From NCBI GenBank assembly GCA_965216025.1, contig CBDCEX010000018.1, forward strand, positions 556,837 through 620,836: DNA of 64,000 bases. Direction: 5' to 3'. This DNA comes from Dehalococcoidia bacterium. Its GTDB lineage: Bacteria > Chloroflexota > Dehalococcoidia > Lucifugimonadales > UBA3495. The number at the start of each line of letters is the position of its first letter. Within the stretch, counting starts at the first letter, position 1. Positions 1 to 64,000 of this stretch are shown one piece after another. The notes beneath the pieces were generated by a model, which saw only the letters and a program-made list of their open reading frames with translations, searched no databases and was not told the origin of the DNA. The position numbers were made by a program, and so were the translations under genes.

Positions 1-312
1 CGTTGCCGGTGCGGTAGTCGGGTCCTCCAGACAGCCCCAGAGACCTCCCGGGGTAAGCCGTGCATCCTTCCCTCGGTCCCCGCCGGATTTACCTGCGCAC
101 CTGTCCGAATAACTATTGGGCCGCCCCGTCCATTGCTGGGTTACCCCACTGCGCCGGCCTTCTATCCGGTTCCTGTTCGTCGAGTCCAAGTTTTGCCATC
201 AGCTTCCTTCAGATTCCACCTCACGATGGACACCCTTGCTTAGGCTAGCGGTTCCGGTCATCACGGCCCGCAGAGGACTTTCACCTCCAAGATGCACAGC
301 ATGCCTGGCACA
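1..312 (-). mobile_element. Group IIC intron A, 5' part only (runs off the window start)
   Basis: Minus strand reads TGTGCCAGGCATG...GGTGAAAGTCC...GCAAGGGTGTCC...GGAATCTGAAGGAAGC...CTTACCCGGGGAGGTCTC, the domain I signature of class IIC introns. It is a diverged copy of about 683-998. Confidence 0.9.
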
Positions 313-998
313 ATCGGGTAGGAGGCGGCCTCGCGGCTCCCGTCCTCCCACACCACCGGACGTACTCAGCGTATCCGGCGGTTTCCTCTACTGTTTCAAC
401 AGGTGCTACCACCCGTCAAGGCTCGTTTCCGTTCAGACACCGTGGTCGCTGGCTGCTCCTCGCTCACCCCAGTTCCGGTTCCGCCTTCACCAGGGACGCC
501 GGGGCGCACGGTCTCCTTCCTCCATTCAAGAAGGGGGAGTTGTTAGGCCGTGCCTTGCTGCCGCTCTACGCCCATCGAGTCCTCTTGACTGGCTCCTTGC
601 AGTAGAGGATTCGGCCCTTCATCCTTCCCGTGCGGGAAGGACTACTATGGCCTCGGCTGACTTCTCCGGAGCCTTCCCCCACCGTTGCCGGTGCGGTAGT
701 CCCGATTCCATCGGGACAGCCCCAGAGATCTCCCAGGGTAAGCTATGCATCCTTCCCTCGGTCCCCGCCGGATTTACCAACGCACATGTCCGGATGACTA
801 CCGGGCCTCCCCGTCCATGGCCGGGTTACCCCACTGCGCCGGCCTTGTATCCGATTCCTGTTCGTCGGGTCCGAGTTTTGCCATCAGCTTCCTTCAGATT
901 CCACCTCACGGTGGACACCCTTGCTTAGGCTAGCGGTTCCGGTCATCACGGCCCGCAGAGGACTTTCACCTCCAAGATGCACAACATGCCTGGCACAC
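313..998 (-). mobile_element. Complete ORF-less group IIC intron B (686 nt)
   Basis: 5' GTGTGCCAGGCATG at 998. Domain V AACCGCCGGATACGCTGAGTACGTCCGGTGGT has the CGC triad, and domain VI ends CCTACCCGAT at 313. Domain IV is closed by the perfect IR TCCTCTACTG (384-393)/CAGTAGAGGA (600-609) and has no RT ORF. Confidence 0.92.
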
Positions 999-1005
999 CA
1001 AGGAG

Positions 1006-1035
1006 AAGGCCCCCGAAGGAATTCGGGGGCCTTTT
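1006..1035 (+). terminator. Intrinsic terminator hairpin; target of the IIC introns
   Basis: AAGGCCCCCGAA-GGAA-TTCGGGGGCCTT followed by TT. The intron 5' end lies about 8 nt from the stem base on the minus strand. Confidence 0.85.
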
Positions 1036-1150
1036 GCTGCTCCGGTTCCTTTCCCAGCCCGCCGCAGAACAAACCCCCATATTTTGTAGCGCCTATAACC
1101 TGCGCGTTAATCCGCGTCGCTCAAGAGCAAGGTCTTCCAGTTCTCCTTAC

Positions 1151-1260
1151 TGTCATTGCGAGCCCTTGGGCTGCGCTCAGGATAAACTCCGCAAAGTAAT
1201 CTCTCCTTAACATCATCACCATCATCAGATTGCTTCGGGCATGCGGCCTTCGCAACGACA
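1151..1260. repeat. Palindromic miniature repeat, TGTCATTGCGAG...CGCAAYGACA family
   Basis: Terminal IR plus inner IR (AAGTAATCT/AGATTGCTT). A related copy lies at 51718-51797. Confidence 0.7.
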
Positions 1261-1309
1261 ATCGAAAACCCCCGTTCAAAAGCCAACCGATTGCGCCGCT
1301 GGAACGGGT

Positions 1310-1338
1310 TTGCAGTCGCTACTCCTACCCTCCATAAT
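1310..1338 (+). promoter_or_regulatory. Putative sigma70 promoter of trpD
   Basis: TTGCAG-17 nt-CATAAT, followed by an AAGGAGG RBS before ATG 1374. Confidence 0.5.
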
Positions 1339-1373
1339 AAACCTAATACCCTGACCAAGGAGGCGGCCACGTA

Positions 1374-2399
1374 ATGATCCGGGAAGCCATCAGCGACCTC
1401 GTCTCCGGGCAGTCTCTCAGCATGGAGGATGCCGCCACCGTGATGGGAGAGATCATGGAGGGCGAGGCCACTCCGGCCCAGCTGGGGGCCTTTCTTACCG
1501 CCCTGAGCCTAAAGGGGGAGACGCCGGAAGAGATAGCTGGGATGGCCCGAGTCATGCGACAAAAGGCACTGCGAGTAAACGTGGAAGGGCCGCTGGTTGA
1601 TACCTGCGGTACCGGCGGTGATGGCAAAAACAGTTTCAACATTTCCACCGCTGCGGCCTTCGTAGCCGCAGGAGCCGGCCTGAAAGTCGCCAAGCACGGC
1701 AACCGAGCTGCTTCCGGTTCCTGCGGCAGCGCCGATGTTCTGGAGGCCTTGGGTGTAAAGATAGATCTACCTCCGCAAGGGGTGGAACAATGCATCAACC
1801 AAGTGGGCATGGGCTTCATGTTCGCGCCGGTATTTCACCCATCTATGCGGCATGCCGCGCCGGTGCGGCGGGAAATCGGCATTAGAACCGTATTCAACAT
1901 CCTTGGTCCGCTGACCAATCCGGCGGGAGTGCAGTCCCAGCTAATCGGGGTCGCCCATGCCCAACTCGGGAAGCAGATGGCCGAGGTTCTGCGGCTGCTG
2001 GGGTCCCGACACGCCATTATCGCTCATGGGCAGGATGGGTTGGACGAGCTGACCCTGGACGGGGAGACCCAGGGATGGGAGGTGGTTGGCGGGCAAGTGC
2101 GCGCTTGGGCTACTTCTCCTGAGGGCGCCGGACTGCCCTCGGCGTCCTTGGACCAAATCCAGGGCGGCAGCAAGGAAGAAAACGCCGCTACCATGCGCCG
2201 CATATTTCAGGGAGCCTCGGGTCCACTGCGGGATGTGGTGCTCCTCAACAGCGCCGCCGTGCTGCTGGTTGGGGGCCAGGTAGAGGACATCGCCCAGGGT
2301 GTCGAGCGGGCAGCCCGGGTCATCGACGACGGCGCGGCCCTGGCCAAGTTGGATTCCCTGGTGGAGGTTAGCCAGCGTCTGGGGCAGGAGCTGGCCTAG
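1374..2399 (+). CDS. trpD: Anthranilate phosphoribosyltransferase
   Basis: Motifs DTCGTGGDG, NISTA, KHGNR, GSADVLEALG. Confidence 0.97.
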   Translation: MIREAISDLVSGQSLSMEDAATVMGEIMEGEATPAQLGAFLTALSLKGETPEEIAGMARVMRQKALRVNVEGPLVDTCGTGGDGKNSFNISTAAAFVAAGAGLKVAKHGNRAASGSCGSADVLEALGVKIDLPPQGVEQCINQVGMGFMFAPVFHPSMRHAAPVRREIGIRTVFNILGPLTNPAGVQSQLIGVAHAQLGKQMAEVLRLLGSRHAIIAHGQDGLDELTLDGETQGWEVVGGQVRAWATSPEGAGLPSASLDQIQGGSKEENAATMRRIFQGASGPLRDVVLLNSAAVLLVGGQVEDIAQGVERAARVIDDGAALAKLDSLVEVSQRLGQELA

Positions 2400-2408
2400 G
2401 AGGAATGA

Positions 2409-2669
2409 ATGACAACACCAAAGTTAGATGAGCAAAAAGCTCTAACCTGGCTGAACCAACATTGGGTGGGCAGCAAGTCATGTGCCGTTTGCACCAATAC
2501 CAAGTGGGCCATTAGCGATAATATAATGGAGGTTAGGCCCTTTCTGGGGGGTTCCCTGATGGTAGGAGGGTCAATTATATACCCTCTAATTCTAGTCACT
2601 TGCGACACATGTGGTCATGCGCTGTTTTTCAATGCGAAAATGTTGGGTCTGTTGGAAGGACAAGAATAG
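2409..2669 (+). CDS. Small zinc-ribbon protein (CAVC...CDTC), hypothetical
   Basis: GGAGG RBS, two CxxC motifs, visibly more AT-rich than the trp genes. Confidence 0.75.
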   Translation: MTTPKLDEQKALTWLNQHWVGSKSCAVCTNTKWAISDNIMEVRPFLGGSLMVGGSIIYPLILVTCDTCGHALFFNAKMLGLLEGQE

Positions 2670-3026
2670 ACCGTGTCAGACCAGAGCGAACAACCGTTGG
2701 AAATACGGGTTGAGACCCGCCAGCGCATAATAATTAGGCCGGAACAGGTGAGCATGCCCATTCCATTGGAAGAGTGGAACGCACTTGTTGGCAGATTGGA
2801 TTTGTGCAAAGTCTCCGTTCGACCGTGGGCGGTGGCCTACTCAGTAGCATTTGGCGTCGGAGCCACGGCTGGTCTCTCTGTTGCATCCTTGGCGTTCTCT
2901 CAATCGCCCTGGTGGGTCTTGACGGCGTATATCGTTTTATCCGCCCTGGGAATCGTCTCTGGATGTATTTGTGTCATAGCAGAAAGAGCCCTGATGGAAA
3001 ATCAACAGTCCCAAGTTGACCACTTA

Positions 3027-3949
3027 GTAACTATCTCAATACCTTGAATTGAATTTGAAACTTATATTATACTTCCACCAAAAGTGTGGAGGTGAAAGCA
3101 GTGAAACCAATGAGGCAAGTTGAACCGCTGGAGACTATTTGGGAGATTCCGGACGATTTGTGGGAGAAAGTTGAGCCAGTGATCCTGGCGGGAACCCCTC
3201 CCAAAACCACCGGTCGCAAGCGGGTCAACCCAAGGCCAATCCTTAACGGAATTATCTTTCGCTTACGTAGTGGTTGCCAATGGAACCATCTGCCCAAGAC
3301 TTTTGGTGACGATAGTACTATCCATCGTACTTTTCAGCTATGGGTAGAATCGGGAGTGTTGAACCAAGTGTGGTCGGTCATGGTAGAGGAATGTGAAGAG
3401 CTGGGAGGTGTGGACTGGGAATGGCAAGCAGCGGATTGCGCCCTGGGTAAAGCTCGCCTGGGGGGGACGCAATTGGCCCCAATCCCACGGACCGGGGCAA
3501 GGCGGGCAGCAAGCGAAGCCTGTTGGTAGAGGGGGATGGAGGGCCTCTGAGTCTAGTGGTAGCTGGAGCCAATGTCCACGACACCAAGCTGCTGGAAGCC
3601 ACCCTGGAAGCCATTGTGGTGGAGCGGCCTCAGCCCACTGACCCGGCACCCCAGCACCTATGTCTGGACAAAGGGTATGACAATCCCACCGGCCACCAAG
3701 CTGCCGCTGCCCACGGGTATCAGGCCCACATACGACGTATTGGTGAGGAGAAGCTGGATAGCTTCGGCGAGAAGACCCATCCGGCCCGACGTTGGGTGGT
3801 GGAACGAACCCTGTCGTGGCTGTCCAAGTGCAGAGGATTACTTGTCCGTTACGACAAAAAGGCATCCAATTTCCTGGGTCTTTTGCAACTGGCCTGCGGG
3901 CTACTGTGGTACCGGCGAGTTTGGCGCCTTACTGTTTTGAGATAGTTAC
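3027..3949 (+). mobile_element. IS5-family element (IS1031-like), 923 bp
   Basis: 13-bp IR GTAACTATCTCAA/TTGAGATAGTTAC and 3-bp TTA duplication (3024-3026, 3950-3952). Confidence 0.93.
3086..3945 (+). CDS. IS5 transposase, two frames joined by a -1 shift at G7 (3460-3466)
   Basis: N-terminal half has LRSGCQW and STIHRTF. The -1 frame reads GGDAIGPNPTDRGK...DKGYD...RWVVERT. Confidence 0.88.
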
Positions 3950-4025
3950 TTAACCTCTGACATGAACCGTATCCGAGACTCCTTCTCGGAACCCTCCGGC
4001 GACATTCAGGGGCTAGACTAGTCAA

Positions 4026-4856
4026 ATGCCAACCATACTTGATGAAATAGTAGCGGCGAAAAAGACGGAGCTGGCTAGCCAGAAAAAAGCCGCGCCTCTG
4101 GAGTCGCTGCTGGAACAAATCAGCGATCAACCGGCCCCCATCGACTTCGTCGGCGCGCTACGTGGGGACAGCATCCGACTGATTGCTGAGGTGAAAAAGG
4201 CTTCACCTTCCCGGGGGCTCCTTTGCCCCGACTTCGACCCGGTGAGGTTGGCAGATACCTACACCAGTCACGGCGCGGCCGCCATTTCGGTACTGACCGA
4301 CCCTAGATTTCAGGGCGAGCTGGTGCATCTATCGCGAATCAAGAAGTCCGGAGCGTCTCGGCAAGCACCGGTGCTCCGCAAAGACTTTATCTTCGACCCC
4401 TATCAGGTCCACGAGGCCCGCGCGGCCGGCGCCGACGCCCTGCTGCTGATAGTCGCGATTCTGACGCCTGCACAGTTGTCGGAGCTGTTGGCGTTGAGCC
4501 AGCGGCTGGCGATGCGGTGCCTGGTTGAGGTTCATGATGAATCGGAGCTGGACCTGGCCCTGGGTGCTGGCGCCGAGGTGATCGGCATTAATAACCGCGA
4601 CCTGCGGACCTTCCAGACGGACCTTTCCGTCACCATGAACCTGGCTCCCCGGATACCCACGGGAAGAATTTTGGTCAGTGAAAGCGGAATCAATTCCCAA
4701 GACCACTTGGGGCAGCTGGCTGCGGTGGGAGTGAATGCCGTGCTGGTAGGGGAGGCACTGGTTACCGCTGCGGACGTTGCCGCCAAGGTCCGCGAGCTAT
4801 CGGGAACAGGGGTCGCTCCGGGTGAAGCATACAACGACAGGTTAGGCGGCCCATGA
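4026..4856 (+). CDS. trpC: Indole-3-glycerol-phosphate synthase
   Basis: Motifs IAEVKKASPSRG, LRKDFI, GINNRDL, SESGI. Confidence 0.97.
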   Translation: MPTILDEIVAAKKTELASQKKAAPLESLLEQISDQPAPIDFVGALRGDSIRLIAEVKKASPSRGLLCPDFDPVRLADTYTSHGAAAISVLTDPRFQGELVHLSRIKKSGASRQAPVLRKDFIFDPYQVHEARAAGADALLLIVAILTPAQLSELLALSQRLAMRCLVEVHDESELDLALGAGAEVIGINNRDLRTFQTDLSVTMNLAPRIPTGRILVSESGINSQDHLGQLAAVGVNAVLVGEALVTAADVAAKVRELSGTGVAPGEAYNDRLGGP

Positions 4857-5521
4857 CTGCGATAAAGATTTGCGGTATCCAGCGGGCGGAGGATGCCCTG
4901 GCGGTGGCGGTCGCCGGAGCGGATTTCCTAGGTCTGATATTTGTCCCTCAGCGTCGCCGCCGGCTGACCGAGGAACAGGCGGCCCAAATTGTAAAGGCGT
5001 TGACGGAACACCCGGGAAAGACTCCTCAAGTGGTGGGGCTATTCGCGGATCAACCCATCGACGAAGTCAACAGGCATATCAGCAGCTGCCCCTTGCAGCG
5101 GGTCCAGCTCTGCGGCAGCGAGTCGCTGGATTACTGCCGGCGGGTGTCGGCGCCGGCTATAAAGGTGATCCACGTGCCGGGAGGCGGGGCCTCGGACGAC
5201 GACGTTGACCGATTGGAGGAGCGCATCAAGAAATATCGGGAGGCCGGACACCTGGTCACCCTGGACCGGCAGGTCGAAGGATTGCAGGGGGGCACCGGTA
5301 AATCCTTCGACTGGAGACTCGCCGCCAGACTGGCCCAGGCGGGGCATGAATTCCTGCTGGCTGGGGGTCTCACACCGGACAACGTAGCTGAAGCGGTCCG
5401 CTCCGTGGCGCCCTGGGGTGTGGACGTTTCCAGCGGTGTGGAAACTGGCGGCGAGAAAGACGCGACCAAGATTCGCGCCTTTATACAGCAGGCCCGGCTG
5501 GCCCGGCAAGCAGACTCCTAG
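4853..5521 (+). CDS. trpF: Phosphoribosylanthranilate isomerase
   Basis: Motifs [32 protein letters not shown] overlap with trpC. Confidence 0.95.
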
Positions 5522-5591
5522 CCGCCACCAATCCAAGTCAGGCCCAGGCCGTTCCATCGCGCAGCAATCCGAACCTGAGAGGTTTCAATCC

Positions 5592-6800
5592 GTGACTACC
5601 ACCAAGCCAATGACTTTGCCCGACGATCGGGGCCGGTTTGGCGATTATGGCGGCAAATTCGTGCCCGAAACGCTGATGGCCGCATTGTTGGAGTTGGAAG
5701 ATGCCTACCGGGAGGCGAAGGTATCACCGGGGTTCCAGAGGGAGTTGGAGCATCTGTTGACCAGCTATGCCGGGCGGCCTACTCCGCTTTATTTTGCGGA
5801 AAACCTGAGCCGGCACTGCGGCGGAGCCCGAATCTATTTAAAACGGGAAGACCTGGCCCATACCGGCGCGCACAAGATCAACAACGCCCTGGGTCAGGCT
5901 CTGCTGGCCCGCCGGATGGGCAAGCAGCGGATTATCGCCGAAACCGGGGCCGGGCAGCACGGCCTGGCCACTGCCACCGTCTGCGCCATGCTGGACTTGA
6001 ATTGCGTGGTGTATATGGGCGCCGAGGACATCCAAAGGCAGTCGCTGAATGTGTACCGCATGCGTTTGCTGGAGGCCGAAGTGATCCAGGTGGACTCGGG
6101 CACCCGTACCTTGAAAGACGCCATCAACGAGGCGATTCGGGATTGGGTGACCAACGTCGAGTCGACCCACTACCTCATCGGCAGCGTGGTGGGGCCTCAC
6201 CCCTATCCCATGCTGGTGCGGGATTTCCAATCGGTTATCGGGCGGGAAGCCCGCGACCAGTGGCTCCGGGCAGAGGAAAAGCTACCCGACTATGTGGTGG
6301 CTTGCGTCGGCGGGGGCAGCAATGCCATTGGTATTTTCCACCGGTTCATCGGAGATGCGTCGGTGGCGCTGGTGGGAGTTGAGGCCGGAGGGGCGGGGCT
6401 GGATTCGGGGAAGCATTCCGCATCGCTAAACGCCGGTCAGCCCGGGGTTCTGCACGGCTCCATGTCCTATCTGTTGCAGGACTCCAACGGACAGGTAATG
6501 GGGACTCACAGCATATCCGCCGGCTTGGACTACCCCGGTGTGGGACCGGAACATAGCTATTTGAAGGACACCGGTCGCGCCCAATACGTGGCCGTCACCG
6601 ATGACCAGGCATTGGAGGGATTTCACCTGCTCTGCCGTACGGAAGGGATAATACCGGCGTTGGAATCGTCCCACGCCATCTACCACGCCAGCCAGCTGGC
6701 TGCCCGACTGTCCCCCGGGGAAAGCGTCCTAGTGTGCTTGAGCGGCCGAGGGGACAAGGATGTGCCAACGGTAGCCGACGCCGCCGGCATAACGCTATGA
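5592..6800 (+). CDS. trpB: Tryptophan synthase beta chain (start GTG 5592 or ATG 5610)
   Basis: Motifs [38 protein letters not shown]. Confidence 0.97.
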
Positions 6801-6879
6801 TGAGCGGGGACTCTGGCCCAGCCCCGCCCCGTGCTATAATGGGCCGGATTTAGCTGGCTGGCAGCAAGGAGCGCAACTC

Positions 6880-7677
6880 ATGGATTTGGGACTGACAGAT
6901 AAGGTCGCGATAGTTACCGGGGGCAGCGAGGGAATCGGCAAATTTGCCGCCCTGCGCATGGCTGCCGAGGGTGCCCGGGTGATCATAGTGGCGCGGCGTC
7001 CCGAGGTTTTGGAGCAGGCGGCACTGGATATCCGCACCGCCACCGAGGGGGTGGCGCTGCCGGTCCCGGGGGATGTGTCGGACCCGGACACCGCTCCGCG
7101 GGTGGTCAAGGCGGCGCTGGATAACTTCGGCCGGCTGGACATTCTGGTCAATAACGCCGGAGTGTCCATGGCCAAGCCCTTTGAAGATGTCAGCGACGAA
7201 GACTGGGAGGCGGACTTCGACCTGAAGGTATGGGGCGCCATCCGTCTCATTCGAGCGGCGGTGCCAGAAATGCGAAAGGTTGGCGGCGGCCGGATCATCA
7301 ACGTCACCAATCTGGGCGGCCGTACCCCCGGGCCATCTTCCATGCCCACCTCCATCTCCCGAGCTGCCGGTATCGCCATTACCAAGGGCTTGTCCAAAGA
7401 CCTGGGGAAAGACAATATTCTGGTAAACACCGTCTGTATCGGCGTTATCAAGAGCGGGCAGCATGAGCGCCGCTACGAGCGCTTGAAGCAGTCGAATCCC
7501 GATTTGACCATAGACGAGTTTTACGACCAGACCGCCAAGGCGCGGGGCGTTCCGCTGGGTCGCGTGGCCGAAACTCACGAGGCCGGAGATGTCATCGCCT
7601 TCCTGGCTTCCGAGCGCGCCAGTTACCTGAACGGAGCGGCCATAAACATCGACGGTGGGAGCTCGGCGGTCGTCTAA
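6880..7677 (+). CDS. SDR-family oxidoreductase
   Basis: Motifs TGGSEGIG, LVNNAG, IDGG. Extended -10 TGCTATAAT at 6832-6840. Confidence 0.9.
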   Translation: MDLGLTDKVAIVTGGSEGIGKFAALRMAAEGARVIIVARRPEVLEQAALDIRTATEGVALPVPGDVSDPDTAPRVVKAALDNFGRLDILVNNAGVSMAKPFEDVSDEDWEADFDLKVWGAIRLIRAAVPEMRKVGGGRIINVTNLGGRTPGPSSMPTSISRAAGIAITKGLSKDLGKDNILVNTVCIGVIKSGQHERRYERLKQSNPDLTIDEFYDQTAKARGVPLGRVAETHEAGDVIAFLASERASYLNGAAINIDGGSSAVV

Positions 7678-7852
7678 CGGCTTAATAATCCCGGCTTAGG
7701 CATCCGGCCAGTCCAACCTTTCCTTGCGCCCCAGTTGGCCTCCTTACTTGGCCTTGAATCGATATCCAAAAACGGCCGGCGGAGCCACTCTTTGGGGAAA
7801 TCCCCCGAGTTTAGTGATTTCGTCCAAGATCAGTAATTCCGGGAGGATATAA

Positions 7853-9049
7853 GTGTCTCCTTCCTATTTTGACGAATTTCAGCCTTCTCCCCGCCTTTTG
7901 ATGGGCCCCGGACCCAGCAGTGTGCACCCCCGAGTTTTGCAGGCCATGACTGCCCCGTTGTTGGGACATCTGGACCCCCAGTTCTTCCGGGTGATGGACG
8001 ATGTCTGCGAGATGCTTCGACTGGTGTATCACACCTCCAATTTCATGACGCTACCCCTCTCTTCCACGGGCACTGGGGCCATGGAAGCAGCCTGCATCAA
8101 TGTCCTGGAGCCGGGAGATACGGCAATAATCTGCCGCAACGGCTATTTTGGAGATCGCCTGGCAGACATCGCCGGCCGGTGTGGAGCGGTCACATTTTTC
8201 GTGGATTCCCCTTTGGGCCAACCCGCCGACATTGAAGCCCTAGCCGACGAACTCAAGAAGCATCCCCAGGTCAAGATGGTCGGAATGGTCCACGCGGAGA
8301 CCTCCACGGGTAGCCTCACGCCCTTGACCGAGGCGACTGAACTGGCCCACCAACACGACGCCCTGATGGTCGTAGATGCGGTCACCTCCCTGGGAAGCCA
8401 TGACATCCGCATGGACGATTGGGACATCGACGTTTGCTACAGCGCCAGCCAAAAATGTCTGGGCGCTCCTCCCGGTCTGGCTCCCATCAGTCTGGGGCAG
8501 CGAGCCATGGAGGTCATCAACCGCCGCAAGACGCCGGTCCGGAGTTTCTACTTCAATCTCAAAGATCTGGAAGCCTACTGGTTTGAAACCCGCGCCTACC
8601 ACCATACCTCGCCCATATCCATGACTTACGCTTTGCGGGAGGCGCTGCGGATGATGATGGAGGAAGGCATCGAGGAGCGTCTCAGCCGTCACGCCCGAAC
8701 CTCGGCCGCGCTGCGGGCCGGTCTTGAAGCCCTAGGGGTAAAGGTCTTGGCCGATCCCGAATATCGGCTCAACCCTTTGACCGCCGCCCTGGTGCCGGAG
8801 GGCATAGAGGACGCCGCAGTTAGGAAGCACCTGCTGGATGACTACAACATCGAAATCGGCGGTGGTTTGGGAGAGCTGCGGGGCAAGGTCTGGCGCATCG
8901 GGCTGATGGGGGACGGGGCCAGGGAATCCAACGTCTTCGCTTTGCTGTCGGCCTTGGAGATGATTTTACCCAGCCAGGGCTACGAGCTTGCCTACGGTTC
9001 CGGCTTGGCCGCCGCCCAGCGGTGCCTGGCCAGTTTTCCTGAGCATTAA
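7853..9049 (+). CDS. Alanine/serine-glyoxylate aminotransferase (class V PLP)
   Basis: Motifs LLMGPGPS, VHAETSTG, VDAVTS, SASQKCLG, YHHT, WRIGLMG. Confidence 0.92.
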   Translation: MSPSYFDEFQPSPRLLMGPGPSSVHPRVLQAMTAPLLGHLDPQFFRVMDDVCEMLRLVYHTSNFMTLPLSSTGTGAMEAACINVLEPGDTAIICRNGYFGDRLADIAGRCGAVTFFVDSPLGQPADIEALADELKKHPQVKMVGMVHAETSTGSLTPLTEATELAHQHDALMVVDAVTSLGSHDIRMDDWDIDVCYSASQKCLGAPPGLAPISLGQRAMEVINRRKTPVRSFYFNLKDLEAYWFETRAYHHTSPISMTYALREALRMMMEEGIEERLSRHARTSAALRAGLEALGVKVLADPEYRLNPLTAALVPEGIEDAAVRKHLLDDYNIEIGGGLGELRGKVWRIGLMGDGARESNVFALLSALEMILPSQGYELAYGSGLAAAQRCLASFPEH

Positions 9050-9057
9050 ATCCAGAG

Positions 9058-9135
9058 CTAAACCTGGTCGGAAGCACCCCGTTTGGGTAAATCCCCCTCA
9101 GTCCCCCTTTTAAAAAGAGGGATATAGGGGGATTT
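9058..9135. repeat. Hairpin repeat family A (AAATCCCCC...GGGGGATTT), between convergent genes
   Basis: Long imperfect palindrome with the 5' leader CTAAACCYGGTYGGA shared with the copy at 16055. Confidence 0.8.
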
Positions 9136-9142
9136 CTCTGCT

Positions 9143-10489
9143 TCATCCCTCTCCCTCGGCCCGGTAGGCTTCATCAAGCAGGTCCACCACATGGGCAACA
9201 TCGATATTAAGCCCCCGGCTCCGGACGCCTCCTTCTAGCTGTGCCATGCAACCCGGATTAGCGGTGACCACCTGCTCTGCCCCGGTTTCCGCCAGGTGAT
9301 CCAGCTTATGCTCCAAAATCCGCCCGGCCAGCTCCTGTTGCACCGCCGAATAGATCCCCGCCGAGCCGCAGCATATGGTGGAACCCTCCATCTCCAGCAA
9401 CTCCACGCCGGGGATGGCGTTGATAATGGTTCGAGGCGCTTCCGTAATTCGCTGGGCATGGACCAGATGACACGGGTCCTGATAAGTAACCCTGCGGTCG
9501 ATGCGGGCCTTTGGTGGCGCCAGCGGCAGGCTCACCAGAAATTCGGTGATGTCTTCGGTCAGCTTGCTGAATCGCCGGGCCTTCTCCGCATAATCGGCAT
9601 CATTTTTCAGCAGCTCGTCATACTCCTTCATGTTGGAACCACATCCGGCGGAGGCTGTCACAATGCGGTCCACTCCAGCAGCCAGAAAGATGTCGATATT
9701 GCGCCGGGCCATAGCCCGGGTATTGTCCAGGTCACCGCTGTGCAGATTGAGGGCTCCGCAGCAGCCTTGGCCTACCGGCACCACCACATCGCAGCCGTTG
9801 CGGTTCAGCACCCGCACCGTCGCCCGCATGGTGCTGCCCTGCATCAGGGGCATAACGCAGCCGCAGAGCAGCCCCACGGTCATTTTTTTCTGTCCCGGCG
9901 TTTTCTGTTCCGGAGCCGGAAAGACTTCCTGAGCCGGGCTGAAAAAGGACCTGCCCATCACCGGTAATTGGGCCTCCAACTGGTCCAGGTGGCCGGGCAG
10001 TAGCTTCAGCACCCGCGACGTCCGCAGCAGTTTTTGGACCCCTGAGCGCTGGTAGGCCCGAAGAAGGTGGGCTCCCAGGCGCAGCCGCCCGGGGTAGGGC
10101 AGAGCCCCCCGCAGGAATAGCCGGCTGACGCGTTTCAAACTGTCGCCCTGCTTATTCTGCCCCAGAACCTGGGACCGGGTATATTCCATGATCCGGCCGT
10201 AGGGAACGCCGGAGGGACAAACCGCCTCGCAAGCCCGGCACTGCAGGCACATTTCCCAGTGGGACACCACCCGGCTGCTAATGCCCAGACGGCCTTCGTT
10301 GACCGCCTTCATCAAGGCGATACGTCCTCGGGGTGATTCGGTCTCCACGCCCAATTCCAAGTAGGTGGGGCAGGAGCTGAGGCAGAGCCCGCAGTGGACA
10401 CAGCGATACAGGTCGGCCTCCGCCGGGGAGTCGGGCCCCAGGAAGCCGGGCTCTTGATTCAAGCGCTGCTCGGGACTAGAGTTCATCAT
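9143..10489 (-). CDS. glcF: Glycolate oxidase Fe-S subunit
   Basis: CVHCGLCLSSCP, CLQCRACEAVCP and two CCG domains; third gene of the glcDEF cluster. Confidence 0.9.
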   Translation of the reverse strand: MMNSSPEQRLNQEPGFLGPDSPAEADLYRCVHCGLCLSSCPTYLELGVETESPRGRIALMKAVNEGRLGISSRVVSHWEMCLQCRACEAVCPSGVPYGRIMEYTRSQVLGQNKQGDSLKRVSRLFLRGALPYPGRLRLGAHLLRAYQRSGVQKLLRTSRVLKLLPGHLDQLEAQLPVMGRSFFSPAQEVFPAPEQKTPGQKKMTVGLLCGCVMPLMQGSTMRATVRVLNRNGCDVVVPVGQGCCGALNLHSGDLDNTRAMARRNIDIFLAAGVDRIVTASAGCGSNMKEYDELLKNDADYAEKARRFSKLTEDITEFLVSLPLAPPKARIDRRVTYQDPCHLVHAQRITEAPRTIINAIPGVELLEMEGSTICCGSAGIYSAVQQELAGRILEHKLDHLAETGAEQVVTANPGCMAQLEGGVRSRGLNIDVAHVVDLLDEAYRAEGEG

Positions 10490-10502
10490 CAAGACCGGCC
10501 CA

Positions 10503-11903
10503 TCACAGCCCGCCAATGAATCGCCCGGGATTCAGCGTCCGCTGGGGGTCGAACTTATTCTTGAGCCGCCGCATTATCTCCATTCCCGCGTCAATTCCCA
10601 ACGGAAGGTCCCCCCATACGTCCAGCTCCCGTTTCCAGGCCAAGGGACACCGCTCCACCACCACCGAGCCTCCCAGCTTCCCCGCCGTTTTCCGTAGTCG
10701 CCGGATGTCCTCCGCCGTCCCGACGGATGGTCCCCAGCACAGCAGGTGGATTCCTCCGAAACCTACATCAACAACGCTGCCGACGTGTGGGGAGGCGTTA
10801 CTCCCGCCGAAGATGGGGTCCGCCTGCAACCAGGAACTCATTTCTAGCGAGGCCGCGGGCGGTAGATTAATCTTCAACACTAAATGGGGTCGGACCGATT
10901 CGGGTCCAGTTTCCTGGGCCAAGCCCAGGTCGGTGACGCCGCGCAACAAAGCCAGGGCATCAGCATCCTGTATCTGTTCCACCCCGGTCGCTCCCACTCT
11001 GGTCAGCAGGTTTGCCGACTCGGTCAACCGGCGACTGAGGGCTTGGGGACGTCCGGCAAAGAAGGCTAGGACGGTGGCTGGCATGGCTGCTTCCGGGGGT
11101 GAGGATTCCGGGGTTGGAGTTTCCGGGGCCAACTCCAACCGCCGCGACGCTGCCGCATTCAGCACTTGCAACCCTTGGGGGGCAAACACCTGGCGCGATA
11201 AAGTCAGGCCCGCTTCGATTCCCCGCTGTACCGATGGAAAGGATGCCACCAGTGCCGACGGGTTGGCCGGCAGCGGCGCCAACTTGAAAGTGGCCTCGGC
11301 GATCACGCCCAGGGTGCCCAAAGAGCCGGTGTATAACTTGTTCAGGTCGTACCCGGTAACATTTTTAACGACCCGTCCGCCGGCCTTGGTTTCGTCTCCC
11401 GCCGGGCTGATTACCCTAATGCCGATGAGCCAGTCGCGGGGCAGGCCGTAGGCATGGCGCAGGGGGCCCACGGAACCGGTGGCCAGAATGCCTCCCACTG
11501 TGGCTCGACCCGCCAAGGGTGCTTCCACCGGAAGGAACTTTCCAGCCGAGGCCAGGTGGCGCTGCAGCGACTCCAGGGTGATCCCCGCCTCGACAGTGAC
11601 GGTCAGGTCGGCCGGTTGAAAATCCACCACTTGGTCCAGGCGGCTCAAGTCCAGCACCAGGTGCAGCGCTTCCGGCGGGTTGCCCAGACTTATCTGAGTG
11701 CCACCGCCCCAGGGAGCCACTTTGCTGCCTTCCGAAGATGCCCAACCCAGTATTTGGGCGGCTTCCCGCCGGTTGGCAGGTCTGACCACCCACCGAGGGA
11801 TCAGACCATCTATGGCGTAGCCGGCGTGGGTATCAGGAGGCAGCAGGGAGTCCGCGCCGAGCAGACCCGCCGGCGGCTCCAGCGTGCGGGCAAAGCCAGA
11901 CAT
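10503..11903 (-). CDS. glcE: Glycolate oxidase FAD subunit GlcE-like
   Basis: Motif GGRVVKNVTGYDL and C-terminal KFDP...LNPGRF. TAATG overlap with the glcD stop. Confidence 0.85.
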   Translation of the reverse strand: MSGFARTLEPPAGLLGADSLLPPDTHAGYAIDGLIPRWVVRPANRREAAQILGWASSEGSKVAPWGGGTQISLGNPPEALHLVLDLSRLDQVVDFQPADLTVTVEAGITLESLQRHLASAGKFLPVEAPLAGRATVGGILATGSVGPLRHAYGLPRDWLIGIRVISPAGDETKAGGRVVKNVTGYDLNKLYTGSLGTLGVIAEATFKLAPLPANPSALVASFPSVQRGIEAGLTLSRQVFAPQGLQVLNAAASRRLELAPETPTPESSPPEAAMPATVLAFFAGRPQALSRRLTESANLLTRVGATGVEQIQDADALALLRGVTDLGLAQETGPESVRPHLVLKINLPPAASLEMSSWLQADPIFGGSNASPHVGSVVDVGFGGIHLLCWGPSVGTAEDIRRLRKTAGKLGGSVVVERCPLAWKRELDVWGDLPLGIDAGMEIMRRLKNKFDPQRTLNPGRFIGGL

Positions 11904-13333
11904 TAGATAAACATCCCCGGGGCAGACGGCCGGTGGGCCGCGATGCTGGGTGGCGTACCGTCGGGGAAAATCTTGCCGGGATTCAGCCGATTCTCCGGGG
12001 CGAAGGCGTCCCGGGCCAGGCACATGGCAGCCATGTCCTCTTCGGTAAAGACCAAGGGCATGAACTCCTTCTTCTCCAGACCAATCCCGTGCTCACCGCT
12101 CAAGGTTCCGCCGACCTCGGCGCAGTATTCCATCAGCTCAGCGGCGGCCGCCATGACCTTGGGTAAAATGCCCGGCTCCCGCTCGTCGAACAGCATACAA
12201 GGGTGAAGATTGCCATCCCCGGCGTGGAAGACGTTGGCGATGGTAATGCCGTACCTGTGGGATACCTCGCCCACCAGCCGCAGCACGTCGGCAAGTCGCG
12301 TGCGGGGAACCACCCCGTCGACCAGGTAGTAGTTGGGGAAGAGGGCTCCGAAGGCGCCGAAGGCCGTTTTTCGGCCCAGCCACAGTTTCTCCCGCTCTGG
12401 CGACTCCTCCGCCACCCGAACGTCGGCAGCTCCGGTTTCCCATAACGAGGCCTGGACCTCCTCGCTAACCTCCTCCACCTCCTCGGTAAGCCCCTCCAGT
12501 TCAACCAGCAGCACCGCTCCGGCATCGTTGGGATAACCGGCGTCGATCACGCTCTGCACGGCGCGAATGGTGGTGGAATCGATCATTTCCAGGGCCGCCG
12601 GAACGATCCCGCGCCCGATGATGGCCGAGACGGCGGAACAGGCCGACTCTATGTCGGGGAAAATACCCAGGAAGGTCTTCACCATTTCCGGCAGCGGCAA
12701 CAAACGTACGGTGATTTTAGTAGCCATGCCGAAGGTTCCCTCAGAGCCGACGAACACCCCGCGCAGGTCGTAGCCGGGAACCTCCCGGGCCGCACCGCCC
12801 AACTGGACTATCGCTCCGTCCTCCAGTACCACTTCCAGGCTCACCACGTGATTGGTGGTGGTTCCGTAGGCCAGGCAGTGGGGACCACCGGCGTTCTCGG
12901 CGATGTTGCCGCCCAGGCTGCAGGCCTTTTGACTGGAGGGGTCCGGCGCATACCTGATCCCCAGTTTGCGGGCTTGGGTGTCCAGGTCCAAATTTATCAC
13001 TCCCGGCTCGACGGTAGCGGTCAAATTTTCCGGGTCTATCCCCAGAATTTGGTTCATCCTGGTAAATACAACCTGGATGCCGCCGGGGGGAGCTATAGCT
13101 CCGCCGCTGAGTCCGGTGCCGGAGCCGCGTCCCGCCACCGGAACGCCCTCCCGAAAGGCCAACGCCAATACCCGGCTGACCTGCTCGGTGGAGGAGGGTA
13201 GGACCACTGCCTCCGGCATGGCACGGTCGACAGAGCCGTCATATTCGTAAACCAGCAGGTCCTCCGGATGGGAAAACAGGTTTTCCCGCCCGACGATGAC
13301 CCCCAATTGCTCCAGAAAGTCCTGCTTATCCAT
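11903..13333 (-). CDS. glcD: Glycolate oxidase FAD subunit GlcD
   Basis: Motifs RGSGTGLSGGA, PDPSS, ENAGGPHCLAYG, HAGDGNLHP, GEHGIG. Confidence 0.92.
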   Translation of the reverse strand: MDKQDFLEQLGVIVGRENLFSHPEDLLVYEYDGSVDRAMPEAVVLPSSTEQVSRVLALAFREGVPVAGRGSGTGLSGGAIAPPGGIQVVFTRMNQILGIDPENLTATVEPGVINLDLDTQARKLGIRYAPDPSSQKACSLGGNIAENAGGPHCLAYGTTTNHVVSLEVVLEDGAIVQLGGAAREVPGYDLRGVFVGSEGTFGMATKITVRLLPLPEMVKTFLGIFPDIESACSAVSAIIGRGIVPAALEMIDSTTIRAVQSVIDAGYPNDAGAVLLVELEGLTEEVEEVSEEVQASLWETGAADVRVAEESPEREKLWLGRKTAFGAFGALFPNYYLVDGVVPRTRLADVLRLVGEVSHRYGITIANVFHAGDGNLHPCMLFDEREPGILPKVMAAAAELMEYCAEVGGTLSGEHGIGLEKKEFMPLVFTEEDMAAMCLARDAFAPENRLNPGKIFPDGTPPSIAAHRPSAPGMFI

Positions 13334-13405
13334 TCCAGCTCGCCCGTCCTAGCTCGAACCCCGGCCTAGTCAGGATGATAGACCAATGGGTTGACCCTGA
13401 CAAGG

Positions 13406-14678
13406 CAGGGCCTTTTCATTCTCCTGCCTGGTAGGTAAAGCCCATCATGTCGAAAGCTTCGCTGAGATGGGCATTGTGGCGGCGTAGGGCAGCGGCTACG
13501 TTGGAATGCCCAGCCCGACGTACCAAGCTGATGACCAGGTTCCGCAGGCCCGCCAGAACCTGTGGGGCGGCCCCAGTGCGCACCTGAGAGCGGTCCTCGT
13601 CGAAGGTCACATCCCGTACCCAGTGGAGGCGGTTCTCGATGCCCCAGTGCCCACGGGAAAGGCTCAACAATCGCCTCGCATCGGCATCAGTGGCTGGGAG
13701 ACTGCTAATTGCATAGCTCACATCCACCTGTTTCTTGCCCTTCACGACCCGCTGGCGCTCTAGCCGACACACCTGTTGCAGATGCGGCCACGCTTCCCCG
13801 ACCGTCCCAGCGCTGCCCACGTAGCCATTTAGCTCTGGGTCGGCCAAGGCCCACAACTCTCGCCGCTCCAGCCGCCCATGACGCCGCTTTACTGGAGCAT
13901 CGGCCCAGACCGTCAGCTTGGCCCCGCGTGCTCGCCACTCCGCTGCCAGCCAGGGAGGTACGGTTGGGCCACCAGCCCTCTCAGTTCCTAGCAGGGGAAA
14001 AAGCCACCTCCAGGTCTCGGCGCAAGGTGGGCTGATTCTCTTTAACTGGCAGCAGATACTCTCCGCCGCCTGCCACAATCTGCTCACAGACTTTCCGTTG
14101 GGTCAGTAAGGCATCAGCCACTACTACCCGACCCTTCAGGGGTACCTGGCCCAATACTTCTTTGACCGCCGCCAATTCTTCCCCTTTGCCCGGCGCAGCT
14201 ACCTGCGCCAGCACTGCCCCAGCGCGGCTAGCGTAGGCCGACACCAGATGGACCCCGGGTATCTCTTGGCCGTGGACCCCTCGCAAGGTTTTCCCGTCCA
14301 GGGACAGGGGGTCATCCGCCTCTACCCCGCTATTTGCCAGCCAGTTGCCGACTTCTGCCTCAAAGGCCGCCACGTCCAGGCCCTTGAACACCCGGTGGAG
14401 GGTGGCCACGCAGGGTGTCTTCTCCTGGCTGAACCCCAAAAGCTGCGCCGTAGCACCCCCTTGGTCCCGCCCCCATTGAGCTATGGCGTATAAGCTGCGG
14501 GCGCCGCACAGCATGGCACAGGTGGCCAAGGCCAGGATCGCCCCCAAAGAGTGGCGTCGCCCTTGGCTACTCCGGAAGTCAGGCACCAAATCCAGCGTTT
14601 CTCTCAAAGTCATCATCCTCCCTTCCCGCTTAAACTGGTAATAATTTTATACTATTTTGAGAAAATGAAAAGGCCCTG
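13406..14678 (-). mobile_element. ISAs1-family element, copy 1 (1273 bp)
   Basis: IR CAGGGCCTTTTCATT/AATGAAAAGGCCCTG and 10-bp DR CCTGACAAGG (13396-13405, 14679-14688). Confidence 0.93.
13416..14616 (-). CDS. ISAs1 transposase split in two frames at TTTTTCCCC (14002-13994)
   Basis: ORF1 has DGKTLRG, DALLTQ, VKENQ. ORF2 has HGRLERR, HWGIENRLHWVRDVTFDED. Confidence 0.85.
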
Positions 14679-14745
14679 CCTGACAAGGAGGGAAAACTTT
14701 GCGGTCGACAGGTTTGCCTGTATACTGGGCACCGCCGCTTGGGTA

Positions 14746-14831
14746 AATCCCCCTATAACTCCCCTTTAAGAAGAGGGACTGAGGGGGATTTGGATCTTAC
14801 AAGATTAGAGCTTTCGTCATGGACCATTAAA
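14746..14831. repeat. Hairpin repeat family A with conserved 3' tail
   Basis: Palindrome plus tail TTAGAGCTTTCGTCATGGACCATTAA, similar to 16147-16172. Confidence 0.75.
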
Positions 14832-14849
14832 TTTGCCTGGAGTGACTCA

Positions 14850-15941
14850 ATGGATTTTAAAATTGCCGTTTTGGGCGGGGACGGCATAGGCCCGGAGGTA
14901 ACCGCTGAAGGGGTCAAGGTATTGGAGGCGGTTGGCCGCGTTTTCGGTCACGGGTTCAACCTGGAAACCGGGGATGTGGGCGGAATCTCTATAGACAAAC
15001 ATGGCACTCCTTTGCTTCCCGAGGTGGCGGACCTGGTCGGCTCCGCGGACGCCGTGCTGTTCGGAGCGGTGGGTGGTCCCAAATGGGACGATCCGGCGGC
15101 ACCTACGCACCCGGAAGACGGTCTACTTCAGTTGCGGGCCCACTTGGGCGTTTTCGCCAACATCCGTCCGGTGAAAGTATATCCCAAACTCGCTGATTCC
15201 TGCGTGTTCAAGCCAGAAGTTCTGGATGGGGTGGACATGGTGGTGGTGCGGGAGCTGACCGGAGGATTGTATTACGCCCAGCCCAAAGGGCGGACTGAGA
15301 CTCCTCAGGGTTGGTCCGCCGTGGATACGATGCGCTACAGCGAAGGGGAGATCGAGCGGGTGCTGCGGGTGGGTTTTGAGTTGGCCCAGGGTAGGCGGAA
15401 AAAGCTGACCTCGGTGGATAAAGCCAATGTTTTGGAGTGCTCGCGGCTGTGGCGGCAAACGGCTAACCGTATGGCGGGTGAGTACCCCGATGTCGAGCTG
15501 GAGCATGTGCTGGTGGACGCCTGCGCCATGCAGCTGATCCAGCGACCTGCTCGGTTCGATGTGATAGTTGCGGAGAACACTTTCGGCGATATTCTGACCG
15601 ATGAGGCGGCGGTGTTAGCCGCCTCAATGGGATTATTGCCTTCCGCCAGCCTGTCGGACGTGCCGGTGGCCGGCCGGCGTACTAGGGGCTTTTACGAGCC
15701 GATTCACGGTACCGCGCCCGACATCGCGGGCCAGGGGATCGCCAATCCCACCGGGTCCATCCTTAGCGTGGCCCTGATGTTGCGTTACTCGCTGGGGCTT
15801 ACTGAAGAGGCCGCCAGCATAGAGAGGGCGGTGGAGCAGGTGCTGGATTCGGGCGCGCGCACTCCGGATATTTTTTCCACCGGCGCCCATCGGGTCAGCA
15901 CAGCCGAAATGGGCGACCGAGTAGTGTCGGCCCTGGGTTAA
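14850..15941 (+). CDS. leuB: 3-isopropylmalate dehydrogenase
   Basis: Motifs GDGIGPEV, GAVGGPKWD, VRELTGGLY, VDKANVL, NTFGDILTD, EPIHGTAPDIAG. Confidence 0.96.
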   Translation: MDFKIAVLGGDGIGPEVTAEGVKVLEAVGRVFGHGFNLETGDVGGISIDKHGTPLLPEVADLVGSADAVLFGAVGGPKWDDPAAPTHPEDGLLQLRAHLGVFANIRPVKVYPKLADSCVFKPEVLDGVDMVVVRELTGGLYYAQPKGRTETPQGWSAVDTMRYSEGEIERVLRVGFELAQGRRKKLTSVDKANVLECSRLWRQTANRMAGEYPDVELEHVLVDACAMQLIQRPARFDVIVAENTFGDILTDEAAVLAASMGLLPSASLSDVPVAGRRTRGFYEPIHGTAPDIAGQGIANPTGSILSVALMLRYSLGLTEEAASIERAVEQVLDSGARTPDIFSTGAHRVSTAEMGDRVVSALG

Positions 15942-16054
15942 TTGATTATCTCAAAATGCCCCCCCGAGTTAAGCGAGGGGTCTAAAATCCCTGGGACCAT
16001 TGTCCTGACGCCATTGGCGATGGTGTAACTGTTTGGCCGTCCGACTTTCTTTCC

Positions 16055-16172
16055 CTAAACCCGGTTGGAGGTGCCAGCGTTTGGTGAAATCCCCCTATAT
16101 CCCCCTTTTGTAAAGGGGGATATAGGGGGATTTTGATTCCTCAAGTTTAGAACTTTCGTCAAGGATCAGTAA
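16055..16172. repeat. Hairpin repeat family A, fullest copy
   Basis: Leader, palindrome and tail; the tail ends directly at ATG 16173. Confidence 0.78.
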
Positions 16173-17258
16173 ATGAATGGAGACCTGGCGGTACCCCTGG
16201 CCATCTTTGTGGCCAGTGCGGTGGTGGTGATCTATCTGGGAAACCAGTTGGCCAAGTACGGTGACGCCCTGGCCACTCTCACCGGCTGGGGAAGGCTCTT
16301 CGTGGGGAGCATCCTGGTCGCCCTGGCCACATCTCTGCCGGAGTTGTCCACCAATATCTCCGCCGTGCGTTTGGATCCGCCCAACCCAGAGCTGGCTCTG
16401 GGCAACGTGATGGGGGCCAACATGGTCAACATGTTCACGCTGGCCATGGTTGCCCTTTTCTTTGGCGGCAAGCGATTCTTGCAGCAGGTGGCGCCGGAGC
16501 AGGGGTATTTGATTCTTCTGGCGGCCATTATGACCGGCCTAGGCCTACTGTTCGCCGCGGTAAAAATGGACCTAGCCTTATGGCAAATCGGCTTGTCTTC
16601 GGTGATTCTGCTGGTGGTATACATACTTGGCATGCGGGTGGTGTACGTCAAGCGCCCCCAGGAAGATGTTGGTGATGGCGTCGAGGGTGATAGTGGGGAA
16701 AATTCCGCGGGTATGACCTTGAAGCGGGCCTGGGTAATGTTTGGTCTGATTTCCGCCGGAGTCGTAGCCGCCGGCTTTTTTCTGGCCTACAGCGTGGACC
16801 AGGTGGCTACGATCACCGGCATTGCCTCCAGCACCCTGGGTATTCTGGCGGTGTCTCTGGTAACCACCATGCCGGAAGCCGCCGCAACCATTGGCGCCGC
16901 CAGAATGGGAGCGGCGGATCTGGGGGTTGGCAACTTATACGGAAGCTGCGTGTTCAACATTATCATCCTGTCCCTGGCCGATCCCTTTTACCGACAGGGG
17001 ATTCTGGTAAGCCAGTCGGAGCCGGCTCATTTCGTGGCGGGAGGCATGGCCTTGCTGCTGATTTTGTTCGGCATGGTCTTGATTTTGGGCCGAAACCGGG
17101 TGCATCGCTTCCTGGTGATGGCCGGATTGGCCTTGATGGCGGCCCTTTATCTGGCGGGGGCTGTGGTGGTCGCTACCCTTGGCACCCCAGATGACGAGGC
17201 CCTGGCCGTGGGGTCAACCGAAGTCGTGATGGGGAGATCCCATCTGCCTTCCAGCTAG
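16173..17258 (+). CDS. Na+/Ca2+ (cation:calcium) antiporter family protein
   Basis: Two alpha repeats (ATSLPEL...GNVMGAN; TTMPEA...GNLYGS) and about 10 TM segments. Confidence 0.9.
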   Translation: MNGDLAVPLAIFVASAVVVIYLGNQLAKYGDALATLTGWGRLFVGSILVALATSLPELSTNISAVRLDPPNPELALGNVMGANMVNMFTLAMVALFFGGKRFLQQVAPEQGYLILLAAIMTGLGLLFAAVKMDLALWQIGLSSVILLVVYILGMRVVYVKRPQEDVGDGVEGDSGENSAGMTLKRAWVMFGLISAGVVAAGFFLAYSVDQVATITGIASSTLGILAVSLVTTMPEAAATIGAARMGAADLGVGNLYGSCVFNIIILSLADPFYRQGILVSQSEPAHFVAGGMALLLILFGMVLILGRNRVHRFLVMAGLALMAALYLAGAVVVATLGTPDDEALAVGSTEVVMGRSHLPSS

Positions 17259-17749
17259 ATTTCCGCCCCGGCATACCTGGCTATCTCTACGAAGCCCTTT
17301 TCCTCCTCCGACCAGGCGAAGTGGGCCGCTGCCACGACCCGATGTTCGTCAATGCCAATGACCACTTGCTGGACCGGATAGGCGGGCTCGTCTCCCCAGG
17401 GACTGGTTGCCACCTGCCGGTCGGTCTCGGAGAGGTAGGCCCGGCCGTTGGGATGGGAATGATAGATGACCAGCGCCGGCTCTTCGGAGTCTAAGCTCCG
17501 ATTCAAAGCCAGCAAGTCTTCACCGGACAGCACGTAGGCCGCCTCGGAGGTGCGCTCAGCGACGGTAGGATGATTTCCCGAGGCATGGTCGTTGATACAG
17601 CTGCGGACCAGGCTCACCTTGACGCCGTCCCTGGCGCCGGACAGCCAGCCGCAGCATTCGGCGGGGAAGGAGTTGCGGGCTTCCCGGTAGATTTCCTCAA
17701 GGATATCAGCTCCGATTTCTATTAGTCCTGGCAGGTCTGCCATAGCCAT
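17255..17749 (-). CDS. JAMM/Mov34 (M67) metallopeptidase, Mec/CysO-peptidase-like
   Basis: Motifs PAECCG and YHSHPNGRAYLSETD (HxH-x10-D). Confidence 0.88.
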   Translation of the reverse strand: MAMADLPGLIEIGADILEEIYREARNSFPAECCGWLSGARDGVKVSLVRSCINDHASGNHPTVAERTSEAAYVLSGEDLLALNRSLDSEEPALVIYHSHPNGRAYLSETDRQVATSPWGDEPAYPVQQVVIGIDEHRVVAAAHFAWSEEEKGFVEIARYAGAEI

Positions 17750-17896
17750 GCTCCCTCGATTTTGGTCGGTCCAACTTCAGCGGCGATTGTTTCACACCTT
17801 TTAGAAATCCATTATCGAATGCATTCCGTATAGACATAAAGAATATTATCTGGTTAGCCGGGCATCCAGTACCTGCATCTAAGTAATATTCCACTC

Positions 17897-18106
17897 ATGA
17901 CGTTTACCGAATCCGGTCAGAATAGACCCGGTAAAAAAGACAAGGTGTTTTACTTCAAGGGGTGCCCCAGATGCAAAGGCGATGTCTATGTAGAGAAGGA
18001 TTCTTTCGGAACCTACCGAAAATGCCTCCAATGCGGCCGTATGCAGGATTTAGAGCTGCGTCGGCCGGCAACTAACCGGCGTAAAGGCAGCAAGCTGGTT
18101 GCCTGA
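17897..18106 (+). CDS. Small zinc-ribbon protein (true start may be GTG 17945)
   Basis: KGCPRCKGD...KCLQCG. Confidence 0.75.
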   Translation: MTFTESGQNRPGKKDKVFYFKGCPRCKGDVYVEKDSFGTYRKCLQCGRMQDLELRRPATNRRKGSKLVA

Positions 18107-18187
18107 CGGTACTCGGACCTCTAAAGCCGATAGGAAAAGCCCGTCGAAGCCCGCTGGCTGAAGTTAAGGCTGGGCTGAGTCCGGGCG

Positions 18188-18631
18188 TTATCTACCTTTT
18201 TCAACGACGTACTCACCGTATTGATGCACCGCCTCCTCTTGTTCTCTGGTCTGGATCGATCCGGGCCTCAGCAACCGGATATAGTCGATGGCGGCTTGGG
18301 GTTCGTATCCCGAGTTGACGAAGTAGCAGGCCAGTACCGTACCGGTACGTCCGACACCGGCGGCACAGGTTACGACTATCGGATGCTCCCAGTTCTCGAT
18401 CTGGTCCTCGATGTACTTCACCATGCGGTGGATCTGCTCCATGTCTGGGGCGCTGAAATCCCGCACCGGCTCGTACAGCTCCTCAAAGCCCCAGGGATCG
18501 GTGGAGATAGTCTGCTCCTCCATACGGATAACCGCCTGGATCTCTTGCAGCTTTAAGAAGGTGATGTCCCGGTTGGTGGTTGGCCCGGCCGCGCCCGCTA
18601 GCGTTTCCTCAATAATCCAACTGAAGTTCAT
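18188..18631 (-). CDS. Dual-specificity/protein-tyrosine phosphatase
   Basis: N-terminal MNFSWI, P-loop CAAGVGRTG, RPGSIQT. Confidence 0.9.
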   Translation of the reverse strand: MNFSWIIEETLAGAAGPTTNRDITFLKLQEIQAVIRMEEQTISTDPWGFEELYEPVRDFSAPDMEQIHRMVKYIEDQIENWEHPIVVTCAAGVGRTGTVLACYFVNSGYEPQAAIDYIRLLRPGSIQTREQEEAVHQYGEYVVEKGR

Positions 18632-18756
18632 GTAAGCCAAAGCTTTTACTCCGTTACGAAGACCCATACCGGGGCCTTTGCCTTCTGTAGACAGGCAGTC
18701 TCCAAAGCCGCTGATGCAGCTTCGAATGGGGATCATTATACTGGGGCAAGATATAG

Positions 18757-19050
18757 TTAGCCAGTAGGCAGGCTACCGCCCAGCAGATTCAGGCGCTGGT
18801 CCACCTCTTCTTGGGACATGGATTCTACGGCCAGAGTCTTCTCTCGGCTGGACGCCCCTTTTACCAGGTGTAACGCGCTTTTGGGCACGTCGAGAGCCTG
18901 CGCCAGCAACGCGATGGCCGCCGCATTGGCCTGCCCACCTACCGGCGGAGCGGTCACACGGATTCGCAGGATACCAGCCCGCACCCCGGAAATGGTATTC
19001 CGAGAAGCCCGGGGTTGAACCCTAATCGCTATGCGAGCTCCCCTCGCCAT
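18757..19050 (-). CDS. DUF167/YggU-family protein
   Basis: Motifs VQPRASR, TAPPVGGQAN, GASSREK. Confidence 0.88.
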   Translation of the reverse strand: MARGARIAIRVQPRASRNTISGVRAGILRIRVTAPPVGGQANAAAIALLAQALDVPKSALHLVKGASSREKTLAVESMSQEEVDQRLNLLGGSLPTG

Positions 19051-19219
19051 CCAATCCCCTGTTCTCCAACTTTAATGAACCCTTCCCGAAATATCGCCGG
19101 GGGGCTGATAACCCCTCCGGCCCGCCGCCAATGGCTTCTGAAATGCCCCTCTCATCTCCGTTCTGATATAGTAGCTCCACATCTATAGTAACAGTACATC
19201 CGGGTCATCTGGGGGCCAT

Positions 19220-19998
19220 TTGGAGTATAGCAACATTATCCTGGAAAAGCAGAACTCCGTGGCGACTCTGCGTTTAAATCGGCCCGATGCCCTGAACGCT
19301 TTGAGCCCGGAGTTGCTGGAGGAGTTCCTGGCCGCCACCCGGTCGGTGGCCGAGGATCAGGGGATGAAAGCCCTGGTGATCCGCGGGGAGGGTCGAGCGT
19401 TTTGCGCCGGAGCCGACCTCCTTTATCTGGAATCGATGTTGGATGACCTGTCCTTGATGCCGGACTACGTGCGACTACTGAACCAGTGTTTTTGCCAGTT
19501 GGAGGCCTTGCCCGTACCGACCCTGGCGCTGGTGCAGGGGTTCGCCCTGGCCGGTGGGCTAGAACTGATGATGGCTTGCGACATGGCCATCGTCGCCGAA
19601 GACGCCCGAATAGGCGACCAGCACGCCAACTTTGGACTTATGCCCGCAGGGGGTTCCACCCAGCGGTTACCGCGGCGGGTTGGGCTGCAACGGGCCATGG
19701 ACCTTCTGACCACCGGGCGGTGGATCTCCGGCGCCCAGGCGGCTGACTGGGGGCTGGCCTTCAGCGCCGTGCCAGAGGCTGAACTAGACCGAGAGCTGGA
19801 AGGCATTCTGGAGGCGCTTCGGGGCAAGAGCCGCGCCGGTCTGGGTATGATCAAGTCGGTAACCCAGCAGGGACTGGGCCTCCCCCTAGTCGATGGAATA
19901 GCCCTCGAGGGCATGGCCTTTGTCCAGTTGTTCGCCACCTCGGGCCACCCTCGGAAGGTATCGCGGCATTTAAGGAAAAGCGTCAGCCGTCATTTTAG
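19220..19998 (+). CDS. Enoyl-CoA hydratase/isomerase, 1-nt frameshift near the 3' end
   Basis: Motifs LNRPDALNAL, AFCAGADL, ALAGGLEL. The canonical EGIAAFKEKRQPSF-stop lies in the -1 frame from about 19954. Confidence 0.88.
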
Positions 19999-20106
19999 AC
20001 GATTAGACTGCAGTTGTACTTGACCCGCAGTCGGGTTCCCGCTATGTTGTAATTTAGGCTGAGTTGGTTCCGGGGGTCGGCTCCGGCTGGCCGCTTGGCC
20101 CAGAAG

Positions 20107-20155
20107 AAAAGGAAACCGGGACAAAAAGGAAACCGGGACAAAAAAGACCGGGACA
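20107..20155. repeat. 17-bp tandem repeat, about 3 units, in the metF leader
   Basis: AAAAGGAAACCGGGACA twice, then AAAAAGACCGGGACA. Confidence 0.85.
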
Positions 20156-20162
20156 AGCCCCC

Positions 20163-21044
20163 TTGAAGATAAAGAACATACTCAAAGCTAAAAGGACTAT
20201 TTCCTGCGAGTTTTTCCCTCCCCGGCAGGCCGAGGGAATTCCGGCGGTGCTCCGAGCTGTGGAGCGGGTAAGCGGCTATAATCCGGATTTTGTCTCCGTT
20301 ACCTACGGCGCCGGCGGCTCCACCCGAGCCTTCACCGAAGAGATAACTACCACGTTGAAGCGCGAAACCGGCCTGGAGGTAATGGCCCATTTGACCTGCG
20401 TGGCTCAAACCAGGGAAGAAGTACACCAGGTTTTGGAGCGGCTGGATGAAGCGGGAATCGAGAATCTGATCGCGTTGAGAGGGGATCCGCCCCAGGGGCA
20501 GACCGATTTCATACCGGTGGAGGGCGGTTTTCAGTACGCCACTGAGCTGCTGCAGCATGTTCGGGAAAACTTCGATTTCGGGTTGGCCGCTGCCTGCTAT
20601 CCGGAGGGCCACACCGAATCCCCCGACCTGATGACGGATATCAAGTACGCGAAGCTGAAGGTGGACCGGGGAGCGGAGTTTCTGATTACCCAGTTGTTTT
20701 ACGATAACCAGGACCTTTACAGGATGGTGGAACGGGCCGAGAAAGCCGGTATCGATGTTCCCATCGTGCCCGGGATCCTACCGATACTCAGCACCGCGCA
20801 GATTCGTAGATTCACCGCTCTTTGCGGCGCCCAAATTCCAGCCGCGCTGGACCGGCAGCTGGATAAATTCGCCGAAGACGACGACGCGGTCCGGGAGTTG
20901 GGGATTGAGCACGCGACCGAGCAGGTTCGAGAGCTGTGGGATCAGGGAGTCCCCGGCATCCATTTTTATGTTTTAAACCGGAGCTACTCCGTTTCAAACA
21001 TTTTGGATAATCTCGACTTACCAGGCCACACCAAGGCAGCCTGA
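20163..21044 (+). CDS. metF: Methylenetetrahydrofolate reductase
   Basis: Motifs SCEFFPP, SVTYGAGG, AHLTC, ALRGD, YPEGH, ITQLF. TTG start. Confidence 0.95.
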   Translation: MKIKNILKAKRTISCEFFPPRQAEGIPAVLRAVERVSGYNPDFVSVTYGAGGSTRAFTEEITTTLKRETGLEVMAHLTCVAQTREEVHQVLERLDEAGIENLIALRGDPPQGQTDFIPVEGGFQYATELLQHVRENFDFGLAAACYPEGHTESPDLMTDIKYAKLKVDRGAEFLITQLFYDNQDLYRMVERAEKAGIDVPIVPGILPILSTAQIRRFTALCGAQIPAALDRQLDKFAEDDDAVRELGIEHATEQVRELWDQGVPGIHFYVLNRSYSVSNILDNLDLPGHTKAA

Positions 21045-21223
21045 CGGCGTCTTTGCCCGGAGGCATTGTGGATTATCGTCACCCGGCTTTCGCGGCCTCG
21101 TCATCTATCCCCACCTTCCTCCAACGCGCTTCAAGCTCCCCGGTTGAATGCGAGCCACCGGCACCAGGCCATTGACGGCTCGCGGACATGTTTGCCATGC
21201 TAAGCTCTGTTTAACGAAGTTGC

Positions 21224-21637
21224 ATGTTAACCACCGGAGTTGACATAGTAGAGATCCCTCGGGTCCAACGGGTATTGGCCGGGTACGGTCGGCGCTTTCT
21301 GGAACGTATCTTTACCGAGGGAGAGATTGCTTATTGCCGGGGGCGGGCTCCCACCGGCTCTCCCAATTTGGCGGCCAGATTTGCCGCTAAGGAAGCGACT
21401 ATGAAGGCCCTGGGGACCGGCACTCGCGGGGTTAGCTGGAAGGACATAGAAGTGCTGCGGCGGGAAAGTGGCGAACCCCACATTCGCCTGCACGGGCGGG
21501 CGGAAGCGCGCGCCCAACGCTTGGGGGTGGTGGAGATTTCCCTTAGTCTTTCCCACTGCCGGGAATACGCCGTGGCCTTCGTAGTGGCCCAATCCGGGGT
21601 AACTCAATCCGGGGTAACTCAATCCGGGGCGACTTAA
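21224..21637 (+). CDS. acpS: Holo-ACP synthase
   Basis: Motifs GVDIVEI, ARFAAKEA, SLSH. Confidence 0.95.
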   Translation: MLTTGVDIVEIPRVQRVLAGYGRRFLERIFTEGEIAYCRGRAPTGSPNLAARFAAKEATMKALGTGTRGVSWKDIEVLRRESGEPHIRLHGRAEARAQRLGVVEISLSLSHCREYAVAFVVAQSGVTQSGVTQSGAT

Positions 21638-21649
21638 TCCGGGGGGCCC
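21590..21649. repeat. 15-bp tandem repeat x4 across the acpS stop
   Basis: CAATCCGGGGTAACT units; the fourth begins TAA. Confidence 0.85.
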
Positions 21650-21650
21650 A

Positions 21651-23261
21651 ATGCCGGCAACAAACCTGAAAATAGTCACCGCGGCCCAGATGGTGGCGCT
21701 GGAGCAGGCATCGGAGCGCCAAGGGGTCAGCACCGACCGCCTGATGGAGAACGCGGGACTGGCCGTGGCGGAGGCGGTCCGGAATCAGCTGGGAGGGGTT
21801 GCGGGAGCAAAAGTCCTGGTGCTGGTGGGCCCCGGCAACAACGGCGCTGACGGCCTGGTTGCGGCGCGGCACCTGCGGCGTTGGGGCGCCCAGGCCAGCA
21901 TCTACCTGGCCACCCGCCGGCCAACCCCAGACCCCAAAATGGAGCTCGCCCTGGAGTATGGGGTCGCGGTTTTCTCCTCGGCCAATGACCCTGAACTGGC
22001 AGACCTGGAGGGCCAGCTCCACGGGTGCCGGTTGGTGCTGGACGCGGTGCTGGGTACTGGTAGGGCTCGCCCGCTGGAAGGAGCGGTGAAGGAGCTGGCT
22101 CGGCGGATAAACGCCTGGCGTTCTCAGGGTCGTAACCAAGGCCCGGACCGAAACCACCAGGTTTTCGCTCTGGACCTCCCCACCGGTCTTAACTCAGACA
22201 CCGGACAGACCGACCCCAATTGCTTTGCCGCCGACCAGACCCTGGCGTTGGGATTCCCCAAGTTAGGCCTGCTGACCTTCCCGGGAGCCGAGTTGGTCGG
22301 ACAGTTGCGAGTATTGGATATAGATCTTGCTCCCGACCTGGAACCGGAGCAAGGTATTGACCTGGAACTTCTGAGTCCCGATTGGATTGGCGGCCATTTA
22401 CCGGTTCGCCCGCTTGACTCCCACAAGGGAACCTTTGGCCACGCCCTGATAGTGGCCGGTTCCAGAAGCTATGTCGGCGCCGCCTTCCTGGCGGCCCAAG
22501 CGGCGGTCCGAGCCGGAGCCGGGCTGGTTACCCTGGCCACCCCGGAGAGCGTCTATCCCATCGCGGCCGGCAAATTGACCGAAGTGATCCATCTACCCCT
22601 TCCGGAGGACCAGGAGGGGTTGGTACGTCCCGAGGCTGCTAGGCTAATCCGCTCCAACCTTTCCCGCTATGACGCTTTGGCCGTGGGTTGCGGCCTGGGC
22701 CAATCGAAGGGGACCCGGCAGTTTATGGAGCAGTTGGTTCTGGATCAGCCCCAGCTGCCCATTCCCTTGGTGATCGACGCCGACGGCTTGAATAATCTTT
22801 CCCGACTGGAGGGCTGGTGGGAGCGCCTAGCCGCAACCACGGTCCTGACCCCCCATCCCGGAGAGATGGCGACCCTGGTCGGCGCACCAACCTCCGAGAT
22901 TCAGCGGGACCGGATCGGTGCCGCCCGGAAATGGGCGGATTATTGGAAGGTCGGCTTGGTCCTCAAGGGGGCCCATACGGTTGTGGCCCATCCCAGCCAG
23001 GCTGTCCGAGTCTCACCCTTCGCCAATCCGGGACTGGCTTCCGGAGGCACCGGTGATGTTTTGACCGGAATAATAGCCAGTCTGATGGCTCAAGGCCTCT
23101 CCGCCGATCTTGCCGCCAGCTGTGGAGTTTACCTGCACGGGCAAGCCGGAGCCGACGCGGTGTTGGACGTGGGCGAGGCCGGTCTTACCGCCACGGACCT
23201 GGTTCAGAGGCTGCCCCAAACCATTGGGCGGTTAATAGGACAGTTGCGGCATGCCAGTTAA
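21651..23261 (+). CDS. nnr: Bifunctional NAD(P)HX epimerase/dehydratase
   Basis: Motifs LMENAG, GPGNNGADG, HKGTFG, DADGL, TPHPGE, GGTGDVL. Confidence 0.95.
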   Translation: MPATNLKIVTAAQMVALEQASERQGVSTDRLMENAGLAVAEAVRNQLGGVAGAKVLVLVGPGNNGADGLVAARHLRRWGAQASIYLATRRPTPDPKMELALEYGVAVFSSANDPELADLEGQLHGCRLVLDAVLGTGRARPLEGAVKELARRINAWRSQGRNQGPDRNHQVFALDLPTGLNSDTGQTDPNCFAADQTLALGFPKLGLLTFPGAELVGQLRVLDIDLAPDLEPEQGIDLELLSPDWIGGHLPVRPLDSHKGTFGHALIVAGSRSYVGAAFLAAQAAVRAGAGLVTLATPESVYPIAAGKLTEVIHLPLPEDQEGLVRPEAARLIRSNLSRYDALAVGCGLGQSKGTRQFMEQLVLDQPQLPIPLVIDADGLNNLSRLEGWWERLAATTVLTPHPGEMATLVGAPTSEIQRDRIGAARKWADYWKVGLVLKGAHTVVAHPSQAVRVSPFANPGLASGGTGDVLTGIIASLMAQGLSADLAASCGVYLHGQAGADAVLDVGEAGLTATDLVQRLPQTIGRLIGQLRHAS

Positions 23262-23434
23262 ATCTGGCTGGTGTGGAAGCGCAAAAATTCTCCCGAAAAT
23301 CCGCTTGACACCAATTATTGACGAACTGCGCTATGTTATAATTGGCCCGTTCACTATTTGTCATATAAAAACTCAATTGACGGCTGATAGCCCAGATTTT
23401 CCAATCATTTGATAGCTGAGTTCAGAGGGCGCTC

Positions 23435-24352
23435 ATGGCACTGGAAGAGTTTCTAGAAATCCTGGCTGATCCTTCGGCCGATGTGGCCAACGCCGATTTC
23501 GTAGAAATGTCCGACCTATCCCCTTCGGAATTGGGAGGTTTTGCGCGAGCCTGGTTCGCCATTCCCGTCGAGCGCCAACGCGACGTTATCACCACCATGG
23601 TTGATTTAGCTGAGGACAACCCGGAGTTTGACTTCTGCGCGGTCTTCAAAATGTGCCTCAAGGACCCGGATGAGTTGGTTCAGGCCAAGGCCATCGAAGG
23701 CTTGTGGGAGTATGAGGACCGGTCCATCATCACCGGTTTGGTGCAAATCTTGCGCTCGGACCGCAGCCCGGAGGTTCGCTCCGCTGCCGCCGCGGCTTTG
23801 GGTAAATTCGCCTACTTGATCCAGGAAGGCAAGCTGCTTCCCAAGGACGCGGACCTGGTGCGGGATAACCTGATGGACACCCTGGAGAACCAGGATGAAC
23901 ACTTGGAGGTCCGGCGGAGAAGTTTGGAGGCAGTTGCCCCCTTCAATACTGAGACCATTCAGGAGTACGTTTCCTGGGCTTACAACAGCGATGACCTGAA
24001 GCTCAAGTCCAGCTCCATTTACGCCATGGGGCGCACCGGCGAAGCAACTTGGTTGCCGGTATTGATCAAGGAACTGCAAAGTCCTGAACCGTCGGTGCGA
24101 TATGAAACCGCCAACGCCTGCGGCGACCTGGGTGAGGAGGACCTAGTCCCCCATCTGGTACCTCTGCTGGAGGATAACGACTACCAGGTGCAGGTAGCCG
24201 GGCTGGGCGCTCTAGGCAAGATAGGCGGGTCGCTGGCCAAGCGGGTGCTGATCCGGTGCATCAAAGAGGGCGACGCGGTGCTGGAAGATGCCGCCCGGGG
24301 CGCCCTGGAAAACGTGGAATTTCTGGAAGGGGATGGGACCTTCCAATCCTAG
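23435..24352 (+). CDS. HEAT-repeat protein
   Basis: Repeated VRxxAxxALG units. Extended -10 TGTTATAAT at 23334-23342. Confidence 0.85.
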   Translation: MALEEFLEILADPSADVANADFVEMSDLSPSELGGFARAWFAIPVERQRDVITTMVDLAEDNPEFDFCAVFKMCLKDPDELVQAKAIEGLWEYEDRSIITGLVQILRSDRSPEVRSAAAAALGKFAYLIQEGKLLPKDADLVRDNLMDTLENQDEHLEVRRRSLEAVAPFNTETIQEYVSWAYNSDDLKLKSSSIYAMGRTGEATWLPVLIKELQSPEPSVRYETANACGDLGEEDLVPHLVPLLEDNDYQVQVAGLGALGKIGGSLAKRVLIRCIKEGDAVLEDAARGALENVEFLEGDGTFQS

Positions 24353-24439
24353 CTTCTACTGAAACCTGGAACAGCTCTGAAGCGTGCCGGGTGGATTTTT
24401 CCCTCAAATTAAGCGGCCACTAACCTCCATTTCTCCCCT

Positions 24440-24883
24440 ATGGCCTATGACACTCTAGCACAGCTACCAGCCAACCAAGCAGAGCTGCTGGCCCATGCGC
24501 CGGTCGGACGTCTGGCCACCGCCGACGCCAACGGCGTCCCTCACGTGATCCCGGTTTGCTACGCTCTGATGGACGGGATGATCTATTCGGTGCTGGACCA
24601 GAAACCCAAGCGTGCCTCCTTAACCCGGCTGCGGCGAGTCCGGAATATTTTGGCCAATCCCCAGGTGTCCTTGGTCGTTGACCACTACGAGGAGAATTGG
24701 GAGCGCCTGTGGTACATTCTGATATCTGGACCCGCCGCGCTGCTGGAAGAGGGTGGGGAGAGGCCCGCCGCCATCCAGGTATTGCGCGAAAAGTACGCCC
24801 AGTACCGGCTGATGAACATTGACCCCAATCCGGTAATCAAAATCACGCCATCCCTCGTGGTCTCCTGGGGCTTTAGGGCTTAA
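24440..24883 (+). CDS. PPOX-class, probably F420-dependent, oxidoreductase (Rv0121-like)
   Basis: Motifs GRLATAD, PHVIPVCY, DQKPK, RVRNILANPQVSLVVDHY...LW. Confidence 0.88.
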   Translation: MAYDTLAQLPANQAELLAHAPVGRLATADANGVPHVIPVCYALMDGMIYSVLDQKPKRASLTRLRRVRNILANPQVSLVVDHYEENWERLWYILISGPAALLEEGGERPAAIQVLREKYAQYRLMNIDPNPVIKITPSLVVSWGFRA

Positions 24884-24975
24884 CCCCCTCCTGGGCTCCT
24901 TCCGCTGACTCCGCGGCCTTGCTCGTCCTCGCTGGCCTCTTGCCTCTCCGGTTATAATTAGCCTCCATCCATCCA

Positions 24976-25100
24976 TCAGACAATTGGAATCACCAAGATG
25001 GTCAGAACTCCGATGGCCGTGGCGGCATTGGCGAACCTTATACCGGATGAGGCCCTGACAACTAGCCACCCATAGTAGATTCGTATAGGTTTCCAGCCCA
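24976..25100 (-). pseudogene. Probable N-terminal remnant of an MFS transporter
   Basis: MGWKPIRIYYGWLVV...AIGVLTILVIP then a stop; resembles the YGW-initiated first helix of MFS proteins. Confidence 0.45.
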
Positions 25101-25308
25101 TTGTCGTCAATACTTCGCTGTCAGCAGGTACTATCGAGCTAGGGGCGGGCCGTGGTATATGACGTGGTATATGGTCCGGGACCAACAGTTCGGATACATA
25201 CCACGCGAGGGAAGCCAAGGCCGCGCGTTTACTCAATTACCTTCACCGAAAGATTACCCAGTTTTCCCCAAGGGCAATCCTCACGCAAGTATAATCGGAG
25301 TGTTGCCA

Positions 25309-26082
25309 ATGGAAATGGTCAAGAATGCCCAGCCTGACAGCGGCGAGAGCGATTCCGGCCAGTACCAGCCCCAGTTTCAGCCCATGATTCGGGACCTCCC
25401 CAATGGAGAACGACCCCGGGAAAGGCTGAGGGAGTACGGCTCCCGATACTTGAGTAATACCGAGCTTATCGCCATTCTGCTGCGCACCGGTGTTAAGGGT
25501 CAGAACGTCCTATCTCTGTCGTCCAGCCTGCTAGCCCGGCGGGACGGCCTGGCCGGGCTGGGCCGCAGCACTTTCGCCGAGCTGTGCGCCGAGCGAGGAC
25601 TGAGCGAAGCCAAGGCATGCCAGCTTTTGGCGGCGTTGGAGCTGGGGCGCCGGTTCGCCTCCCTGGTACCGGAGGAACGGGCGACCATAGGTTCCCCCCA
25701 AGACGTGGCCAACCTGCTGGCTGCGGAAATGGCTATGCTGGACCAGGAGCATCTGAGGGTTCTGCTGCTAAACACTAGAAATCAGGTCCTCAGCATTCAG
25801 GAGATCTACGTGGGAAACGTCAGCGCCGCCGCCGTCCGGGCCTCGGAGGTGTTTCGTCCTGCGGTCCGCGACAACGCTCCGGCCATCATAGTAGTGCATA
25901 ACCATCCTTCCGGCGACCCCACGCCCAGCGAAGCAGACGTAAGCATAACCAGGGACCTGGTGGCCGCCGGGAAATTGATGGGTATTGAGCTACTGGACCA
26001 TGTTATCGTTGGCGCCGGCAACAGCTACGTCAGTCTGAATGAAAAGGGGATAGGTTTCAGCCAGGCTCAAAGCTGGTTCTGA
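25309..26082 (+). CDS. radC: RadC/JAB-domain protein, copy 1
   Basis: Motifs ERPRERL, ELIAILLRTG, AKACQLLAALELGRR, HNHPSGDPTPS, LLDHVI. Confidence 0.95.
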   Translation: MEMVKNAQPDSGESDSGQYQPQFQPMIRDLPNGERPRERLREYGSRYLSNTELIAILLRTGVKGQNVLSLSSSLLARRDGLAGLGRSTFAELCAERGLSEAKACQLLAALELGRRFASLVPEERATIGSPQDVANLLAAEMAMLDQEHLRVLLLNTRNQVLSIQEIYVGNVSAAAVRASEVFRPAVRDNAPAIIVVHNHPSGDPTPSEADVSITRDLVAAGKLMGIELLDHVIVGAGNSYVSLNEKGIGFSQAQSWF

Positions 26083-26102
26083 ATTAAGTTTGAGGTGTCT
26101 CC

Positions 26103-26897
26103 ATGCCGGAATATGGTACCGCAGTCAGCTCCCCCACCGGAGTCCGCAGCCCTGGGAAAGCCTCCAGAGCAGTCTCTGGAAAAGCCCCTGGCCGGTACGA
26201 AAATTGGGTGGCTGAACCTTCGCCAGAGGAGCGCTCTAAGGAACGTCTCAGCCAATACGGTCCCAAACATCTGACCAACAGCGAACTTGTGGCAATCTTG
26301 CTCTGGAGCGGACTTGAGGGAGAAGATGTCTTTTTCCTGGCCTCCCGTTTGCTCTCCCGCCTGGGCGGCCTGGGCGGTCTGGGCCGCAGCACCTTCGCTG
26401 ACCTGTGCGGCGAGATCTCCGCTGGTGAGGGAATGCGAGAAGCCAAAGCCTGCCAGTTATTGGCCGCACTGGAGCTGGGCCGGCGATTCGTATCCCTGGC
26501 GCCCGCCAGCGAGGTAAGCGTCAACTCGCCTGAGGATGTGGTCAACCTGGTGGGCTCAGACCTGGCCGGCTTGGACCAAGAGCATCTTCAAACCGTGCTG
26601 CTCAATACCCAAAACCAGGTCTTGAGCATTCAAGAAATCTACGTGGGAAACGTCAACAGCTCGGTAGTGCGACCGGTGGAGGTCTTCCGGCCAGCTATCC
26701 GGGAAAATGCTCCATCGATAATAGTGGTGCACAACCACCCTTCGGGGGATCCCACCCCAAGTCCCGAGGATGTCCTGATTACCAACAGTCTGGTTGCCGC
26801 CGGTCAAGTGCTGGGTATAGCCCTGTTGGACCACGTCATCATTGGCAGCGACCAGCAATTTGTGAGCCTGAACCAGCAGGGTTTGGGATTTGGGTAG
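26103..26897 (+). CDS. radC: RadC/JAB-domain protein, copy 2
   Basis: Same motifs as copy 1, with a diverged N-terminus. Confidence 0.92.
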   Translation: MPEYGTAVSSPTGVRSPGKASRAVSGKAPGRYENWVAEPSPEERSKERLSQYGPKHLTNSELVAILLWSGLEGEDVFFLASRLLSRLGGLGGLGRSTFADLCGEISAGEGMREAKACQLLAALELGRRFVSLAPASEVSVNSPEDVVNLVGSDLAGLDQEHLQTVLLNTQNQVLSIQEIYVGNVNSSVVRPVEVFRPAIRENAPSIIVVHNHPSGDPTPSPEDVLITNSLVAAGQVLGIALLDHVIIGSDQQFVSLNQQGLGFG

Positions 26898-26911
26898 GCT
26901 ACTAAAGCGGG

Positions 26912-28513
26912 CTACCAGCCTGCGGCGCAGCCGTCCTTGCGCGGCTCGGAACCGCCCCACAAAACTCCCGAGTCGGGGTCGCGGTATATAGCCTGCGCGC
27001 CACCCATACCACCGGCGCCGCCCCGCTGCAGTCCTGCCATGATGTTCACCTGGTGGCCCCGACGTTGCAGCTCCCGAACCACGGCGGAGTCAATACCTTC
27101 CTCGAAAATTACCCCTTCCCCGGCAACCTGGAATCTCAAAGCGTCGATGGCTTCCTGAGGGTTCATGTCCAGGTCTACCATGTTGTTGATCAGCTGGAGG
27201 TGGCCCTGGGGTTGCATAAATGCTCCCATGACCCCATAGCACAGGGATAACTCCCCGTTCACGGTGGTCATGGCGGGTATGATGGTGTGGTAAGGACGCT
27301 TGCCGCCGGCCAGGGAGTTGGGGTGCTCCGGGTCCAGCGAGAAAAGGGAGGCCCGATTGTGCAACACAATGCCGGTGCCGGGCACCACCATGCCGCTGCC
27401 GAAGTTGGAAAAAACGCTGTTGATGAATGAACAGGCGTTGCCCTGGCCATCGACGCAGCTGATGTACACGGTATCGCTCCCACGAAAAACCTTCCCATAC
27501 GGGGCTGATGCCATGGATTGGCTGCTGTCGATAAGTCCGCGGCGCTCCTCGGCGTAGGCCTTCGAATTAAGCTGCTCTATGGGAACCTGCGCCTGACGAG
27601 GGTCCGCGACATAGCGAAACGCATCGGCAAGGGACAATCGCATGGCCTCAATCAAGTGATGATACCGGTCGGCGCTCTGCGCGCCCATCCCCCTCATATC
27701 GAAGCCTTCGACAATGTTCAGCGCCTCCAGGGCGGCGATACCCTGCCCATTGGGCGGACACTCCCAGCAGGTGACGCCCCGGTAGTCGGTGGAGATCGGC
27801 TCATCCCAGTCGGAGCGGTGGCTCGCCAGGTCTTCGTTGGCCAGCCATCCGCCCTGTTCCTGGACGAAGGCCGCCATCTTCTCTCCAATTTTCCCCTGGT
27901 AAAAGGCCTGGGAGCCTCCCTCAGATATGGTCCGCAGCGTATTGCCCAGAGTAGGAATGGTCATCAACTCCCCATGTTTTGGGGCACGACCGTCGATTAG
28001 CATTTCCTGTCCTGAAGGCAGGCGGGCGATCTTGTCCACCACCCGGTGCCACTGGTAAGCGATAACCTCGGTTACCGGAAATCCCTCCTCGGCGTATTGA
28101 ATGGCCGGTTTCAGCACCTGGGATAAGGTCATGCTGCCGTGGGATGCGAGGAGGGTTTCCCAGCCGTGCACCGTGCCCGGCACTGAAACTGAATAAGCGC
28201 CGAACTCCGGCATGCGCTGATGACCCTGGGAACGGAGCTCCTCTATGGATGCCGCCGCCGGAGCCGCGCCGCTGCCGTTCAGCGCGTGCACCTTCTTCTC
28301 CTTGGCGTCCCAGATCAGCGCGAACATGTCTCCGCCAACGCCGGTGGAGACGGGTTCCACCACATTGAGGACAGCGGCGCAGGCGACCGCGGCGTCCACG
28401 GCGTTGCCGCCCTGAATCAGGGTTTGCAAGCCTATCTGGGCCGCCAGAGGCTGGCTGGTGGCACACATTCCCCTTTTGGCCAGAACCGGCGAGCGGCGGG
28501 AATTAAAGACCAT
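26912..28513 (-). CDS. ggt: Gamma-glutamyltransferase
   Basis: Motifs GGNAVDAA, VPGTVHGW, the DTVY autocleavage site, KRPYHTIIP, PRKDG. Confidence 0.95.
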   Translation of the reverse strand: MVFNSRRSPVLAKRGMCATSQPLAAQIGLQTLIQGGNAVDAAVACAAVLNVVEPVSTGVGGDMFALIWDAKEKKVHALNGSGAAPAAASIEELRSQGHQRMPEFGAYSVSVPGTVHGWETLLASHGSMTLSQVLKPAIQYAEEGFPVTEVIAYQWHRVVDKIARLPSGQEMLIDGRAPKHGELMTIPTLGNTLRTISEGGSQAFYQGKIGEKMAAFVQEQGGWLANEDLASHRSDWDEPISTDYRGVTCWECPPNGQGIAALEALNIVEGFDMRGMGAQSADRYHHLIEAMRLSLADAFRYVADPRQAQVPIEQLNSKAYAEERRGLIDSSQSMASAPYGKVFRGSDTVYISCVDGQGNACSFINSVFSNFGSGMVVPGTGIVLHNRASLFSLDPEHPNSLAGGKRPYHTIIPAMTTVNGELSLCYGVMGAFMQPQGHLQLINNMVDLDMNPQEAIDALRFQVAGEGVIFEEGIDSAVVRELQRRGHQVNIMAGLQRGGAGGMGGAQAIYRDPDSGVLWGGSEPRKDGCAAGW

Positions 28514-28788
28514 GCCTGTTAACTCCTACTTAAGGACTCGTTACGGCTGAATTTCCGGACCCGATTACAACTGGCCCAGTTTAACATAGGGGGTTTGACC
28601 CCGCATTCGAGCTCACGGGCTAGGCTCGGTGTTCTGCAATACCTGCCTGTGTTAACATACCGGGCGGCTGGCCGGGATAGGGCGATGTTTCTAAACCTGG
28701 CCGGTTTCCGGGTTTACGCGCCAATTCGGCATGCCGCCCCGGGTATTAAAATGGTATCCAAAACTCTGGACGTAGAGGAGGGACATTC

Positions 28789-29262
28789 ATGGCAGCGGAA
28801 GTTGGTCAGGCGGCCCCTGACTTTAGTTTGTACGATACGGAACGGCAAAAACGGGGTTTAGGCGAGTTCAAGGGCAAGAACGTGGTGCTGGCCTTCTTCC
28901 CCGGAGCCTTCACCGGGGTTTGTACCAAGGAGATGTGCACTCTGCGGGACCAGATTGACCAGTATAACTCCATGAATGCCCAGGTTATTGGAATCACCGT
29001 CGACCCTCCCTTTTCCCAAAAGGTGTGGATGGATCAAAACAACGTCACCTATCCCTTTCTGAGCGACTTCAATCGCGAGGTGGTCAATAAATACGACGTC
29101 GCCCTGCCCAACATGGGTACTATGGAAGGCTACGTGGCCGCGAAACGCGCCGTTTTCGTGCTGGACAAGGAGGGCATCGTCCGCTACAAGTGGGTGAGCG
29201 ATAGCCCGGGCAATGAGCCGGACTATGACGAGGTCCAGAAAGCGGTAGCCCAGCTGGGCTAG
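28789..29262 (+). CDS. Peroxiredoxin (AhpE/BCP-like, single Cys)
   Basis: Motif FFPGAFTGVCTKE. Confidence 0.92.
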   Translation: MAAEVGQAAPDFSLYDTERQKRGLGEFKGKNVVLAFFPGAFTGVCTKEMCTLRDQIDQYNSMNAQVIGITVDPPFSQKVWMDQNNVTYPFLSDFNREVVNKYDVALPNMGTMEGYVAAKRAVFVLDKEGIVRYKWVSDSPGNEPDYDEVQKAVAQLG

Positions 29263-29290
29263 ATCTCTGCTGATTGCCAGTGGATTGCGG

Positions 29291-30268
29291 TTAGGAATTC
29301 TGGGGGCGATACGCGCAGATTCGCTGAGTGAAGAGGCTGGTCAGCCGCTCGGCGTCCACCTCCAGGCAGACCCGAACCCTCGCTGATTCGTTACCGAAGT
29401 CTTGACCTAAAGCCCGCCGGTCCACCACGGTCTGGCCTCGGGCCAGTTCGCTGTGCGTCTCTATAGTTACCGGGTATTCCTCGGCCTGAAATAAGGTCGG
29501 GTCGATAGCGTAGGCGGCGGCGGACAGGTCATTGTAACGCACCCCGTCCGGCTCCCGCAGCAAATTCTGGCTTCGATAGTAGGATTGCAAGAAGGGCGTC
29601 GCAGCCGACAATAACCCGGTGATGGCAGTACCGGTCTGTTCAATCTGGAGCAGTTGGCTCGAAGTGATTTCCACCTGGTTGCAAACGTCCAAGCCTACCT
29701 GAACCAGCGGGGCTCCGGATTTGTAGAGGATGGACGCCGCTTCCGGGTCTTCGTAGAGATTGGCCGAAGCCACCGGGGACGCGTTGCCGGGCACCGCAAC
29801 CGCGCCGCCCATGACGATGATCTGGGCTACCGATCCTGCCAGCCCGGGCTCGAGGCTCATTGCCAGGGCCAGGTTCGTCATGCGGCCCAAAGCCAGCATG
29901 GTTATCTCTCCCTGAGAGGCCATGACGCGCTCAATGATTTCTACCGCCGCGGGACGGCCGGCAACTGGGTAATGACCGGCAGGCCGGGGATAATTGATGT
30001 TGCCCAGGCCGTCTTGGCCGTGGACCTGGGAGGCCCATCCGGGAGTGGGCTCCCGCAGCAGTGGTCTGGCCGCCCCCTGGTAGACCGGTATTTCCAGGCG
30101 GCCAGCGGCGTTTAGAATCCGGAGGGTGTTCTGCGTGCAGATCTCCACCGGGCCGTTGCCGTAGACCGTGGTGATGGCCTCCACCGACAGCTCGGGTCTG
30201 GTCAGGGCCAAAAACAGGGCCGCAGCATCGTCGATGCCGGGATCGGTGTCGATAATAACCCGCTTCAT
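29291..30268 (-). CDS. Nucleoside hydrolase (IU-NH family)
   Basis: Motifs DTDPGIDDA, VHGQDGLG, MGGA. Confidence 0.92.
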   Translation of the reverse strand: MKRVIIDTDPGIDDAAALFLALTRPELSVEAITTVYGNGPVEICTQNTLRILNAAGRLEIPVYQGAARPLLREPTPGWASQVHGQDGLGNINYPRPAGHYPVAGRPAAVEIIERVMASQGEITMLALGRMTNLALAMSLEPGLAGSVAQIIVMGGAVAVPGNASPVASANLYEDPEAASILYKSGAPLVQVGLDVCNQVEITSSQLLQIEQTGTAITGLLSAATPFLQSYYRSQNLLREPDGVRYNDLSAAAYAIDPTLFQAEEYPVTIETHSELARGQTVVDRRALGQDFGNESARVRVCLEVDAERLTSLFTQRICAYRPQNS

Positions 30269-30322
30269 CTGGCTGTCATGGCATTGGCGATGGATTTAGG
30301 GTCCGGGGTATGATCCAGTCTA

Positions 30323-31638
30323 GTACAGGTGGGCTGAAAAGCCCGAGTAGTATAATGAGCGCGTTGAGGTTGGAGAGATGAAGTGTGGTGGTGAAGGCGA
30401 TGCGTGGACCGAAACCTCCCGTGGTGGAATTATCCCCGGAAGAGCAGCAAGGATTGGAAACCCTGGTGCGCCGATATAGCACCCCCCAGCAGTTGGCCCG
30501 GCGAGGCAGAATCATTCTGTCTGCCGCGGCTGGCCTGAACAACAGCCAAATAGCCCGCGAAGTGGGCCTGGATGTGGATACGGTACGGTTCTGGCGCAAC
30601 CGCTGGCTGGGGCTACAGGCAGCCATTCTGGAAGACCTGAGTATAGAAGAAAGGTTGCGGGATGCGCCTCGTCCTGGGGCTCCCGCCCGGATCACCCCAG
30701 AGCAAGTTTGCCAGATCATGTCCCTGGCTTGTGAGGCCCCCAGCCAGTGCGGTCGTCCTATCAGCCAGTGGACCAGCCGGGAATTGGCTGATGAGATCAT
30801 CGAAAAAGGCATCGTAGAACGGATTTCCCCCCGTCATGCGGCCAGGCTTCTAGAAAGGGGGACCTGAAACCCCACCGGATACGCTATTGGTTGACACCCT
30901 CCGGGGACGAGCACTATGACGCCAAAGTCACTGACATCTGCGATCTGTACCGAGAAGCTCCCGCCTTGGTCCAATCTGGGGAGCGAGTGATGAGCACTGA
31001 TGAGTTGACCGGAGTACAGGCCCTGGAGCGCAAACATCCTGGGTTGCCCTTGGCGCCGGGGAAGGTGGAACGGCGGGAGTTTGAGTACATCCGGCATGGT
31101 ACACGCTCCTTCATCATCAGTCGGGATGTGGTGACGGGTCAGATTGTTGAGCCCTATGGGGGGCCCAGACGTACCGAAGCGGACTTTCTGCAGCATGTGG
31201 AGGCAGTGATCGCTAGCGATAGGGCGGCCCAGCGGTGGCATTTTGTGGTGGACAACCTGGACACGCACCGTTCTGAATCTCTAGTGCGCTGGGTAGCCAG
31301 AGAGTCTGGGCTGGACCTGGAGTTGGGTAAGAAGGGCAAGTGGGGCACATTGGCGAACCGAGAGTCCCGGGCCGCATTTCTCAGCGATCCCAGCCACTGT
31401 ATCGTGTTTCACTACACCCCCAAGCACACGTCATGGATGAACCAAGTGGAAATCTGGCTGAGCATTCTGGTGCGAAAACTGCTACAGCGAGGGTCATTCA
31501 GATCGGTGACCGATCTGAAACAGAAGGTGTGGGACTTCATCGACTATTACAACCGGACCATGGCAAAGCCCTTCAAATGGACTTACCAAGGCAAGGTGCT
31601 GGTCGCATGAACTGCCGGGTTATTTACGCCCACCTGTC
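30323..31638 (+). mobile_element. IS630-family element, copy 1
   Basis: TA-flanked in a CTAG context; ends GTACAGGTGGGC/GCCCACCTGT(G)C. Confidence 0.9.
30385..31610 (+). CDS. IS630 transposase, -1 shift at AAAGGGGG (30854-30861)
   Basis: HTH ORF followed by DLKPHRIRYWL...STDE...EYIRHGT...DNLDTH...SWMNQVEIW. Confidence 0.88.
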
Positions 31639-31640
31639 TA

Positions 31641-32935
31641 GTACAGGTGGGCTGAAAAGCCCGAGTAGTATAATGAGCGCGTTGAGGTTGGAGAGATGAA
31701 GTGTGGTGGTGAAGGCGATGCGTGGACCGAAACCTCCCGTGGTGGAATTATCCCCGGAAGAGCAGCAAGGATTGGAAACCCTGGTGCGCCGATATAGCAC
31801 CCCCCAGCAGTTGGCGAGGCAGAATCATTCTGTCTGCCGCGGCTGGCCTGAACAACAGCCAAATAGCCCGCGAAGTGGGCCTGGATGTGATACGGTACGG
31901 TTCTGGCGCAACCGCTGGCTGGGGCTACAGGCAGCCATTCTGGAAGACCTGAGTATAGAAGAAAGGTTGCGGGATGCGCCTCGTCCTGGGGCTCCCGCCC
32001 GGATCACCCCAGAGCAAGTTTGCCAGATCATGTCCCTGGCTTGTGAGGCCCCCAGCCAGTGCGGTCGTCCTATCAGCCAGTGGACCAGCCGGGAATTGGC
32101 TGATGAGATCATCGAAAAAGGCATCGTAGAACGGATTTCCCCCCGTCATGCGGCCAGGCTTCTAGAAAGGGGGACCTGAAACCCCACCGGATACGCTATT
32201 GGTTGACACCCTCCGGGGACGAGCACTATGACGCCAAAGTCACTGACATCTGCGATCTGTACCGAGAAGCTCCCGCCTTGGTCCAATCTGGGGAGCGAGT
32301 GATGAGCACTGATGAGTTGACCGGAGTACAGGCCCTGGAGCGCAAACATCCTGGGTTGCCCTTGGCGCCGGGGAAGGTGGAACGGCGGGAGTTTGAGTAC
32401 ATCCGGCATGGTACACGCTCCTTCATCATCAGTCGGGATGTGGTGACGGGTCAGAGTTGAGCCCTATGTACCGAAGCGGACTTTCTGCAGATGTGGAGGC
32501 AGTGATCGCTAGCGATAGGGCGGCCCAGCGGTGGCATTTTGTGGTGGACAACCTGGACACGCACCGTTCTGAATCTCTAGTGCGCTGGGTAGCCAGAGAG
32601 TCTGGGCTGGACCTGGAGTTGGGTAAGAAGGGCAAGTGGGGCACATTGGCGAACCGAGAGTCCCGGGCCGCATTTCTCAGCGATCCCAGCCACTGTATCG
32701 TGTTTCACTACACCCCCAAGCACACGTCATGGATGAACCAAGTGGAAATCTGGCTGAGCATTCTGGTGCGAAAACTGCTACAGCGAGGGTCATTCAGATC
32801 GGTGACCGATCTGAAACAGAAGGTGTGGGACTTCATCGACTATTACAACCGGACCATGGCAAAGCCCTTCAAATGGACTTACCAAGGCAAGGTGCTGGTC
32901 GCATGAACTGCCGGGTTATTTACGCCCACCTGTGC
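31641..32935 (+). mobile_element. IS630 copy 2 in direct tandem, with several small deletions
   Basis: Same ends as copy 1, separated from it by one TA (31639-31640), with TA at 32936-32937. ORFs are broken by deletions. Confidence 0.85.
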
Positions 32936-32972
32936 TAGTACATCGTCCAGTTTGTTTTGATGAATCGGTGAC

Positions 32973-33035
32973 CACGCCCATCCTGACCTTTCCCCATCGA
33001 GGGGGAAGGGACTGCTCCCCCTTGATAAGGAGAGT
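32973..33035. repeat. Hairpin repeat family B, diverged copy
   Basis: CCCATCCTGACCTTTCCCCATCGAGGGGGAAGG resembles 43017-43053. Confidence 0.6.
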
Positions 33036-33146
33036 CACATCTTAAACACCCGCTGAGGGCTGTCTTGCGATTGGGCTTGAACAATTATAGCATTGGGTAC
33101 CACTTCCTCAGGCTGGGAAGGAACGGATGAAAAGGGGGGTGACCGC

Positions 33147-33860
33147 ATGTCCCTGACCGACGTCAAAGCCCTGATATTCGATGTGTTCGGCACGGTGGTC
33201 GATTGGCGCTCCAGCATTGCGCGCCAATGCCAGGAGCTAGGCGGGATAAAAGGAGTTGAGGCCGACTGGGAGGAATTCGCCGACGCCTGGCGGGGCCAGT
33301 ATCGCCCCTTTATGGACAAAGTGCGGAGCGGCGAGCTCCCCTGGACCAATCTGGATGCCCTGCACCGGATGTCCCTCGACCTGGTGCTGGCCCAGTTCGG
33401 CCTGGACAGCTTCAGCGAAGCCGAAAGGAGCCAGATGAATCTCTTTTGGCACAATCTCCGGCCCTGGCCTGACTCAGTGCCCGGCCTCTACCGGCTCAAG
33501 CATCGCTACATCATCGCCCCCATGTCCAACGGCAACATCGCGCTGATGACGAACATGGCCAAGAACGGCGGCCTGCCTTGGGACTGCATTCTGGGCGCGG
33601 AAGTGGCCAAGCATTATAAGCCGGACCCGGAAAGCTACCAGACTGCGGTGGACCTGCTGGGTTTGCGACCGGATCAGGTGATGATGACGGCGGCGCATCA
33701 GGGAGACCTGCTGGCATCCCAAAAGGTGGGACTACAGACTGGCTTTGTACCCCGGCCCATGGAACACGGCCCCAACCGCATTCCCGACCCAACGCCGGAC
33801 CCCTCTTTCAACGTGGTGGCCACCGACTTCATGGATCTGGCCGCCCAGGTGGGAGTTTAG
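33147..33860 (+). CDS. Haloacid dehalogenase type II (HAD)
   Basis: Motifs FDVFGTVVDWR, SNGN, YKPDP, AAHQGDL. Confidence 0.92.
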   Translation: MSLTDVKALIFDVFGTVVDWRSSIARQCQELGGIKGVEADWEEFADAWRGQYRPFMDKVRSGELPWTNLDALHRMSLDLVLAQFGLDSFSEAERSQMNLFWHNLRPWPDSVPGLYRLKHRYIIAPMSNGNIALMTNMAKNGGLPWDCILGAEVAKHYKPDPESYQTAVDLLGLRPDQVMMTAAHQGDLLASQKVGLQTGFVPRPMEHGPNRIPDPTPDPSFNVVATDFMDLAAQVGV

Positions 33861-34912
33861 CCAGGGGCTGGCGCCACGGGTCCGACTCCACAGGACCGGG
33901 CCACCAGCTGATAGGAGCGGAGCCGATCCTCATAGGCATAGCATATGGTTACGATGCTGAGGTCCGGGGTTTGGTACCGCTCCGCCAGAGAATAAAGGCC
34001 CTCTCTGACCTGCTGGGGGTCGCCATCGACGCAGTTCCGGTTGTACTGTTCCATGAAGGCCCGCTCATCGGCGCGGTAGGGGAAGTTGAGAGCGTCCTCC
34101 ACCGGAGGAATCCCCTTGGCGCGGCCGGTACGCGATTTCAGGCGGGCCAGGTTGCGGCTGGCCGCCAGTCGGAGGGCCTCCTCTTCTGTCTCGGCGCAAA
34201 GCACGTGAATCCCCACGTTAACCAGAGGCTGCTCCAGGGCCGCCGAAGGCTGGAAGCTCCTTCGATACCCCTCAACTATCGACGGACCTTCCTGGGAGCC
34301 CGATCCGAAGAAGTGGGCGTACGCGAAGGGCAATCCCATGCGGGCGGCCAGCATGGCGCTGTCGTATCTGGACCCCAGAAGCCAGACTTGGGGCGCTGTT
34401 TCGCTGGAGGACGGCGCGGCGCGAACCTGGGAAAAGGGATGCTCTTCAGCTACGGTGTCGGAGAGGTATCCCAGCAGGTCGGACACTTGCTGGGGGAAAT
34501 GCTGGATCTCTTTGGGATAACTGGGATAGGCCAGCGCCAAAGCAGTCAGCTGGTCGCTGCCGGGGGCCCGGCCAATGCCCAGGTCGATTCGCCCCGGGTA
34601 GAGGGAATCCAGAATGCGAAAGTTTTCCGCGACTTTGAACGAGCTGTAATGGGACAGCATCACGCCGCCGCTGCCAACTCGAATGGACTTGGTGCGGGCG
34701 GCTATCTGGCCCACCATCATTTCCGGGCTGGTGCCGGCGAAATTGGGCAGGTTGTGGTGCTCCGCAACCCAGTATCGCTGGTAGCCAAGGGCCTCCACGG
34801 CCACCGCCAGCTCAATGGTTTCCCGCAGAGCCTCTCCCGGGCCGCTGCCCTCCCGCATCGGGGATTGGTCCACCACACTGAGAGTTAGGGGGAGGGTTGG
34901 TGGCTGGCTCAA
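33857..34912 (-). CDS. LLM-class flavin-dependent oxidoreductase
   Basis: Motifs YWVAEHH, IRVGSGGVML, PGRIDLGIGRAPG. Confidence 0.92.
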   Translation of the reverse strand: MSQPPTLPLTLSVVDQSPMREGSGPGEALRETIELAVAVEALGYQRYWVAEHHNLPNFAGTSPEMMVGQIAARTKSIRVGSGGVMLSHYSSFKVAENFRILDSLYPGRIDLGIGRAPGSDQLTALALAYPSYPKEIQHFPQQVSDLLGYLSDTVAEEHPFSQVRAAPSSSETAPQVWLLGSRYDSAMLAARMGLPFAYAHFFGSGSQEGPSIVEGYRRSFQPSAALEQPLVNVGIHVLCAETEEEALRLAASRNLARLKSRTGRAKGIPPVEDALNFPYRADERAFMEQYNRNCVDGDPQQVREGLYSLAERYQTPDLSIVTICYAYEDRLRSYQLVARSCGVGPVAPAPG

Positions 34913-34979
34913 CCGCTTACCTCGCTGGACTCATCCTGACGGGGACCGTTGGTCCAACTGCCCAAAATGCCCGGAATTA

Positions 34980-35008
34980 TTGACAAGGTCTGCTCCCCGA
35001 ACTAAAAT
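34980..35008 (+). promoter_or_regulatory. Putative sigma70 promoter upstream of pstS
   Basis: TTGACA-17 nt-TAAAAT. Confidence 0.6.
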
Positions 35009-35284
35009 TTATTTGACGATTATCGTAATTAAATACCCTATAATCGCAAGGCCTGGTCTGCCCACATTAGAGAAATCGCACCTTGTCCGAGGGCTGTCGA
35101 TACCGGGCCTCATTTGCGGACCTACTAGGGCTCCCGGCAGCTCCAGTTCACCGCATAGCCCATTATGACAGGACCTCCTTGAGAAACCCCAAACTGCGGC
35201 TTCACCTGAGTATAACACCGGCTCTCCGGAGCGGTGAGACGAGCCCTTGATTACCCTACTTGGCTTCCGGTATGAAAATCCGGT

Positions 35285-36358
35285 ATGAGATTCAGCCCTT
35301 TACCCGGCAGTTTGACCCCGGGTCCTGCTCTACTCCTGCTGGCAATAGCCCTGATTGGCCTGGCCTTCACGGCCTGCGAGGGCGGCGAGCCAACCAGCCC
35401 GGCAGCGGGCAACAACAGCGACGCCGAGCGGTACAGCCTCCAAGGTAAAATCGCCATCGACGGTTCCAGCACTGTTTTCCCGATAACCGAGGCGGTGGCC
35501 GAGGAATTCGGTATTCTCACCCGGCGTAAGGTGCGAATCACCGTTGGCGTTTCAGGCACCGGCGGCGGCTTCCAAAAGTTTTGCAACGGAGAGACGAATA
35601 TTTCCGACGCCTCCCGTCCCATTAAGGCCAGCGAAGCTGAGCTTTGTGCCCAGAGAGGAATCGAGTTCGTTGAGATACCGGTGGCCATCGATGGCCTGAC
35701 GGTGATGGTCAATCCGGAGAACGACTTTGTCAGCTGTGTCACTGTAGCGGAGCTGCATCAGATCTGGGGCGCAGAGGCCGAGGACCAGATCGTCCGTTGG
35801 AATCAGGTGCGACCGGAGTGGCCGGACCAACCCCTGCGCCTGTACGGTCCGGGGGTAGATTCCGGCACCTTCGACTACTTCACCGAAACCATCAACGGCC
35901 AGGCTCAGTCCTCCAGGGGAGATTTTACCTCTAGCGAAGACGACAACGTTTTGGTGCATGGGATTTACGGAGACAAGAGCAGCTTGGGATATTTCGGATA
36001 CGCCTATTTTCGGGAAAACCGGGAAAAGCTGAAGCCCCTGCAGATAGACGGCGGCGCCGGATGCATTGGCCCTACCGAGGAGACTATTAACGGCGGAAGC
36101 TATTCGCCCCTTTCCCGGCCCCTGTTCATCTACGTCAGCAGCGCCGCCCTGCAAGAACCCCACGTCAAGGAATTTATCCGCTATTACATTGGGCCAGAAG
36201 GCTGGGCATTAGTCTCGGAGGTCGGTTACATACCCTTCCGGGAGCAGCTGTACCGGCTGGTTTCCAGTCGGGTGGAGGGCGGCGCTACCGGCTCTATTTT
36301 TGGCGGCGTTAATCCCCAATCCGGGTCGGTGGAGCAGGTTCTTTCGGCCAATCAATAA
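35285..36358 (+). CDS. pstS: Phosphate ABC transporter binding lipoprotein
   Basis: Lipobox FTAC; motifs [22 protein letters not shown]. Confidence 0.95.
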
Positions 36359-36573
36359 CAGCGTCACCATGGCCCGGTCAGGAGATTGGGAGCACAGCAA
36401 TATAGACGGGATTTCGCTCCTTTTTCCAGCACAGATCCCCGCTTGTCAACGGCATCCGGCCCGGTTATCCTTGTTAGGGCTCGGCGTGAGGACCCAGAGT
36501 TACAGCCGAGGGTTGCGGTCCGGGCAGTGGGCCCAGTTCGGAACATCCCCGGTCTTTGAATTAGGAGCTATCC

Positions 36574-37524
36574 TTGGGACCAAATGGCATAATCGGACCA
36601 GCCACCAATCTGGATGGCATCCGCTCCTCTGTTTCCGTTCCCTGGAAAAGGCATCTTCCCGAAGGCACCATCAAGCTGGTCCTGCTGTTATGCAGCGTCG
36701 TTTCGATCCTGACCACCGTTGGCATCGTCGCCGTTTTGTTTTACGAGGCGGTCCTTTTCTTCCGAGAGGTCTCGATCTTGGAGTTCATAACCGGTACCAA
36801 GTGGACCCCCCTCTTCGCGTCCCAACACTTCGGCATCTGGCCCCTGTTAACCGGTACCCTGCTCACTACCGTGGGAGCGATGCTGGTTGCCCTGCCCCTG
36901 GGACTGCTCAGCGCCATTTACCTGAGTGAATACGCTCCCGACTTGCTCAGGCAGGTGCTCAAGCCCGTATTGGAGGTTTTAGCCGGTATTCCCACGGTTG
37001 TTTATGGCTTTTTTGCACTGCTTTTTGTCACGCCCCTGCTGCGGGGCATATCGGAGGACATAGCCATTTTCAACGCCCTCAGCCCGGCCATTGTAATGGG
37101 CATCATGATACTGCCCATGGTTTCCAGCCTCAGCGAGGATTCCATGCGAAGTGTACCCCGATCTCTGCGGGAGGCAGCCTATGCGTTGGGCGCCACCAAG
37201 CTGGAAGTAGCAACCCGAGTGGTGGTTCCGGCGGCCCTCTCCGGAATAGTAGCGGCCTTCATCCTAGCCATGTCCCGCGCCATCGGCGAGACGATGATCG
37301 TCGCCATTGCCGCCGGCAGTAACCCGAACTTCACCCTCAATCCGCTGGTACCCATACAGACCATGACCGGGTATATTGTTCAGGTGATTTTGGGGGACGC
37401 ACCCACCGGTTCCCTGGCGCACAAGACCATCTTCGCGGTGGGCAGCAGTCTGTTCCTCATCACGCTGGGTATGAATCTGCTCAGCCAGGCGGTCGTCCGA
37501 AGATTCCGGGAGGCCTACGAGTAG
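36574..37524 (+). CDS. pstC: Phosphate ABC permease
   Basis: Motifs [25 protein letters not shown]. Confidence 0.95.
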
Positions 37525-38408
37525 TGGCGGTAGTAGAGCCCACCGACTTTCGACGCCGCATGGCCCGCCGCAAGTGGCAAGGCCGGGCCTTTCACCTGTT
37601 GTGTCTGGTGGCCATCCTCATTGGTCTCTCCATGCTGGGGGCTCTGCTCTACAACATAATCGAGCAGGGTTGGGACCACATCAATTGGCAATTTCTCAGT
37701 GGTTTTCCTTCCCGGCGCCCGGAAAGCGCGGGGATTTACAGCGCGCTGTTGGGCAGCGTCTATGTAGTTTCCATCGCGGCGGTGACCTCCTTTACTCTGG
37801 GAGTGGGAGCCGCAATCTTCTTGGAAGAGTACACGACCCGGGGTTGGCTCGTGAGAGTGGTTCAAACCAACATATCCAACCTGGCCGGAGTCCCTTCAAT
37901 TGTCTATGGGCTGTTGGGACTGGAGATATTCGCACGCACTCTTGGTCTGGGCAGCAGCGTGCTGGCGGGCGGGCTCACCATGGCTTTACTGGCCCTGCCG
38001 ATAGTAATCATCGCCGCGGAAGAGGCCCTGCGGGCGGTGCCGCCTTCCATCAGGGAAGGAGCGTATGCGCTGGGGGCCACGCGCTGGCAGACTATTTGGC
38101 ACCTGGTGTTGCCTCAGGCTTTCCCGGGAATACTCACCGGCGTTATCCTGGCGGTGAGCCGGGCCATTGGTGAGGCCGCGCCGCTGATAGTGGTAGGAGC
38201 GGTGGCCTTCGTCCCCTTCGCCCCGGACGGCCCGCTCAGCCACTTCACCGTACTGCCGATACAGATATTCAACTGGATATCCCGGCCTCAGGCCGAGTTT
38301 CACGAGGTCGCGGCCGCCGGTATCCTGGTCTTGTTAGCGGTGCTGTTGACCATGAACGCCGTCGCCGTGTTGCTGCGCTTGAAGTTTCAAAAGGGCTCGG
38401 AAGGCTGA
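37524..38408 (+). CDS. pstA: Phosphate ABC permease
   Basis: Motifs NLAGVPSIVYG, RAIGEAAP. Confidence 0.95.
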   Translation: MAVVEPTDFRRRMARRKWQGRAFHLLCLVAILIGLSMLGALLYNIIEQGWDHINWQFLSGFPSRRPESAGIYSALLGSVYVVSIAAVTSFTLGVGAAIFLEEYTTRGWLVRVVQTNISNLAGVPSIVYGLLGLEIFARTLGLGSSVLAGGLTMALLALPIVIIAAEEALRAVPPSIREGAYALGATRWQTIWHLVLPQAFPGILTGVILAVSRAIGEAAPLIVVGAVAFVPFAPDGPLSHFTVLPIQIFNWISRPQAEFHEVAAAGILVLLAVLLTMNAVAVLLRLKFQKGSEG

Positions 38409-38426
38409 AGGCGGAGAGTCGAGGCT

Positions 38427-39200
38427 GTGATAGACGGGACAGCGGTGGTCCGGGCCAACAATCTGAGCGTTTACTACGGCTCCAACCAGGTCATTTCCGA
38501 AGTGGACCTGGAGGTGGCTCACCACAAGATCACGGCGATCATCGGTCCTTCGGGTTCCGGAAAGAGCACCCTGCTGCGCTGTTTCAACCGGATGAATGAC
38601 CTGATTCCCAGCTTCAGAATGTCCGGTCAGGTGCTTTTCGAAGGCCGGGATCTGTACGCGGCGGAGGTGGACCCCACTGAAATTCGCTACCAGGTAGGCA
38701 TGGTGTTTCAGCGGCCCAATCCCTTTCCCAAGTCAATATTCGATAACGTGGCCTTTGGCCCCCGTATCAACGGGTTCCGGGGCGACCTGGAGGCTCTGGT
38801 AGAGCAGTCTCTGCGGAGGGCCGCCCTGTTTGATGAGGTTAAGGACCGGCTCAAGAGTAGCGCTCTGACCCTCTCCGGTGGCCAGCAGCAGCGTCTGTGC
38901 ATCGCCCGGGCCCTGGCTGTAATGCCCCGGGTGATTCTGATGGACGAACCCTGCTCCTCTCTGGACCCAATGGCTACGTTGGCCATAGAGGAGCTGATGC
39001 GGGAGCTGTCGGAAGACTATTCCATTGTCATAGTTACTCACAACATGCAGCAGGCGGCCCGAGTCTCGGATTTCACCGCCTTCCTCATGGGAGATCAAAA
39101 CCGCGTCGCCGAGCTGATTGAGTTCGACGAGACCCGGCAGATCTTCACCAACCCGGCGGATGAGCGGACAGAAGCCTACATCACTGGGCGGTTCGGTTAG
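38427..39200 (+). CDS. pstB: Phosphate ABC ATPase
   Basis: Motifs [22 protein letters not shown]-terminal YITGRFG. Confidence 0.97.
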
Positions 39201-39251
39201 ACCGGCTGCCAAACCGGGCTGTCAAACCGGCTGCGAAATCAGGAGACGAAG

Positions 39252-39917
39252 GTGCTTAGGGCGGATTTTGATCGAAACTTGAAGCTACTGCAGGATGATC
39301 TTATCGAGCTGGGAAACCTGGTGGGACAAGCCATCACCCGAGCCATGGTCGCTTTGATAAATCGGGATTTGGACGCCTCCCAAAGGATTGTGGCGGAAGA
39401 TGACGTCATCGACCAGAAGCGATTCGAGCTGGAGGACCAATGCATTGACTTAATCGCCACGCAGCAACCCATAGCCATAGACCTGCGCACCTTGATGGCC
39501 GTGCTGCACATTTCGGTAGAGCTGGAACGGGTGGGCGACTACGCCGAGGGCATAGCCAAGGTAACCATCCTGATGGGAGATGAGCCCGTATCGCAGCCTC
39601 TGTTCGACTTACCGTTGCTGGCGGAAAAGGCCAGCGATATGCTGGGCCGCAGCCTGGACTCGCTGCTCTTTCGCGACGCCGGCGCGGCGGAGCAGGTGTG
39701 CGAGGACGATGACCAGGTGGATAACCTGTACCAGAAGGTCTACCGGGAATTGCTGACTCACATGACCCAAGATCCCAAGTCCATACGGCGGGCCACGTAT
39801 CTTCTGTGGGTGGCCCATGACCTAGAGCGCATTGCCGACCGGGCCACCAACATCGCCGAGCGGGTCATATTCTTGGTAACGGGCAAACTGCCGGAAGTTA
39901 ATGAGTCAAAACACTGA
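39252..39917 (+). CDS. phoU: Phosphate signalling protein PhoU
   Basis: Motifs QQPIAIDLR, LERVGDYA, LERIADRATNIAE. Confidence 0.96.
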   Translation: MLRADFDRNLKLLQDDLIELGNLVGQAITRAMVALINRDLDASQRIVAEDDVIDQKRFELEDQCIDLIATQQPIAIDLRTLMAVLHISVELERVGDYAEGIAKVTILMGDEPVSQPLFDLPLLAEKASDMLGRSLDSLLFRDAGAAEQVCEDDDQVDNLYQKVYRELLTHMTQDPKSIRRATYLLWVAHDLERIADRATNIAERVIFLVTGKLPEVNESKH

Positions 39918-39962
39918 ATCGGTCCGTCGGCTGGCGAGTCTTCTGAGATGAATTCGTAAGTG

Positions 39963-39991
39963 TTGACATTAAGCTAGCTAGCAGCTAGACT
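39963..39991 (+). promoter_or_regulatory. sigma70 promoter of the leader peptide/sulfite reductase operon
   Basis: TTGACA (39963-39968)-17 nt-TAGACT (39986-39991). Confidence 0.8.
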
Positions 39992-40000
39992 CAAACACAA

Positions 40001-40057
40001 ATGAGTTCGCAGATAAATCTTTTCTGCCGCTGCACCTGTACCTGTCCTCCTACATAG
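40001..40057 (+). CDS. Putative Cys-rich leader peptide MSSQINLFCRCTCTCPPT
   Basis: ATG 9 nt after the -10 box with no SD; four Cys codons in seven positions; lies upstream of a terminator and the sulfite reductase. Confidence 0.75.
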   Translation: MSSQINLFCRCTCTCPPT

Positions 40058-40094
40058 GGGGCGGGTAACTCATTCCCATAGGGAAACCCTGCGC

Positions 40095-40127
40095 CCACCA
40101 ACGATTCAACCGGTTGGTGGTTTTTTT
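40095..40127 (+). terminator. Intrinsic terminator (attenuator) in the sulfite reductase leader
   Basis: CCACCAAC/GTTGGTGG stem followed by T7, 35 nt before the CDS. Confidence 0.85.
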
Positions 40128-40162
40128 GTGGATTTTATTTCGTTCGGGAGCCGGAGGACACC

Positions 40163-42022
40163 TTGACCAGTAATGCTGAAAAAGCCCAGCAGGTAACTTT
40201 AGAAGAGATCCACCAGGAGAGCCTGCAATTATCCCATTCCTCTCCTGGGGTCATCCCCTTCATGGAGGATGAGATAGTCCGGCTGGAGGATGAGTCGGCC
40301 AAATTCCAGGCGGGCGAGCTGGACAATGCCCAGTTCACTCCCTTCCGGCTCAAGCAGGGTGTTTACGGTCAGCGCCAGGCTGACGTCCAGATGATCCGCA
40401 TAAAAATCCCCGGCGGCATGGTTACCCCGGAGGCCATGGAAACCTTTGGAGACATCGCCGAGCATTACGCCCCGTTACACCGAGGCCATATCACCACCCG
40501 GGAAAACGTTCAGTTCCACCACATTCCTTTAGACGAATGCCCCGACGTCCTCCGTATGTTGGGCAAAGTGGGTCTCACTACCCGAGAGGCCTGCGGTAAC
40601 ACGGTGCGCAATGTGGTGGGGTCGCCCTCGGCGGGCGTCTGCGCCGATGAAGTATTCGACCCCACTCCCTATTTGGCCGCCTACGTACGCTTTGGCGTCC
40701 GGCATCCCATAACCCAGGGCTTTCCGCGCAAATTCAAGACCGCCTTCACCGGCTGCGAAAGCCACGACGCGGTCGCCGCTGCGATCCAGGACCTGACCTA
40801 CGTTGCTCAGGTAAAAGATCAAGACGGCGAATTGAAGCGGGGATTCAAAGTGTACGTTGGAGGCGGTACCTCCATCATGCCCCGGCTGGCCAAACCGTTG
40901 TATGAATTCCTGCCGGAGGCCGATTACCTGAGGCTGGCTCTGGCCATCTGGACTGTTTTCAACAACGCCGAGTCTCTGCGCAAGAACCGAATGATGGCTC
41001 GTCTGAAGGTGCTTATCGACCGCATCGGCTTGGACGAATTCCGGGAGTTGGTCGAGACGGAGCTGGCGCAGATCGGACCCATCGACCCCGCGCCCTACAT
41101 GGACCTGCAGGAGCAACAGCGGGAAACACCGCCCGAGTTGAAAGTCCCGGCTCCGGCTACATCTAGCAACGGGCACAACGGGGGCGGCGAGTATCTAAAA
41201 TGGAAAGCCACCAATGTAGTTAAGCAGCGGCAAGAGGGCTACTGCCTGGTTTATGTTAAGCCGGTGCGGGGAGACCTGACCACCGACCAATTCCGCGGCT
41301 TGGCCAAAATCCTGCGTCGCTTCACCGGCGGCCGCGCCGTGACCACTCAGGAACAAAACTTGGCCCTGCGCTTCGTCCCCGAGGAGAGTCTCCACGATTT
41401 ATGGGACGGGCTAAAAGCGCTGGACCTGGCTGAGCCCGGCGCCCAGACCATCACCAACATAGTATCCTGCCCCGGCACCGATAGCTGCAAGCTGGGCATC
41501 ACCTCTTCCATGGGACTGGCCAAGGCAGTAGAGGAGGAGGTGAATTCCTGGGGCGACCTGTTGAATGACCCCGGAGTCCAGAAAATTCGCATCAAGATGA
41601 GCGGCTGCCCCAACGGCTGCGGACTGCACCACATAGCCAATATCGGCTTCCACGGCGCGGCGGTCAAGGGTCCGGAGGGCCAGCAGATACCTTCCTACGA
41701 GCTTTTCCTGGGCGGGAACTATGGGGACAACCAGGTCGAAGATTCCCGAATCGGCAGCCGCATTCCCAAGGTCAAAGTGCCTGCCAAGCTGGTGCCCAGC
41801 GTGTTGCGGGAGATAACGAATTACTACACCAAGGAGCGGCGGGACGAGGGGGAGGGATTCAACCAGTTCTTGGACCGGGTGGGGCTAGAAGAGGTAACCG
41901 AGGTGGCCAGTCAGGCCGCCCAGGTTTCCCAAACCGCGGAGCCCGGCTCGGACCTGTACTTTGACTGGGAACGCACCAACGCCTACGTGCTGGAACGCGG
42001 CGAAGGCGAGTGCGCCGTATAA
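40163..42022 (+). CDS. Siroheme/4Fe-4S sulfite (or nitrite) reductase
   Basis: Motifs QGVYGQRQ, HITTRENVQ, ACGNTVRN, PRKFK, CPGTDSCKLG, SGCPNGC. Confidence 0.92.
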   Translation: MTSNAEKAQQVTLEEIHQESLQLSHSSPGVIPFMEDEIVRLEDESAKFQAGELDNAQFTPFRLKQGVYGQRQADVQMIRIKIPGGMVTPEAMETFGDIAEHYAPLHRGHITTRENVQFHHIPLDECPDVLRMLGKVGLTTREACGNTVRNVVGSPSAGVCADEVFDPTPYLAAYVRFGVRHPITQGFPRKFKTAFTGCESHDAVAAAIQDLTYVAQVKDQDGELKRGFKVYVGGGTSIMPRLAKPLYEFLPEADYLRLALAIWTVFNNAESLRKNRMMARLKVLIDRIGLDEFRELVETELAQIGPIDPAPYMDLQEQQRETPPELKVPAPATSSNGHNGGGEYLKWKATNVVKQRQEGYCLVYVKPVRGDLTTDQFRGLAKILRRFTGGRAVTTQEQNLALRFVPEESLHDLWDGLKALDLAEPGAQTITNIVSCPGTDSCKLGITSSMGLAKAVEEEVNSWGDLLNDPGVQKIRIKMSGCPNGCGLHHIANIGFHGAAVKGPEGQQIPSYELFLGGNYGDNQVEDSRIGSRIPKVKVPAKLVPSVLREITNYYTKERRDEGEGFNQFLDRVGLEEVTEVASQAAQVSQTAEPGSDLYFDWERTNAYVLERGEGECAV

Positions 42023-42025
42023 CAG

Positions 42026-42853
42026 GTGGCCTCGTTAAGCGGCAGGGTAATCGCCTTCCTGGAATCCCGTATGTCCTCCGAAATGGGTTCGCTGGTCCAG
42101 CGACATGGGGGCGTGCCATATCCTGCTCCCGCCATGCAAGAGCTTTATCGGAAGGACAGCGCGGAGGTCCAGCAGCTGGTGGTGGACATCTGCGGGGGTC
42201 GGGTTGACGCCGTGGTGCTGCTCACCGGTGTGGGCACGCAAGCCCTGATCGAGGTCGCCGATGGTCTGGGCCGGAAGGATGAGCTGATCCAGGCCCTGGA
42301 CCGGCTCACAATAATTGCCCGCAGCCCCAAGCCCGCCCGGGTGCTCCGGCGCTACGAGATCCACATTGACGTGATGCCTCCCGAGCCCTACACCTCCCAA
42401 GATTTGATGCAAGCGATAGAAACCCTACAGCTAAAGGGCAAGGACCTGGCTGTGCAGCATTACGGCGGGCCCAACAGCTTTTTGGTCAATAGCTTGAAAG
42501 AACGAGGTGCTCGGGTGAGAGAGGTGACTCTCTACACCTGGGGCCTGCCCGAGGATGACTCACCGGTGCTGCGGATGATTGACGGCCTTGCCGCTGGGGA
42601 AATCGATGCCGTGGCCTTTACCAGTCAGCCGCAGGTCGGCAATTTGGTGACCATCGCCAGCCAGGCCGGTAAAGAACAGTCCTTACGGGATAGCCTGGCC
42701 GGCTCGGTGCTGCTGGCATCGGTGGGACCGGTTTGCAGCCGCAGGCTGAGGGAGGCCGGGTTCGATGTGGACCTGGAGCCAGAGCATCCCCACATGGGAA
42801 GCCTGGTAGTGGCCATTGCCGAGCACTTCGAGGCTATGCCGAGCCGGGACTGA
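42026..42853 (+). CDS. hemD: Uroporphyrinogen-III synthase
   Basis: Motifs LLTGVG, YTW, AVAFTSQPQV, VGPV; cotranscribed with a siroheme enzyme. Confidence 0.85.
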   Translation: MASLSGRVIAFLESRMSSEMGSLVQRHGGVPYPAPAMQELYRKDSAEVQQLVVDICGGRVDAVVLLTGVGTQALIEVADGLGRKDELIQALDRLTIIARSPKPARVLRRYEIHIDVMPPEPYTSQDLMQAIETLQLKGKDLAVQHYGGPNSFLVNSLKERGARVREVTLYTWGLPEDDSPVLRMIDGLAAGEIDAVAFTSQPQVGNLVTIASQAGKEQSLRDSLAGSVLLASVGPVCSRRLREAGFDVDLEPEHPHMGSLVVAIAEHFEAMPSRD

Positions 42854-42910
42854 CTTTGGGGACCTCTTGTCCTTTGCTCTTCATACGAACCACCAGCTTC
42901 CTTTCTCTTT

Positions 42911-43056
42911 TAAAGAGTGGTTAAAAAGTTCCTTGACTTCCGGGTCTAAGGTGTCATCCCGGTTCGGGCTTCGGCTTCCTCTACCCTTGTGGGAGAGGAT
43001 TGAGGTGAGGGGTATCACCCTCATCCCAACCTTCTCCCATCAAGGGAGAAGGGGCT
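42911..43056. repeat. Hairpin repeat family B, about 145 bp
   Basis: Reverse complement of 50065-50210, including the non-palindromic arm. Confidence 0.85.
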
Positions 43057-43154
43057 ATTATCAGGCTACACCAGGATCCGCATTTCTCCATTCCCGTGCG
43101 GGCAATGCGCCAGGCGTTTTCAACACCCTCGGCCAGGACTACCCTGGCTGGCCT

Positions 43155-43559
43155 TCAGTCCTTCAACCACCGCGCCAATTTCGCCCAGGGGGAAGTTGGT
43201 TTGTCCTCAATGGGCCGGTCCCGCCAGTATTTCTCGTGATGTATGAAGCGGGGCCTGACGAAGAACATTAGGTAGGCCACGGCCAGGAGCACCAGGCCGA
43301 CCCAGATTAACGGCCAGAGCCAGAACGCTCCGATAACCAACGACGCCAAACCCAGCAATGCCACTTTGGAGGGGGTTATTTTGGGCCAGCGCCGCGTTGG
43401 GTACGGGTTGGGCTGGACCGCGGATTCAGTAGGATTCATCCCGCGTGGCGCATCATCCACTGGCACTGGTCGCTCCAACTCGCCAACAGGTTTATCCGGG
43501 GCCTGCTGGCCCAATCCCTTCAGTATCTCTTCTATTTCCTCTTGGTACTTCTCCGGCAT
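43155..43559 (-). CDS. Hypothetical two-TM membrane protein
   Basis: GGAGG RBS, start MPEKYQEEIEEIL, hydrophobic hairpin. Confidence 0.75.
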   Translation of the reverse strand: MPEKYQEEIEEILKGLGQQAPDKPVGELERPVPVDDAPRGMNPTESAVQPNPYPTRRWPKITPSKVALLGLASLVIGAFWLWPLIWVGLVLLAVAYLMFFVRPRFIHHEKYWRDRPIEDKPTSPWAKLARWLKD

Positions 43560-43690
43560 GGCCCCTCCAGCTGATGCCTCCTCGGTTGCGGGCATGGCGA
43601 ATGGGAGCTAGGGCAATTATACAAGACCAGCATGCTTAGGGGAAGGAAATACCGGCAGCGGGCCCAGGTTCGACCTTCATTGAAACCCCG

Positions 43691-43720
43691 TTGACACCCC
43701 ACTGAGGGGGACCATATAAT
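43691..43720 (+). promoter_or_regulatory. sigma70 promoter of yqeY-purQL
   Basis: TTGACA-18 nt-TATAAT. Confidence 0.7.
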
Positions 43721-43818
43721 CGGCCTCGTCCCCGGTTCCGTGGTTCCGGTTCCGACGCCTCGAGTTCCCGGGACCGGAATAGGTTGAATCGTTCCGCCGG
43801 CCGGAAAAGGGCAAATGG

Positions 43819-44268
43819 ATGACCATAAGAGAGAAAATAGAAGACGACATTCGCCAGGCCATGCGCAGCCAAAATCGCCAGCGGCTTGGTGCTCTGCGCT
43901 TTCTCAAGAGCGCCATTCAATTGGTGGAAAAGGACCAGCAGAAGGCTTTGGATGACACCGGCGTCACCGAGGTAATCGCCAAGCAGGTAAAAGAACGTCG
44001 GGAAAGCATCCGCATGTTCGAGGAGGGCAGCCGCACCGACCTAGTGGCCAAGGAATCGGCCGAGCTGGCCGTTCTGGAGGAGTATATGCCGCCTCAAATG
44101 AGCGCGGAGCAGCTTTCCACGCTGATCCGAGAAGTCATTCAGCAGGTAGGCGCCGAAACGCCAAGAGACAAGGGACGAGTCATGGGGCGGCTGATGCCCC
44201 AGGTACGAGGGCTGGCCGACGGCGCTCAGGTTAACGCGCTGGTGGATGAAATCCTGGGGTCTGGCTAA
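43819..44268 (+). CDS. yqeY: GatB/YqeY domain protein
   Basis: Motifs LRFLKSAI, RRESI, YMPPQ, GRVMG...ADG. Confidence 0.92.
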   Translation: MTIREKIEDDIRQAMRSQNRQRLGALRFLKSAIQLVEKDQQKALDDTGVTEVIAKQVKERRESIRMFEEGSRTDLVAKESAELAVLEEYMPPQMSAEQLSTLIREVIQQVGAETPRDKGRVMGRLMPQVRGLADGAQVNALVDEILGSG

Positions 44269-44312
44269 CTCCATGGGTTCCCAGCCGGGAGTTAGCCGAG
44301 GGAGTTAGGTGG

Positions 44313-45008
44313 ATGCGGTTCGGCGTGGTGGTCTTCCCGGGCACCTGGAGCGATACCGACTGCTACTACGTGGTGAAGGACCTCCTGGGCCAGGACGCCG
44401 ACTATGTTTGGCACCAGGAACGCTCTCTGACCGCCTACGACTGCGTGGTGTTGCCCGGTGGATTCTCCTACGGCGACTATCTGCGGGCTGGAGCCATTGC
44501 CCGCTTCTCCCCGGTCATGACAGCGCTGCGGGACTTCGCCGATGCCGGCGGGTTGGTAATCGGCATCTGCAATGGGTTTCAGATTCTCTGCGAGGCCGGC
44601 CTGCTCCCCGGGGTGTTGCGCCGCAACCAGCACCTGGAATACCGATGCCAATGGACCAATCTGCGGACTGAGAGGACCGACACGGCTTTCAGCCGGGGAT
44701 GCAAGCCTGGCCAGGTGCTGCAGGTGCCGGTTTCCCACGGTGAAGGCAATTACTTCGCGGACGATGCCACGCTGAGCCGGCTGGAGGAGGAGAGCCAGGT
44801 GTTGTTCCGTTACTGCGGACCAGATGGAGCCGTGACGACCGCCGATAATCCCAACGGGTCGGCCCACAACATCGCGGGCATCCTGAACGACCAAGGCAAT
44901 GTTCTGGGAATGATGCCCCATCCGGAACGCAGCTGCGAAGCCCTCCTGGGCAGCAGCGACGGCAGGCTTATCTTCCAGTCCATCGTGGATAGCTGTCGAG
45001 CGACCTAG
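44313..45008 (+). CDS. purQ: FGAM synthase glutaminase subunit
   Basis: Motifs PGGFSYGDYLR, GICNGFQ, MMPHPER. Confidence 0.97.
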   Translation: MRFGVVVFPGTWSDTDCYYVVKDLLGQDADYVWHQERSLTAYDCVVLPGGFSYGDYLRAGAIARFSPVMTALRDFADAGGLVIGICNGFQILCEAGLLPGVLRRNQHLEYRCQWTNLRTERTDTAFSRGCKPGQVLQVPVSHGEGNYFADDATLSRLEEESQVLFRYCGPDGAVTTADNPNGSAHNIAGILNDQGNVLGMMPHPERSCEALLGSSDGRLIFQSIVDSCRAT

Positions 45009-45077
45009 CTGCTTTTGTTGGTCACCGGACTGGCAGTAGTTTCTGCCCTGGATTTTGGCAGCGCTGGTATTTGGATA

Positions 45078-45111
45078 AATCCCCCTATATCCCCCTTTTC
45101 AAAAGGAGGAC
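45078..45111. repeat. Hairpin repeat family A, partial
   Basis: AAATCCCCCTATATCCCCCTTTTCAAAAGGAGGA. Confidence 0.65.
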
Positions 45112-45138
45112 TGAAAATAAATTGACCCATTGGTTCTG

Positions 45139-47400
45139 ATGCCTGTCACCAAAGAAATATTGGATGAAATAGCCCTCAGTCCGGCGGAGTACCAGCTGAT
45201 ACTGGACCGCCTGGACCGAGAGCCCAATCCAGTTGAATTGGGCATGTTCGGCGCGCTCTGGAGTGAACACTGCGGATATAAACACTCCCGGCCCTTGCTG
45301 GGGCTCCTGCCCAGCCGGTCTCCCCTCACTTTGTCCCGCGCCGGGGCTGAAAACGCCGGAGCCATCGACATCGGTGATGGCCTAGCGGTGGTGTTCAAAG
45401 TGGAGTCCCACAACCACCCCTCGGCCGTGGAGCCCTTTCAGGGAGCCGCGACCGGAGTGGGAGGGATAGTACGCGACATCCTGGCTATGGGCGCCCGCCC
45501 CATTGCGCTGCTCAATTCGCTGAGGTTTGGCCCCCTGGACCGGCCCCAAAACCGGCACCTCTTCTACGGCGTTGTGGGTGGCATCTCCTGGTACGGCAAC
45601 TGTATCGGCGTTCCCGACGTGGGCGGCGAGATCTATTTCGACGCCTCCTACAACGGGAATCCTCTGGTTAACGCCATGTGCGTGGGTCTGGTGGAAAAAG
45701 AAAACATCGCCACCGCCGCCGCCACTACCGCCGGACATCTGCTTTTGCTGGCCGGCGCGGATACCGGCCGGGACGGCATCCACGGCGCGTCGGGCCTGGC
45801 GTCCCGCTCCTTTGAAGAGGAGCAGGAGCTGCGTCCCACGGTGCAGGTGGGGAATCCCTTCCTGGAAAAAATATTGATTGAAGCCTGCCTGGAGGCTCTC
45901 GCCACCGGCGGGGTGCCGGCGATTCAGGACTTGGGAGCTGCCGGTTTGACCAGCGCCGCGATGGAATCGGCGGCCCGGGGTGGGAGAGGAGTTCTGCTTG
46001 ACGTTTCCCGGGTGCACCGCCGGGAGTCCGGCATGACCGCCTATGAGGTTATGTTGTCGGAATCTCAGGAGAGAATGCTTCTGGTGGTGCCGCCGGACCG
46101 CCTGCCCGAGATATCCCGGGTGTTCGATCGATGGGATATACCTCTGGCAGAGATCGGGCAGGTTACCCGGGAGGCCGAGGCCAAGATAGTGGACGAAACC
46201 CGCCTGCTGGCCCACCTGCCGTTGCAGCCCCTGACCGATGCTCCCCGATACCGGCTGGAGGGCCGCCAGTCGGAGGAGCAGAAGCAAAGGCAGCGCCTTT
46301 CCCTCTCCCAGGTACCCCTGCCGGATTGCGGTCCCGCACAGATTCTGCTCCGCTTATTAGCCTCCCCGAATATCGCCAGCAAGCACAGCGTTTACCGCCA
46401 ATATGACAATCAGGTTCAGACCAACACCGTAGTTGGGCCGGGTAGCGACGCCGCGCTCTTGCGGATCAAGGGCACCGCCAAGGCAATCGCGCTAACCATC
46501 GATGGCAACGGCCGCTACTGCTATCTGGATCCCTATCGCGGCGGGCAGATCGCGGTGTCCGAGGCCTGCCGCAACTTGTCTTGTTCCGGGGCCGAACCCC
46601 TGGCCTTGACCGACTGCCTGAATTTCGGAAATCCGGAAAAACCCGACATTTACTACCAGCTGGAGCAGGCAATCCGGGGTATGGCGCGAGCCTGCCGGGT
46701 GCTGGAGGTGCCGGTGGTCAGCGGCAACGTTAGCCTGTACAACGAGTCCCAGGGACAGTCTATCTTTCCCACCCCGGTGGTGGGAGGACTGGGCCTGCTG
46801 GAGGATGTCAGGCTGCACGCCCGGTCTGCTTTTCCCGAGGAAGGCCTGCTGGTCATGCTTATGGGCAGTGCGGATTGGAGCGCCAAGGCGCCGGATTTGG
46901 CGGGCAGCGAATACCTGCGACTGATACACGGTCTGGTAGCGGGTCGACCTTATATCCGCCTGGAGCTGGAGAAACGGGTTCAAACCTTGTGCCGGCGGGC
47001 CATCGGTCGCGGCCTGCTGGCTTCGGCCCACGACTGCTCCGACGGCGGATTGGCCACGACGCTGGCCGAATGCTGTATGACCGGGGCCCCTTCTTCAGGC
47101 TCCGGTCCGGCCAGTCCGCAGGGAGAATTGATGGGCTTTCGGGGCGGCCAGGCTTTCTCCCGCCTGCCGAGACGTTGGGACCCGGCCCTGTTTGGTGAGG
47201 GGCAATCCCGCATTGTGGTATCCTTAGCCCCGGGACACCGGGCGACACTGGAGCAGATGGCAACAGAGCTGCGTGTTCCCCTTATGGAGCTGGGTGTAAC
47301 GGGCGGCGACCGGTTTCAGCTGGGTCCGATGTTGGACCTGCCGGTCAGAGAAATCGCGGAGGCTTGGGGTGGTGGACTGGAGCGGGCCCTAGCGGGCTAG
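45139..47400 (+). CDS. purL: FGAM synthase subunit PurL
   Basis: Motifs WSEHCGYK, ESHNHPS, QDLGAAG, SESQERM, DCLNFGNP. Confidence 0.97.
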   Translation: MPVTKEILDEIALSPAEYQLILDRLDREPNPVELGMFGALWSEHCGYKHSRPLLGLLPSRSPLTLSRAGAENAGAIDIGDGLAVVFKVESHNHPSAVEPFQGAATGVGGIVRDILAMGARPIALLNSLRFGPLDRPQNRHLFYGVVGGISWYGNCIGVPDVGGEIYFDASYNGNPLVNAMCVGLVEKENIATAAATTAGHLLLLAGADTGRDGIHGASGLASRSFEEEQELRPTVQVGNPFLEKILIEACLEALATGGVPAIQDLGAAGLTSAAMESAARGGRGVLLDVSRVHRRESGMTAYEVMLSESQERMLLVVPPDRLPEISRVFDRWDIPLAEIGQVTREAEAKIVDETRLLAHLPLQPLTDAPRYRLEGRQSEEQKQRQRLSLSQVPLPDCGPAQILLRLLASPNIASKHSVYRQYDNQVQTNTVVGPGSDAALLRIKGTAKAIALTIDGNGRYCYLDPYRGGQIAVSEACRNLSCSGAEPLALTDCLNFGNPEKPDIYYQLEQAIRGMARACRVLEVPVVSGNVSLYNESQGQSIFPTPVVGGLGLLEDVRLHARSAFPEEGLLVMLMGSADWSAKAPDLAGSEYLRLIHGLVAGRPYIRLELEKRVQTLCRRAIGRGLLASAHDCSDGGLATTLAECCMTGAPSSGSGPASPQGELMGFRGGQAFSRLPRRWDPALFGEGQSRIVVSLAPGHRATLEQMATELRVPLMELGVTGGDRFQLGPMLDLPVREIAEAWGGGLERALAG

Positions 47401-47495
47401 GGAAGTATTTTACCAATGCCAAAGTGAATCCTGTGGAGTCGGCGTTGCGTTCCATGTAGATCCCAGCTTGGTTTTGGTTTGGCAGGAGGTATCCG

Positions 47496-48740
47496 GTGAG
47501 CGCTCCTCCCCTGCGGGTACTGTTCCTGACTCCTTATTTCCGGCCCTACCTGGGAGGAATCGAAAGGGCCATCGAGCAGCTGTCCTTCCAGGTTATGCAG
47601 TCGGAGCAGGTGGAGGCGGTGGCGGTTCTGACCACCAAATACGCCTTCCCGAGAATCCCGCACCCGGAATGGGCCGACCGGGATGTCACACCAGAGGGCA
47701 TATCCATCTTGCGGCTCCGGGGCTATCCCAAACGCTCCATCCCCCTATACTCGGTTCCCCTGGTTTGGTTTCCTCCCAGCCAGGTACGCCGCTACCTCCA
47801 GGAGTTCCAGCCCAATATAGTGCATTTTGTCGGCGACGGCTGGTTCTGGGGTCATTTCTGGAGCTGGTTCTGGTTCCGGCAGCGAGCCGGGTTTATCTTC
47901 ACCCCTTCTTACCACACCCTGCCTCTTTCCCGCTGGTGGCTGCGGCCGATCAACGGGTTCATATGCAATGTGATGGACCAGGTGGTAGCCCTGACCCGTC
48001 AAGAGGCGATACAGGTTGCGCGGGACTACTGGGTCCGCCCAGCCAGGCAAGCGGTCATCGGATGGGGGGCTTCTCCCCTAAGTAACCCCCAGCAGGTTGG
48101 GATTGAAACTGCCACGCCGGAAGGTGGGGAGACAGCTTCCCAGGCAGCTTCTTCGTCAGATTCAGAAAGATCGCCGGTTGACATCCTTTGCGTCGGGAGA
48201 CTGGGTGAGCATAAAGGCCAGGGTTGGTTGCTGGAATCCTACCGGCAGGCCCGGGACCGATTTAATCGCCCGGCGCGTTTGATCCTGATCGGGCGGGATG
48301 AAGGAGGGGAATCAGCGCTGCGGGAAGAGGTGCGGCAGTCGGGTCTGGAAGAGGAAGTGCTTTTTACCGGCGAGCTGGAGGACTCGGAGCTGGTGGACCG
48401 GTATGCCCGCGCCGATCTGTTCGTCCTGTTTTCCCGCTATGAGGCCTTCGGTCTGGTTTATTTCGAGGCAATGATCGCGGGCGTGCCGGTGCTGACCCAT
48501 GACGTGGGAGCGAACCGGGAGCTGCTGACCAGGGGAGCCGTGGTGGTACCGCCCTTCGACCGGCCAGCGGCCGTCGAGGAGTTGGTGCGGCTGGTCAACG
48601 ATGCTGATTATCGAAGGAACCTGGGCCAGGAGGGCAAAGGATATGCCCTGGAAGATTTCACCTGGTCCGCTGTGGCCGATAAATATCTGGCAATTTACCA
48701 AAGCGCCCGGATACGAAAGAATCGAGGTAAGAGTAATTGA
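47496..48740 (+). CDS. Glycosyltransferase family 4
   Basis: Motifs GGIER, VGRL...KG, SRYEAFGLVYFEAM. Confidence 0.92.
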   Translation: MSAPPLRVLFLTPYFRPYLGGIERAIEQLSFQVMQSEQVEAVAVLTTKYAFPRIPHPEWADRDVTPEGISILRLRGYPKRSIPLYSVPLVWFPPSQVRRYLQEFQPNIVHFVGDGWFWGHFWSWFWFRQRAGFIFTPSYHTLPLSRWWLRPINGFICNVMDQVVALTRQEAIQVARDYWVRPARQAVIGWGASPLSNPQQVGIETATPEGGETASQAASSSDSERSPVDILCVGRLGEHKGQGWLLESYRQARDRFNRPARLILIGRDEGGESALREEVRQSGLEEEVLFTGELEDSELVDRYARADLFVLFSRYEAFGLVYFEAMIAGVPVLTHDVGANRELLTRGAVVVPPFDRPAAVEELVRLVNDADYRRNLGQEGKGYALEDFTWSAVADKYLAIYQSARIRKNRGKSN

Positions 48741-49978
48741 ATCGCGAAGAGCTGGAGGCCGGGGCCCGTAATATCCTGCTATCCAATCTCAGGAAGGGGG
48801 TTGCCGACTGGAATGGCAAGGAGTTCAGTTTTGTCGTTCCCTCGCTCCGTGGCTACCCCTTTCAGTGGTTTTGGGACTCCTGCTTCCACGCCATTGCCCT
48901 GACCCACCTGGACTTGGAGCAGGCCAAAGCTGAGCTGACCACCCTGATGAGTGGGGCCCTGCCCGACGGGTTCATTCCTCACATCATATTCTGGGAAATG
49001 GAAAAACAGCCCGATTTCCTCAGCCGCAACATTGTGGGAATGACCTCGCCCAACTACAGCTCGACCATTCAACCGCCCATTTTGGCCTACGCGGTGGAAC
49101 GGGTGTATCGGGCCACCGGCGATGAGGATTTCAAGCAGACAGCCCTGCCGGTTTTGACAGCCTTCTATCGCTGGTTGCGAGTAAATCGGGACCCGGACGA
49201 TGACGGCCTAATTGCGGTGATCCAGCCCGAGGAGGCCGGAACCGACTGCTCACCCAAGTATGACGAAGTCTTGGGATTGGAGGAGTTGAGCAACCGGGGC
49301 TTCATAACCGCGCTCAGGAAGGTGTATGAGGCCTACGAGCCCCTGCGCGGAGACGACCTGGCGATTCTGTCGGCGGACATATTCCACGTCGAGGATGTGC
49401 TGGTCAACTCCATCTATGCCTTCGGCCTGCGGGCATTGGTCAGGCTGCTGGGAGATTCCCCGGAGGCTGCCGAGGAGATCGCTGAGTTCCGACGGGAGGC
49501 CGACAGGACCCGGAACGCGCTGGTAGCCAAGTGCTGGGATGAAGAGGCCGGCGCCTTCTTCGACCTTTCCGGTGTCGCCGAAACGCCGGTGAAAGTGGTC
49601 ACCATCAGCTCATTGATGCCGCTCATTCTAGATGACCTACCCCGGCCGATAGTGGAGCGACTGGTTGAGCGTTGGGTAAGCTCAGAAAAGGATTTCTGGC
49701 TACCCTACCCGCTGCCTTCCGTACCGGCTTCCGACCCCAAGTTCATGCCCGGCAACCCCCACGGCTTCATCTGGCGGGGTCCCACTTGGATCAACACCAA
49801 CTGGTTCTTATCCCACGCCTTGAGAGGCCACGGCTATACTGAATTGGCGGCTACTATAGTAGCCAAAAGCCACGAAGCCATCGAGAAATCCGGGTACCGG
49901 GAGTATTACGAGCCCTATACCGGGGAAGGTCTGGGGGCCAGGGATTTCGGATGGTCGACCCTGATCCTGGATTTTTGA
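48737..49978 (+). CDS. GH63/MGH1-like glycoside hydrolase
   Basis: Motifs YPFQWFWDSCFH, QPP, WRGPTWINTNW, EYYEPYTGEG...FGWS. Confidence 0.88.
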   Translation: MNREELEAGARNILLSNLRKGVADWNGKEFSFVVPSLRGYPFQWFWDSCFHAIALTHLDLEQAKAELTTLMSGALPDGFIPHIIFWEMEKQPDFLSRNIVGMTSPNYSSTIQPPILAYAVERVYRATGDEDFKQTALPVLTAFYRWLRVNRDPDDDGLIAVIQPEEAGTDCSPKYDEVLGLEELSNRGFITALRKVYEAYEPLRGDDLAILSADIFHVEDVLVNSIYAFGLRALVRLLGDSPEAAEEIAEFRREADRTRNALVAKCWDEEAGAFFDLSGVAETPVKVVTISSLMPLILDDLPRPIVERLVERWVSSEKDFWLPYPLPSVPASDPKFMPGNPHGFIWRGPTWINTNWFLSHALRGHGYTELAATIVAKSHEAIEKSGYREYYEPYTGEGLGARDFGWSTLILDF

Positions 49979-50064
49979 GGGGTGGGGTGTAGGGGGATAT
50001 GTCAAAAGCCCGGTGTCTTGTCCGAGTTGGAGTAGAACATTAGATATCCCGGGAGAAGGTGACA

Positions 50065-50210
50065 GAGCCCCTTCTCCCTTAATGGGAGAAGGTTGGGATG
50101 AGGGTGATACCCCTCACCTCAGTCCTCTCCCACAAGGGGAGAGGATGCCGAAGCCAAATGGGTATGACCCGTTGAGCCTGCAAGTCAAGGAATTTATTAA
50201 ACACGCTCTA
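50065..50210. repeat. Hairpin repeat family B
   Basis: CCCCTTCTCCC...GGGAGAAGG and CCTCTCCC...GGGAGAGG hairpins plus an arm ending TAAACACGCTCTA. Confidence 0.85.
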
Positions 50211-50212
50211 AG

Positions 50213-51686
50213 CTCGACTTTGTACATTCAAGCGGCATAACAAAGGGAATCTAAGATTCGTTCAAACATAGGTCGAGACACTTTCCGGATGTCTGGTTTT
50301 GTAGGGGACATGCAAAAAGTCTCAGAAACAGGCCACAGCTGATGACGAACCAGGGCGATGGCGTCGGAGAAGGTGGGCAACCTTTTGGCATACCAGGCGG
50401 CCGAGCGCAGCGGAAATCCCTGGTTTCCCGCCAGCAAATGCGCTGCCAGGGTCACCCAGGAGAAAAGACCGAAGAGGACTGGCGTGGTCCGGGCGATGGC
50501 CCGGTCAGACCACTGGCGCTGGGTTTCGACTCCCAGGTGAGCGCGTACTTCTTGGAAGGTCACTTCCAGCTGCCAGCGCAACACAAACCATTGGATGATT
50601 TGGGTGGGCGCCACGTTGAGGTCGGTACACAATAACGCTTGGGGCCGGAACTCACCCAAGGGGTCACGAATCAAGACCCACCGAATAGGTACTGGCGATT
50701 TACCCTGATGATACCAGACTGCGCTGTGGGAGGCGATTTCCAGCAAGCGGTGGGTATTGTCATACCAGTCGACCGTTACGGTATTCCAAAGGGTTGTTGG
50801 GTGGCCAAGGAGGTCTTTTAGGGTAGGCAGCCGCTTACCCTTGAGCCGGGGACGCCCTAACTGGCCAGGGGAGCGAGGCGGAACCGGTTCGTATAGAGCG
50901 GCATCCAGACGCAGCCGGGTGATGAAAGTCACAGGAGAGGCCATAAATTGGCAAAAGTGCAGCAAGTCCAGAACGGCGTAGCTGCTGTCGGCTACCAGTA
51001 CCAGGGGTCGCCGGGGCAACCAGCGCCGGAGTTGCAGAATCATCTGGCGGGCCCAATCGGTGAGCTTTTTGTGCCGCTGCCCCCGTTCCCGGTGAAACCG
51101 CTCCGAAGGTGCCAACACCGTCAGGAAAGGCAAGGCCCAGACCCGGCCAGCCCAAGGAATGGGGGCCAACCACATCAAACTAACCCAGCGCAACCCGCTG
51201 GCTTTTACGAAATGGCCCTGGCTGGAACGGACCCCATCTCGGTAAATGCCTTTGGCCGAAATCCGCTTCCCCCGGCGGCGTTCTATGGTCTCGTCAATCC
51301 CAAACACCAGCGGCCCAATTCCAGAGTCCAGGTGGCGCAGCAGCAGAAAAAGCAAGGTCCGGCTCAATTGCAATGATGACCACCTGGCCCGATTGAGGAC
51401 ATGGTGATAACGAGCAAAATTCCCGTCCCGGCTCAGTCCCATGACCCGCAGGGCCGAGGTCACGGTACGCTTGCCTGGGGAGAGGATAGCACCGACCAGC
51501 AGCAACTGGGCTTTCTCCCAAGTTTTGGCCTGAAAGATTGTGCCAAAGGGCTCCAGTAACCTTATAATCGACACCGGGCGAGTAAGCACTCTCTTGACCT
51601 CTCGTGATGGTTTGGTCAAGGGAGCTTACCCTGCCTAATAACCCTCGCTCATTCCTTTCTTCAGCCCAGTTTTGTACAAAGTCGAG
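50213..51686 (-). mobile_element. IS701-like element (1474 bp)
   Basis: 14-bp IR CTCGACTTTGTACA/TGTACAAAGTCGAG and 5-bp DR CTAAG (50208-50212, 51687-51691). Confidence 0.9.
50228..51619 (-). CDS. DDE transposase (IS701-like)
   Basis: Motifs GIDETIERR, VADSSY, RWQLEVTFQE. Confidence 0.9.
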   Translation of the reverse strand: MTKPSREVKRVLTRPVSIIRLLEPFGTIFQAKTWEKAQLLLVGAILSPGKRTVTSALRVMGLSRDGNFARYHHVLNRARWSSLQLSRTLLFLLLRHLDSGIGPLVFGIDETIERRRGKRISAKGIYRDGVRSSQGHFVKASGLRWVSLMWLAPIPWAGRVWALPFLTVLAPSERFHRERGQRHKKLTDWARQMILQLRRWLPRRPLVLVADSSYAVLDLLHFCQFMASPVTFITRLRLDAALYEPVPPRSPGQLGRPRLKGKRLPTLKDLLGHPTTLWNTVTVDWYDNTHRLLEIASHSAVWYHQGKSPVPIRWVLIRDPLGEFRPQALLCTDLNVAPTQIIQWFVLRWQLEVTFQEVRAHLGVETQRQWSDRAIARTTPVLFGLFSWVTLAAHLLAGNQGFPLRSAAWYAKRLPTFSDAIALVRHQLWPVSETFCMSPTKPDIRKVSRPMFERILDSLCYAA

Positions 51687-51717
51687 CTAAGAGGGTGTGG
51701 GAGAATTGACCCAGCAC

Positions 51718-51797
51718 TGTCATTTCGAGGAGTCCGCCTAATGGGGACGACGCGGCAATCTCAGTCCCGGAGATCGCTTCGCTTCGCTCGCAATGAC
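51718..51797. repeat. Palindromic miniature repeat, TGTCATT family
   Basis: TGTCATTTCGAG...GCAATCTC...GAGATCGC...CTCGCAATGAC. Confidence 0.72.
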
Positions 51798-51834
51798 TTC
51801 TCAATCAGGATGTAGGGGGTAATCCGGGCAGGAG

Positions 51835-53532
51835 TCAGGAGCGGGAGAAAAACCTTAGTACCTTACCCAAACCGGTAGATGGGTCTGCCTCCTCCAGCTC
51901 CTGGGGGCTTGGGAATTCCCCTTCCGTCGATTCCATAGGCGGCAGAGTTAGGGGGTTGGCTTCACCCACTGCTGCCTGCGCTGACGGTTCAGGCCCAGGC
52001 ACGGACTCCAACTCGGGATACTCTGAGGAGATCTGCATGACCTTAACCACCAGCGGGTGATTCCGGTCCAGGTTAAAAGTGCGGCGCCGACGGCTGCGGC
52101 CGGTGTCTTCATCCTGACCGGTGTGCCAACCCCGCTGAAACACGCCAGCGTCGCTCAAGCTCCGGATCAGGCGGGTGACGTAGATTCGGGAATGCATCGG
52201 CGCCCAACGCTGGGTAATTTCCTCGTTTTCTACCTTCAGCCCCTCGCCCAAAGCTAAGCAAACTTCCCCTACCAGGAAGTTGAAAGCGACGTGACTAATG
52301 CCTTCCCGGTGTTCCAGGTTGTCGGCCATGACTATCAAATCGGCTACCCGGCGTCCGTCCAGCCCATCTCCCGGCCCTTCTGGTAGCTGGATATCGGACA
52401 GTTCCTCAGCCAGCAGGGGTGCCAGGCCTGGCTGGTCGCTGCGAGTTGAGGGTTGCACCGCGGGTTTGGTCAGGCTTTCCGGCTGACCCTTGCGGCCCCT
52501 TCTTGGCGGGGCCTGGGGTCCGGCGGTCTGGGGCGACTCCGCCAGCTCTAAACCGGCCCCGTTGGTTACCATGCCGGCTACCTCTCCGCCGGCTACCTCT
52601 CCGCCGGCTACCTCTCCGCCGGCTACCTCTCCGCCGGCGGTAGTGGCTGCGGTAGTCTCCACTCCCTGTTCCTGGGGATCGGGCTCGTCGGCCATCAGCA
52701 CCCAGTCCACCAGTCCCACGGTGACCAGTTTTATGTTGCCTTCCTGAGCCACTCGCTGCATCAGTTTTTTGAATCCGGAGTAGCCCAACTTCTTTTCGTC
52801 GAAGCCAGGAATTTGGCGCGTTACCCGCTGCTTCAAGGACGTGAGCAACGGCATGCGGCCGGCCTGACGCTCGACCCGGACGATGTCCTCGATGATGCCG
52901 ATGGCGTCGGAAAGCTGTTGCCGCCCGGTGGATGTTGTTCGTCCATTGCCGCGCTCACCGACGGCGGCTGGAGCCGCTTCCGGCGGGGTAGCCGGATCCA
53001 CGTCCATATCGTATAAGATCAATCCGTCCACCTGGTCGGCCAGGCGTCGGGAGGTGCTCCAGGAAACTCCGATTATGATTACCTTCTTACCCATAGCCCG
53101 CAGGGTGTTGATGACGTGGATGAAGTCGGAGTCGCCCGAAACCAGCACGTAGGTGCCGATATTGGAGTAGGAATGGGCACACTCTATGCAGTCGGCGGTC
53201 ATCTTGACGTCGACACTGTTCTTTATGCGGGCGGTGCGGTAGGAATCGGCGGCGCCGACCGGCGGCAGGCGGGTTGGAACGTAAACCGGCTCAATGCCCG
53301 CCGCATATAGAGCCGGTGGGTCGTTGGTGAACTGACTCGCCCCGCGCAATTCCGGGGCCCGGCTTACCCAGTCGGCGTATGCTTTGGCCACCACCACCCG
53401 GCCGTGGTTGCCAACTTCTTCTTTGAGGGCGGATACGTTGGGAGTTCGGTGGCCCGAGGCGAGGCTGATCTTGAAGTTTTCCCAGTCGATGAAGAGGGCG
53501 ACGTCGTCGCCCGAGGAGGGTGTTCCGTTCAT
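51835..53532 (-). CDS. NYN (LabA/DUF88, PIN-like) ribonuclease-domain protein with a LOTUS/OST-HTH domain
   Basis: Motifs LFIDWEN, KNSVDVKM, VSGDSDF; LOTUS-like PGFDEKKLGYSGFKKLM. Confidence 0.9.
   Translation of the reverse strand: MNGTPSSGDDVALFIDWENFKISLASGHRTPNVSALKEEVGNHGRVVVAKAYADWVSRAPELRGASQFTNDPPALYAAGIEPVYVPTRLPPVGAADSYRTARIKNSVDVKMTADCIECAHSYSNIGTYVLVSGDSDFIHVINTLRAMGKKVIIIGVSWSTSRRLADQVDGLILYDMDVDPATPPEAAPAAVGERGNGRTTSTGRQQLSDAIGIIEDIVRVERQAGRMPLLTSLKQRVTRQIPGFDEKKLGYSGFKKLMQRVAQEGNIKLVTVGLVDWVLMADEPDPQEQGVETTAATTAGGEVAGGEVAGGEVAGGEVAGMVTNGAGLELAESPQTAGPQAPPRRGRKGQPESLTKPAVQPSTRSDQPGLAPLLAEELSDIQLPEGPGDGLDGRRVADLIVMADNLEHREGISHVAFNFLVGEVCLALGEGLKVENEEITQRWAPMHSRIYVTRLIRSLSDAGVFQRGWHTGQDEDTGRSRRRRTFNLDRNHPLVVKVMQISSEYPELESVPGPEPSAQAAVGEANPLTLPPMESTEGEFPSPQELEEADPSTGLGKVLRFFSRS
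52573..52638. repeat. 15-bp tandem repeat x4 (AGGEV) in the NYN protein linker
   Basis: GCCGGCTACCTCTCC, four perfect units. Confidence 0.9.
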
Positions 53533-53618
53533 GTTGATAAAAAATCCAGTCCCACGTTTGGGGGTATGCCTCAAGTGTATGCCTCGGCCCGGGTAGAGTC
53601 AAGGCAAGGACGGTCAGG

Positions 53619-55049
53619 GTAACTGTTCAGACTTGATGAGGTGAATTGGCTCAAAGCCGTTGGAAAAACGCTGGCATGGCCGGGGGAGTTGTGGCATACC
53701 AGGGAGGTGGACACTGAACTAGACCTGAACGCGGCGAGTCGCGAAACTCTGCTGGAGATAATTGCCGGCCAGCGGGCAGTCATTGCCGATTTGCAAAGGC
53801 GGATTGGGGTTCTGGAATCCCGTCCCAACCGGCGCGGGTCGTCGGGGATGCCGGGTAATCAGCCGCACTCCAGCCGGCAAGCGCCGGAGAAAAAGGAGCC
53901 CAGAAAGCCGCGCCGCCATGGCTTCGCCCGCCAGCGCATGACTCCTACCCAGCGGGTGGAGCATGCCGTGGCGGTCTGTCCCGACTGCGGGACTCACCTG
54001 AACGGCGGATGGGTACAGCGAACTCGGGAAGTCATTGAGCTACCGGTGGCTCCGGTAGAAGTGACCGAGCACGCCCTGGTAGCCCGCATCTGTCCGGTAT
54101 GCCAGCGGCGCCGGCTGCCCAAAGAGGCCCTGCAGGGGGTGGTTCTGGGCCAGCAGCGCCTGGGGGTCAATCTGGTAAGCCTGATGGTGACCCTGCGGGA
54201 GGAGGGACGGTTGCCCATAAGAATCATCCAATGGTACCTGGAGACCGTCCATCAGTTGCACCTGAGTGTTGGTGCCATCGTCCAGGCCGTCCATGGAGTA
54301 GCCCGTCAGGCTGAGACGGCGGTGCGAGAGGTGCTCGAGCAAGTCCGCGCCAGTCCCGTGGTGCAGGGCGACGAAACCGGCTGGCGCCAGGACGGGAGCA
54401 ACGGCTATGTTTGGACCTTCAGCACTCCCAGCGAACGATACTTCCTGCGTCGGGGTCGGGATAAGGGGGTGGTGGATGAGGTGCTGGATTCCTCCTTCAG
54501 CGGAGTGTTGGTCAGTGATTTCTACGCCGCCTATAACCACTACCCGGGCCTGAAGCAACGGTGCTGGGCTCATCTGCTGCGGGATATCCATGACCTGAAA
54601 GGGTTGTACCCAGAAGACGCTGGGCTGGCTCAGTGGGCCAAGGCGGTTCACCAGGTCTACACGGAGGCCAAGGCCTCGGTCCTTCCCCGAGCCCAGCCAG
54701 GCCATCGCACCCAGCTAATGCTGGAGGAGAAACTAATGGTCTTGGCGCGGCCTTTCCTTAAAGATCCCCTGGCGGTTCAGGCCAAGCTCTGCCGGCGCAT
54801 GGAACGGTTCATCAAGGAACTGTTTGTCTTCGTGTCGGACCCAGCCGTGCCCTCAGACAACAACGCCGCCGAGCGGAGCCTGCGGCATCTGGTAACCAGT
54901 CGCAAGATCAGCGGCGGCACCCGCTCAGGGCAGGGCACCGACAGCAAGATGACCTTGGCATCCCTCTTTGGCACCTGGCGGGCCAGAGGTCTCAATCCCC
55001 TCCTGGAATGCCGCCGGTTGCTCACTTCCCCTCAACTCTGAACAGTTTC
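53619..55049 (+). mobile_element. IS66-family element, single-ORF (ISBst12-like), 1431 bp
   Basis: Ends GTAACTGTTCAG/CTGAACAGTTTC and 8-bp DR CGGTCAGG (53611-53618, 55050-55057). Confidence 0.92.
53641..55041 (+). CDS. IS66 transposase (start uncertain)
   Basis: CPDC...CPVC zinc finger; motifs GDETGW, SDFYAAY, QRCWAHLLRD, NNAAERSLR. Confidence 0.92.
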   Translation: MNWLKAVGKTLAWPGELWHTREVDTELDLNAASRETLLEIIAGQRAVIADLQRRIGVLESRPNRRGSSGMPGNQPHSSRQAPEKKEPRKPRRHGFARQRMTPTQRVEHAVAVCPDCGTHLNGGWVQRTREVIELPVAPVEVTEHALVARICPVCQRRRLPKEALQGVVLGQQRLGVNLVSLMVTLREEGRLPIRIIQWYLETVHQLHLSVGAIVQAVHGVARQAETAVREVLEQVRASPVVQGDETGWRQDGSNGYVWTFSTPSERYFLRRGRDKGVVDEVLDSSFSGVLVSDFYAAYNHYPGLKQRCWAHLLRDIHDLKGLYPEDAGLAQWAKAVHQVYTEAKASVLPRAQPGHRTQLMLEEKLMVLARPFLKDPLAVQAKLCRRMERFIKELFVFVSDPAVPSDNNAAERSLRHLVTSRKISGGTRSGQGTDSKMTLASLFGTWRARGLNPLLECRRLLTSPQL

Positions 55050-55053
55050 CGGT

Positions 55054-56326
55054 CAGGGCCTTTTCATTCTCCTGCCTGGTAGGTAAAGCCCATCATGTCG
55101 AAAGCTTCGCTGAGATGGGCATTGTGGCGGCGTAGGGCAGCGGCTACGTTGGAATGCCCAGCCCGACGTACCAAGCTGATGACCAGGTTCCGCAGGCCCG
55201 CCAGAACCTGTGGGGCGGCCCCAGTGCGCACCTGAGAGCGGTCCTCGTCGAAGGTCACATCCCGTACCCAGTGGAGGCGGTTCTCGATGCCCCAGTGCCC
55301 ACGGGAAAGGCTCAACAATCGCCTCGCATCGGCATCAGTGGCTGGGAAACTGCTAATTGCATAGCTCACAGCCACCTGTTTCTTGCCCTTCACGACCCGC
55401 TGGCGCTCTAGCCGACACACCTGTTGCAGATGCGGCCACGCTTCCCCGACCGTCCCAGCGCTGCCCACGTAGCCATTTAGCTCTGGGTCGGCCAAGGCCC
55501 ACAACTCTCGCCGCTCCAGCCGCCCATGACGCCGCTTTACTGGAGCATCGGCCCAGACCGTCAGCTTGGCCCCGCGTGCTCGCCACTCCGCTACCAGCCA
55601 GGGAGGTACGGTTGGCCCACCAGCCCTCTCAGTTCCTAGCAGGGGAAAAAGCCACCTCCAGGTCTCGGCGCAAGGTGGGCTGATTCTCTTTAACTGGCAG
55701 CAGATACTCTCCGCCGCCTGCCACAATCTGCTCACAGACTTTCCGTTGGGTCAGTAAGGCATCAGCCACTACTACCCGACCCTTCAGGGAGACCTGGCCC
55801 AATACTTCTTTGACCGCCGCCAATTCTTCCCCTTTGCCCGGCGCAGCTACCTGCGCCAGCACTGCCCCAGCGCGGCTAGCGTAGGCCGACACCAGATGGA
55901 CCCCGGGTATCTCTTGGCCGTGGACCCCTCGCAAGGTTTTCCCGTCCAGGGACAGGGGGTCATCCGCCTCTACCCCGCTATTTGCCAGCCAGTTGCCGAC
56001 TTCTGCCTCAAAGGCCGCCACGTCCAGGCCCTTGAACACCCGGTGGAGGGTGGCCACGCAGGGTGTCTTCTCCTGGCTGAACCCCAAAAGCTGCGCCGTA
56101 GCACCCCCTTGGTCCCGCCCCCATTGAGCTATGGCGTATAAGCTGCGGGCGCCGCACAGCATGGCACAGGTGGCCAAGGCCAGGATCGCCCCCAAAGAGT
56201 GGCGTCGCCCTTGGCTACTCCGGAAGTCAGGCACCAAATCCAGCGTTTCTCTCAAAGTCATCATCCTCCCCTCCCGCTTAAACTGGTAATAATTTTATAC
56301 TATTTTGAGAAAATGAAAAGGCCCTG
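55054..56326 (-). mobile_element. ISAs1-family element, copy 2 (1273 bp)
   Basis: Near-identical to copy 1; 10-bp DR CAAGGACGGT at 53605-53614 and 56327-56336. Confidence 0.93.
55064..56264 (-). CDS. ISAs1 transposase, same two-frame split (55650-55642)
   Basis: Same motifs and break point as copy 1. Confidence 0.85.
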
Positions 56327-56452
56327 CAAGGACGGTCCGGCCTGTTGGGCTAACTCCGGCGTGGGCCGGGACACCCGACAGCGAGGAGAAGCCGGGGTCG
56401 CTCCAACTGCTGCCTCACGCACAGAAAGGGGATTTTCAGCAAGCCAACCCCT

Positions 56453-56602
56453 CTACCAACTATCCAGCAGCCGCCTCGCTTGCTCCTCTTTAATCGCTGC
56501 CTGAAACGACGGAAGCTCCGAGAGCTTGGTGGTCGCATCTTCCAGCGCATCCAGCAGCTCTTGCAAGGCTTCAACTACCTGCTTTAGCTCTTCGTCGTTC
56601 AA
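56453..56602 (-). CDS. Small helical protein, 49 aa (not in the ORF track)
   Basis: AGGAGG RBS, TTG start, MNDEELKQVVEALQELLDALEDATTKLSELPSFQAAIKEEQARRLLDSW. Confidence 0.7.
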   Translation of the reverse strand: MNDEELKQVVEALQELLDALEDATTKLSELPSFQAAIKEEQARRLLDSW

Positions 56603-56805
56603 CTGATGCCTCCTGCTCGTACTACTTATTTTCCAGCACAGCTATGGGAGGTACAAGGTATAAACGGTAATTATTGGGTTAACGTTAGCGTCGTAAATCA
56701 GACCCGCGTTCACGGTCCGGTGACGCATATCGTGTCGTTAATTGACCCATTCCATAACCCGCGTCCGGTAACATTGAAACTGAAGAAGTATTTTGGGAGC
56801 TGAAT

Positions 56806-57549
56806 GTGCGAGCGCTGATAATTGACGACGACGAGGAAGTAGCGGAGGCGGTCGGCCTAACCTTTGGGATAACCTGGCCGGATTCCGAGACAATTTCCGC
56901 TTCCAGTGGTGATTCGGGAATATATATGGCTGGTTCGGAATGGCCCAGCCTGGTGATTCTTGAAGTTGACCTGCCCGATATGGACGGCTTTACCATTTGT
57001 AAGGAGATCCGCCGTTTTTCCGACGTGCCCATAATTATGCTGACCGAGCGGAGCAAAGAGGGCGATATCGTACGCGGGCTACAGGTTGGCGCCGACGATT
57101 ACATCATCAAGCCCTTGCGGGGTCTGGTATTTATGGCCAAGGTTAAGGCGGTTCTGCGGCGGGCCGAACCAGCCCCCGCAATTGTCGACAGCCAGGTGTT
57201 TGAATCCGGCAACCTGAAGGTGGACTTCGCGGCCGCTGCAGTTTTCCTGGGGAAGCAACGAATCAGCCTCACGCCAACTGAATACCGGCTGCTTTGCCAA
57301 TTGTTAAAGAGCGCGGGCAAGGTGGTTCCCAGCCGCACCTTGCTGGGCCAGATCTGGGGCCGGGATTACCTGGATGAAACCCGTTACCTGAAGGTTCACA
57401 TTAAGCATCTGCGCAACAAGTTGGGGGATGACCCGTCCGCTCCCAAGTACATATTTACAGAACGGAAGGTCGGTTACGGGTTCGTGAACTCAACGACCCA
57501 GGCCAACGACCAATCCCGGCACCCCCTTCTCTCCCCAGACCGATCCTAA
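56806..57549 (+). CDS. OmpR/KdpE-type response regulator with Glu at the phosphoacceptor position
   Basis: Motifs IIDDD, LVILEVDLPDMDG, GADDYIIKP, LTPTEY, VHIKHLRNKL, GY. Confidence 0.9.
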   Translation: MRALIIDDDEEVAEAVGLTFGITWPDSETISASSGDSGIYMAGSEWPSLVILEVDLPDMDGFTICKEIRRFSDVPIIMLTERSKEGDIVRGLQVGADDYIIKPLRGLVFMAKVKAVLRRAEPAPAIVDSQVFESGNLKVDFAAAAVFLGKQRISLTPTEYRLLCQLLKSAGKVVPSRTLLGQIWGRDYLDETRYLKVHIKHLRNKLGDDPSAPKYIFTERKVGYGFVNSTTQANDQSRHPLLSPDRS

Positions 57550-57795
57550 CCAACAGCAAAGTCTACCCCCATCTGGTCCATTTTTGGGCCGGCAACATCA
57601 CTATCGACTAAAAATAGCCGGTCATAATGACCGGGCGACCCCGAGGCCAATTTCCAGACCTCGTCATCCAATCGAGAAGCCCTGCCAACCTAAAGACTTG
57701 ATTCCGCCGGGTATACCAGGTTGGTTTCCCATCTGGTCTCCCGACCCGGGCTCAATCGAGCTACCGGCGGGCGCTGAGTCCAACTGCGGGTTCTA

Positions 57796-58083
57796 TTAAA
57801 AGTAGCCCGCCGCAATAGCACTAACAGCCTCTTCGAGGTCTCCGTAGTTGTCCTGGTTTTCGTGACCATCGTACCGGCTGTCGCCAGAGTGGTCGTCAGG
57901 GGAAGGATCTTCCTGTACCAACAAGTCCGACGACTCTCCTTCATTCACCAACAGGCCCCACGACTCCACTTCATCAAGCAGGGCAAACCGCCGCTGAATC
58001 GCATTGATGGCATGTTCAATCCCGGCCTTCTCCACTTCCAACTGAATCAGATTTCGGTCGAGAATCAAGCGCTGCTCTTCCAT
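57796..58083 (-). CDS. Hypothetical protein (coiled coil plus acidic tail)
   Basis: AGGAGG RBS before the ATG; 95 aa. Confidence 0.65.
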   Translation of the reverse strand: MEEQRLILDRNLIQLEVEKAGIEHAINAIQRRFALLDEVESWGLLVNEGESSDLLVQEDPSPDDHSGDSRYDGHENQDNYGDLEEAVSAIAAGYF

Positions 58084-58247
58084 GATGATCCCTCCTGAAA
58101 TAGGGGTGTTTCAGGTAAACATTAAAGATCATGCCGGTAAAAATACTGGGATTCCCTGGTTACATTACCGTAAAGGGAGGGGAAACAAGATTGCCGATGG
58201 AGGTAGTAGCGCTCGGTGTCCTGGAAAGATGGCAAAGGTAGTTACAG

Positions 58248-58640
58248 CTAATCATCAGACCAGTAGTTTGGGCTGCTTTCCCAGGGGGGCACAGGGCTCT
58301 TCGCGGCTAACAGGACTTTTGTTTCTGCCATGGTAATTTCGCCTCTCTCCAACCTGGCGAAGATCTGGGTCACGCTCAGCTTCGGCAACGACGGCGCCGG
58401 CGTTACGCTTAGTTGGGGAATGTCGGGGACTGGAGGGGACTCATGGACAACTTCTGGCCGGATCACTATCATTGGGCGTGGCGAATCCACCCAACCCTTT
58501 AGATCCGTCCCTGGGTCGGCAGCTGCTGGGGGCATGGGTTGCCGCACCAAAGTCGGCGCCGGAACGGAGAACTCCCGTACCAATGAGCCAAACCAAAGGG
58601 CAAAAATGGCCAGCACAACCACGGGAAGAACAGCTCTCAT
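58248..58640 (-). CDS. Hypothetical membrane-anchored Pro-rich protein
   Basis: GGAGG RBS then MRAVLPVVVLAIFALWFG. The longer upstream in-frame extension to 59024 is doubtful. Confidence 0.55.
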   Translation of the reverse strand: MRAVLPVVVLAIFALWFGSLVREFSVPAPTLVRQPMPPAAADPGTDLKGWVDSPRPMIVIRPEVVHESPPVPDIPQLSVTPAPSLPKLSVTQIFARLERGEITMAETKVLLAAKSPVPPWESSPNYWSDD

Positions 58641-59395
58641 CCTCCAGACCCAGACTCTGCTCCCAGCGGCCCTCAGGGACCTCGCGAGCTGTTTAAATTG
58701 CCCTGGCCAGCGCGGTTGGAGAAACTTGGTGTAAGCAATCCGAGAAGCAAGATCGCTTCTGCAGAGCCTATTCACGAGTAGGTGCGGGAATTCAAGTGGC
58801 CTTTTTAAAGCCACTCTTATCCCGAGTCTGTTAGGAAACGTCTTAAAGGCATCCTTCAAGAAGCTCAGTGTAAACGGCGGCGACAGCAATCTTTTACCCG
58901 CTCTTACCCGGTTCCAGAGGAGCTTGTCGAACCCGCGGGTATATACTCCGCTGATATACGAGACCAGTAATAGAGGCCGACCATATAAAGTGAACTTATT
59001 TCGGAACATCGCAATCCAGACCATAGTGCTTGTATAAGCAAACTATATAGGGTGAAATGTCAGCAGGCGGTTAGGAATTGTAACGAAAGAGGGAAAATAT
59101 AGGGAATAATCCCGGTATTTGATCGCCGAGCCGGTAGAATATACGGGGTTTCCTCGATAATCCTTGAAAAGAGCGGACAGTAGTCCAGTTTAATATCCCA
59201 TAAGCCATACCCCCTATAAGAAGGGGATTCGGAGTGATACCTGCCCCAAAATGGGTCCACTTCCCTCGCAGCCTTGGCGAAGGCAACGAGAAGATATATG
59301 TTATAAACGTCGCTGGCACCAACCAAACCCGCTCGCGTTAACCAAAAACCCCGATACCAGACCAGCCGGGGCTCATAGATTGTCAGGAGGATGCC

Positions 59396-61231
59396 GTGGG
59401 GTATCAACCGATCGAGAACTACGGGGTCATCGGAAACATGCGGACGGTGGCCCTGGTAGGGATGAACGGGTCCATCGACTGGTTCTGTTGCCCGAATTTC
59501 GATTCCCCCAGCGTCTTCGCCGCCATTCTCGATGACAAGAAAGGCGGTCACTTCTCCATCGCGCCCGCCGTCACCGGGGTTACTCACAAGCAAATCTACT
59601 GGCCGGAGACCAACGTGCTCGTGACCCGCTTTCTCTCCCCGGACGGGGTCGCGGAGGTGATCGATTTCATGCCCGTGGGAAGCCTTCAGGAACAACATGG
59701 GCACAGTGAATTGATCCGTCGAGTGAACGTGGTTCGAGGCAGCATGCCCTTTCGGATGGAATGTTTCCCAGCCTTTAACTACGCCCGGGATCAACACGAA
59801 ACCCACCTGAACGAATCGGGCGCCGCGTTTCGGTCCCCGGCCATCAATCTTCAGCTCTCCACCACTCTGCCGTTGGAACGGGCCGGCCCGGGTCTCACCG
59901 CGGAATTCACTTTGCACGAGGGGCAGACTGAGACCTTTGCCATCGGAGAAATCCAATCCCAGTCGGCCGACTATCATCCCTTCTCTGAAGCGGAAAGTGA
60001 AGAGCTGTTCGAGGACACGGTGGCCTACTGGCGGCGCTGGCTGTCCCAGTGTGCCTATAAGGGCCGGTGGCGGGAGATGGTGGAGCGGTCGGCGCTGGTG
60101 CTGAAGCTGCTCACTTACCAGCCGACCGGCGCCATCGTCGCGGCACCCACCTGCAGCCTGCCCGAGGAGTTGGGCGGAGAGCGCAACTGGGACTACCGGT
60201 ACACCTGGATTAGAGACGCCGCCTTCACTCTCTACGGCCTGCTCCGCATCGGGTTCACCGATGAGGCCGCCGGGTTCATGAAATGGATCGAGGCCCGGGC
60301 CGGCGAGCTGAACCCGGACGGCTCCCTGCAGATCATGTACGGCATCGACGGACGGCATCAGTTGACCGAGGAAAGTCTGGACCACCTGGAGGGGTACAAG
60401 GGCTCTCGGCCGGTCCGCATCGGTAACGGCGCTTATGGGCAGCTGCAGCTGGATATTTACGGCGAGCTGATGGACTCGGTATACCTGTACAACAAGTATG
60501 GGGCGCCCATTTCCTACGATTTCTGGGTTCATCTGCGACGGCTGACCAACTGGGTGGCCGACAACTGGCAGCGGCAGGATGAGGGAATCTGGGAAGTCCG
60601 GGGCGGCCAGCAGCACTTCGTCTACTCCAAACTCATGTGCTGGGTCGCCCTCGACCGGGCACTGCGGCTGGCCGACCGGCGCTCCTTCCCCGCCGACCGA
60701 GAACGATGGCACCAAGTTCGAGACCAGATTTACGAGGAAATCATGGAGCGCGGCTGGAGTGACAGCCGCCAAGCCTTTGTCCAATCCTACGGCAGCGATG
60801 CCCTGGACGCTTCGAACCTGATGATGCCGTTAGTGTTTTTCATGGCTCCGTCGGATCCGAGGATGATCAGTACCCTGGACGCCATCAACCGCTCGCCGGA
60901 GCAGGGGGGACTGGTATCCAACAGCCTGGTCTACCGATACAACGTGAGCCGGACCGAGGACGGTCTCTCCGGTGATGAAGGCACCTTTAATATCTGCACC
61001 TTCTGGTTGGTGGAAGCCTTGACCCGGGCCGGGCGGGTGGAGCGGCACCGCCTGAACGAGGCCCGGCTTATGTTTGAAAAGATGCTGAGCTACGCCAACC
61101 ACCTGGGACTTTACGCCGAGGAAACCGGCCACAGCGGCGAGGGGTTGGGGAACTTCCCCCAGGCCTTTACCCACCTGGCTCTGATCAGCGCCGCCTTCAA
61201 TCTGGACCGAGCCCTCGGCGGTGGCAGGTAG
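59396..61231 (+). CDS. Glycoside hydrolase family 15 (trehalase/glucoamylase-like)
   Basis: Motifs GSIDWFC, SLPE...[35 protein letters not shown]. Confidence 0.95.
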
Positions 61232-61272
61232 AATGCCCCGCCAAAACAGGAGCCGAAACAGGAAATCGAAAC

Positions 61273-62355
61273 ATGAAGGCCCTTAGTATCAGGCCGGGAA
61301 CCGCCGATTCGATGGCGCTGGTGGACGTGCCCGAACCCCCGATGGGGAGGCAGGACGTCCTGGTAAAAGTAGTGCGGGTCGGTATCTGCGGGACGGACCA
61401 GGAGTTGAAGCAGGGGCTCTATGGCCAGGCGCCTCCGGACAGTGATCAACTGATTATCGGGCACGAGGCACTGGGTCGGGTAGCCGAAGTCGGTCCCGAG
61501 GTGGAGAATTTCGCCGTCGGTGACTACGTGGTGGCCTCGGTTCGGCGCCCCTGCCAGCACGCCCATTGTGGACCCTGCGTCAGCGGCGAGAACGACATGT
61601 GCCTGACCGGCGATTACCTGGAGCGGGGTATCAACCGGCAGCACGGATTTATCTCCGAATTCTATAGCGAACACCAGCGATGGCTCACCAAGATTCCCGC
61701 TGCGATTGAACCCGTAGGCGTTTTTCTGGAGCCCCTCTCCGTCGTCGAGAAGGCGATACGGCAGAGCTTCAAGATTCAGGAGCGCCTCCCCTGGAAGGTC
61801 GGAAACGCGGTGGTGTTGGGCGCCGGCACCATCGGGCTGCTGGGTGCGATGTTACTCCGAATGAGGGGTATCAACACCTACGTACTGGACCGGTCGGAAT
61901 CGGGTGGGTTTAAATCCCGGCTGATCGCCGATTTGGGCGGCCATCACATCAATAGCCGGGAAACGCCCCTATCCGAGGTTGCCCCTGATCTCGGCCCCAT
62001 CGACTTCGTTCTTGAGGCCACGGGCTACGCGCCTTTGGGTTTCCAGGCCTTCCAACACCTGGCTCCGGATGGGCTGGTTTGCCTGCTGGGGGTCGCCGGT
62101 GGGAGCCAGGAAATTTCGGTTGACGCGATGGAGTTCAACAACCGCATGGTCTTGGGCAATCGGCTGGTGTTTGGCTCGGTTAACGCCAGCCTGGCCGACT
62201 TCCGATCCGGGGCTGAGCACCTACAGGAAATCAACCAGCAGTGGCCGGGAACCTTGGAAAGGATGTTGACCCGCCGCGCGTCGCTGGGTGAGTTCCCGGC
62301 GGCCTTTGACCGCCAGCCCGACGATATTAAAGTGCTAATTGAGATGGACGCTTAG
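61273..62355 (+). CDS. Glucose 1-dehydrogenase (Zn-dependent MDR type)
   Basis: Motifs GICGTD, GHEALG, VRRPC, ERGI...[15 protein letters not shown]. Confidence 0.88.
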
Positions 62356-62416
62356 CCAGGAATCATGAAACCGGTTCTGCCCTGGGCATCCCAAACTTGA
62401 TGGTGGAGGAATTTCC

Positions 62417-63517
62417 ATGGCCCACACCACAGTGCTAGTAATGGTAGATGGTCTGGATCCCCAATATCTGGCTAGTTGCCCGGCGCCCAATTTTAAAGAG
62501 CTGGCCAAAAAGGGGTTTCAGACGGAGGTCAGGGCGATGATGCCCACCGTCACCAACGTTAACAATACTTCCCTCGTAACCAACAGCTATCCCGAGTCCC
62601 ACGGCATCACTTCCAATTATTGGCTGGATCGGGAATCCGGATCCGAGCATTATATGGAGTCAGGGGAGTATATCCAGAACGAGACCATGTTCCAGCGAGC
62701 GACCCGACAAGGCGCCAGGTCACTCCTGATTAGCTCCAAAGACAAACTGAGGAAACTGCTGGGAGATGGGGCTACGCTGGCCTTCTCTTCCGAAGAGCCG
62801 GACAGTCGGGTAGTAGCTGCTATTGGTCAGCCACCTCCGGTCTACTCTCTGGAGGTGAATGGCTGGATCATGGACGCGGCCCGTCATATCCTGACCCAGG
62901 AAAACTACGACCTGGTTTATTTGACCACCACCGACTACGCAATGCACACCTACGCTCCCGAACAACCGGAATCATCGGACCACCTGGCTCTGTTGGACCG
63001 AGCCGTCGGCTTGCTGATGGAGAGCCTTCCCGACGCCGAAATCCTGATTACCGCCGACCACGGTATGTCTTCCAAAAGCCGCATGATTCATCTACCCGCC
63101 GAGCTGGAGCGGCACGGCATCCAGGCCCGGGCCGTACCCATCATCAAAGACCTGTATACGGTGCATCACTCCAACCTGGGGGGCTGCATTTACCTTTATC
63201 TGGATGAACGGGACCGGGAGCGAGCCCTAGGTATTTTCAACGACCTGGACGGGGTGGATCAAGCGTTGGACCGGGAGGCGGCGGCCCATAGATTCCGGCT
63301 CATGGGCAGCCGGATTGGGGACATAATGGTCCTGGGCGCCGCTGATGTGGTCTTTGGAGATCCGTCCGAAGTAACCATGCCCGGCAGTTTGCGCAGCCAC
63401 GGATCCCTTTACGAGGAAAAGGTACCGGTGATTGGCTGGGGCGGTAATTTTGGTGGGTTCGATTTCCTTGAGAACAAGGACCTGGGCCGCTATGTGTTCG
63501 AGCGGGTCCTGCCTTGA
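62417..63517 (+). CDS. Alkaline-phosphatase-superfamily protein, phosphonoacetate hydrolase-like
   Basis: Motifs VDG, MPTVTNVNN, TTDYAMH, TADHGM, HHSNLG, LRSHGS. Confidence 0.8.
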   Translation: MAHTTVLVMVDGLDPQYLASCPAPNFKELAKKGFQTEVRAMMPTVTNVNNTSLVTNSYPESHGITSNYWLDRESGSEHYMESGEYIQNETMFQRATRQGARSLLISSKDKLRKLLGDGATLAFSSEEPDSRVVAAIGQPPPVYSLEVNGWIMDAARHILTQENYDLVYLTTTDYAMHTYAPEQPESSDHLALLDRAVGLLMESLPDAEILITADHGMSSKSRMIHLPAELERHGIQARAVPIIKDLYTVHHSNLGGCIYLYLDERDRERALGIFNDLDGVDQALDREAAAHRFRLMGSRIGDIMVLGAADVVFGDPSEVTMPGSLRSHGSLYEEKVPVIGWGGNFGGFDFLENKDLGRYVFERVLP

Positions 63518-63657
63518 TGCCTGGGATGCCCGTAATCGCCCTTTCGCGGGTCTTTTACCCGGAGCAGGTGCAAAGGGAGTCAATAGCTTATATCATGAGG
63601 GTTGCAGTCCATAACCCTCAGACCTAAATTAGGTTGGGAGTCGACGGGAGAAGATAC

Positions 63658-64000
63658 ATGGCGACGCAAGCCTCACGAGACCGGGACATCGCGATAGTCG
63701 GAGTGGCCGAGTCCGATGAGATGGGCACCGTCCCCAACAAATCGTCCTTACAGCATCATGCCGAAGCGGCCTACAATGCCCTGGAAGACGCCGGTCTTTC
63801 CAAGAATGACGTCAACGGGCTGTTCACCGCCGGGTTTTCCACCCTGGCCACCGCCGAGTACCTGGGGATTCAACCAGGTTTTACCGACAGTACCTACGTT
63901 GGCGGTTCCTCCTTCGTCATCCACGTCGCCCACGCCGCGGCCGCCATCCGAGCGGGCTACTGCGATGTGGCCCTTATCACCCACGGGCAGGCCGGCAGGT
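63658..64000 (+). CDS. Thiolase (SCP-x type), partial, runs off the window end
   Basis: MATQASRDRDIAIVGVAES...ALEDAGL...AEYLGI...VGGSSF...AIRAGYCDVALITHG. Confidence 0.88.
   Translation, partial: MATQASRDRDIAIVGVAESDEMGTVPNKSSLQHHAEAAYNALEDAGLSKNDVNGLFTAGFSTLATAEYLGIQPGFTDSTYVGGSSFVIHVAHAAAAIRAGYCDVALITHGQAGR

Follow-up and report, generated by a model that had tools for sequence, protein, structure and literature searches.

The two group II introns at the start of the analysed window probably form a nested pair, in which the ORF-less intron B retrohomed between the first and the second nucleotide of the RT-coding intron A (+1 nesting). The window is a stretch of 64,000 nucleotides of this genome (G000), running from C18:556837 onward, and the introns are read on its minus strand. 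By their boundaries, their structure and the hairpin upstream of them, A and B are a pair of group IIC introns, and they are a twintron if, as we infer, the spare G at position 999 is the first nucleotide of A. The features of the locus are as follows.

1006..1033, minus strand: terminator-like hairpin, the IIC target signal, with a 12-bp stem and a 4-nt loop (stem 1033-1022, loop 1021-1018, stem 1017-1006)
1000..1005, minus strand: 5' exon tail CTCCTT
999, minus strand: spare G, now the -1 base of the target of B (CTTG^T), which forms 3/4 pairs with EBS1 of B (CAUG)
313..998, minus strand: intron B, ORF-less group IIC, 686 nt, starting with GTGTGCC at 998 and ending with CCTACCCGAT at 313
814..821, minus strand: EBS1 loop of B, GC-CAUG-GA, a terminal loop in the RF02001 alignment, register checked against the flanks; EBS1 is 819-816 and its first base C reads the exon -1 G
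772..777, minus strand: GUAAAU motif of B, which fits T as first 3' exon base (28/30 ends)
313..383, minus strand: domains V-VI of B with the CGC triad and the CCUACCCGAU end (RF00029, 38.8 bits)
1..312, minus strand: intron A from its second nucleotide, continuing past the window
129..136, minus strand: EBS1 loop of A, GC-AAUG-GA; EBS1 is 134-131 and its first base A reads the exon -1 T

A first-pass annotation had described the locus as hairpin-CTCCTT-G-[GTGTGCC...CCCGAT]-TGTGCC, with A lacking its G at 312 and an extra G at 999, and this description is exact: TGTGCC of intron A directly abuts the 3' end of B and the G1 of A is absent there. The boundaries of B, GUGUGCCAGGCAUGU...CCUACCCGAU, fit the consensus for IIC introns as given in PMC4028801 (GUNYGCCNRGCAUGG at the 5' end, CCUACYCGAU at the 3' end) apart from the last consensus G, and those of A are the same once G999 is counted. 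The Rfam models delineate ribozyme domains I-VI with a short domain V and the CGC triad, as in group IIC: RF02001 aligned at 742-915 and 57-230 (138.6 and 130.8 bits), RF01998 at 614-699 (67.6 and 67.2 bits for the two introns), and RF00029 gave 38.8 and 34.4 bits (E 2.9e-5 and 3.6e-4), both below its gathering score of 40. B is 89% identical to A across the first ~587 nt, and the RT ORF is deleted in B. The EBS1 loops of both introns were placed by the RF02001 alignment; the loops CCGGUA and CCAAUA obtained from minimum-energy folds were replaced on the grounds of the Rfam alignment and the matches to the flanks. By hand count, CCTT, the last four bases of the exon tail, forms 3/4 pairs with AAUG, the EBS1 of A. 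We take the GUAAAU motif of B to hold the EBS3 adenosine, by analogy with the O. iheyensis intron.

The target is not an integron attC site, as in IIC-attC introns, but a GC hairpin that lies near a tRNA-Met gene in congeners, between this gene's 3' end and the region upstream of what is presumably a trpD-like gene. The tRNA-Met gene is antisense to the introns. A short repeat upstream of the trpD-like gene (window 1140-1280) is present many times over in this genome and in relatives, with a very high contig depth.

In the whole genome, we counted 30 intron 5' ends and 30 3' ends; 25 of the 5' ends are free and five directly follow another copy, and 20 ORF-less copies were aligned. Upstream of 21 of the 25 free 5' ends, the adjoining 45 nt fold with -10 kcal/mol or less, and 14 of the 25 pass a strict perfect-stem test, which agrees with the earlier statement that these introns home just downstream of terminator-like hairpins. 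Among lone copies, the distance from hairpin to insertion site is about 3 to 9 nt. An EBS1 beginning with C is preceded by an exon -1 G at 15 free 5' ends, by A at two and by T at one, and an EBS1 beginning with A by T at five and by G at two (p 0.002 for -1 T, with copies that are not independent). This covariation, together with T at +1, indicates the short EBS1-IBS1 and EBS3-IBS3 pairings of group IIC introns. The spread of the copies implies past mobility.

The G at 999 is not diagnostic of nesting because lone B also targets TG^T, and any B site should therefore have one. A G stands in front of most lone B copies, and empty copies of the repeated elements in which some of them reside, reading CATTTTG^TGG in 35 of 35 and TTCTG^TAAAAG in 95 of 103 cases, show that this G belongs to the exon. 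Of the first-pass proposal, +1 nesting is supported, whereas the spare G does not serve as its proof. The B copies inside multicopy IS-like elements (C16:82188, C16:475591, C18:774059 and C15:27200) have weak hairpins; the elements have about 103 and 35 empty copies, and three of the four B copies share one site and may have spread with the element.

More telling is where A inserts when it is alone. The empty sites that both congeners have for C17:477602 match the lone A locus without a gap provided that no G is assigned to the exon, and those for C13:329540 have a pure T tract. These were the two sites informative on both flanks out of six that were queried, the other four being without a usable two-sided ortholog, and on their evidence we rejected the idea that A naturally starts without a G. 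Lone A inserts at TT^T, in accordance with its EBS1 and EBS3, so its G1-T2 makes TG^T, the sequence that B targets. Insertion of B alone yields TGG^T, a mismatch to the EBS1 of B, and B therefore does not re-enter its own copies. Six of the 30 3' ends are followed by TGTGCC and none by GTGTGCC, and all six read CCCGAT joined to TGTGCC. In one of the six, on C14, B is followed by 14 nt matching the start of A; it was left out of the firm count of five junctions because its paralog has a native G and a partly similar sequence. An A-type 5' end lies downstream in all five full junctions, none of the 20 B-type 5' ends follows another intron, and unmixed copies form no full junction of B into B or of A into A in this genome. 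As a rough measure of preference, three of nine A-made sites carry B versus at most eight occupied among ~112 strong-hairpin (C/T)TG^T sites, but these small and non-independent numbers are given no weight.

The first-pass annotation had held that an empty allele ending in CCTTG, combined with A copies that start with TGTGCC, would make the pair a simple tandem, and had pointed to relatives for the empty site. The orthologous empty sites in the congeners G001 and G002 consist of hairpin, T tract and TAG without a G, and lone A starts with a G after a T tract, so nesting survived this challenge. The ortholog comparison is suggestive rather than exact base for base, because the sites belong to other species and have a T tract that is shorter by 2 nt. 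G002:C175:11687 was discarded as a candidate for the same locus, because it is a paralogous site whose IIC intron and 3' flank both differ; this intron (L019 and L043) has a very similar hairpin and lies past a second, degenerate trpD-like gene copy. Among themselves, the stacked A copies show 11-22 differing sites, and two have a nearer neighbour in a lone A (5 and 8 differences), which indicates that the stacks are not one lineage, although gene conversion could blur this signal. Against nesting speak the C14 paralog, whose G at -1 fits an exon G, and an A-type EBS1 with an upstream G in two copies of this genome and in L086 and L044.

The arrangement recurs elsewhere. At least 97 loci in GTDB matched a pattern that links the 3' end of one IIC intron to the 5' end of another. 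Among the 101 junction matches listed, 56 keep the G, 37 are without it, five read TG and three have other letters; the domain V motif was found in 28 of the 37 G-less matches listed, and a few of the others look like chance or contig-end cuts. In a hand tally of the matches listed, a G is present upstream in all ten genomes with G-less junctions but in three of 14 with intact ones (p 1.5e-4). This tally took loci with the 5' end of the upstream intron in view and merged copies of one assembly; L110 was dropped because of its position at a contig edge, and without L073, which may be a sequencing variant of L102, the count is 9/9. The EBS1 of the inner intron begins with C at nine of ten G-less loci versus three of 18 intact-junction rows among the matches listed, and the same EBS1 register matches the flanks in unrelated introns, often at 4/4 positions (L052, L074, L082, L107, L114). 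L104 mirrors the locus described here, with an inner, ORF-less intron of 664 nt (EBS1 CAUG) and an outer intron of 1.9 kb (AACG), and the pairing of C in the inner with A in the outer intron is repeated in L104 and L082. L086, with A in the EBS1 of both introns, is an exception, and L071 represents the -1 register. +1 nesting is one of three registers open to a second IIC intron at an occupied hairpin. Beyond what the first-pass annotation had to go on, nesting is backed by the one-base change in EBS1, by empty orthologs without a G, by lone A copies that start with G and by this association across genomes.

Other head-to-tail arrangements appeared in the same scan. In a MAG of the Solirubrobacteraceae, identical introns of 1955 nt form head-to-tail arrays (L075-L077, L087, L093), in which EBS1 (UCGG) matches CCGA at the intron 3' end with domain VI as the hairpin, a mirror image in that the intron end is targeted. 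L129 consists of two identical introns of 1.9 kb whose EBS1 is CCUG and whose G-less junction follows TTGGG, and +1 self-nesting looks possible where EBS1 begins with CC.

Several of these observations could be read differently. It is conceivable, at rather low odds, that the B-A junction arose once or twice and that the pair then moved as a unit, either by splicing from the 5' end of B to the 3' end of A with the RT of A acting in cis or by recombination, in which case G999 would be an exon base chosen by B. This would fit a target of B that already ends in G, the D6 variant in B that is shared by the window and the C17 stacks, the chimeric nature of C17:37036 and of the middle copy on C13, the native G of the C14 paralog and the alternative 3' splice-site use described for C.te.I1 in PMC4424553. 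However, both empty orthologs lack the G, the stacked A copies are not a clade, and the G-less junctions in GTDB join introns that are just 57-76% alike and hence arose separately; in addition, a first +1 insertion would still be needed to make the junction that then moved.

The register might instead be set mostly by the distance from the hairpin and by a T on the 3' side (EBS3), so that a second IIC intron of any kind would end up behind G1 and the switch in EBS1 would be incidental. The EBS1 of IIC introns is described in PMC4748821 as too short for much specificity, and an A-type EBS1 in front of which a G stands, as in L086, L044 and two copies of this genome, would be expected if EBS1 did not matter. 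The variation of about 3 to 9 nt in the hairpin distance of lone copies was also counted in favour. We nevertheless regard a register set by distance as very improbable: C is the first base of the inner EBS1 at nine of ten G-less loci, often within a 4/4 match, and this genome has no unmixed B-into-B or A-into-A full junction. Hardly credible, and already largely refuted, is a simple tandem with B in the exon ahead of an A that naturally starts with TGTGCC or has lost its G1 by imprecise joining or sequencing error. Single-base errors may exist in such assemblies, and L073 and L102 have near-identical flanks with a different junction G, yet six of six junctions in this genome are without the G, lone A carries its own, and random loss would not place a G upstream in ten of ten genomes among the matches listed.

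Under +1 nesting, the preferred reading, the likely order is A and then B. A would have inserted at hairpin-CCTT^T as specified by its EBS1 (AAUG) and EBS3, whereupon its G1-T2 would have converted the junction to hairpin-CTTG^T, the target of B, whose EBS1 (CAUG) differs by one base. B would need the reverse transcriptase of A in trans, a dependence that is reported as established for other ORF-less bacterial introns (PMC4424553). Exit of B at the RNA level would restore the 5' end of A and give CTCCTTG-TGTGCCAGGCATGC (with the A-type C), and it is reasonable to expect ordered splicing with the inner intron leaving first. Such an order probably has no consequence for the host, because the pair has no coding exons, is intergenic and antisense to a tRNA gene, and the RT of A is broken; no effect of the pair on the host is evident. 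Stacks were later probably expanded, moved or collapsed by homologous recombination between copies that are 89% identical. These steps can be combined into a bolder scenario, which we consider rather improbable as a whole: a change of one EBS1 base would let an ORF-less IIC intron home to each new RT-coding relative, the pair would then splice and move as a composite with the 5' end of B, the 3' end of A and the RT in cis, and intron-on-intron parasitism would recur across bacterial phyla.

Intron A continues beyond the window, as had been anticipated, and ends at C18:553874; uninterrupted copies are ~1907 nt long. No third intron follows A at C18 beyond the window, so that the stack is two deep and the further introns suspected in the first-pass annotation are not there. 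At this locus, an element of 1368 bp that encodes an ISAzo13-family transposase splits the RT ORF of A (intron nt 721), and the remaining RT frame scores 365 bits against TIGR04416 (cut-off 300). Among eight A-type copies examined, none keeps the RT ORF unbroken when read from its first ATG, which makes present mobility doubtful and leaves B without an intact source of RT in trans among these copies. What is left of A in the window and beyond is a broken relic. In three copies, different IS elements struck one and the same TTAG position in the RT ORF of A (intron nt ~721), examples of such copies being C18:556429, C17:268803 and C18:284176, and most uninterrupted A copies are out of frame at intron nt ~721.

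The first-pass annotation had attributed the growth of stacks to repeated homing, which probably does not hold for all stacks in this genome. C17:37036 has a G-less junction and only one G upstream, and a triple on C13 is one G short; the odd copy in each (the middle one on C13) is an A/B chimera with an A-type 5' segment on a B body. Both loci look better explained by recombination than by repeated homing, and the missing G makes recombination a necessary additional step in the nesting model. The ORF-bearing chimeras with two Gs at C17:268077 and C18:368157 could be collapsed stacks. At the site of C17:268077, a congener contig (L015, G001:C19:1-139) has a B 5' end with a near-identical flank, which represents either a shared insertion or bin contamination. 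In this genome, the native tRNA-Met flank of the hairpin is found at C18:285995, ~270 kb away from C18:553873, in opposite orientation and behind an orphan A 3' fragment, which suggests a rearrangement (inversion) between A copies. A single A is likewise split between C17:477602 and C17:521752, with about 42 kb between its two halves.

Contigs of the runs X3, X6 and X7 cover the window from 972 to beyond 1300 without gaps and have both Gs; as they come from three separate studies, the two Gs are not a quirk of the assembly. A short contig of the DNA run X5 over 283-325 crosses the G-less junction without a difference, with 13 letters on the B side, fewer than the bridging threshold of 31 letters. 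No same-species allele that is empty or carries A only occurs among the matches listed for 8 of 24 runs, and the RNA runs X16, X17 and X18 contain neither a one-G form nor a joint skipping 313-998 among the matches listed; in both cases, assembled contigs cannot show absence. Contig depth over B exceeded that of the flank in the RNA run X16 (~1800 vs 6) and in the DNA run X5 (87 vs 5), with all intron copies summed, and is a poor measure of expression. In X16 and X17, contig depth peaks at 749-950, part of domain I of B, with up to ~48,000, possibly due to introns of other organisms or a stable fragment. Several of the runs are labelled as sponge metagenome. A pattern scan of metagenomes returned only three short loci.

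Nested introns have long been known. We came upon no description of IIC introns nested at +1 in the literature searched, but earlier papers may contain one. The locus leads to a testable rule, according to which a newcomer to a hairpin already occupied by a IIC intron lands at -1, 0 or +1 depending on its EBS1 and EBS3, and a landing at +1 disables the resident intron until the newcomer is spliced out. Annotation pipelines that skip multi-intron loci miss twintrons by their own account (PMC4028801, PMC8919778), and since G-less junctions make up 37 of the 101 head-to-tail junction matches listed in GTDB, they miss a common arrangement. If recombination collapsed such a stack, one G too many would remain and could mislead the calling of boundaries.

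Like the terminator introns of group IIC (B.h.I1, O.i.I1, Ta.it.I1), the introns described here have the boundary consensus, match the models for D1-D4 and DV-VI, use a short EBS1 and have a hairpin directly upstream of most copies, and A contains an RT/maturase ORF. In contrast to those introns, two sibling subfamilies that differ in the first EBS1 base coexist in one genome, and the ORF-less sibling outnumbers the ORF-bearing one and lies one base within it. Twintrons have been documented in bacteria and archaea (PMC4424553, PMC2504315, PMC4649490). The nested introns of Methanosarcina acetivorans similarly lie within each other without coding exons, and are described as built by homing and trimmed by homologous recombination (PMC4424553, PMC2504315). 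They home into internal sequence, for example RT active-site codons, by long EBS pairing according to the same papers, whereas the site used here is composed of an external hairpin, exon bases and the first two bases of the outer intron. In the EcKTE56.groEL tandem, a IIB1 system for which PMC12584367 reports tandems shown by experiment, a second copy likewise re-uses an occupied site, and EBS3 decides if the bases of the first intron serve as 3' exon: its EBS3 U wobbles with G1, giving a true tandem with the junction ...GAC followed by GTGCG. In the present introns, the 3' exon base is T at nearly all ends (28/30), and insertion consequently shifts to +1. In the group II twintron of Trichodesmium, as here, the inner intron must exit before the outer one is whole; that twintron lies within a protein gene and its ordered splicing is reported to have been shown in vivo (PMC4649490), whereas the present pair is intergenic and known from its sequence. 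Among known twintrons, the pair represents a recurring variant with a mechanical explanation, and it adds to them a one-base difference in EBS1 between sibling introns of one genome and a test across genomes.

What the first reader, a model, noticed from the sequence alone, without database searches (positions are those of the whole stretch)
39963..40162. Candidate cysteine-sensing leader-peptide attenuator controlling sulfite reductase-hemD
Seen: a TTGACA-17-TAGACT promoter, then an ATG at 40001 with no SD (near-leaderless), an 18-codon ORF with CRCTCTC followed by PPT-stop, and a terminator (40095-40127) in front of the reductase. Segment 1 (CCTGTCCTC, 40041-40049) can pair with segment 2 (GGGGGCGGG, 40057-40065). 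Alternatively segment 2 pairs with ACCC/GCCC (40086-40096) around an inner TTCCC-ATA-GGGAA hairpin, invading the terminator base by 2 nt. Established: this is the trp/his attenuator layout, and Cys-rich leaderless sORFs regulate sulfur genes in mycobacteria. Inference: stalling at Cys codons permits antitermination, so the enzyme is an assimilatory sulfite reductase. I know of no described intrinsic-terminator, alternating-Cys version in this lineage. The ORF is below the track cut-off and would go unannotated.
Basis: partly seen in the sequence, partly recalled or inferred. Interest (0 to 1): 0.88.

Follow-up and report, generated by a model that had tools for sequence, protein, structure and literature searches.

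The report
Cysteine-sensing leader peptide attenuator
A tiny cysteine-rich reading frame and three competing RNA hairpins sit before a sulfite reductase gene in an uncultured Chloroflexota bacterium and most likely switch the gene on when cysteine runs short, an old mechanism found here in a new lineage.

Summary
Window 39963-40127 holds a TTGACA-17-TAGACT promoter, an ATG 9 nt after the -10 box, and an 18-codon ORF (MSSQINLFCRCTCTCPPT). Its stop codon lies inside a hairpin, and an 8-bp terminator with U7 follows.

The element is conserved. All 45 loci whose reductase is at least 58% identical (42 distinct leaders, Dehalococcoidia MAGs) have the same promoter, near-leaderless start, Cys-rich ORF and terminator. 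Cys makes up 151 of 721 leader residues, against 1.0% in long ORFs.

The proposed antiterminator (segment 2 with segment 3) pairs in 91.6% of alignment cells, and 0 of 500 shuffles reach that. In nascent-RNA folding it forms when a ribosome is parked on a Cys codon, but not on the stop codon or on free RNA.

A covariance model finds a second copy in the same genome, before a MoeB/MoeZ-like gene and a cysteine synthase gene. In the family, 40 of 41 genomes have a match and 27 have two.

My verdict is a classical leader-peptide transcription attenuator that reads Cys-tRNA charging and controls two cysteine-synthesis operons. It is a new member of a known kind. Comparable Cys leaders are described in mycobacteria (translational) and predicted before Rhodobacterales cysS (terminator).

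A sister form with the conserved peptide MRxxDDLFHLC deserves follow-up.

The parts
39963..39991 (+). Sigma-70-type promoter: -35 TTGACA (39963-39968), 17-nt spacer, -10 TAGACT (39986-39991)
   Evidence: 10 of 12 matches. The same rule was met in all 45 orthologous loci with reductase identity >=58%. No transcription start site data.
40001..40057 (+). Leader ORF of 18 codons plus stop, MSSQINLFCRCTCTCPPT*. It starts 9 nt after the -10 box, so the mRNA is predicted leaderless or nearly so.
   Evidence: The ORF is in frame from start to stop in 42 of 42 distinct leaders. The N-terminal residues vary while the Cys codons are kept.
40025..40045 (+). Four Cys codons (TGC 40025, TGC 40031, TGT 40037, TGT 40043) alternating with Arg/Thr codons. 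These are the proposed sensor codons.
   Evidence: Cys is 151 of 721 leader residues against 1.0% in long ORFs. TGY triplets by frame 0/1/2 are 151/38/4, with both TGC (54) and TGT (97) used.
40041..40052 (+). Segment 1 (CCTGTCCTCCTA), the 5' arm of the 1:2 hairpin. It overlaps the last Cys codon and the Pro-Pro-Thr codons.
   Evidence: -17.5 kcal/mol. 76.8% of alignment cells are paired.
40055..40065 (+). Stop codon TAG plus segment 2 (GGGGGCGGG). It pairs either with segment 1 or with segment 3.
40073..40085 (+). Small inner hairpin TTCCC-ATA-GGGAA, enclosed by the 2:3 helix
   Evidence: The spacer sequence is not conserved in relatives.
40088..40096 (+). Segment 3 (CCTGCGCCC), the 3' arm of the antiterminator. 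Its last two C are the first two bases of the terminator stem.
   Evidence: Near-invariant block in 42 leaders. 2:3 is paired in 91.6% of cells, 0 of 500 shuffles reach that, and slid controls reach at most 57.8%.
40095..40127 (+). Intrinsic terminator: stem CCACCAAC/GTTGGTGG, 10-nt loop, U7 tract (40121-40127)
   Evidence: -13.0 kcal/mol; -6.8 without the two C taken by segment 3. The homologous helix has 28 cells with compensatory double changes, and 0 of 500 shuffles reach that.
40153..42022 (+). Shine-Dalgarno GGAGGA (40153-40158) and TTG start (40163) of the 619-aa sirohaem-type sulfite/nitrite reductase
   Evidence: Pfam NIR_SIR and NIR_SIR_ferr. The closest solved structure is 1zj8_A, E 9.2e-56. 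No NCBIfam model is over its cut-off.
42026..42853 (+). Uroporphyrinogen-III synthase (HemD), co-oriented 3 nt after the reductase. It probably supplies the sirohaem precursor.
   Evidence: Pfam HEM4. A hemD hit follows the reductase on the same strand in 42 of 110 loci, 38 of them among the 45 loci with reductase identity >=58%.

Best explanation
This is a ribosome-mediated (leader-peptide) transcription attenuator that reads the supply of charged tRNA-Cys. Transcription starts a few bases before the AUG at 40001, and a ribosome loads on the near-leaderless 5' end.

When cysteine is plentiful, the ribosome runs through the four Cys codons to the stop codon at 40055. There its footprint covers segment 2. 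Segment 3 stays free, the 3:4 terminator forms, and RNA polymerase stops at the U7 tract (40121-40127).

When Cys-tRNA is scarce, the ribosome waits on the second to fourth Cys codon and covers segment 1 only. Segment 2 then pairs with segment 3 as soon as segment 3 is made. That removes the base of the terminator stem, and polymerase reads on into the sulfite reductase and hemD genes.

If no ribosome loads, 1:2 and 3:4 both form and transcription stops.

The same device precedes a MoeB/MoeZ-like adenylyltransferase and cysteine synthase operon elsewhere in the genome, so the two operons form a small cysteine regulon.

Shown here: the sequence elements, their conservation, the pairing statistics and the folding behaviour. 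Inferred: the transcription start, translation of the ORF, the response to cysteine and the kinetic order of folding.
For: (1) Anatomy is confirmed at the stated coordinates.

(2) Conservation. All 45 loci with reductase identity >=58% were examined. They give 42 distinct leaders and 3 exact duplicates. All have the promoter, a start codon 5-10 nt after the -10 box, a short ORF ending in or just after the hairpin, and a hairpin with a U tract. For 2 leaders the second ATG had to be taken, and 2 start with GTG.

(3) The coding signal is separate from RNA constraints. Cys is 20.9% of residues against 1.0% in long ORFs. TGY triplets number 151 in frame against 38 and 4 out of frame. Both synonyms are used, and the N-terminal residues are unconserved.

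(4) Helices on alignment A2. Helix 2:3 is paired in 91.6% of cells, 0 of 500 shuffles reach that, and slid controls reach at most 57.8%. The terminator has 28 compensatory cells, again 0 of 500.

(5) Nascent-RNA folding of the 42 leaders. The median 2:3 pairing probability is 0.05 for free RNA, 0.72 with a footprint on the best Cys codon and 0.00 with a footprint on the stop. 38 of 42 reach >=0.4. The window itself gives 0.00; then 0.01, 0.30, 0.70 and 0.70 on the four Cys codons; and 0.00 on the stop.

(6) Window energies. The antiterminator is -20.2 kcal/mol and the terminator -13.0. The terminator falls to -6.8 once its two basal C are taken.

(7) Regulon logic. Covariance model R1 finds exactly one other strong copy in the genome (62 bits). 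It has the ORF MTGIISKLPGACTCPPT and lies before ThiF/MoeB-family and cysKM cysteine synthase genes. In the family 40 of 41 genomes match and 27 have two matches. Of 34 lower-scoring matches fetched, 29 precede ThiF plus PALP genes, 4 precede the reductase and 1 gave no hit.

(8) More distant reductase loci (<58% identity) have a sORF with at least 3 clustered Cys upstream on the sense strand in 18 of 64 cases. On the antisense strand it is 0 of 64.
Against: - There are no experimental data: no TSS, no 3' ends, no ribosome data and no cysteine response.
- Equilibrium folding of the full leader keeps the terminator (mean pair probability about 0.8-1.0) whatever footprint is imposed. The exceptions are 3 of the 42 leaders (L044, L045, L050), each at one Cys codon. 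The model therefore needs kinetic trapping. This also holds for the E. coli trp attenuator as I recall it, but I did not test that here.
- In the window the antiterminator takes only 2 bases of the terminator stem.
- 4 of 42 leaders do not reach 0.4 in the nascent test, and 10 of 42 already show 2:3 at >=0.2 without a ribosome. For the second operon only 19 of 28 parsed leaders switch, using a cruder definition of the segments.
- The 1:2 helix is no better than shuffles in a fixed register (76.8%, 46 of 500 shuffles as high).
- The last Cys and the Pro-Pro-Thr-stop codons are also RNA helix bases, so their conservation does not by itself show coding.
- The related sequences are kin, so the counts overstate independence.
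- The reductase is not assigned to sulfite rather than nitrite by any curated model.
Confidence: 0.8

Rival explanations
1. The element is a metabolite- or protein-binding RNA switch (riboswitch-like) with a terminator as its expression platform. The short ORF is not translated, and the 'Cys codons' are merely conserved helix or ligand-pocket bases.
For: The last Cys, Pro-Pro-Thr and stop codons coincide with helix 1:2. Segments 2 and 3 are nearly invariant in sequence, as in ligand-binding cores. Translation was not shown.
Against: The upstream Cys codons lie outside every helix. They switch freely between TGC and TGT and keep their frame. The ORF is open from a start codon 5-10 nt after the -10 box to the hairpin stop in 42 of 42 leaders, although the N-terminal lengths and sequences differ. 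TGY triplets are 151 in frame against 42 out of frame. No Rfam family matches. There is no conserved multi-helix core beyond simple alternative hairpins.
Confidence: 0.07
2. The ORF encodes a stable small Cys-rich peptide with a job of its own, such as a CxCxCxC metal or iron-sulfur ligand, a redox peptide or a modified-peptide precursor. The hairpins are an ordinary terminator for that tiny gene.
For: CxCxC motifs bind metals in other proteins (my own knowledge). The peptide's C-terminal part is conserved.
Against: Only the Cys positions and the helix-encoded tail are conserved. Residues 2-8 are unrelated between genera. The number of Cys varies from 1 to 6. The same leader type sits before two different cysteine-synthesis operons and nowhere else in the genome. 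Segment 3 is conserved beyond what the terminator needs and matches segment 2, which a plain terminator would not require.
Confidence: 0.04
3. The switch works at another level, or senses something other than Cys-tRNA. Possibilities are control of translation of the reductase, Rho-dependent termination, or a nascent-peptide arrest that responds to a small molecule. The intrinsic terminator would then be secondary.
For: The mycobacterial Cys leaders act by freeing a sequestered ribosome-binding site, not by a terminator (10.1101/834739, abstract and Discussion read). At equilibrium the terminator is not displaced in most relatives. A sister group of leaders keeps a whole peptide, MRxxDDLFHLC, under purifying selection.
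Against: The reductase's Shine-Dalgarno sequence (40153-40158) lies 26 nt beyond the U tract and is not paired with the leader in the minimum-energy fold. A strong hairpin with a U tract is present in 42 of 42 leaders, with compensatory changes. The three-state behaviour in nascent RNA fits termination control.
Confidence: 0.07

Closest known systems
Classical leader-peptide transcription attenuators of amino-acid operons (E. coli trp, his, leu, thr, pheA, ilv)
   Same: Both have a short ORF rich in codons for the pathway's end product. Both have three mutually exclusive helices (1:2, 2:3, 3:4), an intrinsic terminator before the structural genes, and a ribosome whose position decides the fold (the E. 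coli features are from my own knowledge).
   Different: The amino acid sensed is cysteine. The mRNA is predicted leaderless rather than Shine-Dalgarno-led. The sensor codons alternate with other codons instead of running in tandem. The stop codon sits inside the 1:2 hairpin loop region. The lineage is Chloroflexota. There is no sequence relationship (no Rfam match).
Polycysteine leaderless short ORFs of mycobacteria (Canestrari et al. 2020, 10.1101/834739; Cys leader peptides 'without obvious terminators' in Actinobacteria, Seliverstov et al. 2005, PMC1262725)
   Same: Both are leaderless, unannotated Cys-rich ORFs before cysteine and sulfur genes. Several operons in one genome share the device (their 'ribulon'). 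Ribosome stalling at Cys codons is the signal (abstract and Discussion read; passages read).
   Different: In mycobacteria the studied case frees a sequestered ribosome-binding site (translational), no conserved terminator is found, and the Cys codons are consecutive. Here an intrinsic terminator with compensatory changes is universal, the Shine-Dalgarno sequence is not sequestered by the leader, and the Cys codons alternate.
uORFC-8-2 motif upstream of cysS in Rhodobacterales (Brewer et al. 2021, PMC8632094)
   Same: It is a predicted ribosome-mediated attenuator with conserved Cys codons in an upstream ORF and a U-tract terminator (passages read).
   Different: It controls the tRNA synthetase gene, not biosynthesis. 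It has two tandem Cys codons at positions 14-15. It occurs in alpha-proteobacteria. I had no model of it to compare. It was also only predicted, not tested.

Membership tests
Leader-peptide (ribosome-mediated) transcription attenuators, trp/his type | Short ORF at the 5' end of the transcript, kept open and in frame among relatives | tested here: met
   42 of 42 distinct leaders have an ORF of 15-24 codons from a start 5-10 nt after the -10 box to a stop in or just past the hairpin. Translation itself was not shown.
Leader-peptide (ribosome-mediated) transcription attenuators, trp/his type | Enrichment of codons for the end-product amino acid | tested here: met
   Cys is 151 of 721 residues (20.9%) against 1.0% in ORFs >=300 aa on contig C18. 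TGY triplets by frame are 151/38/4.
Leader-peptide (ribosome-mediated) transcription attenuators, trp/his type | Intrinsic terminator between the leader ORF and the first structural gene | tested here: met
   Hairpin plus U tract in 42 of 42 leaders. 28 compensatory cells, 0 of 500 shuffles as high. The window hairpin is -13.0 kcal/mol with U7.
Leader-peptide (ribosome-mediated) transcription attenuators, trp/his type | Antiterminator that overlaps the terminator and is itself blocked by a helix that a stalled ribosome would melt | tested here: met
   2:3 is paired in 91.6% of cells. In nascent-RNA folding the medians are 0.05 free, 0.72 on a Cys codon and 0.00 on the stop, and 38 of 42 leaders switch. 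Caveat: at equilibrium the terminator wins.
Leader-peptide (ribosome-mediated) transcription attenuators, trp/his type | Controlled genes make the sensed amino acid | tested here: met
   Sulfite/nitrite reductase plus HemD. The second copy lies before a MoeB/MoeZ-like gene and a cysKM cysteine synthase scoring 358 bits against a cut-off of 344.
Leader-peptide (ribosome-mediated) transcription attenuators, trp/his type | Read-through rises when the charged tRNA falls | not testable with these tools
   Only RNA-library contigs were available. They cover the leader and bridge the terminator, but they cannot show ends or levels.
Mycobacterial polycysteine leaderless sORF attenuators | At least two consecutive Cys codons | tested here: not met
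   The window has C-R-C-T-C-T-C. Some relatives do have CC.
Mycobacterial polycysteine leaderless sORF attenuators | [quoted passage not shown] | tested here: not met
   The Shine-Dalgarno sequence at 40153-40158 is not paired with the leader in the minimum-energy fold. A terminator is present instead.
Mycobacterial polycysteine leaderless sORF attenuators | Leaderless start (5' AUG/GUG) | tested here: inconclusive
   Predicted from the 5-10 nt between the -10 box and the start codon. No 5'-end data.
uORFC-8-2 motif (Rhodobacterales cysS) | Located before cysS, with two tandem Cys codons near position 14-15 | tested here: not met
   The downstream genes are the reductase with hemD, or the moeB-like gene with cysteine synthase. 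The Cys codons alternate.
Any Rfam 15 family | Covariance-model match | tested here: not met
   Window 39000-41000 was searched at E <= 10. The only match is a chance-level one (Xist_exon4, E 7.3) elsewhere in the stretch.
Assimilatory ferredoxin-type sulfite reductase (Sir / mycobacterial NirA-SirA group) | Two NIR_SIR half-domains and a score over a curated family cut-off | tested here: inconclusive
   The Pfam domains are present and the best solved relative is 1zj8_A. The best NCBIfam score is 233 bits against a cut-off of 523 for the NirA family. Sulfite as substrate is inferred from the Cys leader and the shared regulon.

The most novel reading that the evidence does not exclude
The attenuator family may contain a true sensory arrest peptide. 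In a sister group of leaders, the run of Cys codons is replaced by the conserved peptide MRxxDDLFHLC with one or two Cys codons. This group precedes the same reductase in six relatives. In metagenome contigs it precedes APS/PAPS reductase, a TauE-family gene and moeB-like genes. If the nascent DDLFHL chain acts inside the ribosome tunnel, it could make decoding of the single Cys codon, or termination, depend on cysteine or a related sulfur metabolite, as TnaC does for tryptophan. The window's own element would then be the codon-counting ancestor or sibling of a new class of metabolite-sensing nascent peptides.
Probability: 0.2. Interest if true: 0.8.

Novelty: new member of a known kind. Interest (0 to 1): 0.55.

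Why it matters
The element gives uncultured Dehalococcoidia a readable regulatory signal. These bacteria are abundant in oceans, and the RNA runs that hold this stretch include runs labelled sponge metagenome. Wherever the leader occurs, the genes behind it can be assigned to cysteine and sulfur assimilation. That helps decide the substrate of an otherwise ambiguous sulfite/nitrite reductase.

It extends classical trp-type attenuation to cysteine biosynthesis and to Chloroflexota, on a leaderless mRNA. It also shows a two-operon regulon run by the ribosome rather than by a transcription factor, in parallel to the mycobacterial 'ribulon' but acting through termination.

The element is compact (about 130 nt) and could serve as a cysteine-responsive part. 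The conserved-peptide sister form offers a testable candidate for a new arrest peptide.

Tried and rejected
- Rfam at a permissive threshold gave nothing for the leader.
- The consensus terminator scan found none, because the loop is 10 nt. Folding settled the question.
- Equilibrium folding of the full leader with ribosome footprints did not displace the terminator. I therefore replaced it with folding of the nascent RNA cut before the 3' arm. One search defined segment 2 from the stop codon, which fails for leaders whose ORF runs past segment 2. One search used alignment columns instead.
- I looked for the leader before sat-aprBA in the same genome. None was seen by eye and the model has no hit there. 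The third model hit (20 bits, E 0.44) looks like a plain terminator.
- PAPS reductase: only a weak 27-bit match in this genome.
- Model R1 found nothing outside the family: 1 of 151 genomes in a class-wide sample, and that one is the window's own genome. The model is sequence-heavy, and stricter filters were applied.
- The MRxxDDLFHLC DNA pattern was not found in 401 genomes sampled across the phylum, nor in the window's genome.
- RNA evidence. Four RNA-library runs from two studies hold contigs over the whole stretch, and two contigs (both from one study) bridge the terminator into the reductase. Contigs cannot show starts, ends or levels, and DNA carry-over cannot be excluded, so I use this only as 'not contradicted'. 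The depth differences between phoU and the reductase are not interpretable.
- Cyanobacteria were my first guess for the lineage. The record titles refuted that.
- Literature. None returned a paper describing this Chloroflexota leader, and 'DDLFHL' occurs in no held paper. The library lacks most subscription journals. Supplements were closed, so supplementary motif lists of PMC8632094 and tables of 10.1101/834739 could hold related entries that I could not see.
Full report
**What is in the window.**

- The promoter is TTGACA (39963-39968), a 17-nt spacer and TAGACT (39986-39991).
- An ATG at 40001 lies 9 nt after the -10 box, which leaves no room for a Shine-Dalgarno sequence.
- The ORF has 18 codons, MSSQINLFCRCTCTCPPT, with TAG at 40055-40057.
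- Segment 1 is CCTGTCCTCCTA (40041-40052) and segment 2 is GGGGGCGGG (40057-40065).
- A small hairpin lies at 40073-40085 and segment 3, CCTGCGCCC, at 40088-40096.
- The terminator is CCACCAAC / 10-nt loop / GTTGGTGG (40095-40120), followed by seven T (40121-40127).

The promoter scan reports this one site with 10 of 12 matches, where shuffles give 0.7 +/- 0.9, so alone it proves nothing. The same scan lists no terminator because it allows only loops of 3-8 nt.

Folding gives these values:

| Element | Energy (kcal/mol) | Shuffles folding as well |
|---|---|---|
| Whole leader | -48.9 (z = -3.27) | 1 of 200 |
| 1:2 hairpin | -17.5 | 0 of 200 |
| 2:3 helix with inner hairpin | -20.2 | 2 of 200 |
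| Terminator | -13.0 | 3 of 200 |
| Terminator without the two basal C that segment 3 shares | -6.8 | 42 of 200 |

**Surroundings.**

Upstream lie two ABC-transporter permease genes, an ABC ATPase gene and phoU (39252-39917), which look like pstC, pstA and pstB.

Downstream, after GGAGGA (40153-40158) and a TTG start at 40163, comes a 619-aa protein with two NIR_SIR / NIR_SIR_ferr halves. A 275-aa HemD follows 3 nt later.
- No curated NCBIfam model passes its cut-off. The best is 'NirA family', 233 bits against a cut-off of 523.
- The closest solved structure is 1zj8_A, deposited as a probable ferredoxin-dependent nitrite reductase NirA (E 9.2e-56). From memory, that Mycobacterium tuberculosis enzyme was shown to reduce sulfite.

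Rfam gives nothing for the leader.

**Lineage.**

Record titles of the 80 best related loci name Dehalococcoidia, Chloroflexota and SAR202 MAGs. A few of the more distant ones name Solirubrobacterales and one Nitrospinota. Runs labelled sponge metagenome hold the stretch.

**Conservation.**

I collected the reductase locus from 30 relatives (34 of 41 genomes had a match) and from 80 named contigs.
- 45 loci have a reductase at least 58% identical. They give 42 distinct leaders and 3 exact duplicates. All of them pass one mechanical rule: TTGAC[AT]-16..19-TAnnnT, a start codon 5-10 nt later, a short ORF, and a hairpin of -12 kcal/mol or better followed by a T-rich tract.
- For two leaders the second ATG had to be chosen, and two start with GTG.
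- The peptides are 15-24 residues long. Their first halves are unrelated between genera. Their second halves read CxCxC(P/L)(P/L)T-stop or variants.
- Cys accounts for 151 of 721 residues, against 1.0% in ORFs of at least 300 aa on contig C18.
- TGY triplets fall 151 / 38 / 4 in frames 0 / 1 / 2. Both TGC (54) and TGT (97) are used.
- Cys sits almost only at even distances from the stop (-4, -6, -8, -10 ...).
- In the whole 5.25-Mb genome, only this ORF among 56,708 short ATG ORFs combines a Cys cluster with a promoter placed for a leaderless start.

**The three helices.**

These were counted on the 42-row alignment A2.
- The terminator helix is paired in 81.4% of cells, with 28 compensatory double changes. 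0 of 500 shuffles reach that, and slid registers reach at most 48.7%.
- The antiterminator (columns 104-113 with 159-167) is paired in 91.6% of cells. 0 of 500 shuffles reach that, and slid registers reach at most 57.8%. It has 6 double-change cells, a count reached by 5 of 500 shuffles.
- The block CCTGCGCCC is conserved even where its first four bases are not part of the terminator. The need to match segment 2 (CAGG...) explains this.
- Helix 1:2 in a fixed register is paired in 76.8% of cells, no better than shuffles (46 of 500). Some subgroups use another register.

**Does a ribosome switch the fold?**

At equilibrium on the full leader the terminator keeps a mean pair probability of about 0.8-1.0 whatever is masked. 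The only clear drops are in L044, L045 and L050. In the window the measure is insensitive, because 2:3 takes only two terminator pairs. So thermodynamics alone does not give antitermination.

I then folded the nascent RNA, cut before the terminator's 3' arm, with a footprint from -15 to +13 around the A-site codon. The result is a clean three-state pattern.
- The median probability that segment 3 is paired with segment 2 is 0.05 without a ribosome, 0.72 with the ribosome on the best Cys codon, and 0.00 on the stop codon.
- 38 of 42 leaders reach at least 0.4 on a Cys codon, and 0 of 42 reach 0.2 on the stop.
- 10 of 42 already show at least 0.2 without a ribosome.
- 4 of 42 (L006, L007, L039, L048) stay below 0.4.
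- For the window the values are 0.00; then 0.01, 0.30, 0.70 and 0.70 for the four Cys codons; then 0.00.

This is the behaviour expected of a trp-type attenuator that works kinetically.

**A second operon.**

Covariance model R1, built from the 42 leaders, finds three matches in the window's genome at E <= 1.
- This leader scores 90.7 bits.
- A second copy at contig C18:878297-878416 scores 62.2 bits.
- A 20-bit match looks like a bare terminator.

The second copy has its own TTGACA-17-TAGACT promoter and the ORF MTGIISKLPGACTCPPT. It also has the stop-codon hairpin, GCCTGCGCCC and a terminator. It precedes two genes:
- A 280-aa ThiF-family adenylyltransferase. Its best NCBIfam hits are MoeB and MoeZ, and it passes the cut-off of the MoeB subfamily model NF004281.
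- A 316-aa cysteine synthase (TIGR01136 cysKM, 358 bits against a cut-off of 344).

In a sample of the family, 40 of 41 genomes have a match and 27 have two. Of the 34 lower-scoring matches I fetched, 29 precede ThiF plus PALP genes, 4 precede the reductase and 1 gave no hit. Of the 30 second-operon leaders (these 29 plus the window genome's own copy), 28 could be parsed. Of those, 19 switch in the nascent-RNA test under a cruder definition of the segments.

Two operons with one purpose, making cysteine, share one leader whose only conserved coding feature is Cys codons. This is the strongest argument that cysteine is the signal and that the reductase is assimilatory.

hemD follows the reductase in 42 of 110 loci. 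The genome's sat-aprBA cluster has no such leader.

**Range.**

Outside the family, model R1 finds nothing in a class-wide sample; the only match among 151 genomes is the window's own. Even so, more distant reductase loci (<58% identity) carry an upstream ORF with at least three clustered Cys on the sense strand in 18 of 64 cases, against 0 of 64 on the antisense strand. For the near loci the figures are 33 of 42 against 2 of 42. The idea is therefore older than this particular sequence family.

**RNA data.**

Only assembled contigs of RNA libraries were available.
- Four runs from two studies cover all bins of 39200-42900.
- Two contigs from one study (40045-40267 and 40072-40379) bridge the terminator into the reductase.

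This does not contradict read-through. It shows neither ends nor levels, and DNA carry-over cannot be excluded.

**Comparison with what is known.**
- Seliverstov et al. [quoted passage not shown]
- Canestrari et al. 2020 (10.1101/834739, abstract and Discussion read) showed that such leaderless polycysteine ORFs in Mycobacterium smegmatis relieve a structure that hides the next gene's ribosome-binding site. They named the co-regulated set a 'ribulon'.
- Brewer et al. 2021 (PMC8632094, passages read) predicted a terminator-type attenuator with two tandem Cys codons before cysS in Rhodobacterales.

The present element works like the classical attenuators. It shares leaderlessness and the regulon logic with the mycobacterial case. 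It differs from that case in using an intrinsic terminator and alternating Cys codons, and it has no sequence relation to either.

None of my nine searches returned a description of it. Supplements were closed and most subscription journals are not held.

**A sister form worth a look.**

Six of the 42 leaders (L006, L008, L020, L047, L049, L050) have lost the Cys run and read MR(F/Y/M)(E/G)DDLFHLC(T/M).. with a single Cys six codons before the stop.
- Across their first 11 codons, pairwise codon differences are 77 synonymous against 14 non-synonymous. The peptide, not the RNA, is under selection.
- A degenerate DNA pattern for ATG-Arg-xx-DDLFHLC found 20 metagenome stretches. 19 of them are ORFs of 15-16 codons, most with the same kind of promoter, stop-codon hairpin and CTGCGCC-type terminator, judged by eye.
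- The first recognisable gene downstream is the reductase in 3, the ThiF-family gene in 2, APS/PAPS reductase in 6 and a TauE/SafE-family gene in 1.
- The other 8 are unresolved. In 3 the contig ends, and in 5 the first ORF has no family. One of those 5 (L187) lacks the promoter and terminator context.
- The motif occurs in no held paper, in none of 401 genomes sampled across the phylum and not in the window's genome.

It may be an arrest or tuning peptide that makes one Cys codon suffice. This is speculation.

**Verdict.**

The element is a well-conserved, previously undescribed family of Cys-codon leader-peptide transcription attenuators in Dehalococcoidia, controlling two cysteine-synthesis operons. 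The mechanism is a known kind. The response to cysteine remains to be shown.

Noticed in passing
L006, L008, L020, L047, L049, L050 (leaders before the orthologous reductase); metagenome loci L181-L200: A sister leader type carries the conserved peptide MRxxDDLFHLC and only one or two Cys codons. Pairwise codon differences are 77 synonymous against 14 non-synonymous. In metagenome contigs it precedes the reductase, APS/PAPS reductase, TauE-family and ThiF-family genes. It may be an arrest peptide.
   Followed up: partly
Own genome outside the window: G000:C18:878297-878416 (L114 1440-1620; L116): A second copy of the attenuator (ORF MTGIISKLPGACTCPPT) lies before a MoeB/MoeZ-like adenylyltransferase and a cysKM cysteine synthase, just upstream of the nusA-infB cluster.
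   Followed up: yes
42 leaders of alignment A2: Cys codons keep a strict two-codon period relative to the stop (-4, -6, -8, -10 ...), and odd positions are rare. I have no explanation for alternating rather than tandem codons.
   Followed up: no
L018, L032, L040-L046 (leaders before the orthologous reductase): In one subgroup the ORF (for example MHSTCKSICICTCTCPPKSGAG) reads through the 1:2 hairpin and stops only after segment 2. The terminating ribosome then sits even more squarely on segment 2.
   Followed up: partly
window 40075, 40118, 40120: Contigs of RNA libraries carry strain variants. A G inserted behind 40118 (3 of 4 runs) lengthens the terminator stem by one C-G pair and raises the overlap with segment 3 to 3 nt. 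One run has a T inserted behind 40120. Two runs have C>T at 40075 in the inner hairpin.
   Followed up: no
window 40611-41465: One contig in each of two RNA runs of one study joins 40611 to 41465, skipping 853 nt inside the reductase gene, with only 23 letters on the shorter side. This is probably an assembly join between the gene's two homologous halves or with another organism.
   Followed up: no
Own genome, L117 (G000:C16:420000-430000): An ATP sulfurylase gene is followed by aprB and aprA (dissimilatory-type APS reductase), with no Cys leader upstream. Only a weak PAPS-reductase match exists in the genome. The route from sulfate to sulfite here may therefore run through Sat-AprBA, or these genes may serve sulfite oxidation.
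   Followed up: partly
window 42816-43271 (+): A 151-aa ORF overlaps the end of hemD by 38 nt and has no Pfam or NCBIfam match. I cannot say whether it is a real third gene of the operon.
   Followed up: no
window 36574-39917 (+): Two ABC-transporter permease genes, an ABC ATPase gene and phoU (likely pstC-pstA-pstB-phoU) end 45 nt before the attenuator's -35 box. RNA-library contigs run from phoU across the promoter into the leader, so some read-in from upstream cannot be excluded.
   Followed up: no
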